64,000 nucleotides of DNA from Leptospiraceae bacterium. Its GTDB lineage: Bacteria > Spirochaetota > Leptospiria > Leptospirales > Leptonemataceae. Below, piece by piece: positions 1 to 64,000 of the stretch; positions within the stretch are counted from its first letter, which is position 1, and every line of letters begins with the position of its first letter. The stretch is from positions 416,001-480,000 of the forward strand of contig JAVJNR010000004.1 in the NCBI GenBank assembly GCA_040217195.1. The letters run 5' to 3'. Both the position numbers and the translations under genes were made by a program. The notes under the pieces are model-generated. The model worked only from the letters and a program-made list of their open reading frames with translations. It did no database searches and was not told where the DNA came from.

Positions 1-282
1 TGGTTCGAACGTAGCATGCACAGCCATGATTACGATGAGATCCGGGGGGCTGTGGATGGAGTCATTACTTTCCATTTTGAGGATGGCCCGGTAACTATCG
101 AAGCCGGGGACATACTTCTGGTCCCGGCAGGGATACCCCATGAAGTGCGCTCCCATAATCCCCGGCCCTTTACTGCTTATAAAGGTTCCAGGGATGGTAA
201 TCGCAGCGTTACCGAACATGGAAACGCTGAAGGCAGTGTGGAGCAGCTGAAAAGTACTGGCCAGTATCAGGGGAATGCCTGA
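1..282 (+). CDS. Cupin-domain protein, probably truncated by the left edge of the window
   Basis: Frame is open from base 1 (WFERSMHSH...). Cupin motifs HSHxxxE and GDILLVPAGIPH. Confidence 0.75.
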   Translation, partial: WFERSMHSHDYDEIRGAVDGVITFHFEDGPVTIEAGDILLVPAGIPHEVRSHNPRPFTAYKGSRDGNRSVTEHGNAEGSVEQLKSTGQYQGNA

Positions 283-1018
283 GACACCGGTAAGTAAGGA
301 ATTTTCAGGTCTGGTTTTTCTGGATCTGGATGGAACGATTGAGGATAGCCGGCTAGACATGGCCGGCTCCGCCAATGCAGTTCGCAGAAAATTATCCCTT
401 CCAGAAATCGATCCGGTCTCTCTCTATCCTTTCGTAATGAAAGGGATGGACTACCTGTATAGACAGTGCATACCCGAAGCCCTGGAGCAGCCGGATCTCA
501 TCCCGGGACTTGGACCGAATGCAGACGAATCCTCGGTCCTTCTATCTCTGGCAAGGCTGTATCATCAAGAGTACAGCCAATGCATTGTAGATAATACTAA
601 ATGCTATCCCGGAATGGACATAGCTTTGATGGAGCTATCCAGACAATGTATTCTGGGTCTGTACACGAACAAGCCTGAAAGACTTTCTAGATTGTTGCTG
701 GAGAAGCTGGGAATTCTGCAACATTTTACGGTGATCTATGGAGGCGATACGTTGCCAGAAAGCAAGCCTTCGGCACTACCGCTGAATACAGGAATGTCTG
801 AAATCTCCGCAAAGTACAGCCTTTCTGCGGAAAAGATCCGCAGCCGTTGCTTTATGGTTGGGGATTCCGGCGGAGACATTAAGGCAGCAGCGGAAGCGAA
901 AATTTCATCTATCTGGGCGGCCTACGGCTACTACTCGGAGGAGCCTGCTGAAAAACCGGATTATGTTGCGGGTCAACCGTCCGATCTACCAGAATTAATC
1001 TTCAACCTCTTGAAATAA
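275..1018 (+). CDS. HAD-superfamily hydrolase, phosphoglycolate-phosphatase-like
   Basis: Motif I DLDGT, motif II TNK, KP, motif IV MVGDSxxD. Confidence 0.85.
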   Translation: MPETPVSKEFSGLVFLDLDGTIEDSRLDMAGSANAVRRKLSLPEIDPVSLYPFVMKGMDYLYRQCIPEALEQPDLIPGLGPNADESSVLLSLARLYHQEYSQCIVDNTKCYPGMDIALMELSRQCILGLYTNKPERLSRLLLEKLGILQHFTVIYGGDTLPESKPSALPLNTGMSEISAKYSLSAEKIRSRCFMVGDSGGDIKAAAEAKISSIWAAYGYYSEEPAEKPDYVAGQPSDLPELIFNLLK

Positions 1019-1102
1019 CCTGAGTATACACTGTCCGTTTGCAACGGCAGGATGGATGTGATTTTGGATTGAAAGTTGTTTCGTCCCGAATAGATTCGGG
1101 CT

Positions 1103-1453
1103 GTGGATTCCTCCGACCGAAGAAGTGAACGCAGAGCTCCTAAAGATCTGGCACAATTTACCGTAGAACTGAACGAAAATGTATCTGGTTACCTTCAGAA
1201 CATTTCCGAGCACGGTCTTTGCGCGGTATTGCCAGTGGATCAACCGGCGCTACAGGCCAGGCAGGCGGTGACCGGTCGAGTTCAGGCTCAGGGTATGCGC
1301 CTGGATTTCACTTTTGAGGGAAAGACAGTCTGGTTTTCCATCCGAAAGATCGAACAAACTCCATATGTCTTTGCAGGCATCGAGTTTAACGTTCCCATGG
1401 AAATCCCTGAAAGCCTGATCTCTTTGAGCCTGGCCCGGGAATCCGGCGACTGA
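1103..1453 (+). CDS. Single-domain PilZ protein (c-di-GMP receptor)
   Basis: RRSERR (RxxxR) and NISEHG ([D/N]xSxxG) motifs, C-terminal GIEF. GTG start. Confidence 0.8.
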   Translation: MDSSDRRSERRAPKDLAQFTVELNENVSGYLQNISEHGLCAVLPVDQPALQARQAVTGRVQAQGMRLDFTFEGKTVWFSIRKIEQTPYVFAGIEFNVPMEIPESLISLSLARESGD

Positions 1454-1698
1454 GATAAATCTGCTGCCCCCCTGGAGCCCGGGTTTCCATGTCCTCTATT
1501 ACTTGCCGCTCCTTTATCTCTACTGAATCGGGGATTTCTTCGCCACTCGTATCTCTAACATTGCCTTTCTATTCCTTTGATTTTCCAGGCATTGAAATGA
1601 GTCGGTGCCTATTTCGTAAGACACATTCGGCTTAATCCAGACAGCTACTGTGCGAACATTGGAAGTTCCAGCATTCGTGTCTTCTAACCCGGGGAAGG

Positions 1699-1902
1699 CT
1701 AGTTCAGAGTCTTGATCTCGTAGCCCTGCTCTTCGATGGCAGACTGAATCGCATCCCTCTGAGATTCTTCTGCATTATCGATTTGTACCAAGCCCGAGTC
1801 GAGACTAACATTCACCCTGGCATTGGAGTGAACGGAATGTACAGCCTCAGTGACACTTTTTACACAATGCTGACAGCTCATTCCTTCTACTTGAATATCC
1901 AT
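1699..1902 (-). CDS. copZ: Heavy-metal-associated (HMA) copper chaperone, CopZ-like
   Basis: 67 aa with GMSCQHC metal-binding motif and C-terminal GY. Confidence 0.85.
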   Translation of the reverse strand: MDIQVEGMSCQHCVKSVTEAVHSVHSNARVNVSLDSGLVQIDNAEESQRDAIQSAIEEQGYEIKTLN

Positions 1903-1908
1903 ACAGTT

Positions 1909-1937
1909 AATCTCTGAAATCCAGCCTCATTCGTCAA
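1909..1937 (-). promoter_or_regulatory. Putative sigma70 promoter of copZ, possibly giving a leaderless mRNA
   Basis: Minus strand reads TTGACG-17 bp-GAGATT, then 6 nt, then ATG. No SD present. Confidence 0.4.
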
Positions 1938-1944
1938 TTCCAGA

Positions 1945-1961
1945 AACCCCCGCCGGGTATA
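1945..1961 (-). promoter_or_regulatory. CsoR-type operator upstream of copZ
   Basis: Minus strand TATACCCGGCGGGGGTT matches the TACCC-N-GGGGGTA C/G-tract architecture of CsoR operators. Confidence 0.6.
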
Positions 1962-2056
1962 TTGGAATTTCCAGGGATCAGGAAGTTGCGGTGCGAACCT
2001 CCGGGATAGAATGCTAATTCAGGGATAGAAACCAAATCTCCGGCAGAGACTGAGAA

Positions 2057-2098
2057 TTCTCAGTTCTCAGTTCTCAGATTTCAGATTTCAGATTTCAG
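2057..2098. repeat. Compound heptamer tandem repeat (TTCTCAG)3(ATTTCAG)3
   Basis: Read directly. Preceded by an inverted copy CTGAGAA at 2050-2056. Confidence 0.9.
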
Positions 2099-2190
2099 AC
2101 AGAGAATCTATTATCCGCAATCGGATTATCGGGCAGAAGATAGGACCTAAAAAGGCATGACTGCAAAACCGCGGCAGGCCCGCATCCAGA

Positions 2191-2559
2191 TTATAGACTG
2201 GAGTAAATGTATGCCAGTTCCGTGAGAATGAGAATGTTCTTCGCCAGATGCATTCCCTCGGAGAGTCGAGAATCACGGTCCGGTTCTTCCCAGAAGCGAT
2301 GCACCAGAACGGAGGCCAGGACCAGAAATACAGCCAGTCCGGCAATGCCCCATTGCATCCATTGACGAGTAGCCAGGCTTATGCCCCCCATCAGCAATAC
2401 GATTGCACTTATCCGAACCATAAAGGCTGGATGAATCAATCCTCTCTTCGCAGCATACTTCTTGTACACATGAGTATTGATCAGATGGTTCAGCCCGTTC
2501 AGAATAAAAAACACTCCTAGAACTAACAATAATATGTCTTGCATAGAAATATCTGGCAT
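2191..2559 (-). CDS. DoxX-family membrane protein
   Basis: Hydrophobic helices with FFILNGLNH, HRFW and LAKN motifs. Start probably ATG 2559 or 2544 rather than the track's 2643. Confidence 0.75.
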   Translation of the reverse strand: MPDISMQDILLLVLGVFFILNGLNHLINTHVYKKYAAKRGLIHPAFMVRISAIVLLMGGISLATRQWMQWGIAGLAVFLVLASVLVHRFWEEPDRDSRLSEGMHLAKNILILTELAYIYSSL

Positions 2560-2688
2560 TACAGGAAACCTACTATTGAAAACTGACTGAATATCAAAAG
2601 GTAATCGATGGAGCCGGGCTAACCGGCGAGAAAAGAACTCCACAGGCCATGCTGGCCTGCAGAGTTACAACACAGATATGATTTACAA

Positions 2689-3534
2689 TTAACCTTCTGC
2701 AGCTCGTCTGGCGGCTACTTCCGTAACCAGTCTTGCTCCCAGAAAAGTCCATACTGGCAATAGGTCGGCCCCGGTGGCTACTGCGCCGGTGGCAGAATCT
2801 GCAACGTTAGCGGCTGCAGGCAGATAGGATTTCACTTTGTCTGCGATGGTACCTGCATGATCCTTGGCTACGCCGATGTAAGAATCCAGAGGCCCTGCAA
2901 GCGAATTGAGCATTTCTGTCGCCTGTGCGGCTCCACCTCCAGCCAATGATCCAAATTTATCTGTAATTCCGCTATTGGAATTCATGAGCTTCTGGATCAG
3001 TCCGGCTCCGCCTTCTACAGCATTGTCCAGAAAAGGTAGCGCTACTTCAATACTTGCAAAATAGATGGCCATTTCTTTGCCTGCATCCAGTTCTTTGAAC
3101 TGGCTCACCTTTTCGGAAACACCACCAGGAATGAGTTTGTACACTGCATAGGCTATGGCCAGAGCCTTTACCCCTGCATCCAGGGCCTGCTGAGGATCGG
3201 ATTCAAAAGTGCGTTTCTTGGCACCACCACCTCCTCCGAACAGACTGAGTACATTCTTAATACCTGCATAACCGGCAATGACCTTATCGCTGGTATCGAT
3301 GTAGCCCATAACCTTAAGCGCATCCTGCATCTCTTCAGACTCGGCCAGAGCGCGGGCCTTTTCAATCACCTCAGGACTGGCATCGGGAACGTAGGCTTTG
3401 ACTCCATCCTCAAAGTTATTGTAGAACTTGAACCCCGGGGACCCCGGTACAATCTTATCGAGACTGGACAGCAACTTGACTGTAAAGTCGTCCTGGCTGT
3501 AATCGGAAAGCATTTCATTGGCTTTTTGTGACAT
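2689..3534 (-). CDS. Hypothetical protein, 281 aa, Ala/Gly-rich, helical
   Basis: Strong SD (AGGAGG) before ATG and natural composition. No motif recognised. Confidence 0.7.
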   Translation of the reverse strand: MSQKANEMLSDYSQDDFTVKLLSSLDKIVPGSPGFKFYNNFEDGVKAYVPDASPEVIEKARALAESEEMQDALKVMGYIDTSDKVIAGYAGIKNVLSLFGGGGGAKKRTFESDPQQALDAGVKALAIAYAVYKLIPGGVSEKVSQFKELDAGKEMAIYFASIEVALPFLDNAVEGGAGLIQKLMNSNSGITDKFGSLAGGGAAQATEMLNSLAGPLDSYIGVAKDHAGTIADKVKSYLPAAANVADSATGAVATGADLLPVWTFLGARLVTEVAARRAAEG

Positions 3535-3685
3535 TTAATCCTCCTGTAATCGTCCTGCTAAGCGGCGCTTTGGCCTGACACTGAAACCGATAGTATCTAC
3601 ACTTGCTCGAAAGAATTTCAATCCTTTTTCGTTGCAGACAGATTTGATCCAGACGGTAGAATGAACCATCCAGACCTGAGACACT

Positions 3686-4015
3686 GTGGGGGATTACATG
3701 GAGGCCAACTTTGAAGGATTCACAGAGGAGCAGAAAGAAGAATATAAGCGAAGTGCTCGATTGGTTCATGGAGCATTCGATACAGTAGAGCCTATTAGCG
3801 GTGGGTTTCGCCTGATTCTGGATACTTCGAAAAATAGAATCACCACCAATGACATCGGCAGTTTTGTCCGGCTGGAGCAAAAGGCCTGTCCATTCCTGAC
3901 TTTGAGCTACATTGTATCCAGAGAAAATCCATTAATCGTTCATCTGGATATGGTAGAGTCCCCTCAGGCATCCGGATTTCTTGAGGCACAACTTCGGTCC
4001 TACGGGTACATTTAG
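3686..4015 (+). CDS. Hypothetical protein with an E-x3-CPF motif
   Basis: Fills the gap divergently from 3534. Start may be ATG 3698. Confidence 0.55.
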   Translation: MGDYMEANFEGFTEEQKEEYKRSARLVHGAFDTVEPISGGFRLILDTSKNRITTNDIGSFVRLEQKACPFLTLSYIVSRENPLIVHLDMVESPQASGFLEAQLRSYGYI

Positions 4016-4096
4016 AATCAATCACAGCCCCAAAGGTAGCCGCATGCATATCAGGCGGAACTGTCTGAAGGATGTGCCCGAAAACGTCCCGGTAGA

Positions 4097-5494
4097 TTAA
4101 ATTCGCCTGGCCGAGAACTCCTCTCTGTAGACCTTGCTGGCAAAATAGATAATGGCTCCTATGTCGACAGCAGCAATTGCACGAAGCGCATTTTCCCAGT
4201 CATGATAGGCGCTGGTCACAATAATAATAACGCTCACGATTAGAAAAAGCAAAGGCGTATAGGGAAAATAGGGAACTCTATAGGGAGCGTCCGGCGCATT
4301 CTTTCTAAGTTTCCATAATCCCAGAACGGTGAGAAAAGGAAAAATAGATAAGCTGAATCCCATGTAGGTCATTACATCGTAATAGCTGTCTGAGAGTATG
4401 TAAGCCACAGATAAAAGTCCCTGCAATATGATGGAATATAGAGGAGTCTCAAATTTTGGATGAACACTTCCGGCGAAGCGAAAGAACAATCCGTCTCTGG
4501 CCATGGCATAATAAACTCTAGGTCCTATCATTACCTGGGCAGACAGAGTAGACAATAGAATCAAACAAAAGCATACGTTAAAAAATACGGCAATACCCGT
4601 TCCAAAGAGTTCCGTGGAAATGATAGCAGCAACGGTCGTTTTTCCTGAGAACGTGCTGGCAGGTGAGGCCAGAAAGTACATCAAATTGATCAGTACATAC
4701 AGCAATGCGGTTAATAAGGTTCCCCACATCATGGCCTTCGGGACATTTTTCTCAGGATTTTCGATCTCTCCGGCAAGGTACGATGCGCCGTTCCATCCGC
4801 TATAAGCGAAAAGAACCCAGAGCAAACCAATGCCCACTCCGCCCCATTGAATTCCATTCGAGCGAAATGGATCATGCACCGGTCCATCCGCCATAAACAC
4901 TGCAGTAAGACCGCCCACAAGAAATAGGATCACAATAATGAGCTTCATTAAGGTCAGTGCATTCTGAATCCACCCACCTTTCTTGACGCCCACTCCATGA
5001 AACAGGCTGAACAAAACAATTAAAGCAATGGCATAGATCTGCTGAACAGAAACACCCAGATCCCACCCAAAAATGTCAACGGACCATCGGACTCCTACAA
5101 ACATTGCCGTTATGGCAGCATCCGGAGCTGCAGCTTTGAGCAAGGATGTTAGATAGTCAGCAGAAAGAAAAGCAGCGATGGCAGCCGGCGCCGAGAAACC
5201 GGCAATAAGCGAAACCCAGCCTGATAGAAATCCCCAGAGAGGGCCGAAGGTCTTTCGAAGATAAACATACTCTCCGCCAGCCTCGGGCATGCGAGCCGCC
5301 AGCTCGGAATAGGTGAGCGCTCCTGCGATGGCCACCAGGCCATAAAAGAACCACAGGAAGAGCACCATCAATGGATCTCCCACAAACTCCTGAACCTTAC
5401 CGGTGTTTCCAAAAATACCGGAGCCAATCATACTGGCAAAGACAGCGAAGGTCGCTGTCCAGATTCCTAGCTTTCTTTTGAGGGAGTCAGACAT
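4097..5494 (-). CDS. APC-family amino acid permease
   Basis: About 12 TM segments with IGSGIF, GGEY, FAYSGW, GEIENP and MARDG motifs. Start taken as ATG 5494 (MSDSLKRK). Confidence 0.9.
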   Translation of the reverse strand: MSDSLKRKLGIWTATFAVFASMIGSGIFGNTGKVQEFVGDPLMVLFLWFFYGLVAIAGALTYSELAARMPEAGGEYVYLRKTFGPLWGFLSGWVSLIAGFSAPAAIAAFLSADYLTSLLKAAAPDAAITAMFVGVRWSVDIFGWDLGVSVQQIYAIALIVLFSLFHGVGVKKGGWIQNALTLMKLIIVILFLVGGLTAVFMADGPVHDPFRSNGIQWGGVGIGLLWVLFAYSGWNGASYLAGEIENPEKNVPKAMMWGTLLTALLYVLINLMYFLASPASTFSGKTTVAAIISTELFGTGIAVFFNVCFCLILLSTLSAQVMIGPRVYYAMARDGLFFRFAGSVHPKFETPLYSIILQGLLSVAYILSDSYYDVMTYMGFSLSIFPFLTVLGLWKLRKNAPDAPYRVPYFPYTPLLFLIVSVIIIVTSAYHDWENALRAIAAVDIGAIIYFASKVYREEFSARRI

Positions 5495-5758
5495 TGTTCT
5501 GGATGTTTGGCTGCCCTGCGGGGGGCAATCGATTTTTGATAAGGGACGACCTTGACGGACCACTCAGACCAGGCTGAATCTAAATGAACATCTGCTACCG
5601 CCGGGCTGTTCTTTGGCTGGATTTCGGCTCCTGCTGAGGTTTGCTTTTGCGCAACGATAGTTGCATTTGAGCTGCGGTTTAGAATTGCCCCAGGGGAATG
5701 CCAATTGCCGGGTGTAGCAATCCAATTTGCTTGAACGTATTGGCAGTTGCGCTGTGTT

Positions 5759-6727
5759 TCAATCGTTCAAGGCCGATTGTAACATCTCATCAACTATGCC
5801 TTCCAGGTCATGACTGGAAGACCAGCCCAGAATTTCTCGGATCTTTGAAGGATCCCCGATTCTGGGAAACCTTTCAGCAGGACGGACAAATTCCTCATCC
5901 ACAACCAACCAATCATCCAGATTGAGATCTAATTTCTGGAATACCAATTGGGCGAAATCTCGAACGGTATGGCCGTGCCCCGTAGCAATGACAAAGTCCA
6001 TTGGAGCATCGCTTTGAAGCATCATCCACATGGCCCGAGCATAATCACCAGCAAAACCCCAGTCCCTCACAGCATCCATGCTTCCCAGGCGAAGCTCTGT
6101 GGCCTCGCCCCGCTTGATTCCGATGGCTGTCTTGACAATTTTCTGAGTAACGAATCGATCGCCCCGGCGGCTGGACTCATGATTGAAAAGTATGGCACTG
6201 CAGGCGAAGTAGCCTGCATTCCTGTACACACCCACCAGATGATGGCAGGCTGCTTTTGTAACTCCATAGATGGTGGTGGGGCAAATAGGGCTGGATTCGG
6301 ATTGTGGACTGTGGTCCGGATTTCCAAAGATTTCTGCAGATCCGGCAAAACAAAATCTGCTCTCGGGCAGACTTTCCCTGGTTAGTGACAGAAGATTGTG
6401 AGTAGCTTCCAGGTTGGTTCGCAGTACTTCTTTTTCCTGACCGGGGTCCGTCAGTACAAAGCTAAACGCTGCCAGGTGATAGATTTCCCGCGGGGCTATT
6501 TCGGAAAGCAATTGGCGCACACCGGAATCATCGAGCAGCGAAGTATTCCAGCGGTGGTCTGCCGCCACTTCTACCATGCGATCTTCAACTCCCGGACGAT
6601 CCAGGCCATGAACTTCATACCCTTTGCTCTTGAGCAATCTTGCCAGGAAGAAACCGTCCTGGCCTCCGGCTCCCGTAATTAGCGCTCTGGCCATGAGCCC
6701 AGGAAAACCCATACGGGTCAGACGCAC
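5759..6727 (-). CDS. gmd: GDP-mannose 4,6-dehydratase-like extended SDR
   Basis: ALITGAGGQDG, YGVTK (YxxxK), ILFNHES, FVTQKI and RDWG motifs. Confidence 0.85.
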   Translation of the reverse strand: MRLTRMGFPGLMARALITGAGGQDGFFLARLLKSKGYEVHGLDRPGVEDRMVEVAADHRWNTSLLDDSGVRQLLSEIAPREIYHLAAFSFVLTDPGQEKEVLRTNLEATHNLLSLTRESLPESRFCFAGSAEIFGNPDHSPQSESSPICPTTIYGVTKAACHHLVGVYRNAGYFACSAILFNHESSRRGDRFVTQKIVKTAIGIKRGEATELRLGSMDAVRDWGFAGDYARAMWMMLQSDAPMDFVIATGHGHTVRDFAQLVFQKLDLNLDDWLVVDEEFVRPAERFPRIGDPSKIREILGWSSSHDLEGIVDEMLQSALND

Positions 6728-6860
6728 AACCGAAGATTCTAGCCGGTCTGACTTAAAGAGCTATTGATTTCCAGGAAACCTTCATCTGGAATCCGAGGCT
6801 CACCTTGCCTCTGAAGATCCGAACTGATTCCTTATACAAAATAAATACAATCATCGCTTT

Positions 6861-8510
6861 ATGCTTCACCTCCACCGGACCTTTATAAGTGCATTCGAAG
6901 AGAATAGAATACTGAATTGTATTGAACCAGATCCGATGCAAATAAATGGCCGGTACGCACCGGCAAGATTTGAACTACTTAGACACCGGAGCAATGCCAC
7001 GACCGTCAAAGAACAGGTTTCCCTGGCAGCGTCGGAGCCGAGGAAACCTGTTGTAAGCAGGCCGATCGATCAGAACCTGGATGCATTCGTGCATACTGAA
7101 CAAGGATCCAACCCCTATCTTGTACTCCTGGCTGTTGCTTCCGGACTGTTCATGGTAGTAATCGATGTTACCATTTTGAACATTGCTCTTCCCAGCATCA
7201 GTCGCGACATGGGTGCCTCCATGGCAGAAGTGGAATGGAGCGTCATTGCCTATACGCTCACTCTTACAGGACTGGTTCCTATCTTCGGCCGGATCTCGGA
7301 TATAATTGGCCGCAAGAAGCTGTTTCTGTCCGGTGTATCGATTTTTGCTCTGGCCAGTTTGTTTTGCGCAGAGTCCAGCGCCATGGAAGGATTGATTCTT
7401 GGCCGGGTTTTGCAAGCGCTGGGAGGGGCCATGATCACCTCCAATACCCTGGCCATAATAGCCGATACATTTCCAGAAGGCAAGCGCGGCCTTGCCATGG
7501 GGCTTCAGGCAATCCTGGTCAGTGGTGGTGCGGCCATTGGCCCCAGTCTGGGAGGCTTTCTGGTCACGAACTATGAATGGCATTCCGTTTTTCTGATTAA
7601 TGTTCCCATCGGCTTTCTTTCGGTCATCTTTGCGGCCTTTGTTCTACCGCCATTGAAAACCCATCGTCGCCAGGAGCCCGTGGACTGGGCCGGGGCTGCC
7701 ACAGTTCTGGGAGGTTCCGGTGCCTTGCTCATGGGGCTTACCCTGGGACCTCAAAAGGGCTGGCTGGACGATACCGTTCTGGTTTGTATTTTCTGCGGAC
7801 TTCTTCTGTATATTGTACTTTATAAGATGGAGCGAAGCCATCCTCATCCTCTTATAGACATGACTTTGTTTCGCATACGAGGTTTCGTATTTGGACAGAT
7901 TGCTGGAGTCTGCGCCACAATTTCCCTGGCTGCCATGACCTTTGTTTTTCCCTGGTACTGGCAGGGCCTTAGAGGACTGAGTGCTCAGGAAGCGGGCATA
8001 CTGATTCTTCCTCTTCCGTTAACTTTGATGATTCTCTCTCCAATTTCGGGCAAGCTTTCTGATCGATTCGGCCCCAGAGGAGTGGCCAGTGCAGGATTGA
8101 TTCTACTGATGCTGGGCGAATGGGCCATCTCAGGAATGGACCTGGATATGGCATACCTGGATGTAATCTGGCGAATCGTACTGTTTGGCGCAGGCCTGGG
8201 TCTTTTTCTGGCTCCCAACAACAATGCCATTATGTCCAGCGTATCGGCACATAGACGAGGCGTGGCCGCCGGATTGCTGGGATTATTTCGCTACACGGGC
8301 CAGAGCATGGGAGTGGCTTTCTCAGGCGTACTGTTTCACATCTTCTCCGGTCAGGCCAATTTCCCGGACGGCTCAGCTCTGAGCCCACAGGATGCTGAGT
8401 TATTTATGCAAGGAATGCAGGGTGTTGCAATGGCTATTCTTCCGCTGGGAGTTCTGGGCCTACTGTTTAGCTGGAGACGGGAACATCCTTCGCAGCTTAA
8501 AAAACAATAG
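6861..8510 (+). CDS. DHA2 (EmrB/QacA) MFS efflux transporter
   Basis: About 14 TM segments with DVTILNIALP, GRISDIIGRK, GPSLGG and FLINVPIG motifs. True start may lie downstream. Confidence 0.9.
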   Translation: MLHLHRTFISAFEENRILNCIEPDPMQINGRYAPARFELLRHRSNATTVKEQVSLAASEPRKPVVSRPIDQNLDAFVHTEQGSNPYLVLLAVASGLFMVVIDVTILNIALPSISRDMGASMAEVEWSVIAYTLTLTGLVPIFGRISDIIGRKKLFLSGVSIFALASLFCAESSAMEGLILGRVLQALGGAMITSNTLAIIADTFPEGKRGLAMGLQAILVSGGAAIGPSLGGFLVTNYEWHSVFLINVPIGFLSVIFAAFVLPPLKTHRRQEPVDWAGAATVLGGSGALLMGLTLGPQKGWLDDTVLVCIFCGLLLYIVLYKMERSHPHPLIDMTLFRIRGFVFGQIAGVCATISLAAMTFVFPWYWQGLRGLSAQEAGILILPLPLTLMILSPISGKLSDRFGPRGVASAGLILLMLGEWAISGMDLDMAYLDVIWRIVLFGAGLGLFLAPNNNAIMSSVSAHRRGVAAGLLGLFRYTGQSMGVAFSGVLFHIFSGQANFPDGSALSPQDAELFMQGMQGVAMAILPLGVLGLLFSWRREHPSQLKKQ

Positions 8511-8774
8511 GCCGGAACCCTGTGGCCAGGCTCTCAGGGAGTCGGCCCGCAGTTGCGATCTTTCGGGAATTATAAAACCCTGGGAATGGTTAATGAGCAC
8601 TCCCAGGTAGTATTACGAACCACTGTTGGAAATGCGGAGCTCTGTTTCCACATTGTACAAAAATCGTATTTCTTTGCTCCAGATGCTCAGTTCCGGGGCA
8701 ATTGTCCTAAGCTTCGGTCAAATCCTTCGGGGCTTCGAACCCAGCGTAATCGATAGGATATTCTAGAATACCCA

Positions 8775-8803
8775 TTGACAAGATCATAAAGACATTGCAG
8801 TTT
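8775..8803 (+). promoter_or_regulatory. Putative sigma70 promoter of the small-lipoprotein cluster
   Basis: TTGACA-17 bp-CAGTTT, followed by SD AGGAGG and a TTG start at 8832. Confidence 0.5.
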
Positions 8804-8831
8804 AACGGAAATCTTTCAAGGAGGCTGACCA

Positions 8832-9053
8832 TTGAAAAAGTTAGTATTAGCTGTAATCGCGATGATAGCAATCGCCGGCACGTCCCAATGTACGAGATAC
8901 ATTGTAACATCTGCCGCTCCGCATCAAAACGATGTGTACGTCACAATCACCAAAGCTCCGGCATTCGGAAATCTAGAAACCTACGTTGCTCGCTGCAAAG
9001 CGGATAATCAGGGCAATCTGAACTGTTCCCGAGTTGGGGTATCTATTAAATAA
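8832..9053 (+). CDS. Small lipoprotein 1 (73 aa)
   Basis: SD, MKK signal peptide, lipobox TSQC, C-terminal Cys pair. Confidence 0.75.
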   Translation: MKKLVLAVIAMIAIAGTSQCTRYIVTSAAPHQNDVYVTITKAPAFGNLETYVARCKADNQGNLNCSRVGVSIK

Positions 9054-9068
9054 GGAGGAGGAAATATA

Positions 9069-9329
9069 ATGAAAAAATTAATTCAAAAATCACTATTTCT
9101 CGTTCTTGCCACCGGAGTCTTCAGTATGGCTTCTTGCATTACAATCTACGGCAGCATCGAAAAAGAGCAAGGCGATAAGCTCTCTCTTTTCAAAGCAAGT
9201 TGCTCAGGCTATGGTTGTATCGACGGCCGGGAGCTCCTATGCGATGTAGAAGCAAACGGAAACCTGAGTTGTGTGGACCTGGCTCCGGCCTATACAAAGC
9301 ATAACACGGTCGGCCCGATCGGACATTGA
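9069..9329 (+). CDS. Small lipoprotein 2 (86 aa)
   Basis: SD AGGAGGAGG, MKK signal peptide, lipobox MASC, four further Cys. Confidence 0.8.
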   Translation: MKKLIQKSLFLVLATGVFSMASCITIYGSIEKEQGDKLSLFKASCSGYGCIDGRELLCDVEANGNLSCVDLAPAYTKHNTVGPIGH

Positions 9330-9348
9330 TTCCAGGAGGTATTGAACA

Positions 9349-9549
9349 ATGAAGAAACTACTGTATTCTACTATGGCCATATTTCTGTTAGCGGGCTTTG
9401 CTGCATGCTCCCATACAACGGAAGTGGTATCTACAAACGATGCTGTCTATCGTTTCAAAGCTGAAGGTGGCAACAGCACCAAAGTGGAGCGTTGCGAAGT
9501 TCAGGGGGCATCTGCACAATGCAAAAATGTGGAGATTTCCTTTGAATAA
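9349..9549 (+). CDS. Small lipoprotein 3 (66 aa)
   Basis: SD AGGAGG, MKK signal peptide, lipobox FAAC, C-terminal Cys pair. Confidence 0.8.
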   Translation: MKKLLYSTMAIFLLAGFAACSHTTEVVSTNDAVYRFKAEGGNSTKVERCEVQGASAQCKNVEISFE

Positions 9550-9556
9550 TCCTTTT

Positions 9557-9578
9557 GGGGGCTCATTCGAGCCCCTTT
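9557..9578 (+). terminator. Hairpin/terminator after the lipoprotein trio
   Basis: GGGGCTC-attc-GAGCCCC followed by TTT (short U tract). Confidence 0.55.
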
Positions 9579-9613
9579 CCTTCCAGGCCGTATCTGTCCG
9601 AATCCTGAATGGG

Positions 9614-24179: not shown

Positions 24180-27100
24180 TGGTCTGCCTCCCTGCCAGCG
24201 GATGAAAGCGTTGGCCAATCTGAAAATAGAGTACCGGAGTAATCAGAATATCCAGAGCTGTTGAGGTAATCAGACCTCCGGTTATGACAATCGCCACAGG
24301 AAACAGGATCTCCTTGCCGGCCGCATCTGGACCGGTTAACAAAACCGGAGCCAATGCCAGTATTGCTGTACCTGCTGTCATGAGCATGGGAACCAGCCTT
24401 TCAAGGGCACCGCGAAGGATCATTTCCTCTGTCAGATCTTCTCCTTCCTGTACCATCAAATGTTCAAAGTGCGAAAGCATCAGAATTCCATTTCGTGCCG
24501 CAATACCGGTGAGAGCTACGAAGCCAACCATGCTGGCAAGTGTGAGACTAGATCCAGTAATTAGCAGTGCTAGCAAGCCGCCCACCGCAGCCACCGGCAG
24601 ATTAAGCAGGATTTGAGCTGTTAGAATCCATGAACGGAAATGGGCATATACGATCAGAGAAATCAGAATCAAGGAGGCAAGCGCCAGAAGCAAAAGACGT
24701 CGGCTGGACTCCTGCGCTACTGTATACCGTCCCGCCAGTTCATATCTGGCATTACTCCAATCCATGGATTCAAGCTCCTGCTCCGTCTGTGCCACCACAT
24801 CTTCCAGGGGACGGTCCTGAACATTGAATTGGACTACCATGGCTCGTTCTCCCTGCTCCCGGGGAATCTCATAGGGTCCGCTGGAGGTATACACATCCGC
24901 CACCTGTTCCAGACGAACGGCCGATCCATCCGGTCTATGTCTGAGGGTGATTCTCTTTAGGGCCTCTGCTTCCAGGTCCGACTCTTCCAATCGAATCCGC
25001 ACCGGAAAAAATTTCTCTTCCTCTCGCACGGTTCCCACCTGGCGGCCCAGCTGAGCGATCTGTAGAGTCTCGATAATGTCTGGCGCTGCCATTCCATTCT
25101 GTCCGGCTTTTGCATGCTGAATGATAGTTTTCAGTTCCGGTGCCATACTCATGGCTTCGGCCCTTACATCCACAGCGCCAGGGATGGTCTTGATCAATTC
25201 ATTAACCTGATAGGTACGGTACTGTAGCGAACGAAGATCTGTGGCAAAGACTCGCACTGCAAGCTGGGATCGAATACCAGAAAGTAAATGGTCCAGTCGA
25301 TGGGAGATCGGCTGTCCGAATCCTACGTTAATTCCCTCGATCTCTTCAAATTGCTTTCGTAACTCGGATTCCAGTGCATGCCGACTTTCTCCTGATAAAC
25401 CAGGTTTTAATCCAACATCGAATTCGCTATAATGCACCCCTTCTGCATGCTCATCCCCTTCTGCCCGTCCAGTGCGACGTGCAAAATGAGTTATCTCATC
25501 GTACCGTGATAGAACGGCCTCAATCTTCATTGCTTTTTCGGCAGAGGCACGAAGTGAGTTTCCGGGAGTGGAAATAACTTCCAGAGTCATGGTTCCTTCA
25601 TTGAATTCCGGCAGAAAATTCAATGGAAGAATCAAAAAAGCAATCAGTCCGGCACCCAGCATCACAGATGCGAAGAGAAAGGAGACCCCGGGCCGGCTTA
25701 AAAGTTTCTTAAGGTTGCTTTGCTGCCAGGATTTTAGCCTTCGAACCAGCATGCTTTCTTTTTGTGCGAATTTATATTTGCCCAGAAGTAAATAGGCGAG
25801 CACCGGAGTTACAGTCAAAGCAACAACCAGAGAAGCGGCGATGGCTACAATGTATGCAATTACCAGCGGTTGAAAGAGCCTTCCCTCCACTCCTTCCATA
25901 AATAGAAACGGGATAAAAACCAGGATGACCGTTGCAGTCGCCAGCACTATGCTGTTTCGAATCTCCGAGCTGGCATTATAAATCACACCGAGCGAAGATT
26001 CCGGAGATCCTGCCGCTTGATTTTCCCGCAACCGGCGAAAGCAGTTCTCCACGTCCACCACGGCATCGTCCACCAGCTCACCAATGGCCACCGCAAGACC
26101 GCCCAGAGTCATGGTATTAATTTGCAAACCCAGGAATTGAAGAAGCAGCACAGCGCTCAATAGAGAAAGAGGCAGTGCCAGTACTGTGATAATCGTGGTG
26201 CGAACATTCCATAGAAACAGGATCAAAATCAGTATCACTATGATGGAGCCGTCCCGGATTGCTTCGGATACATTTTCTATAGCAGTTTCTATAAAGCCGG
26301 CCTGCAGAAATAGCTCCGGATGGATCTGGATCTCTCCTTCAACATCCTTCTGTAGATCGTTGAGTTCCTCCTGGATTGCACGAGTCAGATCCAGAGTCGA
26401 CGCCCCAGGCTGCTTCTGAACTGCAATGATGACACCCTGCTGGCCGGAAATCCCGGCATCCCCTCTAGGTGGCAGATGGCCTGACTTTACAGTGGCCACG
26501 TCCTTAAGTTGTACTGGCCGACCGGCTTTGAATCCGATCAGGGCACTTGCAATTTCATCGGCGGAGAAGATCTCTGCCTGATTGCGAAATGCTACCTGCT
26601 CATCCTCCTTTTCGAAGAATCCTCCGCCAGAAACTTCACCCACTGGATCCAGTCTGCGGGACACTTCAATGAGAGAAAGATTGGATCGCGTCAGACGATC
26701 TTCATTTACCAGTATATCATATGTGCGAGCTTCGCCACCCAGGGCTGTCACAGAAGAAACGCCGGGAATGGCCAGTAGCCTTTTTCGCACATCCCAGTCT
26801 GCAAACGTTCGCAGGGTAGCCAGATCTGCTTGCGATTCCGGAGCAGCGGTCAGCCCGATGAGCATGATTTCGCCCATTACGGAACTGATGGGCCCCAGAT
26901 GCACCTCCACATCGCCGGACAATTCCAACCGGGCCCCGTCCAGCTTTTCATTTACAATCTGCCTGGCCCGGTATATATCCATATCCCAGGGAAATTCCAG
27001 ACGGATCTTCGCTACTCCTCGACGACTGGAACTTCGAATTCCCTCCACTCCAGGGGCACCCATCAGGGCTCGTTCCAGGGGAAGGACAACCTTTCGCTCC

Positions 27101-27324
27101 AGATCCTCGGCCGCCATGCCGGGAGCTTCCACGAGCACGGTGACGACCGGACGATTCAAATCAGGAAATACGTCGATAGAAAGTTCACTGCTACGAATCA
27201 ATCCCGCAGCCAGAACAAGTAATGCAAGCACCAGAACCGTACCTCGGTTCTTTAATGACATTTTGATAATGCGGTCCAGTAGCCCCGGAGCGGAGCCGCT
27301 ATGCGCCTGATAATTTTTTTTCAA
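24163..27324 (-). CDS. Heavy-metal efflux RND permease (CzcA/CusA-like)
   Basis: DVFPDL, GELVDDAVVDVEN and RLVPMLMTA motifs, about 1050 aa. SD GAGGAGG then TTG at 27324. Confidence 0.92.
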   Translation of the reverse strand: MKKNYQAHSGSAPGLLDRIIKMSLKNRGTVLVLALLVLAAGLIRSSELSIDVFPDLNRPVVTVLVEAPGMAAEDLERKVVLPLERALMGAPGVEGIRSSSRRGVAKIRLEFPWDMDIYRARQIVNEKLDGARLELSGDVEVHLGPISSVMGEIMLIGLTAAPESQADLATLRTFADWDVRKRLLAIPGVSSVTALGGEARTYDILVNEDRLTRSNLSLIEVSRRLDPVGEVSGGGFFEKEDEQVAFRNQAEIFSADEIASALIGFKAGRPVQLKDVATVKSGHLPPRGDAGISGQQGVIIAVQKQPGASTLDLTRAIQEELNDLQKDVEGEIQIHPELFLQAGFIETAIENVSEAIRDGSIIVILILILFLWNVRTTIITVLALPLSLLSAVLLLQFLGLQINTMTLGGLAVAIGELVDDAVVDVENCFRRLRENQAAGSPESSLGVIYNASSEIRNSIVLATATVILVFIPFLFMEGVEGRLFQPLVIAYIVAIAASLVVALTVTPVLAYLLLGKYKFAQKESMLVRRLKSWQQSNLKKLLSRPGVSFLFASVMLGAGLIAFLILPLNFLPEFNEGTMTLEVISTPGNSLRASAEKAMKIEAVLSRYDEITHFARRTGRAEGDEHAEGVHYSEFDVGLKPGLSGESRHALESELRKQFEEIEGINVGFGQPISHRLDHLLSGIRSQLAVRVFATDLRSLQYRTYQVNELIKTIPGAVDVRAEAMSMAPELKTIIQHAKAGQNGMAAPDIIETLQIAQLGRQVGTVREEEKFFPVRIRLEESDLEAEALKRITLRHRPDGSAVRLEQVADVYTSSGPYEIPREQGERAMVVQFNVQDRPLEDVVAQTEQELESMDWSNARYELAGRYTVAQESSRRLLLLALASLILISLIVYAHFRSWILTAQILLNLPVAAVGGLLALLITGSSLTLASMVGFVALTGIAARNGILMLSHFEHLMVQEGEDLTEEMILRGALERLVPMLMTAGTAILALAPVLLTGPDAAGKEILFPVAIVITGGLITSTALDILITPVLYFQIGQRFHPLAGRQTNESDV

Positions 27325-27329
27325 TGATT

Positions 27330-27399
27330 CCTCCTCGTTACATGCAATGAGAGACCGGGCCATTGAAAGGCTCGGTTCAGGACTCTAGCAACGAGGAGG
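27330..27399 (-). promoter_or_regulatory. SD-sequestering hairpin (candidate translational attenuator)
   Basis: mRNA CCUCCUCGUUGC (27399-27388) pairs with GUAACGAGGAGG (27341-27330): 12 bp, one of them G-U. Confidence 0.7.
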
Positions 27400-27948
27400 C
27401 GGAATTCGAAACGGAATGAGGCCGGAAGCAATATCCGAAGGAGAAAAGCCACGGGTCAAAAATCGATTCGGAGGCCGCGAAATTAATTCTCCGGATCCAG
27501 GATCCAGTGGGTGGTAAGATAGGAGACCGAAATGGGACGGAATCTTTATTCGAAAATCCGCTTCCTGGAATGCTGGCAAAGCATCCTGCTCGAACAATGT
27601 GAAGAAAGTAAAAAAGGGAATAGACCCATGGTCTGCTGGTCCAGCGTTCTGCCCGGGCACCGGCTCAATAGCAGCATCGCATCCTGCTTTCCAGGAATTG
27701 GCCACAGGAGCAGTCCGATCCGAGGATCTCTTTACGGCATGGTGACCATGGCTGTGCTCCGTATGCGAATGTAGGTGTGCCGAATGTCCCCTGGATGATG
27801 CAAATTTTTCCAGAATCCCATCATGGAAATGAACATAGCTTCCCTGCAACCCCTCATGGGAATGTTGACCCAGCACCGGGCCGCTCAGCTGAAGTAACAA
27901 TCCCTGAATAAGCAGGACTGCAGCAACTATGTGGATTCTAGATCTCAT
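27385..27948 (-). CDS. His-rich exported leader protein ending RIPPPRC (candidate arrest peptide)
   Basis: Signal peptide, 12 His in aa 29-70, SRPP at 157-160 and RIPPP at 181-185. Confidence 0.7.
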   Translation of the reverse strand: MRSRIHIVAAVLLIQGLLLQLSGPVLGQHSHEGLQGSYVHFHDGILEKFASSRGHSAHLHSHTEHSHGHHAVKRSSDRTAPVANSWKAGCDAAIEPVPGQNAGPADHGSIPFFTFFTLFEQDALPAFQEADFRIKIPSHFGLLSYHPLDPGSGELISRPPNRFLTRGFSPSDIASGLIPFRIPPPRC

Positions 27949-28009
27949 TTGGATTCAGAACTAAGAAAATTTCTCCAGGACGTTGAGCGGTTTCACAGAT
28001 CGTTTTAAT

Positions 28010-28042
28010 GCTCCGATAGAACCGTCGGCCCTCTATCGGAGC
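28010..28042. terminator. 11-bp hairpin after gltA
   Basis: GCTCCGATAGA...TCTATCGGAGC, without a clear U tract. Confidence 0.45.
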
Positions 28043-28054
28043 GCCGGGAAAGAA

Positions 28055-29344
28055 TTAGCCCCGGTTTTCCATGGGCACATAGGTTCTTCGCGCTGGACCG
28101 GTATAGATCTGACGCGGACGGCCAATCTTGCTACCTGGATCCTCAATCATTTCCTTCCATTGAGCAATCCAGCCTGGCATTCTACCCAGAGCAAACATTA
28201 CTGTGAACATCTCTGTGGGAATGCCCATCGCTCGATAAATCAGACCAGAGTAAAAGTCCACATTGGGATACAGTTTTCTTTCTGCGAAATAGGGATCGCT
28301 TAGAGCTGTTTCTTCAAGTTTGATTGCGATTTCCAGATACGGATCATGCACTCCTAGCTGATTGAGTACTTCATCCGCAGCCTTCTTGATAATTCTGGCC
28401 CTTGGATCAAAGTTCTTATAAACTCGGTGACCAAATCCCATGAGTCGGAATGTAGAATTCTTGTCTTTTGCCAGGTTGATAAACTTGGCCACATCTCCAC
28501 CATCCTCATGGATGGTCTGCAGCATTTCGATTACTTTCTGATTGGCTCCTCCATGCAATGGCCCCCAGAGTGCGCAGACTCCGCTGGACATGGTGGCAAA
28601 GATATTGGCCCGGCTGGAACCTACCAGACGTACCGTGGAAGCAGAACAGTTCTGCTCATGGTCCGCATGCAGAATAAGCAGCATATCCAGAGCTTTCTCA
28701 ATGACTGGATTTACATGATAATCCTCGGCAGGAACCGAAAACATCATGTTTAGAAAGTTGGCCACATAACTTAAAGAGTTCCGCGGATAAATAAAGGGCT
28801 GCCCTATGGATTTTTTGAATGAATAGGCAGCAATGGTGGGCGTTTTGGCCAGCAGCCGAATAATGGAAATCTCTCGGTGACGAGGATTCAAAGGATCTGA
28901 AGAATCCGTATAATAACCGGATAGAGTGCAGATCATAGAGCTCAGGATGGCCATGGGATGGGAATCCTTGGGAAAGCCATCATAGAGCCTCTTCAGATCT
29001 TCATGGATCATAGTATGTCTTGTGACATTAAAAACGAAGTCGTCAAATTGCTCTTTGGTGGGAAGCTCACCGTATATTAGAAGATAGGACACTTCCAGGA
29101 AGCTGGATTTTTCTGCGAGCTCCTCTATGGAGTAACCTCTGTAATGGAGAACTCCTGCCTCTCCGTCGATGAATGTAATCTTACTCTGGCAGGACCCGGT
29201 ATTTAAGAAAGCCTCATCCATGGTGATGGCTCCGGTGGTGCCCCGCAATTTAGATATATCTATTGCTTTTTCATTTTCCGTTCCGGTAATAACCGGCACT
29301 TCCAGTTCCTGACCATCGTACAAAATCTTAGCTGTTTCTGACAT
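28055..29344 (-). CDS. gltA: Citrate synthase (hexameric GltA type)
   Basis: HADHEQN, GPLHGGAN, GFGHRVYK and YPNVDFYSG motifs. Start at MSETAK (29344). Confidence 0.97.
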   Translation of the reverse strand: MSETAKILYDGQELEVPVITGTENEKAIDISKLRGTTGAITMDEAFLNTGSCQSKITFIDGEAGVLHYRGYSIEELAEKSSFLEVSYLLIYGELPTKEQFDDFVFNVTRHTMIHEDLKRLYDGFPKDSHPMAILSSMICTLSGYYTDSSDPLNPRHREISIIRLLAKTPTIAAYSFKKSIGQPFIYPRNSLSYVANFLNMMFSVPAEDYHVNPVIEKALDMLLILHADHEQNCSASTVRLVGSSRANIFATMSSGVCALWGPLHGGANQKVIEMLQTIHEDGGDVAKFINLAKDKNSTFRLMGFGHRVYKNFDPRARIIKKAADEVLNQLGVHDPYLEIAIKLEETALSDPYFAERKLYPNVDFYSGLIYRAMGIPTEMFTVMFALGRMPGWIAQWKEMIEDPGSKIGRPRQIYTGPARRTYVPMENRG

Positions 29345-29416
29345 GCATTCCCTCTGCAGCCAGAGAAAACGATTTGCCATCGTTCCTACAAGAAAAAAAT
29401 TCACGGCACTGCCCCC

Positions 29417-30814
29417 ATGCTGTTCAATACTCTGGACTTTGTTGCCTTTCTGGCCTGTACGTTTGCCCTGTTTCTAATATTACCCCGGTGGCGAAGGCAT
29501 GTGGTTCTGATTGCCTCCTTGATTTTCTACGGAAGCTACAACTGGGGCATTCTGGTTCTGCTGCTGCTTACTGTGGCTGCGAATTTTTTTGGGGCACAAA
29601 GGATTGCAAAAAGTGCCGGTTCCAGGGGCGGTAAATTCATACTGGCGGGCTGTGTATCTCTGAATATGGCCTTTCTGGGCTTCTTCAAATACACGAATAT
29701 GTTACTTTACTGGGCCGGTTTGGCTGTGCTGGACCAACCCCTGGAAGCGCCATTCACCATATTGTTACCGGTAGGGATCAGTTTTTACACCTTTCAGGTT
29801 ACATCCTATGTTGTGGATGTTTATCGGGGTCTAATTCAGCCGGAAAGGCGATACAGCAAACTTGTACTTTTCACTGTTTATTTTCCGCAACTGGTAGCTG
29901 GCCCTATTGAACGTGCCGGCCGGCTATTACCTGAGCTGGATTTTAAAGGTAATATCCCCACCAGCATGATCTGGCAGGGGCTTCTACTCTGCCTCTGGGG
30001 GTTTTTTAAAAAGGTCTATGTTGCGGATAACCTCTCCCCTCTGGTAGACTATATTCTGGCCGTTGAAGATCCGCCCACCGGGGCCATGTTGTTTGCCACT
30101 ATACTGTTTCCGCTACAACTCTATGCAGACTTCACCGGTTACACTGATATAGCTCGTGGACTTTCCAGAATGATGGGCGTGGAGCTTTCCTTGAATTTTT
30201 TTCATCCGTTTCTTTCCACGAACCACATTGAGTTCTGGCGGCGATGGCACATTACCCTGGGAGCCTTCTTAAGAGACTATCTGTACATTCCGCTCGGCGG
30301 TAGCCGTGTTGGGCCATTGCGATCCATGGTAAACATAATGATTGTCTGGGCTCTGGGCGGCCTCTGGCATGGAGCCACGGCCGGCTACTTTATCTGGGGA
30401 TTGTACTGCGGTCTTATGGTCGCTATCACCGGTGCATTGCTTCCCATCATTGGTCGCTGGGAAGGCCAAAGCCAAGCAAGGAAATTCACACTGACCATTG
30501 CAGGGCGTCTGTTCACATTTCTTACTTTTTCTCTGGGACTTCTCATTCTAAGAGCACCGGATGCAGAAAGACTGGTTACGATGCTGGGAGAGCTCACTGT
30601 CCTTCAGGGACCAGCCATGAACCTGGATTACATCTGGCTCAGCCTTCTTTTTCTGGTGCCTCTAGCATTATTCGAGCTCTGGAGAATTTTTAAAAAAGAA
30701 GAGGAGCCCTGGGCTAGTTCATGGTTGGCCTATCCATCCGCTTTCATCTGGTTTCTGATGATCTGGGCCGCTGGCCGCTTTGAAGCCCGGGAGTTCTTCT
30801 ACTTTCAATTCTAG
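29417..30814 (+). CDS. MBOAT O-acyltransferase, AlgI-like
   Basis: LPVGISFYTFQ, FPQLVAGPI, FWRRWHI, GLWHGA and C-terminal FFYFQF. Confidence 0.92.
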   Translation: MLFNTLDFVAFLACTFALFLILPRWRRHVVLIASLIFYGSYNWGILVLLLLTVAANFFGAQRIAKSAGSRGGKFILAGCVSLNMAFLGFFKYTNMLLYWAGLAVLDQPLEAPFTILLPVGISFYTFQVTSYVVDVYRGLIQPERRYSKLVLFTVYFPQLVAGPIERAGRLLPELDFKGNIPTSMIWQGLLLCLWGFFKKVYVADNLSPLVDYILAVEDPPTGAMLFATILFPLQLYADFTGYTDIARGLSRMMGVELSLNFFHPFLSTNHIEFWRRWHITLGAFLRDYLYIPLGGSRVGPLRSMVNIMIVWALGGLWHGATAGYFIWGLYCGLMVAITGALLPIIGRWEGQSQARKFTLTIAGRLFTFLTFSLGLLILRAPDAERLVTMLGELTVLQGPAMNLDYIWLSLLFLVPLALFELWRIFKKEEEPWASSWLAYPSAFIWFLMIWAAGRFEAREFFYFQF

Positions 30815-30931
30815 GCCAGGCCGATTGCAGTTCCGTCCAGCACAAACCCTCCGCCGGACTCAGTCCCAAGCCCTCTGGCTCAGGAATAACGACTCAACGT
30901 CAAAACCTGAAGGTCCAATCTCTAAGTCTGA

Positions 30932-33900
30932 TTAGACGCCTTCGCCCTCTTCCCGATCCGGCACATGAAAGAGCTGCCTCAATTGCAGGGACCATCTTGT
31001 GATAATCGTATAAAGTACAGGCACCAGAATCAGAGTTACCCCTGTGGAAAACAGAAGCCCCCAGGCAAAGGACAATGCCATGGGTACAATGAATGGATCC
31101 TCCCCACCAATACCGTAAGCGGTGGGTAGCAAACCAAGGACCGTGGTAATGGTCGTGAGAAATACGGCCCGAAGTCGCATGGAGCCGGCTTCCATGGCTA
31201 CCTGTTCCAGAGGAAGGTCCGGATTCTCTTTATGAATACTATTTGCAAAGTCGATCAGTACGATGGAATCGTTTACCACAACTCCAGAAAGTCCGATGAT
31301 GCCCATCATGGCCAGAAAGCTAAATGGCTCTCCATGTATAGCGAAAGCCAGGATGACACCAATCAAACTGAATGGTACTGAAAGCAGAATTACCAGAGGC
31401 TGAAGCACCGAGCGAAATAAGCTGGCCAGGATCATGAATATGATCACGATTCCAACCAGGAAAGCCTTACCAAGACTGGCCATGGACTCTGCAGTGTCTT
31501 CGTTCTCACCACCCATGGCCATGGAGTAGCCCGGATACTCGTCGATAATACCCTGTGCAAGCTCCTGGAATTTGCCGGCAGCCTCAACAGCGGAAGTCTC
31601 ATCCTCATTTATATTGGCCGTTACCTGAACCAGGCGATCACCGTCCAGGTGGCTTATAGAATTGACTCCCCTTTCGCGCACGGTATAGATCAATTTCTTA
31701 ACAGGAATTTGATTACCTGTCATATTCGGAACTTTCGCTGAATAAAGACTATCCAGTTGCTCACGAAACGGGTCATCCAGCATAACTCGAATATCCACTT
31801 CTTCGTCCGGCCTTCGCACCGAAGTGGCCACAACACCATCAAAGGTTGCATTGACTGCAATGGCAACGCTGGAAGCATTGATTCCGGTTTGAGCAAGTAC
31901 CTGTTCATTGAACTTGATCCGCTCTTCCATCTTGCCGGGTTCATTGGAGTCTTCAATGTCCATTACATAGGGAACCTTTGTAAGCACCTCTTTGTATCTT
32001 CCAGCAAGCTCCTCCAGTGTTTCCAGAGAATCCCCGGTTAATTCAATGGCCACAGCTTTGCCCACCGGCGGACCACCTTTGAGTTTCTCCATATCCAGGC
32101 TTGTAAGTGTACCGGCCAGATCTTCGTAACCGGGCACAGGTTCGGTCTGAAGCGCTGGCAATTCCAGCTCATCATCCTTTTCTTTCATCTGATTTCGCTG
32201 TTCTTGAAGCCGCTTCCTGGCTTCCCCACCCAGCATCCAGAATGTGGCAGCACGAAGATCATCGATGGAGGCCTGGGCGGACCTCTCTCTGCTGTTTTCC
32301 GGAGTCAGATATACAAGTAACTGAGCATATTGATTTCCTCTTCGCGTGAATGGATCGTTGGGATTCTGCTGAATGATTCCTACCCGAGTGGTATAGGTAT
32401 CCAGCTCCTCTTTAGGAAGCTTTTCTACACTTTGCTCCACTACTTCGGTGTAGCGGTTCATTTGCTCCAGGGTTGTTCCAGGCTCCGCCGTCAGCTTCAC
32501 ATGAAATGTTTCAATGGCACTGGGAAAGAGCACAAATTTCCCGAATGCTGCCTGGATACCCCCGGCTACAATTACCATTGCGAACAATACAACTGCCACT
32601 ACCCATTTATTCTGAAGTGCAAATTGCAGCGAAGGTTCATAGGTTTCTTTGCGAAATCGATTAAACCACCCACTTTCTTCTTTCATCTCGGATCCAGTTT
32701 GACGGGTCATACGATTCATGTCGTAGAGGTGAGATGGCAGAATAATCAAGCATTCAAACAGGGAAGCGACAAGGGCAATAATGATGACAAGTGGAATGGT
32801 AAATACAAACTTTCCGAAAATACCGGTCATGAACATCAAAGGACCAAAAGCAGCGACGGTTGTAACGATGGTAGCTGTTACCGGAGCCACCACTTCCGCA
32901 GTCCCTTTCCTTGCAGCCTCAAAGGGACTGTAACCCTCCTCCAGGTATCTGTAGAAGTTTTCGCTTACGATAATAGCGTCATCAACGAGAATACCAATTA
33001 CGATGATAAGGCCGAACATGGAAATCAGGTTCAAGGTCACACCAAGAGCACTCATTACAATGAATGCGATTCCAACAGAAATGGGAATTCCCAGAGCAAC
33101 CATTAAAGAAGTGCGCCAGCCCATAAAGAAAAACAGAGAGCCAACCACCATGATCAGACCCACGGCAGCATTGTTACTAAGTACTCCCAGGCGTCGGTTT
33201 ACAAAGTAGGATACATCGTTTACGAATTCAATGCGAATCCCATCAGGCATTGTGTCCTGATATCGGGCTACGGTGCGGCGCACTTCTTCCACTACAGTGA
33301 TGATGTCTGCGCTGGATTGCTTCAGAACCGTTAAACTGATAGTCGGAAAGCCTCTAGTTTTTTCAATGTAATCGGCTTCTTCAAAGGTTTCCAGAACCCG
33401 GGCCACATCTTGAACTCGAACAAGTTGACCCACATCGTTTCCGCGAATAGGCACCTGCCTTACCTCTTCGATGGTTTCCAGCTCACCGACAGTACGAATC
33501 ACAAGTGCATCGCCATTATGCACTACTTCACCGCCCGGAAAATTTACGTTTCGGTTTTGTAGAGATTGAATGATTTGACCAAGGCTAACGTACTTATCAT
33601 TCATCAGACCGGGATGCACCCGTACCTGATATTCCACATCCTGCCAGCCCCTTCGTGCAATACGCGCAACTCCATCAATGTCCAGCAGATGATCCTCTAG
33701 ATTCTGTGCTTCATCCCTTAGCTCTTTTTCCGAAAGAATGAAGGCACCATCCTTTTTAGTCCGACTTACACTTACTTCTATTACCGGGGTTCGGCTGGAA
33801 GTAAGCTCTACTATTACCGGCGTCTCTGCATCACCGGGAAGATCCTCGGTCCGGTCCACAGCAGAGCGAATATCATCTATTACTTTCTGGCTATCATCTT

Positions 33901-34198
33901 CATCTGGATCAATGGTAATGGTAACGACGGAGAGATTCTCCACAGAGGTGGACCGGAACTCTTTAATCCCATCCACTTCTTTGATTTGATCCTCAATAGG
34001 ATTTGTGACCAGTTTTTCCACTTCCAGGGGTGCCGCCCCGGGATAGATGGTCTGTACGTTCACTATGTCAAAATCAATGTTCGGGAATGCTTCCCGGTTC
34101 ATGGTTGCTGCAATGACTCCACCAAACAGAACGATGGCCAGAGTGAGCAAATTCACGAATAAACTGCGGTTCAGGAAATACTCAATGAAAGCTGCCAT
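30932..34198 (-). CDS. AcrB-family RND efflux permease
   Basis: REAFP, GILVDDAIIVSEN, GVVVND and RLRAVFLTT motifs. Confidence 0.93.
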   Translation of the reverse strand: MAAFIEYFLNRSLFVNLLTLAIVLFGGVIAATMNREAFPNIDFDIVNVQTIYPGAAPLEVEKLVTNPIEDQIKEVDGIKEFRSTSVENLSVVTITIDPDEDDSQKVIDDIRSAVDRTEDLPGDAETPVIVELTSSRTPVIEVSVSRTKKDGAFILSEKELRDEAQNLEDHLLDIDGVARIARRGWQDVEYQVRVHPGLMNDKYVSLGQIIQSLQNRNVNFPGGEVVHNGDALVIRTVGELETIEEVRQVPIRGNDVGQLVRVQDVARVLETFEEADYIEKTRGFPTISLTVLKQSSADIITVVEEVRRTVARYQDTMPDGIRIEFVNDVSYFVNRRLGVLSNNAAVGLIMVVGSLFFFMGWRTSLMVALGIPISVGIAFIVMSALGVTLNLISMFGLIIVIGILVDDAIIVSENFYRYLEEGYSPFEAARKGTAEVVAPVTATIVTTVAAFGPLMFMTGIFGKFVFTIPLVIIIALVASLFECLIILPSHLYDMNRMTRQTGSEMKEESGWFNRFRKETYEPSLQFALQNKWVVAVVLFAMVIVAGGIQAAFGKFVLFPSAIETFHVKLTAEPGTTLEQMNRYTEVVEQSVEKLPKEELDTYTTRVGIIQQNPNDPFTRRGNQYAQLLVYLTPENSRERSAQASIDDLRAATFWMLGGEARKRLQEQRNQMKEKDDELELPALQTEPVPGYEDLAGTLTSLDMEKLKGGPPVGKAVAIELTGDSLETLEELAGRYKEVLTKVPYVMDIEDSNEPGKMEERIKFNEQVLAQTGINASSVAIAVNATFDGVVATSVRRPDEEVDIRVMLDDPFREQLDSLYSAKVPNMTGNQIPVKKLIYTVRERGVNSISHLDGDRLVQVTANINEDETSAVEAAGKFQELAQGIIDEYPGYSMAMGGENEDTAESMASLGKAFLVGIVIIFMILASLFRSVLQPLVILLSVPFSLIGVILAFAIHGEPFSFLAMMGIIGLSGVVVNDSIVLIDFANSIHKENPDLPLEQVAMEAGSMRLRAVFLTTITTVLGLLPTAYGIGGEDPFIVPMALSFAWGLLFSTGVTLILVPVLYTIITRWSLQLRQLFHVPDREEGEGV

Positions 34199-34393
34199 AT
34201 GGGATATGCCAGAGCAGTTTCCAGTGTTTACAGTGTCAATTTAAACGAATGGAAAATGCGTTACAGAATGACAGGTTGGGCAGGGAGATTCTGCACAGAT
34301 TGGTTCTATCCTATTTAAATTTGGTGTAAATTCTAGATGGGAACGGAAGTCCTCATTTCTGAAGCCGGTGCCCGGCGAGGTGCCGGAAACCTA

Positions 34394-37300
34394 TTAAAAG
34401 CCGTTGTTTGAGAATTGCTGGAAGTTGATGTTTTCCAGGGTAGTGCCGGTGGCAATTCCGGTGCATCCAGATGCCGTCAGAGCGCCATGCCCCTGGTAGG
34501 CACCGAGATTGGGAGTATAGATACAACCTTCATTTCCAAAGCAAAGAGGTAGATCAGAAATTCCATCCGTTCCATCTTCTATAGCATGCCGAAGAAATGT
34601 GATGGAACCTGGAGTAGCAGTGGTCCAGGTGTGGGTGATGGTGTCGTTGCCCGTAGGGCATGTGAGGCCATTCAATAGCTCAGTGGAAGTGGATTTGAGA
34701 GCCAGGTCCCACTGCTCGCATCGCTTGGTGAGGGGCGCCGGGTTACCGATGCATTGACCACGGGCTCCCGCCGGAATCAGAAGTGTTGCATTAAGGCCAT
34801 ATAGCTGGTAAGGATTGGCGAATCCCACCCAGTTGAGAGCCAATGAAGCATTCACTGCCCCACCGGAGGGGCCAACAAAGCCACCACCATTCCCAGAGAC
34901 CGGATCAGCATCATTAAAAAGCACAACGGAGTGGTCCGAACCGGTGTCCGGGTCACAGTCCGCCGGAAGATCATCGATTCCAGTGCCAGTGCCAACATTG
35001 ATACACTTGTCCGCCAGGGGACTGAATAGTATCATTTTTCCAGAGAAGTAGGCTTGCGCTCCGGAATCCATATCAATCAGAGAATTAGCATGCAATGCGA
35101 TAGCAGAATCGATGACTTGATTGGAGCTCGATCCGTTGGCAAAGCGGATTCCGGTTCCTGGAGCATTCACTGCGATAATGTTGATTAGACTGATTCCTTT
35201 GTTATCAGCGGCAGTTCCAAAATCGAAGGAATCAGCTCCATTGTTTGCCACCGTCATATTCATGAACATGGACGTACGTAAGCCGCCACCGGAGCTCAGA
35301 ACAAATATACCGTCCCCTTCGTTCGAGGCAACGAATGAGTTCATTACGATTAGATCATCCACCATCCCATTGGCAACAATGTGAATACCCGAATTGAAAT
35401 TGTTATAGAATGTACTGTTTACCACCATGTTTCGCGCAGTATTATTGCCGCCAGAGTCCTCGATTATTAGCCCGTTGCCCGACATACTATTGGCACCACG
35501 CACTCCGGTGAGAATTGAATCGCTTACATCTGTGAGGTGAATGTTTCCAGTATTTGCGGAACCATCCACATTCCAGACCCGAACATTATTCAGTCTATGA
35601 TAATAGGATGGTCCAACAATACGAATGCCGGACGTTGTAACCATTCCGGGACCATTCCCGTCGAATTTCCCTTCAATCCAGAGGAAGTTTTTCCCGTTAT
35701 TGTTTACCATGGGATCGGCACCAGACGCTCTCAATAGGACCCCGGTATCCATTGCAATCACTACGTTGTCTGCTGCGATATCAAGAGTGCCGGTAAGTGT
35801 TGAGTTGGCCGATTGAACATAGATTCCTCCTGCTGTAGCGAGACTACCGCCACCTACAGGTATGTTCGTAACTGCATTGTTCCACCAGGCAGCTGCCGGA
35901 GCATTCGGAACGTTGGTACCGGCAATGGTTACCGAATTTGTATTCCAGGCAGGAGTACCGAAATCGATAAGATCCTTGAGTGACTTACCGACCTGAAGAT
36001 TGCCAGATACCAGCAATACGGGTAGACCCGCCCCCTGGGGAACGCAGTACCAATTCATCCAGCCCTGGGCATCTGTTCCAGAGACTCCAGTGCAATCATT
36101 GATCTTATCCAGAACCATGATCTTTCTAACCTGGCCGCCATGCAGACAACCGAAGTAAAATGCATTCTCGGATCCATCGCAGGATGTGTCCGATGCAGTC
36201 AGACCTGTGGTTCCATCATTCTTTATGTAATAATTCCAATTGGCCGCATTCGTAAAATAGGGCTGCACAGTGCCATCGCGCATGATGTATGTATGGCTCA
36301 CACTGGCGGAGTTTCCGGCCCTATCTGAGACTGTAAGATCCAGAGCTCGATTGAGTCCAGGAGACCAGATCATCATTCCTGTGGTATGAAAACCGATGGC
36401 AGGACTGATTCTAATCTCATCGTCTGGATTGGTGCTTGTGAAATAGGCTCCGCCATCATCCTCATTTTCAATATCGCCTCCGGCAATAACAGTGGCGCCA
36501 GTATCCACTGTTTCGCTGAATCGATAGACGATCGGATCATTATGTTTTACATAGGTCCCGTTTCCCGTTACATCTGTAATCACAGGCGCGGTTTCATCCC
36601 TGGTTACAGTTATAGTCTTACCCAGATCATACTGACCTACATAGTTCTCTTCGCATATTCGCACTGTATATGCGGTATCTGTTCCTGGGGCAAAAGCAGT
36701 GGCGGCAATAGCCGCGCTGGTTTGGCCTGGGCCAGCACCTGTGGTACCTGTATCTATGACCGTTCCATCGGTACAGTTCGTGCTATTGATTCGCAGGCTA
36801 TACGGTCGATTGGAGCGATCTGAATCCCAGGAAATTACCGTTGTAGTTTTGGTTCCGACGTTACTCACAAAAGCATTGGTAACGGCTTCATTGCTAATAT
36901 TACTAAAGCTGGAATCTACGGTATAATTAAAGATCTGCACAGCGCTCTTATTTCCAGCCAGGTCCACAGCGATGGCCTCGATGGTTGTAACCTGTAGATC
37001 TGGTGCTGAAATGGCCCCGCCATACGGCGCCGGAGTAGCCCCGGTACCATCGATTGCAATGTCTGGATCTGTCGGATTTGGCGGTGCCGATGGAGCAGCC
37101 ACACTCTGACTTACCACAGCCATGCCATTGCAGCCCGATGGGGAATCATTGCAGGTAAGCGAAATACTTGTTGCAGCCGTGAGATTGCCCGGGGCCTGGG
37201 AAGGACTGATTGTAGGTGCTGCATTATCTACAGTTACAGTGCGAGCAATCTCATCTCTCAATGTCGGCCCCGTCTCATAGCCACATATCAAATAGGTATT

Positions 37301-37897
37301 GGAACCAGATATGAGAGGAGTGCCGCCGGTGGTTGCGTTGAGAGTAACCACGCTGGTGCCTCCATTTGTAAGAATACCCGTGGCACTGGCATCAGGATAC
37401 GGAGTTCCGGTGGCACAGTCCGCCCCTGACTTGATTATGTAGGTTCCGGCATACGCGGAAACAAAGGAAATCTGCACCGAGTTGTATGCGCCGGCATTGG
37501 CGCTTATGTAGGTTCGATCCTGTGTTATGCTATTGATAGCAACACTGGTACAGGTCACAGTGACATTACTAACGCTGGCTGTCAGGATTCCGCTTGCACC
37601 GCTAATTGTGCAGGTCTGACCGGTGGGAGGAGTGCCGATGCTAAGACTATAAGCCGTGCCTGAGGCATACTCTTTGTTAAGCGGATGATTTCCGCCGCCG
37701 GGTATGGTAAAGGTCTCACCGTTATTTACGACTGTAAAAGAGCCGGTGGCTCCACTTACAGCCAGAGTAATCGTAAATTTATCCCCGGGAGTAGCCAGAA
37801 CTAACAGAGGATCATCCGGATAACTCTTAACGCAGTGCGAGGCAGTAAACAATGCCAGCAAGGCAAGGCAAATGGCTGTTGATATTGTTTTTCGCAC
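34394..37897 (-). CDS. Large surface lipoprotein with Ig-like/Thr-rich modules and a parallel beta-helix region
   Basis: Lipobox ASHC, GQTCTISG module, TVD-x2-AP module ends, Asn/Gly-rich GIxI repeats, Cys-rich C-terminus. GTG 37897 is a likely start. Confidence 0.75.
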   Translation of the reverse strand: MRKTISTAICLALLALFTASHCVKSYPDDPLLVLATPGDKFTITLAVSGATGSFTVVNNGETFTIPGGGNHPLNKEYASGTAYSLSIGTPPTGQTCTISGASGILTASVSNVTVTCTSVAINSITQDRTYISANAGAYNSVQISFVSAYAGTYIIKSGADCATGTPYPDASATGILTNGGTSVVTLNATTGGTPLISGSNTYLICGYETGPTLRDEIARTVTVDNAAPTISPSQAPGNLTAATSISLTCNDSPSGCNGMAVVSQSVAAPSAPPNPTDPDIAIDGTGATPAPYGGAISAPDLQVTTIEAIAVDLAGNKSAVQIFNYTVDSSFSNISNEAVTNAFVSNVGTKTTTVISWDSDRSNRPYSLRINSTNCTDGTVIDTGTTGAGPGQTSAAIAATAFAPGTDTAYTVRICEENYVGQYDLGKTITVTRDETAPVITDVTGNGTYVKHNDPIVYRFSETVDTGATVIAGGDIENEDDGGAYFTSTNPDDEIRISPAIGFHTTGMMIWSPGLNRALDLTVSDRAGNSASVSHTYIMRDGTVQPYFTNAANWNYYIKNDGTTGLTASDTSCDGSENAFYFGCLHGGQVRKIMVLDKINDCTGVSGTDAQGWMNWYCVPQGAGLPVLLVSGNLQVGKSLKDLIDFGTPAWNTNSVTIAGTNVPNAPAAAWWNNAVTNIPVGGGSLATAGGIYVQSANSTLTGTLDIAADNVVIAMDTGVLLRASGADPMVNNNGKNFLWIEGKFDGNGPGMVTTSGIRIVGPSYYHRLNNVRVWNVDGSANTGNIHLTDVSDSILTGVRGANSMSGNGLIIEDSGGNNTARNMVVNSTFYNNFNSGIHIVANGMVDDLIVMNSFVASNEGDGIFVLSSGGGLRTSMFMNMTVANNGADSFDFGTAADNKGISLINIIAVNAPGTGIRFANGSSSNQVIDSAIALHANSLIDMDSGAQAYFSGKMILFSPLADKCINVGTGTGIDDLPADCDPDTGSDHSVVLFNDADPVSGNGGGFVGPSGGAVNASLALNWVGFANPYQLYGLNATLLIPAGARGQCIGNPAPLTKRCEQWDLALKSTSTELLNGLTCPTGNDTITHTWTTATPGSITFLRHAIEDGTDGISDLPLCFGNEGCIYTPNLGAYQGHGALTASGCTGIATGTTLENINFQQFSNNGF

Positions 37898-38324
37898 TCT
37901 AAAACTCTTTTTCCGATTGCCTGGAACCCAGATTCTTCTGGCCAAACTCTATTTGTATGCAAGATGAGAGGTCTGGTCCCACACCGTACAGTTAACCATT
38001 ATTGTCCGTGTTTTTGTAGGATTTTCGTACCCGGTCAACTAAATCCATGTACTAAGTTATAAAAATCGCAGTTTGGCTCTGGTTCGATTCGGTTGCATCT
38101 TTATGCGACTTAATAAAGTCGCTTTCGTAACCCTCCGGGTATATCCAACTTCGCATACCATAATACCATGACAGTAAGCCCTGCGAAAGTAGACGAAGCA
38201 CCTGGCAGGACCAGAAGTACGGTGTGTGAATGCCAGCCCTGAATTGTCAGACCAACCAGTACTCAATTCGGCAACCACCAGTATTCGCAGCCAGGAAAAT
38301 CGAAACCGTGGTAATGAGCGCCGC

Positions 38325-38355
38325 AAAAAAGGGCCGACATGAAGCCGGCCCTTTT
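38325..38355 (-). terminator. Intrinsic terminator of glnA
   Basis: Minus strand GGGCCGGC-ttcat-GTCGGCCC followed by TTTTTT. Confidence 0.85.
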
Positions 38356-38391
38356 AGAATACCTGGATGGTATTTACAAGATGATCTGTGG

Positions 38392-39822
38392 TTAACAATC
38401 GTAGTAGAGAACGAACTCGTAGGGGTGCGGCCTCTGATTTACAATCTGCTCAACCTCTTCGCGTTTGTACTCAATGTAACTATCAATGAAGTCTTTAGTA
38501 AATACATCTCCTTTCGTCAACCATCCATGGTCTTCTTCCAGAGAGTCCAGTACCTTGGTAAGATTGGCCGGTACAGCATGCAGACCTTCCAGTTGTTCCG
38601 GAGTTGCATCGTACAGATTGAAATCCGCAGGTTTGCCCGGGTCCAGTTTTCGCTGCACTCCATCAAGACCGGCCATTAGCATGGCAGCAAAAGCGAGATA
38701 CGGATTCGCAGCGGCATCGGGAGTTCGGAATTCGATTCTGCGAGCCTTATCCCCGTGAACAGCAATAGGTACTCGAATGGAAGCAGATCGGTTTCTGGCA
38801 GAATAAACCAGATTCACCGGAGCTTCAAAGCCGGGAACCAGTCGCTTGTAGCTATTGGTGGTGGGATTGGTGAAGGAAAGCAGGGCCGGTCCGTGCTCCA
38901 GGATACCTGCAATATAGTTCATGGCCATATCGCTAAGATGAGCATACCCATTACCTGCAAACAGATTCTTACCGTCTTTCCATAGTGACTGGTGAGTGTG
39001 CATACCAGTTCCGTTATCGCCGAAAAGAGGCTTTGGCATGAAGGTAGCAGAGAATCCATGCTTTCGCGCAACATTCTTTACCACGTATTTATAGAGCTGT
39101 AGCTTGTCTGCGATTCGAGGCGCTTCATCCAGTTTGAAATTAATCTCTGCCTGACCAGCGGAGGAAACTTCATGGTGATGCTTCTCTGTTGCAATTCCCA
39201 TTTTTTCCAGCATGGCCAGCATTTCGCCCCTCAGGTCCTGGAAATGATCGTTTGGAGGCAGCGGGAAGTAACCTTCTTTCGTTCTCATTTTGAAGCCCAG
39301 GTTGGGTCCTTCATCGGTTCCCATGTTCCAGCGAGCATCAATTGAGTCGATGAAATAGAAACCACTATTCGTTTCCTGGTCAAACCTTACATCGCTGAAT
39401 ATAAAGAATTCAGCTTCCGGTCCAAAGAATACCTGATCGGCCAGGCCGGTACTTTTCATGTATTCTACCGCACGCTTCAAAATAGTACGTGGGCTTCGGG
39501 CATATTCAGTGGGCGTATCGCCGGGCTCATAAATGTCGGCGATAACTGCCAGTGTCTTCTTTTCAAAGAACGGATCTATGTAAGCACTGGAGGCATCCAG
39601 TACAGCCAGCATGTCGGATTCGTTGATTGCTTTCCATCCGCGAATAGAAGAACCGTCAAATCCAAGTCCTTGCGTAAAATCATCCTCATCCATTGCATTG
39701 ATATGCATGGTGAAGTGGTGCATCATACCGAGCATGTCGGTGAATCGCACATCCACATAATCGATTCCCTTGTCCTTACAATATTTTAGTAGTTCGGACG
39801 GTGAATTGGGCAATTGTTCCAT
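38392..39822 (-). CDS. glnA: Glutamine synthetase type I
   Basis: FDGSSI, HHHEV, FMPKP-GDNGTGMH and RIEFR motifs, plus the adenylylation-site NLYD. Confidence 0.98.
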   Translation of the reverse strand: MEQLPNSPSELLKYCKDKGIDYVDVRFTDMLGMMHHFTMHINAMDEDDFTQGLGFDGSSIRGWKAINESDMLAVLDASSAYIDPFFEKKTLAVIADIYEPGDTPTEYARSPRTILKRAVEYMKSTGLADQVFFGPEAEFFIFSDVRFDQETNSGFYFIDSIDARWNMGTDEGPNLGFKMRTKEGYFPLPPNDHFQDLRGEMLAMLEKMGIATEKHHHEVSSAGQAEINFKLDEAPRIADKLQLYKYVVKNVARKHGFSATFMPKPLFGDNGTGMHTHQSLWKDGKNLFAGNGYAHLSDMAMNYIAGILEHGPALLSFTNPTTNSYKRLVPGFEAPVNLVYSARNRSASIRVPIAVHGDKARRIEFRTPDAAANPYLAFAAMLMAGLDGVQRKLDPGKPADFNLYDATPEQLEGLHAVPANLTKVLDSLEEDHGWLTKGDVFTKDFIDSYIEYKREEVEQIVNQRPHPYEFVLYYDC

Positions 39823-39935
39823 TTCGATCTCCTGTTTATCCTTTCTTAAACTCGAAACTTTCGATGCTCAACGAGCCTATCTCCATTTCCGGACAGAGGT
39901 CCCTGCTTCGGAAATGCCAAATTGCTATTTTTTCG

Positions 39936-39951
39936 TGCAAATGGTGTGCCA
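39936..39951 (-). promoter_or_regulatory. Sigma54 (-24/-12) promoter of glnA
   Basis: Minus strand TGGCAC-ACCAT-TTGCA. Confidence 0.85.
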
Positions 39952-40214
39952 TGTATTCATAGTAGCTGAATCCTCAATAGGTCCTTCAAGAAAAAACTCA
40001 GCCCCCTTCTACCGGCATTGAGACCACGGTAACGGCATTATGCCTCCTCAACAAGCATATGTTGGTGCCACCTGGCCCTTCCACTGCTTCGGGAGCGGTT
40101 TTGAAATCTCTTCCACTACATTCGGGCATTCCACAATGAACTGGACAGTGAAACTGGCCGTCTACGATAGTAGACCGATTTCATTTCCGCTAATTATAAG
40201 GAAGGATTTTGTAA

Positions 40215-40523
40215 ATGTTTCAGAGATCACCGGCCATCATCCTACTATCCGTTGCAATCAGCTTTGCCGCAGCATTAACCAGTTTCGCTCAGGTGGAAGC
40301 TGCAGAATGCTCTGAGATTTGCCAGGCCTATCTCAGCTGCGTGGAGCAATCCTATCCCGGCCATAGCACAGAGGCACAGAAAAAAACCATCCAGGAAGGA
40401 TGTATTGGCAGCTGCCAGAAAAGCACGGACGCTGCGAACCAGTGTTACCGGCAATCCGATGGAACAGCCGGAAAGGTCGCTTCTTGCAATGAATTTTCGG
40501 CCTGTATTCTGAATGTAAACTGA
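40215..40523 (+). CDS. Exported 8-Cys protein, Leptospira Cys-rich type
   Basis: Signal peptide and 8 Cys, including two CxxxC. Confidence 0.75.
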   Translation: MFQRSPAIILLSVAISFAAALTSFAQVEAAECSEICQAYLSCVEQSYPGHSTEAQKKTIQEGCIGSCQKSTDAANQCYRQSDGTAGKVASCNEFSACILNVN

Positions 40524-40695
40524 GGTTCGCTCAATTCCTGGCTCCTATCTGGAGTAAACAAGAAGGCAGAGGAATCCTATTTGCCGATTCTTCCGGTCAG
40601 GAGCACTTACGAAGAATCCTGGCTCTTTGTCGAATGGTCCCGGCGAGATAAAATTACCATCTTCAAACCAGTTCAGATGGAAGCCGCCTGGCGGT

Positions 40696-41997
40696 TTATT
40701 TTAACAGAGAACTCCAGTCCAGAAAGATGGGCTCCTTGCCCAGCTCTTTCAATCGATCATGCATCTGCTCGATGGTGCGATGATCATCTATAGAAAATTG
40801 CTCTGCTGCTCTGTTATCTTTGCTGACTTCGTATCCACCCGGATCTGTCTTGCTTCCTGCAGACATCTGAGTGATACAAAGACCGGCCATTCGGTCGCGA
40901 AACTCCGGACTTTCGCGAGTAGAAAGAGTAATCACTGCATCTGGCAAAAACAATCGCAAAGCCAGTAAATAGCGAACGAATTCCCGGTCCTTAACTTCCG
41001 GCAGGTCTGAAACCCCGGTGGCCGCCCGGAGCCGGGGAAGCGAAACGGACAGCTGGGACTTCCAGAAATTATGCATCAGGTACCGACCATGTAAACCCAG
41101 CATGTAGACTTCGCTGGCTGGATCCGAAAGACCCAGCAGAGCTCCGATGGCTATTCTACGAATTCCTGCCTGGCCCGCCCGGTCAGGACAGTTTAGCCTG
41201 AACTCCATGCGTTTCTTCATTCCCTGCAAATGCACCTGTTTGTATCGTTTCGGATCATACGTTTCCTGGTAAACTGCCAGTCCATCCACGCCGGCCTCTC
41301 TAAGTCTTTCATAGTCGGCGCGCTTCAAAGGGTAGACTTCAATAGAAATGGATGGGAAGCGATGTCGAATCCGATTAGCAGCCTCTTCCAGGTAATCCAC
41401 CGGAGTTGCACGATAGTCTTCGCCGGTGAGCAATAATATATGACGAATCCCCTGGGAATGAAGATTACCGGCTTCCTGGTCCAGTTCCTCCATGGTCAGA
41501 GTTTTTCTTTTGATCTGGTTTCCAACGCTGAATCCGCAATACGTACAATGGGAATTGCATTCGTTGGAAAGGTACAGTGGAGCAAAGAGCTGAATTACAT
41601 TTCCAAACCTCTGCAATGTGAGTTCCCGGGCTGCAGCCGCCATGGGCTCCAGGTAGGAATTCGCAGCCGGTGAAATCAGTGAGCAAAAATCAAGAAATGT
41701 CAAAGACTTCCTGGCCGTTGCCTGATCCAGGGCTCGCTCCACATCCTCTTCGGTTCGCTGCTCAATGATTCCTGGTATGGAGGAAAAATCGAGCCTGGCT
41801 GCCACCGAAGCAAAGCCTCCTGCATCCTTCTTCTCTGGATCCATTTTTCCGTCTGGATGAGCAGGAAAATCAGGCTCCAGGGACGGATTTAATAGGATTT
41901 GCTCCAGCTTATCAATGGAACTATCCGGCTGTATACCGGCCTTCAATTGGCTGGAGTCGGACTGTATAGATTCGTGGATATCTGGAATTGTACTCAT
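40696..41997 (-). CDS. thiH: 2-iminoacetate synthase (radical SAM)
   Basis: PLYLSNECNSHCTYCGF, YQETY, SLPRLR and LSTRE motifs. Same operon as thiG. Confidence 0.92.
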   Translation of the reverse strand: MSTIPDIHESIQSDSSQLKAGIQPDSSIDKLEQILLNPSLEPDFPAHPDGKMDPEKKDAGGFASVAARLDFSSIPGIIEQRTEEDVERALDQATARKSLTFLDFCSLISPAANSYLEPMAAAARELTLQRFGNVIQLFAPLYLSNECNSHCTYCGFSVGNQIKRKTLTMEELDQEAGNLHSQGIRHILLLTGEDYRATPVDYLEEAANRIRHRFPSISIEVYPLKRADYERLREAGVDGLAVYQETYDPKRYKQVHLQGMKKRMEFRLNCPDRAGQAGIRRIAIGALLGLSDPASEVYMLGLHGRYLMHNFWKSQLSVSLPRLRAATGVSDLPEVKDREFVRYLLALRLFLPDAVITLSTRESPEFRDRMAGLCITQMSAGSKTDPGGYEVSKDNRAAEQFSIDDHRTIEQMHDRLKELGKEPIFLDWSSLLK

Positions 41998-43373
41998 AGT
42001 AGCGTGCCGGTTAAAATTAGAACCGCTACTGAGAAATAAATAACCAATCCAGTTACGTCCACAAGCATTGCCACAAAAGGAGCCGATGAGGCGGCCGGGT
42101 CAAACCCCAGGCGCTGCATTACAAGAGGCAACATGGAACCGGTAATAGTTCCCCACATAACAACTCCCAGCAAAGAAATTCCAATTACGCATCCGAGCAG
42201 AATATAATGTTCCCCATAGTCCGGGAAAAAGATCGGCCATAGAACCACTCGGAAAAAACCGATGACTCCCAGGATACCGCCCAGGGTTAAGCCGGCCAGG
42301 ATTTCTCTTCGCATGACAATCCACCAGTCTTTCAGACCCACCTCACCCAGGGCCAGGGCCCGAATGATCAAAGTAGCTGCCTGGGAACCAGAATTACCGC
42401 CGCTGGAAATAATTAGTGGAATAAAAAGACCCAGTACCACAGCCGCAGCAATCTCATCTTGAAAGAAGCTCATTGCAGTGACTGTGAACATCTGACCAAA
42501 AAACAGTAGAATCAACCATCCCACTCTTCTCTTAATCATCTGAAAAAAGCCAGTATGCATATAAGGAGTTTCCAGAGCATCCAGACCACCAAACTTCTGA
42601 ATGTCCTCTGTATGCTCCTCTTCGATTACATCCAGAACATCATCCACGGTAACTATACCCAGTAGAAATCGCTCCGAATTCACCACCGGAAGTGCCACTC
42701 GGTCATACTTCTTGAAAACATCCACAGCATCTTCCCGGTCATCCGTTGCCTGAAGAAAGATAAAGGATTCATCCATCAGATCCTGCACCTTCTTTCGAGC
42801 CGGAGCTAGCAGGATTTCTCTAATTCGCAAATCGTCGATCAAACGTCCTCGATCGTCAGTAACATAGATTACATTAATACTCTCTGAATCTTTTCCATTC
42901 TTTCGAATATGATCCAGTACCTTTTGAACGGTCCAATCCGGTCGAATGGAGATGAAGTCCGGCACCATCAATCGACCTATACTATCTTCAGGATAGCCCA
43001 GATGTTGCACGGCCACGATTCGCTCATCCGGAGTCAATAGCTCCAGCAGCTGCTTTACAGCGAAACCAGGCAATTCTTCCAGAAGGGCGGTTCGGTCATC
43101 CGCCTTCATCTCATTTAGTATAGCCGCAACTTCATTCTTTGCCAGAGTCTTGAGTAAATGTTGCTGCGAACGAAAGTCCAGGTATTCGAAAGTATCTGCT
43201 GTTAGCTCCCGTGGAAGCAGGCGAAATACCACTGCTTTATGATTGTCCGGTAAATCCTCGATTAGTTCGGCCAGATCCCCTGGTCGAAATTCCTTCAAGC
43301 GATCGCGCAAAGCCCTGGACTTTCGTTGTTCAATCAGTTCTGCGATTTCAGGAATGATGATCAGGTCGGACAT
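41994..43373 (-). CDS. mgtE: Magnesium transporter MgtE
   Basis: N domain, CBS pair, GGNSGSQ, DPA-SSAPF and VDV motifs. Confidence 0.95.
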   Translation of the reverse strand: MSDLIIIPEIAELIEQRKSRALRDRLKEFRPGDLAELIEDLPDNHKAVVFRLLPRELTADTFEYLDFRSQQHLLKTLAKNEVAAILNEMKADDRTALLEELPGFAVKQLLELLTPDERIVAVQHLGYPEDSIGRLMVPDFISIRPDWTVQKVLDHIRKNGKDSESINVIYVTDDRGRLIDDLRIREILLAPARKKVQDLMDESFIFLQATDDREDAVDVFKKYDRVALPVVNSERFLLGIVTVDDVLDVIEEEHTEDIQKFGGLDALETPYMHTGFFQMIKRRVGWLILLFFGQMFTVTAMSFFQDEIAAAVVLGLFIPLIISSGGNSGSQAATLIIRALALGEVGLKDWWIVMRREILAGLTLGGILGVIGFFRVVLWPIFFPDYGEHYILLGCVIGISLLGVVMWGTITGSMLPLVMQRLGFDPAASSAPFVAMLVDVTGLVIYFSVAVLILTGTLL

Positions 43374-43375
43374 AA

Positions 43376-44263
43376 TTAGCTCCTGCTTTCTTCATCCAGA
43401 AATCCTGTAAGTGGACTGGATGCGCTGGCCTGTTTCCAGTTTCCAGAACTACCGGCCACGCCAAAAAGGAAATGCATTCTACCGGCCGTTGTAGCTCTTG
43501 CGAAAGCCTGACCGGCCATTGCCTGATTCCTGGCCACAGCCAGCGCTGTATTGACCAGCACAGCATCAGCCCCCATTTCCATTGCACGGGCTGCATGGGA
43601 AGGAGCACCCAGTCCAGCATCTACCACCACAGGCACCCTGGCCTGTTCAATAATGATTCGAATGCTTTCTTCTGTTTTAATTCCCTGATTGGAACCTATA
43701 GGAGATCCCAGAGGCATAACGGTGGCAGCACCCACATCCTGAAGCCGCAATGCAAGCACTGGATCTGCATGAATATAGGGAAGCACGATAAAGCCATCCT
43801 TCACCAGCGCTTCCGTAGCTCGATAGGTCTCCACCGGGTCCGGCAATAAATAGACCGGATCCGGAGTAACTTCAAGTTTTACCCAGGAGCCGCCGCCCAT
43901 CTCCCGGGAAAGCTGAGCCAGACGAATGGCCTCATCTGCATCCCGGGCTCCGGACGTATTGGGAAGAAGCTGTAGACGATTCCGATCCAGAAGAGAAATC
44001 ATATCTTCCTGCTCCATGGACTTACTGAGATCCACTCGGCGCAGGGCAACCGTGACCATTTCTGTGGCTGAAGACTGCACGGCCAAAAGCATATCCTGGT
44101 TCGAAGCAAATTTGCCCGTTCCTACAAAAATCCGGGAATTGAACCGTCGTCCGGCAATGACCAGGGGACGGGGATCCACCTTACCTAATTCGATGTTTTC
44201 CTGTTCTACGGAGGCACCCGAGGATATCTGCAGGCCTGCACCGTTTTTCGCTGCCTGTTCCAT
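43376..44263 (-). CDS. thiG: Thiazole synthase
   Basis: [27 protein letters not shown] and VDAG motifs. Confidence 0.97.
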
Positions 44264-44642
44264 AAAAACTCCTGTCTCCAGAATCCTACTTTATTGCCCT
44301 GCTGGCAAGCGTTCCCTGCCAGAGTAAACAGTTAGATGGAAGTATGGAGATATTGCATCTCCAATTAGATCCAGATGGCAAAAGAAAAGGGATTCCAGGG
44401 CAAAGATTGAAGACTGGCTGAATTGCAGACCATTACCTGGAGGGGCAAGACAGAAGGTCTGGCGGCGGCTTCAGGTATCTTGAAAATCGACCATGACTTC
44501 TAAATTTGCATAAACCGGCTGAGCCACCTATTCGGTATCGGAAGTTTTATTTTTGGAACCAGGGGCTTTGCCGGGATACAGGCAAAGCCATGGCCGATTG
44601 CGATTTAACCGGGAAATTGCAATCGGCCGGATCATAGACTGT

Positions 44643-46382
44643 CTATTTTTTATAAGAGATTCGAATTTCCACTCTTCGGTTTTTGGCTTCAGGTCCCATT
44701 GTGTTCACAAGCTTACGGTCATCGGCGAAGCCCTGCACCTCAATGAATCGACCAGGAGCTATCCCTTTGCGTTCCACCATGGCATTCTTCACCGCTTCAG
44801 CCCTGCGAAGACTGAGAATCTTATTGGATCTATAGGCTCCCACAGAATCCGTATGTCCGTGGACTTTGGCCACTGTATCCGGATTATCCACCAATCCCTG
44901 GGCTACCTGATCAATCAATTGCAATGCTTTCTGAGTAAGCTTCGCACTTCCGGTATCAAATGAAAGGTCACCATCGATGGTAGCTACGATTTCTTTTGTA
45001 TTTCCCGTGGCTTCATCTTTCACTTTTTGCATTTTGAAACCCAGGGCCCGGAAACTGTCCTCCAGTTCTTCCAGAGCGATCCCCTTTCGACCAAACTCAT
45101 CTTTTACGGTATCATAGAGTTTATCCAGGTATTCGCCTACTTCATCCGACGTCGGCTCTGGTTCTTCAGGCGTTTCGGTTTCTGTTTCAACAGGATCGAT
45201 GCGAGCTGGATCCGGCGAGGTGGTAGTAGTATTCACGTCCCCGAGATGGAAGGCCATTCCTACCTTCACGTACAGCTCGGTGCGATAGCCTTTGGAAGAG
45301 GATGCCCGTTCACCCAGACCAAATGTGCTGGATTTCTGGCTGATATCGGTAAGCGGACCGGTCTGGAGTCCGTAGAATTCACTATAGGTTCTGGTCCAAT
45401 CCTCTCTTTCCAGTCCAATGGTAGCGGACAGCCTGCAATATCTGAACTCTGCTTCCAGTCTATGCATCATCCCGCTATCGCTTGCTTTGCCAGACTGGTA
45501 GATTCCAGCCAGATCCAGACTTTCTGCATCGTTTTGATCCCTGAAGTTTACCAGCTGCGGACCGGCGGCCTCAAATGTACCGCTTCGTTCCATAATGTAC
45601 AGCTGATACTTGATGCGCAGATAATCCAGAACGTCCCATTTCAGACCCAGGCCAAATACGAATCCATTTAGATGATAGTTAAGCTTTACGTCTCCAGCAT
45701 TGGCCCAGGTAGTCAGTGATGGATTGCTGGATACGCTATTACTGCGAAGTGTGTATGAGCCATAGGTGGCGGTCAGAGATTCATGCACACTCTGGTATCC
45801 TATGATGGGTCCGGCCCGGAGATTCTTCAACCATCGATGATAATAACCGAATTCATAGATCCTGGAATCGTAGTGATATCTAAGAAGCCTGGTGCCTTCA
45901 AAAAGACTGGTGGCATAGGTGTCATTTCCAGGAAATGCAAATAGAACGCTGGGGCTGGTTTCCCGGGAGAACTTTCGAACTACATTACTTCTATGGTAGG
46001 TAACATCGAAACGGTCTCCATAGGAATACAGCAAAGTTGTACGAATAGGAAAGTAGTCATTTTCATCCCCCTCTCCCAGAGGGATGGCGGCTGGCTGGCC
46101 AGTACTTCCTGAATTGATGGCAGAGTTAATTAACCAGGAGGGACCGGTTTCAGTCATCAGATTCTGTTTTCCGATGGCATATCCCATACCTACATCGAAC
46201 TGTATTCGATGCATGTAGGCATCCAGAAATGGAGTGTCCTGCTTTAGGTCCTGTTCTTCCGCTTTTAGAAGAAAAGGCATAAACAAGACAAGGATGGACA
46301 GGTATTTCAGTCCCAGATTTACTTTCATTGGCGATGACTTCACTATAGTTCGGCAGACTGACGCCCAGGATGCACGTCCCAT
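44643..46382 (-). CDS. Outer-membrane protein: beta-rich N-domain, Pro/Thr/Glu linker and OmpA-like C-domain
   Basis: Signal peptide (start probably MKVNL), GHTD...LSLRRA...NRRVEI. Confidence 0.85.
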   Translation of the reverse strand: MGRASWASVCRTIVKSSPMKVNLGLKYLSILVLFMPFLLKAEEQDLKQDTPFLDAYMHRIQFDVGMGYAIGKQNLMTETGPSWLINSAINSGSTGQPAAIPLGEGDENDYFPIRTTLLYSYGDRFDVTYHRSNVVRKFSRETSPSVLFAFPGNDTYATSLFEGTRLLRYHYDSRIYEFGYYHRWLKNLRAGPIIGYQSVHESLTATYGSYTLRSNSVSSNPSLTTWANAGDVKLNYHLNGFVFGLGLKWDVLDYLRIKYQLYIMERSGTFEAAGPQLVNFRDQNDAESLDLAGIYQSGKASDSGMMHRLEAEFRYCRLSATIGLEREDWTRTYSEFYGLQTGPLTDISQKSSTFGLGERASSSKGYRTELYVKVGMAFHLGDVNTTTTSPDPARIDPVETETETPEEPEPTSDEVGEYLDKLYDTVKDEFGRKGIALEELEDSFRALGFKMQKVKDEATGNTKEIVATIDGDLSFDTGSAKLTQKALQLIDQVAQGLVDNPDTVAKVHGHTDSVGAYRSNKILSLRRAEAVKNAMVERKGIAPGRFIEVQGFADDRKLVNTMGPEAKNRRVEIRISYKK

Positions 46383-46587
46383 CTTTTATTTTACATAGGA
46401 CGGATTTTTCAGCTCTCAGAACCAGAAGGTTTTACGATGATACCGTGTAGTTACCTGTCACCTTTTACAGTTAACCCTTCGAATGATTTTCAGGTTCTGT
46501 TAGTCAACTTCAGGCAGGTCTGGAATTCTGGAGATTATTTCCCTGAATTGTCTTGAGCAATTATTCCATAGAATCGAGAGATAAGAA

Positions 46588-47262
46588 ATGATGCGGATTA
46601 TCTACGCAAAGCTTTTACCGGTCACCCTGTTAATCCTCTTAGGCGGTAGCTCATGCACCACTTTCCAGGAAGTACCGTCCTATTTTGGATATGACTCCTA
46701 CTGGGGACTATTCTGTGGATGCACCACCAATCGCTCGGCCATCGATCCCGCCACCGATGAAGCTTCGGATAGCTTGAACAAAGTCTATGCCAGAGTAAGA
46801 AACGATTTTGCCGGAAACGGCGAAATACTGGAAGAACTGGAAGACTCATTTAGGGCCCAGGGCTTCGAGCTTCGTAAAGAATTGGATGCTGGCGGAAATA
46901 CCAAAAGACTGGTGGCCATCATTGATGGGGATTTGTCCTTTCCCACCGGTTCCTCTGAGCTAACTCCTAAAGCACTGGAAATTGTAGATAAAATGGGAGA
47001 AGGTCTGGCAGATATACCAAACACCGTGGCCAGAATTCATGGTCATACGGACACTCCCGGTTCCTATCAGGGAAATAAAATCCTCAGCCAGAAGCGAGCG
47101 GAGTCGGTGCGAAAAGCCCTTATTACTCGAAAGGGTATTGCGGCAGAGCGAATCATAGAGGTGCGAGGCTTCGCAGACGATCGAAAGATAATCGATACTA
47201 CCGCTTCCGAGCCCCGAAACCGCAGAACCGAGATTTTGATTTCCTTTAAAGGCGATTCCTGA
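46588..47262 (+). CDS. OmpA-family lipoprotein
   Basis: Lipobox GSSC, GHTD...LSQKRA...NRRTEI. Confidence 0.9.
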   Translation: MMRIIYAKLLPVTLLILLGGSSCTTFQEVPSYFGYDSYWGLFCGCTTNRSAIDPATDEASDSLNKVYARVRNDFAGNGEILEELEDSFRAQGFELRKELDAGGNTKRLVAIIDGDLSFPTGSSELTPKALEIVDKMGEGLADIPNTVARIHGHTDTPGSYQGNKILSQKRAESVRKALITRKGIAAERIIEVRGFADDRKIIDTTASEPRNRRTEILISFKGDS

Positions 47263-47267
47263 TATTT

Positions 47268-49583
47268 TTGGCCATGTTCCGGCCGCGGATTTTGCTTATT
47301 TGTCTGACCCTGGGTCTGGTGGTGTTCTCCCGACCTGCCCTGGCTCGCAGCCTGACGGATTGTCTGGAGTTTGTTGCCCTGGAAAAAGGCTCCAAAGCCA
47401 CTCCAGAACAATTACTTGAAGTTGAATTCCGGCCATTCTCTGAATTAGAGCATATAACGTTCAATGACGGACCTCTGTGGCTTCGTTGTCGTATTAATAA
47501 GCTTCCGGGAGTGAATCCTGATTTAGATTACAGATTACATCTGGCCAATGGTTTTATTCAATTCGTAGATCTCTATATATTGTCGGAAGGAGACAGGATC
47601 GAACGAATTGCCAGATTAAATGCAGGAAGTTCCTTACCCAGGTTCAACGGTAATCGTAACAGGCAACCGGCCTTTCGCCTACCTTCGCTTCAGAATAATT
47701 ACACTCTTATGATTCGGGTACAGACAAAGAGCCGAATTCGAATACCAATTTCTTTACTTACCGAATCTCAATACGAAGCGCAGGAAAGTCAGAACCAAAC
47801 ACTGTTTCTTATATTTTACGGACTGGTTCTGGTACTGTTCGTAACCAATTTCCTGGGGTACGCCGGACTGCGAGATCGCAGATACCTGGAGCTGAATGGT
47901 TATCTGTTTCTTTTTATGATTTTTCACAGCTACATGGACCAATTCTGGCCCGCCGGACCGGGAAACAGTACCTGGATCTTTCAGGTGCTTTGCGCGGCCG
48001 GTCCAGCTTCAGCCAGTATGCTTGCACTTTTCCTGGGTAGCTTTCTGGGAATTACCAGGCAACAGAGAGCCGTTCGAATTCTTCAACTTATCCTATTCTA
48101 TTCCGGCTTGAGTGTAGCCTTGCTTACCCTGGTTAATTACCAATGGGGCATTGTAGCCTCTTTATTTTCCTTACCTCTGTGGCTAACATTAATCCTGGCA
48201 ATCATAGCCCTTTCCTATAGAGAGTCCAGAACAGAGGCACGGTACCTCTCCTGGGCTATGTTTGTTAGCATTCCTCTCCCAATATTGATTTCAATATCTG
48301 ATCTACTTCTGGGATGGGACTCTATGAACATCATTCATTTGACCCGGTTGTTTATGCTGCCAGGAGGACTGATTCTAACGATTTCAGTAACCCTGCGCCT
48401 GAATATTAATAACAGAAATCGACAGGAAGCCCTGGAAGAGGCGGTTAGAGAAAGAACCAGGCAATTGATGACCGAATCATTGCGAAGCGAGGAAGCGGGC
48501 AAAATCAAGGACAATGTGCTACGAATCGTTTCTCACGATATTCGATCACCACTGGCCGCTTTAAAAACGAACCTGCCTCTTTTGAGAAAGGAAGGACTTT
48601 CGGACAACGTTCGCAAAGAGCTGGTTCGGGAAATGGAATCCACCGTCGATGAATTATTGCATCTTTCCAACTGGTTACTGGAATCTTCCAGAGCAGGAAG
48701 CGGTAAACCAGGACTTGAGCCTCGCTGGATCAACATTCAATCGGTTCTAAAAGACATTGCCGGAAGGTATGAGAACTCCTCGGGTGCAGAGCATGTTCGC
48801 TTTCAGGTTTCGGCGCCGGAAGGCTGGGAATTTCTTATCGATCCACCTCTGTTTTCCAGTATGATCTCAAACCTTATTTCCAATGCAATGCCACATATTG
48901 GTAGCGATGGAACCATAGACCTGGTGGCCAACCTGGAAGGCGATTTTGTGCTGCGAATCATGGATAATGGTTCCGGAATCCCGGAAGAACTCCAGCCAAT
49001 GCTTTTTGATCCAACGAAAACTGGACAGAGTACCGAATCCAACAGCTTTCGAGGTCATGGGCTGGGATTGATCCTTTCCAGAGAGATTGCATTGTTACAT
49101 GGTGGAGAACTGGAACTGGAGCATAGCGTTCCAGGAAACACTGTATTTATCTTTCGCATGCCCGGGAATCGAATCTATATTCCAGGCCATGAGATGTCCA
49201 GAGGCCAATCCATTGTACTGCTGGTAGATGATGACCCAGCATTTCGGCAGATGGTGCGAACCCTGTTTTATCAGGCTGAACCTAACCTGGCTACCGTAGA
49301 AGCCTCCAATACGAGACAGGCTCTTCGAATACTTCGAGAGCTTCAGCCCAGGTTAATTCTCACAGATGTATGGATGCCCGGAGAAGATGGATTCCACTTG
49401 ATTCAAAGTCTTGCAGGAGATGAACGATACTCCAGAATACCGGTCTGGGCCATCTCTGCAGACGGAACGACTGAAAAGCAGGCTACTTCGTATCCTAACG
49501 TTACTACTTTTCTAGAAAAGCCCATCCAGCCGGATAAATTGAAAAAACGATTTACCGATTTCTCTCGTGAAAATAGGCGATAA
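47268..49583 (+). CDS. Hybrid sensor histidine kinase (7TMR-DISM-type input, HisKA/HATPase, REC)
   Basis: Extracellular domain plus about 7 TM segments. SHDIRSPL, NLISNA, DNGSGI, GLGL, then receiver VDDD...DVWMP...KP. Confidence 0.9.
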   Translation: MAMFRPRILLICLTLGLVVFSRPALARSLTDCLEFVALEKGSKATPEQLLEVEFRPFSELEHITFNDGPLWLRCRINKLPGVNPDLDYRLHLANGFIQFVDLYILSEGDRIERIARLNAGSSLPRFNGNRNRQPAFRLPSLQNNYTLMIRVQTKSRIRIPISLLTESQYEAQESQNQTLFLIFYGLVLVLFVTNFLGYAGLRDRRYLELNGYLFLFMIFHSYMDQFWPAGPGNSTWIFQVLCAAGPASASMLALFLGSFLGITRQQRAVRILQLILFYSGLSVALLTLVNYQWGIVASLFSLPLWLTLILAIIALSYRESRTEARYLSWAMFVSIPLPILISISDLLLGWDSMNIIHLTRLFMLPGGLILTISVTLRLNINNRNRQEALEEAVRERTRQLMTESLRSEEAGKIKDNVLRIVSHDIRSPLAALKTNLPLLRKEGLSDNVRKELVREMESTVDELLHLSNWLLESSRAGSGKPGLEPRWINIQSVLKDIAGRYENSSGAEHVRFQVSAPEGWEFLIDPPLFSSMISNLISNAMPHIGSDGTIDLVANLEGDFVLRIMDNGSGIPEELQPMLFDPTKTGQSTESNSFRGHGLGLILSREIALLHGGELELEHSVPGNTVFIFRMPGNRIYIPGHEMSRGQSIVLLVDDDPAFRQMVRTLFYQAEPNLATVEASNTRQALRILRELQPRLILTDVWMPGEDGFHLIQSLAGDERYSRIPVWAISADGTTEKQATSYPNVTTFLEKPIQPDKLKKRFTDFSRENRR

Positions 49584-50250
49584 GCTCTGCAGTAGTTTCA
49601 GCGTTTAGCTTTTCCTTTAGATTGCCTTTATGAAAGGCCACGGTCCGGGCTGAAATATCCAACCTCTCTGCAATTTCCTTATCTTTGAAGCCATGGGCCA
49701 CCAGTTCAAAAACCTGCCATTCTCGTTCGCTTAACTTGGGGCCGTGCTCTCTATGCTGTTCCAGAATGGCCTGTACCTTTTCTGAGAAAACCGGATGTCC
49801 AGAAACAATTCGATCCAGGGCAGCTATAATGTTTTCATTCACATCGTCTTTTAGAAGCACTCCATCCACCTGCAAACGAGTGGCTGCAGCAATAATGGCC
49901 GGAGATTCCTGTTGAGTTACTATTAGAATTCCAGTGTCTGGATAATGCTTTTTTATGTATGAAACGGCCAGAAGCCCGCCGTACTGGGAGGCTTCTCGAA
50001 TCCCCAATCGCTCCATCTCTTCTGTTATCCCGGGTTCTGCCTGATCCTGTAGTTCCGGCCCTGGTGGCATCCCAATATCCAGAACGGCAATTCTAGGTGG
50101 ATTTTGCGAAAATCCAGTAAGTACATCGGCTCCGTTTCGCCCTTCAAAGGATACAAAAAAGGAATTGGATTCACCGATCACAATGCGCAGGCCGGTGAGG
50201 ATCAACTGATGATCATCGGCTATCAGGACTGAATGTTTCTGGCCTTCCAT
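49552..50250 (-). CDS. NarL/FixJ-family response regulator (REC plus LuxR HTH)
   Basis: ADDH, LDIGMP and LSEREWQV...KEIAERLDISARTV. Start taken at MEGQ (50250). Confidence 0.92.
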   Translation of the reverse strand: MEGQKHSVLIADDHQLILTGLRIVIGESNSFFVSFEGRNGADVLTGFSQNPPRIAVLDIGMPPGPELQDQAEPGITEEMERLGIREASQYGGLLAVSYIKKHYPDTGILIVTQQESPAIIAAATRLQVDGVLLKDDVNENIIAALDRIVSGHPVFSEKVQAILEQHREHGPKLSEREWQVFELVAHGFKDKEIAERLDISARTVAFHKGNLKEKLNAETTAELIAYFHERNR

Positions 50251-50290
50251 ATATTGAACAGGTTTGTAATGCTGCAAACTTTGCAAGTCT

Positions 50291-51490
50291 TTGTCTCATT
50301 CAGTGACTCATCCGGCTGTATTGCTCTCATTCCAGAGGGAACATTTTTACTTGATTCATACAGGGATAAATCCCGCTAATGAAGTAGTGGATAACGGACT
50401 CATACCGTTCAGGCCGGTAAGCGGCGCACGGGGACCTCATGCTCAGACCATTGCAACCCATCTTCTGGGGCGAGCGACCTTTATCAACAGCAAGAAGTTT
50501 AAATCAGACCTGTATACAGTAGCCCTGCCCAGCCCGGAAGGGAGCATGGATCGAATTTTGTTGAAGATCCATCGCCAGAAAGTCCGGGAAGCGCCGGCTG
50601 TAATTCTAGTGCATGGGATGGAAGGCAGTTCTGAGTCCGTTTATATCATCAAGCTCACAGAGAAATTGCTGAGCCGGGGCTTTCATGTAGTTCGAATGAA
50701 TCTCAGACAATGTGGCGATGGGCGGGACATGGCCCGTATGACCTACAATGCGGCCATGACCGTGGATCTGCATGCTGCCTGCATTTTTGTTCATGAGAAT
50801 CTAGCTGAAAGAATGGCAGTAGTTGGTTATAGCCTGGGAGGCAATATTACCCTAAAATATATGGGGGAGCCGTCCACAGAAAGGGCCCGCCAGATACGCA
50901 ATCTTCGCAGAGCACAGCCAGATTACCTGGAAAGGGAAAGTCCATTACCCAGGCGCTGGAAAGAGTTTCCTCTTCGATTACCCGAGCGATGGGTGGCTGT
51001 AAGTGCTCCCCTGGATCTAAAGGCTACTCAGGTGAGGATGGATTCAGATAGGGCCAGACTTTACAGAGAAGCTTTCCTGGATGAATTCAAACTTCGCGTG
51101 GATTCAGGCGTTTACGGAGAACTGGCCAGAAATCTGCCCGATGCCCATCGAAGGCCAGACACATTTTATAGATTTGATACACTGTATACAGCTCCGGCCT
51201 CCGGCTACCTGGGTGCGGAGCATTATTATGAAGTTGGCTCCGGAGGCAGCTACCTTGCCAGAATCAAAACTCCAGGCCTTTTGCTTCACTCCCTGGACGA
51301 CCCATTGATTCCCCATGAGCCGATACATGCAATCCCCTGGTCTCAGTACAAAGATATTGAGGTTCATTTTACTTTGAATGGCGGCCATGTGGGCTGGCTT
51401 GCCAGAAAGCATCCGGAATTCCCGGACCGGCGCTGGATGGACTACCGGATTGAAACCTACTTAATGGACTGGATTGGACGCAAGTCCTGA
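50291..51490 (+). CDS. YheT-family alpha/beta hydrolase
   Basis: HAQT, HGMEGS, GYSLGGN, DDP and GGHVG motifs. Confidence 0.9.
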   Translation: MSHSVTHPAVLLSFQREHFYLIHTGINPANEVVDNGLIPFRPVSGARGPHAQTIATHLLGRATFINSKKFKSDLYTVALPSPEGSMDRILLKIHRQKVREAPAVILVHGMEGSSESVYIIKLTEKLLSRGFHVVRMNLRQCGDGRDMARMTYNAAMTVDLHAACIFVHENLAERMAVVGYSLGGNITLKYMGEPSTERARQIRNLRRAQPDYLERESPLPRRWKEFPLRLPERWVAVSAPLDLKATQVRMDSDRARLYREAFLDEFKLRVDSGVYGELARNLPDAHRRPDTFYRFDTLYTAPASGYLGAEHYYEVGSGGSYLARIKTPGLLLHSLDDPLIPHEPIHAIPWSQYKDIEVHFTLNGGHVGWLARKHPEFPDRRWMDYRIETYLMDWIGRKS

Positions 51491-52506
51491 ATGCATTCAG
51501 TACTAAGCCCCATTTCCTTCTGAACATCCATGGCTGGATCTCGACTATAATTTCGAAGAAAGGCTGAGCCTTCCTTGAAATAGGAATGGGGATTCTGAGT
51601 CTGCAAACTTAGATCTTTATGCGTCTCCTGGAGCATGGTTCCTGTGTCATAGGGACCCATGAGCTGTTCGTAAAAACCAAAGCGAAATACCTTTCCCTCT
51701 TCTTCGAAGGCCAGGGGAGTTATGGAAGAATCTCCGGCATTAAAAAAGTACAGCAGTGGTTTTCGCTCCACCATCTTCTTTCGGATGTCCAGCTTTTTCA
51801 ATGCAATATCAACGCTCATAGGCTGAATGCATTTTCGATCTGATTCTTCATGATCCATAAGTACCGGGCCCTGGGAACTATGGTAGACGAATCTTGTACG
51901 GAACAGAACCCAGGGACCTTTCAATTCCACAATACCTTTTTCGCCGTAGATATTCCTGAATGCCTTTCCCCTGACCCATTCTTCATAGGTATGAATTCTG
52001 TAAAAAATCAGATTTCCATTATCATTTTCTATTTTCAGAAGCTGAGTGGATGAGGAAAGACTGTGGGAGTCAGCAACGGAGTAACGACTGGATACCGGAC
52101 GAAGATAGGTTCCCACCAGGTTTTCCGCGCTCACCGATAGTAATCCAGGGTTCAATTCAGATTCAGCGGAACTCCCGGACTCAGCATCGGAGGGAATCAA
52201 CTCATCGGCCCGGGGCAGTCGATGGATCCAATCCGGTGTAGAAAAACAGGATACCAGGAAATGCAAACTGCCAATGGCGGCGATCATTAGGGCCGGACGC
52301 AGTCCGGGATAAAATCGATAGAAAAGTAATTTGGCTCGGGCGAAATGCAAAATCAACCTACTGAAGGCTATACTTCTGGCCTGGATCTCGAAAGCAAACG
52401 ATAATCTTCGATCAAATGGACTTACCGCGAAATTCGAATCTGGTATGGCCAATCTGGATTTCATCGCCATTGCGCAGCGGCCTTGGACGAAGCACTCTCT
52501 TTCCAT
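51457..52506 (-). CDS. Hypothetical lipoprotein
   Basis: Lipobox LVSC. True start is probably between 52356 and 52287. Confidence 0.6.
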   Translation of the reverse strand: MERECFVQGRCAMAMKSRLAIPDSNFAVSPFDRRLSFAFEIQARSIAFSRLILHFARAKLLFYRFYPGLRPALMIAAIGSLHFLVSCFSTPDWIHRLPRADELIPSDAESGSSAESELNPGLLSVSAENLVGTYLRPVSSRYSVADSHSLSSSTQLLKIENDNGNLIFYRIHTYEEWVRGKAFRNIYGEKGIVELKGPWVLFRTRFVYHSSQGPVLMDHEESDRKCIQPMSVDIALKKLDIRKKMVERKPLLYFFNAGDSSITPLAFEEEGKVFRFGFYEQLMGPYDTGTMLQETHKDLSLQTQNPHSYFKEGSAFLRNYSRDPAMDVQKEMGLSTECIQDLRPIQSIK

Positions 52507-54151
52507 TTAAATAGGTACCTGTATCGCTTACCAGGTCAAAAAGTACATATTTCTGATCGATCTTTCGAACCTTTCCATGCAACATGGAGGCTGATTTATC
52601 CGCCACGACCAGACTTGCCATGGGGCTTCTTCCTATGTAGGTCTCTTCAAGAAATAAATCATATTCATTTCTTTGCCTGTAAGGATCTCCACCGACCAGC
52701 ACCAGAGTGGCATACTCATATCGACTGGCATCGCGCAATGCCATTTGAAGCACCTGATAGGACTTTTCTTTGAGCTCCAGGGAAATGGTTTCTGGACTGC
52801 GAGTTCTAAAAGGCATCTCGGATTGATATATTCTGGCCATTGCATCGTCGCTGGCCAGGGCTGTGGCCGCTGCTTTTTGACCTGCCTCCGATTGTGCAGA
52901 TTCTACAGGATAAGAATCAGGACCGGCCTGGTCGCCCGGCACACTTTCAGACACAGAAGTGGGCATGCCTTCCGGATTTTGGCTTCTTGCCAGAGCTTCC
53001 GTAAAATCCGTTATCTGACCAGGAGGCTGGGCTTCAAGCCGGGTTGGCTTTTCATGGTCCGCAGACCAGCCTTCCATGACCTCATCGCTCACAGGAGGTA
53101 GACGTTTGCGAGCCTGGGCTCTGCGAAGAACTATCCATAAGAATACAAAAAATGCAATTAACAGTAAAAGTCCCAGGCCAACAAGTATCCAGGCCAAAGA
53201 ATCCTTTCCGTCCAGAAAGCGAAAGGGAACCTTGTAGGTGTACTCTGCGAATCGATCCGGTTCGTTCAGATATTCTACTCGAACTTTAATTTCCTTGCCC
53301 GGATATCGGTTCCAGATTTCTGCAGCAGATTTATACTTAAGTGTAAAATGCGACCTTGACTCCGAGGACGGTTTTAGTCTGCCTGGTGGAAAGTTTCCTT
53401 TAAACACTTCTCCGCCGGTTTTAAGTGCAATCTTTTGAAATCGCTCCTCTCCTCGTGCTTTTCCGTTCAAGATTGTATAAACAGGAATCTTCGCATCCCG
53501 GGCTTCGCCTGCAATGGCAATTGCATCCTCTTCGGAAAGATAGGATCCTTCATCGCGACCATCAGTAAATAGAATTAGTCCGGAGCCCCGGGGTGAGTAG
53601 GCATCCCTGGCCTGGGTGGCATGATCCAGGCCAACATAAAGGGCATCATAAATTCTGGTTTTCATTCCGGTACGGTCAATGCCTTCAATACCGGCCAGAA
53701 CTCTGGCTCTTTCTGTAGATAAACCGGTCATGGACAGGATTTGAACTGGCTTTCCATTGATTCGATAGACCGCGACTCGGTCCGCATCTGGCAGGTTTCG
53801 CACAAATTCCAGAGCCGCTTTTCGAGAGCGCAGAAAATCCTTTTTGGGAACGGACTTTGTGGCATCGAGCACAACCACCCAGTTACTTCCGTTCTCCTGG
53901 GCGGAAACTACGGTGTCCAGATTCTGTGCCTGGCTGCCCGAGCCGTAGTCCTCATAGACAACAAAGGTAGGTTCTCCTTCCGCGGAGGAAGGAATTTCAA
54001 CAGTCACCTCCATTTCCGGGAAAGCTCTGTAGTCCACGCCAGTTATCTCCACATCCGCCAGCAATATGCCAGGAAGCAGAAAGCTCAGGATGAATAGAGA
54101 GCGTTCCAATAAATAGCGGAACCTGTCCATATCTGACATTATCGGACACAA
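52412..54151 (-). CDS. Membrane protein: exported VWA domain, one TM helix, cytoplasmic FHA domain
   Basis: DATKS and TDG MIDAS-like motifs, TM segment LAWILVG...WIVL, FHA motifs IGR, SxxH, GTYLNG and GDEIQIG. Confidence 0.85.
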   Translation of the reverse strand: MCPIMSDMDRFRYLLERSLFILSFLLPGILLADVEITGVDYRAFPEMEVTVEIPSSAEGEPTFVVYEDYGSGSQAQNLDTVVSAQENGSNWVVVLDATKSVPKKDFLRSRKAALEFVRNLPDADRVAVYRINGKPVQILSMTGLSTERARVLAGIEGIDRTGMKTRIYDALYVGLDHATQARDAYSPRGSGLILFTDGRDEGSYLSEEDAIAIAGEARDAKIPVYTILNGKARGEERFQKIALKTGGEVFKGNFPPGRLKPSSESRSHFTLKYKSAAEIWNRYPGKEIKVRVEYLNEPDRFAEYTYKVPFRFLDGKDSLAWILVGLGLLLLIAFFVFLWIVLRRAQARKRLPPVSDEVMEGWSADHEKPTRLEAQPPGQITDFTEALARSQNPEGMPTSVSESVPGDQAGPDSYPVESAQSEAGQKAAATALASDDAMARIYQSEMPFRTRSPETISLELKEKSYQVLQMALRDASRYEYATLVLVGGDPYRQRNEYDLFLEETYIGRSPMASLVVADKSASMLHGKVRKIDQKYVLFDLVSDTGTYLNGKRVLRPRPLRNGDEIQIGHTRFEFRGKSI

Positions 54152-54178
54152 AATGAATTGAAAAGCGGATTTTCCTGG

Positions 54179-54487
54179 TCAGCGCTGCTGCTGCGGAAAG
54201 TACATTCGGTTCATTTCACGTTGCTGTCTTTGATGCTCCTGGCCCTCAGGAGTAGAAAGAAAATAGGTTAAATAGCCAAAGTAAAGCCCCAGAATTAGAA
54301 AGCCACTTCCCATTATGGCAAGAGCCATCTTGCGGGGCCGATTCCAGGATTTCATATAATCCCGATGCAAAACACCCATTACCATCAAAATTAGATACAG
54401 GCCGCCAAATCCGGCCAGGATTGCAAAAAACAAAGAGTCCTCCTCTGGGGCTGCTGGATTCAGCGGTTCCAGTAGCGAAAAAATCAA
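54179..54487 (-). CDS. Small 2-TM hypothetical protein
   Basis: Two hydrophobic helices, in the same strand run as its neighbours. Confidence 0.6.
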   Translation of the reverse strand: MIFSLLEPLNPAAPEEDSLFFAILAGFGGLYLILMVMGVLHRDYMKSWNRPRKMALAIMGSGFLILGLYFGYLTYFLSTPEGQEHQRQQREMNRMYFPQQQR

Positions 54488-54550
54488 TTCTTACGTGAAA
54501 TTCAACGGACATTACCGGACAGTATAAAGCCTGGCATAGAGCTCCAATCC

Positions 54551-55528
54551 CTAACTTCTGGATGCGATGGCAGCACCCAGGGGTCCTGCCAGATCTCCCA
54601 GTACGGCAAGTTGAAGCCTGGGCGCCGGTCCCATACAAAGAGATTCCAGTTTATTTCGCACCACAGGTAATAGATATTCACCCATGGCTTCCATGATACC
54701 ACCACCAAGAACAATACAATCCGGGGCCAGAAAGTTGGCCGTCTGGGAAATCCCAACGGCCAGGTATCCGGCATAATGCTCTTCCATTAATTCAACGGTG
54801 AATCCATCGCCCTTTTCATAGGCCTTCTTCAAGCTGGAACTCTTTACAGGCTGTTTCTTTAGATTATAATTTATGATCGATTTCAATCGGGTTTTCTTTT
54901 TGGCATCCAGGGCCTTAAGAATCTGAGCATTCAAAGCCCATTTGCCGATGTAGGCTTCCAGACAACCCTGGCGACCACAGCCGCATTTGCGCCCTGCGCT
55001 TCGAACAACCATATGGCCCACTTCACCGGCGGCTCCATCCTTTCCTTCCAGTAGCTTTCCGCCCAGGGCCACTGCGCCACCAATCCCGGTTCCGCAAAAA
55101 TATGCGACGGCGCAGACAGGGTCATCATCCATGCGATTCAATTCGCCCAGCAAACCAGCATTTACATCGTTTAAGAGAATTGTGCGTTCCTTCAGTTCTT
55201 GCGGCAAGTCCATGTCACGTACTGGCTTACACTGGGACCAGCCCAGGTTAGGGGCCACGAGAACGGAACCATGATCCGATTGCACCAGCCCTGGCACTCC
55301 CAGTCCAATCCCCTCCAGTTCATAGCTTTCCTCTTCCAGCCTCTTCTTCAATTCCTGGATCTGAAGCGCTACACGGTCGATGACATGAAGATAGCCCTCC
55401 CGGGCCTCAGTATCTATTTTTGAATGAAATATGGGATTGTATTGAGCATCGAATGCTACGGAATACAGATTGCTACCGCCCAGGTCCATACCCAGATAAG
55501 CTTTCCTTTTTGCGCCGAACAGTGACAT
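54551..55528 (-). CDS. ROK-family sugar kinase (glucokinase-like)
   Basis: DLGGS, NDVN, GTGIGG and GEVGH...CGCG...CLE motifs. Confidence 0.9.
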   Translation of the reverse strand: MSLFGAKRKAYLGMDLGGSNLYSVAFDAQYNPIFHSKIDTEAREGYLHVIDRVALQIQELKKRLEEESYELEGIGLGVPGLVQSDHGSVLVAPNLGWSQCKPVRDMDLPQELKERTILLNDVNAGLLGELNRMDDDPVCAVAYFCGTGIGGAVALGGKLLEGKDGAAGEVGHMVVRSAGRKCGCGRQGCLEAYIGKWALNAQILKALDAKKKTRLKSIINYNLKKQPVKSSSLKKAYEKGDGFTVELMEEHYAGYLAVGISQTANFLAPDCIVLGGGIMEAMGEYLLPVVRNKLESLCMGPAPRLQLAVLGDLAGPLGAAIASRS

Positions 55529-55531
55529 GGA

Positions 55532-56131
55532 TTAGTCCAAACCAAAGAGTTCCTTTTCGATAAGGGAGCATAGGATCTGGCCAATCATGATATGGGATTC
55601 CTGGATTCGGGCCGTTTCATCGGATGGCACCACAATGGAAATATCTACAAGGTCCGAGCGATCTTTGAGAATCTTTCCTCCATCGCCACCTGTAAGCAGG
55701 ATGGTTCGTACCCCGGCCCGACGCCCCTCTTCCATGGCCAGTTCAATATTGCGAGAGTTCCCGGAAGTAGTGATTCCCACCAGGACATCCTCTGGTTTAC
55801 CGAAAGCTTCCAGCTGGCGGGCAAAAATCTGATCGTATCCATAATCGTTTCCGCAGGCAGTTATTACGCTTGGATCCACAGATAGAGAAAGAGCAGGCAG
55901 CGCCTTTCGCTCATTGCCGCCTTTATATCGAACCACCAGTTCAGCAGCAATGTGCTGTGCATCTCCAGCGGAACCGCCATTTCCACAAAACATTGCCTTT
56001 CTGCCTTTTTGTAATGACCGGGAAAGCATTCGGCCGGCGGCTACGATTTGATCCAGCAGCTCCGAATCCTGGAGGATTTTCTGCTTGGTTTCAATGGATC
56101 GCTCAATTTGCTCTTTTACCAGGTTCTGCAC
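55532..56131 (-). CDS. gmhA: Phosphoheptose isomerase
   Basis: [22 protein letters not shown] and RIQESH motifs. Confidence 0.93.
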
Positions 56132-56235
56132 AATTCCAATTAGAGGTCTACGGTTTACCGGTCAAAGCCTTTCGGTACGGATCTACATTACAAATTGTGA
56201 AGTGCTGACCGGCCTGGTTTTCCGAAGTTTAGAGT

Positions 56236-56814
56236 ATGGACCGGCAAGAAGAGCTCGTATATGTTATTGATTTTATACTGAATCGAGCCGATCCCGAAGC
56301 GTTAGAAGCGGTAAGATTGGCCCTGGAACGCAAAGGAGCAGCTCAATCCCCTCGATTTACCGGTCCTCTGGGCGGTACCGGAATGACCTCGGATCAAGGG
56401 GACGTGATGGATATTCAAAGGATTGCCAAGAAGTATGCCGAGGAACTCCAATCCTCCATTGACATAGATGTTCCGGGAATGTCTCGCCGACTGGTGCGAA
56501 ATATGATCAAAACCCATGAACCCAGCATACCGCCCGAACACCTGGATGCCCTGGTAGAACATTTTGTGCCGGATCCCAATCGACCGGCACCGGGCAGTCA
56601 GATCCCCCACGATGTGCTGGTTTCCATGCTTCGCCAGTTTGTGGATTATTCCATTGGCCGTATGAAGGATCGAGAGTTAAAGGAGTTGAAAGCCGCATCT
56701 CCGGACTGGGTCGAAAGATACTGGAATGCTTTTCCGGACCCGGTCCGAAAAACCGTTTCGGATCTGATCCGCGGCAATATTGGAGAAAAGGAATTCTGGC
56801 AGAAAATCAATTGA
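56236..56814 (+). CDS. Hypothetical helical protein
   Basis: 192-aa ORF of natural composition, divergent from gmhA. Confidence 0.7.
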   Translation: MDRQEELVYVIDFILNRADPEALEAVRLALERKGAAQSPRFTGPLGGTGMTSDQGDVMDIQRIAKKYAEELQSSIDIDVPGMSRRLVRNMIKTHEPSIPPEHLDALVEHFVPDPNRPAPGSQIPHDVLVSMLRQFVDYSIGRMKDRELKELKAASPDWVERYWNAFPDPVRKTVSDLIRGNIGEKEFWQKIN

Positions 56815-56847
56815 ATTGAGAGGGCCTCTGATCTGTTCTGCTAGTCT

Positions 56848-58125
56848 GTGCATCTAGATCCCTTCCTACCGGTACGTCCAAGGGCAGACGCGAATATGCG
56901 TCAGAACTTTGAGGCTCTGTGCGAAATCTGTGGCCCTGGCCTTCCCGGCCGCGGCAAACTACTACATTCCATAAGTTATTACCCTCGATTACTGGAAGGG
57001 GCTTATGTGGCCGGATACGAAAATATTCCTCCCATCACCGAGGAGGCTCCCATCATGTGTTTTTCCCATAAGAAGATTCATGATGTAATGGCACTGGCTC
57101 AGTACATGATTGGTCGAGAGGTGAATCAGTTTCATGACCTGACTCTGGTAGCCCAGGGAGGCCTATTCCATGGTATATTCCCCTATCAAGATCTTGTTCC
57201 TTCCATTTTTAAGAACCGGGTTTTCAAAATGCCAGCAGGCTGGGGCTCCCGATTATTGGGTCGCTATTTTCGCGGATTGTTCGAAGATTTGAATGCCTAC
57301 CCGGTGTACCGAGATGGTGCCGATTTGCCGTTGAACGAAGCAGAATACAAGCATCCGAGCTTCGCAGGACCACATGTTACCGGGATGAACTTTCAGGACT
57401 TTCATAAGTATACCAGAAAGCAGACTGCCAAATCGGTACTTCAAGTGCAGCGCGATATGGTAGAAAGCAATCGGTCTTTTGTAATTTTACCGGAAGGTCG
57501 TTATTGTCATGATGGCAGAATCAGCGAATTGCTGGACCTGGCTGCCTTCGCATCCCATCGAAAATCCAGGCCCATTATATATACTACACTTTCCTACGAT
57601 GAACTCTGCCCGGATGCTATGGGCAAGATCGATGTCTTTATGTACACCGCTCCGCCGGTAGCGCCGCCAGAATCCAGAAACGATTTCAAAGCCCACATGA
57701 ATAAAGGTCGCACTCTGTTACAGAACAATACTACCATTGTTGCTTCCAGTATTCTGGCTGCCGCGACATTCAGTTTGCTGGAGCAAGGTCCAATCATTTC
57801 TCGCGAGGCTCTGAAGCAAAGATTCGAAGAATTCAGTCAGAAAGTACTGTCATCTGACTTGATTTACGATCCTAGATTAAAAGATTCAGAGTTTAGAAAG
57901 GAGAGATGCAACCGTTATATTTCTCGAAAAGCCTTTCGCTGGTTCTCTGTCCGCGGAGATGCAATGAAGGTCCGACCGAAAAGAATCCTGGCATACGATG
58001 ATGGTGAACGGACGGTCCCTGATCTTCTCTGGAACATAAACAATGCCATTCACATGGTGCCTCTGCTGGGCATGGACCCGGACCGAATCTCTCCTGATGT
58101 GTTTGAATCACTGGTCCAGGCCTGA
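56848..58125 (+). CDS. Glycerolipid acyltransferase-like protein (PlsB/PlsC superfamily)
   Basis: HKKIHD (HX4D), PVYR and LPEGR blocks in the canonical order. Confidence 0.65.
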   Translation: MHLDPFLPVRPRADANMRQNFEALCEICGPGLPGRGKLLHSISYYPRLLEGAYVAGYENIPPITEEAPIMCFSHKKIHDVMALAQYMIGREVNQFHDLTLVAQGGLFHGIFPYQDLVPSIFKNRVFKMPAGWGSRLLGRYFRGLFEDLNAYPVYRDGADLPLNEAEYKHPSFAGPHVTGMNFQDFHKYTRKQTAKSVLQVQRDMVESNRSFVILPEGRYCHDGRISELLDLAAFASHRKSRPIIYTTLSYDELCPDAMGKIDVFMYTAPPVAPPESRNDFKAHMNKGRTLLQNNTTIVASSILAAATFSLLEQGPIISREALKQRFEEFSQKVLSSDLIYDPRLKDSEFRKERCNRYISRKAFRWFSVRGDAMKVRPKRILAYDDGERTVPDLLWNINNAIHMVPLLGMDPDRISPDVFESLVQA

Positions 58126-58203
58126 ATTGGACCGGTGAGGTTTTTCTAGAAAGCCGCCAGGGCACGCCCCCCGCCCGGAACGACCCTTCATTGCTAAAAT
58201 TCC

Positions 58204-58232
58204 TTGCCCCCTGGGGACCTATCTGCTATCTT
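58204..58232 (+). promoter_or_regulatory. Sigma70 promoter of the DUF2892 gene
   Basis: TTGCCC-17 bp-TATCTT with an extended -10 TG. Confidence 0.55.
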
Positions 58233-58241
58233 GCTCATGGG

Positions 58242-58258
58242 ATACCCCCCTACCCTAT
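58242..58258 (+). promoter_or_regulatory. CsoR/RcnR/FrmR-family operator-like site
   Basis: ATACCCCCCTACCCTAT, just downstream of the predicted transcription start. Confidence 0.6.
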
Positions 58259-58288
58259 ACTACCAGGCGGAATCCCCGGGAGATTTTT

Positions 58289-58528
58289 ATGACTGTAGAG
58301 CGAATTGTACGCATTGTTGCCGGATTCTTTGTACTTCTATCCCTTTCACTGGGCGTAGAAGCTAGTCCGGTGTTTCACCATCCATACTGGCTGTTTTTCA
58401 CCGTCTTTGTGGGCCTGAATCTATTTCAAAGCGGTTTTACCACCCTCTGTCCTCTGGCCATTATTCTGGGAAAGATTGGTGTAAAAACCGAAGCGGCCTG
58501 CGCCAGAGAAGCCCGGGGTCAGGCCTGA
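58289..58528 (+). CDS. DUF2892 (YgaP-like) membrane protein
   Basis: ERIVRIVAG...[14 protein letters not shown]. Confidence 0.88.
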
Positions 58529-58584
58529 ACTGCCAGAACTGTTTCTATTAAGTTTTTTCTTCCCGGGGCGATATACGCTTCAGG

Positions 58585-59685
58585 ATGACAAACCATAACA
58601 TAAGATTACCCGAGCGCCTTATCGTGGCAGCACTGATTTTTCTGGCCGCACCCCTATTTTCGGAAGACCTGGACGATCCGAATCTTGATCCCGATCGCCG
58701 CAACGAAATCATTCAGTCCCAGGAAGATAAATGGGGATACGAAGAAGAATCGGTAAGGCTTCCGCAGAGAATCCAGGTTTCGGATATTCTTCGCAAAATG
58801 TTAAACTGCCCGACTCTCAGTTTCAACCCTCGCTATTTTCAAAAGTTGCGCCTGGGACCATTGAGCATCGAGGTTCCGGCCAATACATTCTCAGGCGAAT
58901 CAGTGGAAGTTCAGGCGCTGATTCTGCAGACTCCTGCGGACTATGCCCTTGCGGATATCTCCCTGGAATACAGAGAATCCGGTACGCCGGTTGTTCTGGA
59001 ATCCGATGGAATGTTTCAGCTCACTTTTCTGCAGGGCGGAAAACCAGTGGAACCCGCAAGTCCCATCACGGTAAAAATGTCCCCGCAGAGCGGAGATTCC
59101 ATGAATATGTATCGCCTGGACGGGGATTCCTGGACCGAAATGGGCTCCACTGGAATGGTCACAGACTGGCCGGAAGGATGCGATGTGCGGCGGGATGATC
59201 GAAATCCAGGTTTGATACTAGTTGAGTCACCCTACTGCGAAGGTGAGTATCCTGCTGTTAGAGTCTTTCGAGATATCACTCGCTCGGGCTGGTGGAACTT
59301 TGATAAACCGGCAGATAATATTACCTGTATTACCGGGGATTTTAACTCTCCGAATAAGAATTATACCGTTCTGTTGCGGGCTGTAGGTCTGGACTATCTG
59401 GGGCTCAGCCATGCAGTCATCAAGGGAAAACGATTTGGCATTAATGTAGCGGCGAATCAATCTGTAAAAGTGTACGCACTGGTCACAGATAAAGATAGCC
59501 GAAGCGTTTATGTGGGCAGTCTGGAGCCGGTAAAAACCCAGAATAAGACCGAGTTCATCGATGACAGGGACTTCAATGGATGCCAGGATGTAGGTAGTCT
59601 TAAACTGAAGCGATCAAGCGTAAGATTACTTACAGATAGAAAAGCATTTCTATCTGTCATAGGACTGCCCGAAGGCGGAATCTAA
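58585..59685 (+). CDS. Exported hypothetical beta-rich protein
   Basis: Signal peptide, LESDGMF and GWWNFD motifs, several Cys. Confidence 0.7.
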   Translation: MTNHNIRLPERLIVAALIFLAAPLFSEDLDDPNLDPDRRNEIIQSQEDKWGYEEESVRLPQRIQVSDILRKMLNCPTLSFNPRYFQKLRLGPLSIEVPANTFSGESVEVQALILQTPADYALADISLEYRESGTPVVLESDGMFQLTFLQGGKPVEPASPITVKMSPQSGDSMNMYRLDGDSWTEMGSTGMVTDWPEGCDVRRDDRNPGLILVESPYCEGEYPAVRVFRDITRSGWWNFDKPADNITCITGDFNSPNKNYTVLLRAVGLDYLGLSHAVIKGKRFGINVAANQSVKVYALVTDKDSRSVYVGSLEPVKTQNKTEFIDDRDFNGCQDVGSLKLKRSSVRLLTDRKAFLSVIGLPEGGI

Positions 59686-59816
59686 AACCGGACCATAGTG
59701 GCTTTGCTTTCCATCTCCGGTTCTGATTTATAGAGATCTGGACTCTGTCACCAAACAAAGCGAAACTCTGCGAAGCAGTCAGGAATCAGGATCGAAGCGA
59801 AAGAAGCTTAAACGAA

Positions 59817-60917
59817 TTATAGAATTTCATCCAGGGCAGTCAAAAGTTGATCCATTTGCTGCCGGGTTCCTACGCTGATGCGAAGATACTCCTTCACCCT
59901 GTCTGCCGAAAAGTATCTGATCAAGATTCGTCGCTTTTCCAGAGCTCCATGAATACTCAAGGCCTGCTCGGCCGATGCAGCAGGAACTCGAGCCAGTATA
60001 AAATTCGCCGATGAAGGAAGGCATTCGAATCCTCTAGCAGTCAATCCCTGAACCAGATGTTGCCGGGCTGCCTTGATCTTTCTGGCATTTTCCTTTTGCC
60101 ACTCGGTATCCAGGATGGCTGCTCTGCCGGCCACCTGCGCCGCTCTGGAAAGGTTATAGGAATCTCGAATCTTATCTATCTGCTCGACGAGCTCTGGATG
60201 TGCAGCCATCCAGCCTATGCGAAGCCCGGCCAGTGACCAGGCCTTGGAGAATGTAGAGGTGCATATTAGATTGGGGTATTCGATGCCTGCCTTTTGCATA
60301 AAGTTTGAATCCGCAAAAGGGGCATAGGCCTCATCAAGAATGACCCATCCTGGAAATGCTCGAATAAATCGATCCAGATCATCAACAGACTCTGCGATGC
60401 CGGTGGGCGCATTGGGCATGGCCATAATGGCAACTCGGGCTGGATTACCTTGCTGCGCGGACTCAAGCATTCCCTCAAAATCAATGCGAAAATCAGTGTT
60501 CAGAGGAACTGTGCGAAACTTCAGTCCAGTGGCTTCTGCAAGAATCGGGTATAAGCTGTAAGTAGGATCTGGCATTACGAAACTCTGACCCGGATCCAGA
60601 AGCCCGCGAAAAAGTAGAGCCAGGATTTCATCGGATCCATTACCTGCCAGAACTGTTCCAGCCTTTAGGTGCAGAGCTTCCTCTATAGCATGACGCAATT
60701 CATGTGATCTGGGCGAAGGATATTTTTCCAGAGATGTTCGCTCCGGATCGGCAAGATCTCTTAGAGCTTTTTGAACGTCCGGTGATGGAGGAAAGGGATT
60801 TTCATTACTATTAAGCTTTAGGATTTCCGGGTCGTTCTTCTGTAATCCAGGAACGTAACCATGCATTTGACGCACACGTTCGGGTAAGAGCTCTAACAGT
60901 TCCTGGATATTGTCCAC
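59817..60917 (-). CDS. hisC: Histidinol-phosphate aminotransferase
   Basis: LNSNENP, NGSDE, PNAPTG, DEAY and TFSKAWSLAGLRIG motifs. Confidence 0.93.
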   Translation of the reverse strand: MDNIQELLELLPERVRQMHGYVPGLQKNDPEILKLNSNENPFPPSPDVQKALRDLADPERTSLEKYPSPRSHELRHAIEEALHLKAGTVLAGNGSDEILALLFRGLLDPGQSFVMPDPTYSLYPILAEATGLKFRTVPLNTDFRIDFEGMLESAQQGNPARVAIMAMPNAPTGIAESVDDLDRFIRAFPGWVILDEAYAPFADSNFMQKAGIEYPNLICTSTFSKAWSLAGLRIGWMAAHPELVEQIDKIRDSYNLSRAAQVAGRAAILDTEWQKENARKIKAARQHLVQGLTARGFECLPSSANFILARVPAASAEQALSIHGALEKRRILIRYFSADRVKEYLRISVGTRQQMDQLLTALDEIL

Positions 60918-60988
60918 ATCTCCAACAATGGAAGAGCCTCTGTGATTTCATCTAAATTTTACCAGGCCTGGTTCAAAATTCAGTGAAT

Positions 60989-61789
60989 CTAGCCGGGCTC
61001 TATTTCCACTTCCTTTAAGTTATAGCCCGGACGACCAAAGTAAAATCCCTGCCTGAGGTCGATCCCCAGGTTTAGAATGGAATGAAATTCCGCACCGGTC
61101 TCAATTCCTTCTGCAATTACTTTTATTTTCAAACGTTCGCAGATTCGAACCAGGTTTTCTACGATAACATACTTAACCGGTTCCCGGTGGATATTTTGTA
61201 TAAAAAATCTATCAATTTTCAAGTAATCAGGCTGAATGGATGCCAGCATCTTCAAACCTGCATAGCCAGCCCCGAAGTCATCTATGGCTATCCTGTAGCC
61301 CTGATCTCTATAATGTGCGATGGTTCTTGTAAACAAATCAAAGTTCTGTATTGCCGTTTCTTCTGTAATCTCCAGAACTACCTGATCCTTGCGCATACCG
61401 GATAATTCCACCAGTTCATCCGTCAGTCCTACAGAGTGCTGAGGACTTAACAGGCTTTCCGGACATATATTGATGAACAGCCGATTCTTCCATTGCTGGG
61501 AGGCTGCTTCCTCAATAATTTGCTTTCTGCAATAAAAGTCCAGATCCATGATCCAGCTCGAGGATCTGGCCTTTTGGAATACATGTTCCGTTGAAATGGG
61601 ACTACCTTCCAGAACCCCGCTCTGGCTGTTTCGCCGGGAATACTCTACGGCTTGCGCGAAGCGCATCAGCGCTTCCACACCATGTAATTTGCCATCCGGT
61701 TCGTAAATTGGCTGAAAAGCCACTCGAGCGAAGTCAAAGCCCAGAGCGGATTGCACCAGAGAAGTAGAATGAGATTCGGCCACGGACAT
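60989..61789 (-). CDS. Stand-alone EAL-domain c-di-GMP phosphodiesterase
   Basis: FQPI, EALMR, EITE, DDFGAGY, KID, EGIE and QG motifs. Confidence 0.92.
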   Translation of the reverse strand: MSVAESHSTSLVQSALGFDFARVAFQPIYEPDGKLHGVEALMRFAQAVEYSRRNSQSGVLEGSPISTEHVFQKARSSSWIMDLDFYCRKQIIEEAASQQWKNRLFINICPESLLSPQHSVGLTDELVELSGMRKDQVVLEITEETAIQNFDLFTRTIAHYRDQGYRIAIDDFGAGYAGLKMLASIQPDYLKIDRFFIQNIHREPVKYVIVENLVRICERLKIKVIAEGIETGAEFHSILNLGIDLRQGFYFGRPGYNLKEVEIEPG

Positions 61790-61888
61790 AGGGTTAGCTA
61801 ATCCAGAGAATATTACCTTCCGTTTACAGAGCTATAACGGAAGGAAATCCGATGGATCAGCCCGGGCTCAGAACTGTAGCAGAACCGC

Positions 61889-61922
61889 CCCCTGATGCCC
61901 CTGATGCCCCTGATGCCCCTGA
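61889..61922. repeat. 9-bp tandem repeat (CCCCTGATG)3 plus a partial copy
   Basis: Read directly. Confidence 0.9.
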
Positions 61923-62061
61923 CCTGAAGAAAGTCAGAAGTTCATACCGAGCAAATCAGTTTCTTTTTGCAGAATCCACCCATGAATGCAGGGGACCAGA
62001 AACAGATGTTGAATAAATTTTAATGACTTAATTAGCCTCACCATCAAAATCCACCGTTACA

Positions 62062-64000
62062 ATGGAAGGTCAAAACAAGGAATTGCGAATTCTGGCAGTG
62101 GATGATGATCCAATTGCACTCCTTGTTTATAGAAGAGTGCTCGAAAATGTCTCAAACCTTGAGACTTTCTCCACTGCCGAAAGTGCACTTGAATCTTTCC
62201 TCCAATGCCCGGCTCAGATCCTTCTTCTGGACTGGATGCTTCCTGGAATGGATGGACTGGAACTGACCAGCAGGATTCGACAGGAGCCCGGAACCGAGGA
62301 CGTACAGATACTGATCGTTACAGGCAGGGATGAAGCGGATAGTCTGGAAAAAGCGTTACAGGCAGGAGCAAATGACTACCTGGAAAAACCGGTGGCTCCA
62401 CAACAATTACTGGTTCGCATCGAAATTGCCAGACGAAACCTTGAGTTGCGAAAAAGAAAGAATGAAAGCGATAGTAAAGGCGCTCTTATGCTGCAGGTAT
62501 TCGATAACAGTATGCATGCCATACTGATTACGGACAGAGAGAATCGGATTATCTATACCAATCGGGCTTTTTCCAGCATTACCGGCTACGAACAGGACGA
62601 GGCCCTGGGCCAGAAGCCTTCTTTTCTAAGTTCAAATTTTCACAGTGCTGCCTTCTATGAACAACTCTGGGAATCCGTAAACGAACATGGCGGTTGGCAG
62701 GGAGAAATCTGGAACAAGCGAAAAAATGGTGAGATTTATCCAGAGTGGCTGGAGATCTCCACAGTGATCAACGAAAATCGAGAGCTGACTCATTTCATTG
62801 CACACTTTTCGGACATTTCTCAGAAAAAAGAACACGAAGAACAACTTAGATTCCTGGCATCCTATGACACTCTGACCGGATTGCCTAACCGGACTCATTT
62901 TCTGGAGATCCTGGACAGGTCCCTGCAACGCTGCCGAGAAAGCCATGATCAGGGAGCCATCCTGTTTATGGACCTGGATCGCTTCCAGGTGATTAACGAT
63001 ACTCTGTCCCATGGTTCCGGGGATCTATTGTTGCGGCAGGTCAGTGATCGTTTAAGAACTCAGATTGGACCGGCAGATACTCTATCTCGTACTGGAGGCG
63101 ATGAATTCACAATTCTGCTGGAGCAATTGCACTCTGTAGAGGAGCCAATTCAGAAGGTGGAAGCTCTGATGGCAGAATTCAGCAAACCGTTTTACATTCA
63201 GGACCAGGAAATATATATCTCTGCCAGTACCGGTATTTGTGTTTTTCCCAACGATGGTGATGATTCCGCCACCCTTCTTCGAAAAGTGGATATGGCCATG
63301 TATCGAGCCAAGGAAACCGGTCGAAATACATATCACTTCTATTCCCCTGAAATTAATACCAGAGCCTTTGAGCACCTTGCACTGGAGGCCAGTCTGCGCC
63401 GGGCCATTGAACGGGATGAATTCGTTCTGCATTACCAGCCATTGATCTCCTCGGAGGATTCAGCTATTGTTGCTGCAGAAGCACTGATCCGCTGGGAACA
63501 CCCGGAACTGGGAATGGTGCCTCCCGGTCGATTTATCCCCATGGCCGAAGAAAACGGACTCATAGTTGCCATGGGTGAGATTGTGATGCAAAAGGCCTGC
63601 GAAGCGTTCAGGGAGTTACACTCCCAGGGACTGATGCTGGACTACATTTCTGTAAATGTTTCAGCCAGGCAGTTTTTTCAGGAAGGATTTCTGGAGATGA
63701 TAGATAAGACTCTTGAAAGAACAGGAATGAATGCAAGAAATCTGGAACTGGAACTTACAGAAAGCGCCTTCATACAGGATGTGGACCGTACCGTAGAACT
63801 TCTGGATCAGCTGCGAAGCAGAGGACTGCATCTGGCCATCGATGACTTTGGGACCGGCTTTTCCTCGCTTAGCTATCTGAAACGATTTCCGCTGGATACA
63901 CTTAAGATCGATCAGTCTTTCATAAGGGACATACATCAAAACAAAGACGATATGGCTATTGTGCGAGCCATCATCGCACTGGCACGGGTAATGAAACTTC
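62062..64000 (+). CDS. REC-PAS-GGDEF-EAL protein, truncated by the right edge and absent from the ORF track
   Basis: Manual translation: MEGQNKELRILAVDDD...DWMLP (REC), NRAFSSITGY (PAS), DTLTGLPNR...GGDEF, then EALIRW...DDFGTG. Confidence 0.93.
   Translation, partial: MEGQNKELRILAVDDDPIALLVYRRVLENVSNLETFSTAESALESFLQCPAQILLLDWMLPGMDGLELTSRIRQEPGTEDVQILIVTGRDEADSLEKALQAGANDYLEKPVAPQQLLVRIEIARRNLELRKRKNESDSKGALMLQVFDNSMHAILITDRENRIIYTNRAFSSITGYEQDEALGQKPSFLSSNFHSAAFYEQLWESVNEHGGWQGEIWNKRKNGEIYPEWLEISTVINENRELTHFIAHFSDISQKKEHEEQLRFLASYDTLTGLPNRTHFLEILDRSLQRCRESHDQGAILFMDLDRFQVINDTLSHGSGDLLLRQVSDRLRTQIGPADTLSRTGGDEFTILLEQLHSVEEPIQKVEALMAEFSKPFYIQDQEIYISASTGICVFPNDGDDSATLLRKVDMAMYRAKETGRNTYHFYSPEINTRAFEHLALEASLRRAIERDEFVLHYQPLISSEDSAIVAAEALIRWEHPELGMVPPGRFIPMAEENGLIVAMGEIVMQKACEAFRELHSQGLMLDYISVNVSARQFFQEGFLEMIDKTLERTGMNARNLELELTESAFIQDVDRTVELLDQLRSRGLHLAIDDFGTGFSSLSYLKRFPLDTLKIDQSFIRDIHQNKDDMAIVRAIIALARVMKL

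Follow-up and report, generated by a model that had tools for sequence, protein, structure and literature searches.

A leader gene ahead of a heavy-metal-type RND permease

We analyzed a 64,000-nt window from the genome of a Leptospiraceae bacterium, in which an operon on the reverse strand (22235-27324) begins with the gene for an RND permease of the heavy-metal type (CusA/CzcA-like; 24163-27324, UUG start, PF00873). The best NCBIfam model for the permease is TIGR00914, at a score of 652 bits that lies below the cut-off of 701 but still makes this the best family by far. The nearest solved chains are ZneA and CusA, and no metal could be read from the alignment of the pump to CusA. The permease gene is followed by genes for a TolC-like outer-membrane efflux protein (22731-24218, PF02321), whose start codon is uncertain, and for a small exported His-containing protein with a GPHGG motif (22235-22666), which travels with the operon, being present in 7 full-length related loci and in the related operon G024, and which has CzcB_N among its Atlas structure neighbours (TM 0.54-0.57). 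A full adaptor gene is absent from the operon and from the related loci examined, and a search of the window's genome for the adaptor of a distant pump homologue gave two matches, both weak; most metagenome homologues of the pump have an adaptor gene directly upstream. In related loci, the neighbouring genes are those for a cation efflux protein and for a P-type ATPase of the heavy-metal type. A second RND permease (30932-34198, reverse strand) lies 3 kb upstream, is nearer to multidrug-type models and shows no sign of belonging to the unit. In addition, three metagenome loci (L042, L029 and L087) carry pumps that are 44-46% identical and have no adjacent adaptor; small His-tagged exported proteins precede or flank these pumps, and no R-x-P-P leader lies directly upstream of them.

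Upstream of the permease gene and on the same strand lies the leader ORF P0001 (27385-27948), which the initial annotation had described as 187 aa long with 12 histidines in aa 29-70 and the C-terminus RIPPPRC-stop, a description that is borne out by the coordinates and counts. Residues 6-25 are hydrophobic (Kyte-Doolittle 1.7-2.0) and form part of a confidently modelled AlphaFold helix (residues 2-21, pLDDT >90), so that hydropathy and AlphaFold together predict a Sec signal peptide or N-terminal hydrophobic helix at aa 1-27 (27868-27948), which would presumably be cleaved. The following HxH...HxH segment (H29, H31, H40 and H42; 27823-27867) is a putative metal site on the basis of conservation and structure: H29, H31, H40 and H58 are invariant and H42 is nearly invariant in 10 aligned leaders, and AlphaFold predicts a beta-hairpin at aa 28-41 (strands 28-33 and 36-41, pLDDT about 80). 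It opens the His-rich tract at aa 29-70 (27739-27864), which holds 12 of the 16 histidines of P0001. The only two cysteines stand at positions 90 and 187, and neither a CXXC nor a CxxxC motif is present.

The remainder of the model mostly has a pLDDT below 50 (mean 55). The linker at aa 73-169 had been taken for low-complexity sequence, which does not hold, with a lowest 12-aa entropy of 2.45 bits; it is instead divergent, with 12/97 and 19/97 residues identical to the two closest leaders, and predicted to be unstructured (pLDDT <50). Against the same two leaders, 13 of 18 residues of the His segment are identical. The C-terminal 18 aa (PSDIASGLIPFRIPPPRC; 27388-27441), which would occupy the exit tunnel and end in IPFRIPPPRC, are likewise conserved at 13 of 18 positions against two same-type relatives, and synonymous changes separate the G, P and R codons of this tail from those of relatives. 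Within it lies the putative arrest or pause motif R-I-P-P-P (aa 181-185; 27394-27408), in whose place relatives have RAPP, RGPP, RPPP or RTPP.

P0001 has no Pfam or NCBIfam match, all its matches among Atlas structures have a TM below 0.35, and it scores as non-coding in a hexamer model (-3.7). A phmmer search with P0001 returned one non-self match, a 4-row leader profile run against 1.84 billion proteins returned three matches, and a 10-row profile returned four, all of the profile matches being the inputs themselves. Because sequence searches with the leader found almost no relatives, these were sought through the pump and through a whole-genome profile search. We found no obvious SD for the leader itself, nor a promoter or start signal for it. 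An 11-bp hairpin without a U-run (28012-28043, reverse strand) lies 3' of the stop codon of a citrate synthase gene and upstream of the leader. Pairing of the leader with this citrate synthase gene as its partner was rejected, as the upstream genes differ among relatives.

The predicted helix at the leader-pump junction

The leader and the permease gene are separated by 60 nt, most of which is paired. The codons for the final P-P-R-C of the leader (CCU CCU CGU UGC, 27388-27399), the first of which would be in the A site at the predicted stall, form an anti-SD arm that is predicted to pair over 12 bp with the SD arm of the pump gene, GUAACGAGGAGG (27330-27341), and the UUG start at 27324 lies five bases 3' of AGGAGG. 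This complementarity, its cover of the pump SD and the UUG start lie at the coordinates claimed in the initial annotation. The 46-nt loop contains an inner hairpin found by folding (ACCGAGCC/GGCCCGGU, 27354-27376), whose sequence is not conserved in the relative G006, where a different inner hairpin folds instead. The folding check proposed in the initial annotation gave a positive result, since the 12-bp helix with its inner hairpin is both the minimum-energy and the centroid fold in all four folding windows that hold both arms. The z-scores in these four range from -3.9 to -5.1, and in each of them none of 200 shuffles is as stable, while a fifth folding window lacking the 5' arm has a z of only -0.6.

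We calculated how much energy is needed to open the stretch from -15 to -4 relative to the start codon, both when the last 45 bases of the upstream gene are present and when they are left out. The cost for the pump SD falls from 20.0 to 4.3 kcal/mol once the leader tail is removed (ΔΔG 15.6). Across 617 same-strand junctions of 35-110 nt, ΔΔG has a median of 0.0, reaches 4.9 at the 99th percentile and never exceeds its maximum of 7.1, a background that comes from the window's genome only and from genes called by a simple caller, several relatives being richer in G+C. Among 200 synonymous recodings of the leader tail none locks the SD as well (median 6.7), indicating that the proline codons alone are insufficient for the helix. 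A ribosome footprint placed at RIPP lowers the opening cost from 21.4 to about 4 kcal/mol (3.8-4.2), and a terminating ribosome lowers it to 5.2 kcal/mol. Folding thus supports gating of the pump by leader translation, and it does not separate a stall from plain coupling, because the terminating ribosome opens the helix about equally well.

As the initial annotation had expected of a pump without its own promoter in the intergenic region, no promoter-like site occurs in the 60-nt gap. The single such site found, against 1.1 expected by chance, is a weak one (9/12) inside the leader at 27459-27430, and a transcript starting there would retain the entire locking helix. An alternative pump start at the in-frame ATG at 27363 was rejected, as no SD precedes this ATG and G006 has no such ATG. 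Non-ATG starts are common among these pumps, with TTG in the window's genome (G000), G006 and G048, GTG in G044 and G045, and possibly CTG in G057.

Related operons and the proline motif

Close matches to the pump are present in 7 of 155 other genomes of the order (E 1e-200, five candidates scored per genome), and all of them belong to the family of the window (7/41), the other family giving 0/114. A search with the small GPHGG protein added one operon from another family (1/400), and the leader profile search added two more, G046 and G024. A leader of the same plan is found at all ten related operons. The conservation of RxPP, which had been proposed as a check, was found in 9 of the 10, where R-x-P-P lies within 10 aa of the stop; these nine are kin from five genera and two families and are not independent. 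The leaders of G044, G045, G046, G057 and G265 have RAPP, that of G017 ends in RGPPLCS, those of G048 and G049 have RPPP and that of G006 ends in RTPPPC, giving five RAPP, one RGPP, two RPPP and one RTPP. By comparison, R-x-P-P occurs in the last 12 residues of 4 of 3932 called genes of the window's genome. The exception, G024 (L092, G024:C1:1879500-1887000), has a leader ending in RPPAH and a pump in several fragments, reflecting decay or an assembly fault. The G017 pump contains one internal stop. A database protein without DNA context, P0002, also ends in RTPPPC. A pump search of genome contigs gave one distant locus, which has an adaptor gene and no leader adjoining the pump.

The related leaders are 133-200 aa long and 19-40% identical to P0001. 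In all 10 aligned leaders the first HxH lies at aa 25-30, and its distance to the Arg of the motif varies from 96 to 166 aa, a combination that fits a site needing to reach the periplasm. The Arg of R-x-P-P is encoded by CGA, CGC, CGT or AGG, and in G017, G044, G045, G049 and G057 most or all of the anti-SD arm is 3' of the Pro codons, indicating that the motif is kept as a peptide, separately from the RNA arm. The idea that Pro-Pro is a by-product of the anti-SD sequence was rejected by this position of the arm in relatives together with the synonymous recoding.

An SD lock is present in seven of the nine relatives (ΔΔG 11.6, 8.5, 10.7, 10.2, 9.7, 7.0 and 6.0) and is built from different sequences; G265 has none (ΔΔG 0.0), and G057, whose start codon is uncertain, has little (1.3). 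The synonymous control is strong in five relatives, where 1 to 8 of 100 recodings lock as well, and weak in G049 (3/30), G048 (9/30), G057 (18/100) and G265 (49/100). The gaps in G048 and G049 are longer (154 and 207 nt). In the comparison with G006, the closest relative, 10 of the 12 pairs are retained, and in the other two both partners differ (G-C to C-G and U-A to G-U). Thus, of the conservation and covariation that had been suggested for the helix, the conservation and the two compensatory pairs stand, but the two-sequence covariation is not significant by itself, as 112 of 500 shuffles score as high. The leader family is represented a second time in G044 (L006, after the operon) and in G045 (L094, G045:C24). 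These additional copies (GVHVH...RAPP) stand in front of another kind of small exported gene, with a P-type ATPase nearby, and give ΔΔG values of 2.7 and 6.6.

The window leader differs from its relatives in having RIPP, which is neither RAPP, RGPP nor a listed permissive variant. RIPP is not avoided in the window's proteome (16 observed vs 10.8 expected); RGPP (0 vs 9.1), RDPP (0 vs 7.2), RAPP (4 vs 10.4) and RPPP (2 vs 7.3) are depleted. The substitutions that the available text of PMC12992588 lists as supporting ApdA/ApdP arrest include neither Ile nor Thr. Nevertheless, RIPPP occupies the site of the relatives' established arrest motifs, because nine relatives carry R-x-P-P there. Each of the three R[I/T]PP leaders carries a run of three prolines, compared with two in the RAPP and RGPP leaders, and efp is present in the window's genome. 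Ile at position 2 supports arrest poorly, and for this reason the pause in this genus probably rests on the Pro-Pro-Pro run, which would be sensitive to EF-P, together with the conserved upstream GLIPFR, and we infer a polyproline pause of the CutF type at RIPPP.

Two further loci of the window's genome carry similar arrangements, with exported leaders ending in HAPPAA (G000:C6:99348-99806, forward strand) and NAPPAS (G000:C9:77895-78311, forward strand) before CzcA-type operons, each with an SD-masking helix (ΔΔG 10.6 and 10.4 kcal/mol, respectively). With the locus of the window, such leaders precede three of the five best TIGR00914 loci of the genome. Leaders of the CruR/CutF type with a CxxC motif (CPVCQ), ending in RPPP and RDPP, are also present (G000:C5:176426-175953 and G000:C1:691103-690654, both reverse strand); they have no Pfam hit, and the genes after them, judged by reading their sequences, suggest a link to copper (MbnP/MbnH-like genes and a nitrite reductase region). 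Among the best 80 of 570 metagenome loci of the pump group, 28 have an upstream R-x-P-P ORF, and within at most 3 kb upstream the motif occurs in 29 of 201 same-strand ORFs vs 1 of 318 opposite-strand ORFs, counts in which one ORF looks like chance and one repeats G045. From this set of the best 80 of 570, 11 ORFs were picked, and 8 of them match DUF6769 (PF20558).

A candidate nascent-chain switch and its known counterparts

The leader-plus-hairpin unit is real and well supported. For its function, we lean slightly towards a CutF-like switch, in which P0001 would act in cis to gate translation of the RND pump and a proline pause prolonged by metal would free the start codon. The signal would direct export of the leader during translation, as suggested by work on CutF, SecM and RAPP leaders, so that the His hairpin would already be periplasmic by the time that translation arrives at the prolines, about 140 residues further on. 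In the absence of metal, the ribosome would pass, the helix would re-form and the weak UUG would stay silent. With metal on the exported histidines, the putative pause at RIPPP would lengthen, and the paused ribosome would keep the anti-SD arm covered at the A-site and entry channel, leaving the start free for the pump to be made. The on-direction of the metal effect is likewise suggested by CutF, SecM and RAPP work. The metal is probably divalent, such as Zn, Ni or Co, because the site is His-only and has no CxxC. The interpretation given in the initial annotation is partly supported.

A simpler reading is that each ribosome finishing the leader briefly opens the helix by plain coupling, the leader being a secreted His-rich metal-binding protein whose arrest motif has decayed in this genus. 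The low opening cost left by a terminating ribosome (5.2 kcal/mol) is consistent with it, as is RIPP being neither depleted nor a listed permissive variant; we nevertheless consider it unlikely, as the Arg, the Pro-Pro-Pro and the ten preceding residues are conserved as protein while the linker drifts to 12-20% identity, RAPP or RGPP is present in six of the nine relatives, the leader protein is mostly predicted to be unstructured, and a comparable lock-and-release is absent from the 617 ordinary junctions. The sign of the switch could also be reversed or its input different, with the pump on by default because of a stall and shut once secretion force, or folding induced by metal, frees the chain, in the manner of CruR or SecM. 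Copper relieves arrest in CruR (PMC9426467), PMC9973294 describes CutF and CruR as non-isofunctional, and the arrest by RAPP/RGPP is robust and EF-P-resistant (PMC12992588), which would suit a default-on stall in the relatives; moreover, the family score below the TIGR00914 cut-off does not fix the pump substrate, and a full adaptor gene is missing from the operon. We judge this reading rather improbable, however, since the controlled gene is efflux-type and nearest to ZneA and CusA, the genes next to the relatives' operons are the heavy-metal ATPase and cation efflux genes named above, and a shut-off by metal would be counter-productive if the pump exports.

Control might instead be mainly transcriptional, through Rho-dependent termination after the leader or through an internal promoter, with the helix secondary. 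CruR works through Rho (PMC9426467), the leader contains one weak promoter-like site, and the gaps in G048 and G049 are longer, but the gap here is only 60 nt and mostly paired, the number of promoter-like sites equals chance with none in the gap, and a transcript from the site in the leader would still carry the whole locking helix, all of which makes this very unlikely. Finally, a spurious ORF with a fortuitous helix would account for the non-coding hexamer score and the single non-self BLAST-type relative. The comparative results already largely refute this chance reading, to which we give hardly any credence, as gene order, His motif, tail and compensated helix are conserved over five genera and two families.

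The closest counterpart of the proposed switch is CutF of Rhodobacter capsulatus, which the initial annotation did not name and in which a leader with a signal peptide, a periplasmic metal site and the tail PEPEGPPPRL precedes an SD-shielding stem-loop, and copper turns a detoxification gene on (PMC9973294; bioRxiv 10.1101/2025.02.05.636593). The CutF stall needs PPP and is relieved by EF-P (bioRxiv 10.1101/2025.02.05.636593), and the available text of PMC9973294 reports no stall by the tail alone in a LepB reporter. P0001 resembles CutF in its predicted export, a putative N-terminal metal site, a proline tail, an SD stem-loop and a metal-handling gene downstream, and its tail IPFRIPPPRC matches that of CutF in the form PPPR-x-stop; it differs in lacking the CxxxC copper motif, and no sequence match between the two was found. 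The survey of CutF-like proteins (PMC9973294) selected ORFs of <150 aa with a Sec signal peptide, PP at most 15 residues from the C-terminus and a same-strand neighbour at most 1000 nt away behind an SD-shielding stem-loop. P0001, with 187 aa, is too long for this filter, while the position of its PP, its stem-loop and its 60-nt gap fall within it and the hydrophobic helix at residues 2-21 is a candidate signal peptide. The survey's list of 5,334 proteins (File S1) may include some of the shorter relatives. The neighbours in that survey include OEP and ACR_tran genes, and its available text describes Spirochaetota members as scarce; its two His-only clusters precede HupE/UreJ genes, whereas P0001 abuts the RND permease itself.

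The precedent originally invoked was CruR (Bp2923, DUF2946) of Bordetella pertussis, which holds in that CruR is also a small first gene of a metal operon with R-x-P-P about three residues from the stop and has an export signal, as is predicted for P0001 (PMC9426467). The parallel fails in other respects covered by the available text of the same source: regulation by CruR does not need the export signal, its CXXC lies a fixed 45 residues from RAPP whereas the His site here lies 96-166 aa from the Arg, it acts by Rho termination across a 162-nt gap rather than by an SD lock with a 60-nt gap, and copper turns an import operon off whereas the target here is efflux-type. Neither P0001 nor 8 related leaders match DUF2946, a weak negative given that the two CxxC leaders of the genome also score none.

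Small exported ORFs with a C-terminal R-x-P-P and an SD-masking stem-loop freed by the stalled ribosome are also known from ApdA, ApdP, SecM and metal-related uORFs of Streptomyces (PMC12992588, PMC10987492), and RAPP/RGPP leaders precede many metal genes (PMC12992588). The RIPPP form was not found in the main text of either source, and the words efflux and CusA are absent from the main text of PMC12992588. The His-rich RAPP ORFs of DUF6769 (PF20558) head metagenome operons of the same pump group and have a signal, PHHHH and then RAPP/RGPP; they differ in containing Cys and in preceding the adaptor gene. P0001 has no PF20558 hit, and homology of the leader family to DUF6769 was rejected on an hhalign probability of 20%, over the first 40 columns only. 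CzcI of Cupriavidus metallidurans resembles P0001 as a small gene upstream of the czcCBA RND system that has been suggested to be a metal-sensing regulator (PMC9973294), and its cluster is among the Atlas feature matches to the leader (rank 28, 0.92) with no alignment-level match; unlike P0001, it has no C-terminal proline motif as described in the available text of that source.

The general mechanism is already published (CutF, CruR and RAPP surveys). In the main text of open-access papers, we found no His-only arrest leader before an RND pump and none in Leptospira-like bacteria. We tentatively suggest, as a doubtful but possible extension, that these leaders form a separate family, in which a four-His beta-hairpin would sense a periplasmic non-copper metal (Zn, Ni or Co) and signal through a long unstructured tether to the ribosome; within the family, the pause motif would have shifted between EF-P-resistant forms (RAPP/RGPP) and EF-P-sensitive ones (R[I/T]PPP), new sequence would have been used to rebuild the RNA lock, and three of the five heavy-metal RND operons of the genome would be run in this way. 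With RAPP, RGPP, RPPP, RTPP and RIPP forming a natural series on a single scaffold, the determinants of arrest strength and of EF-P dependence are open to direct test. CutF and CruR, the two leaders of this kind with a metal test in the available text of PMC9973294 and PMC9426467, sense copper through cysteines and act in opposite directions, and a His-only leader directly locking an RND permease would, if true, show that sensing by nascent chains also covers other metals and efflux.
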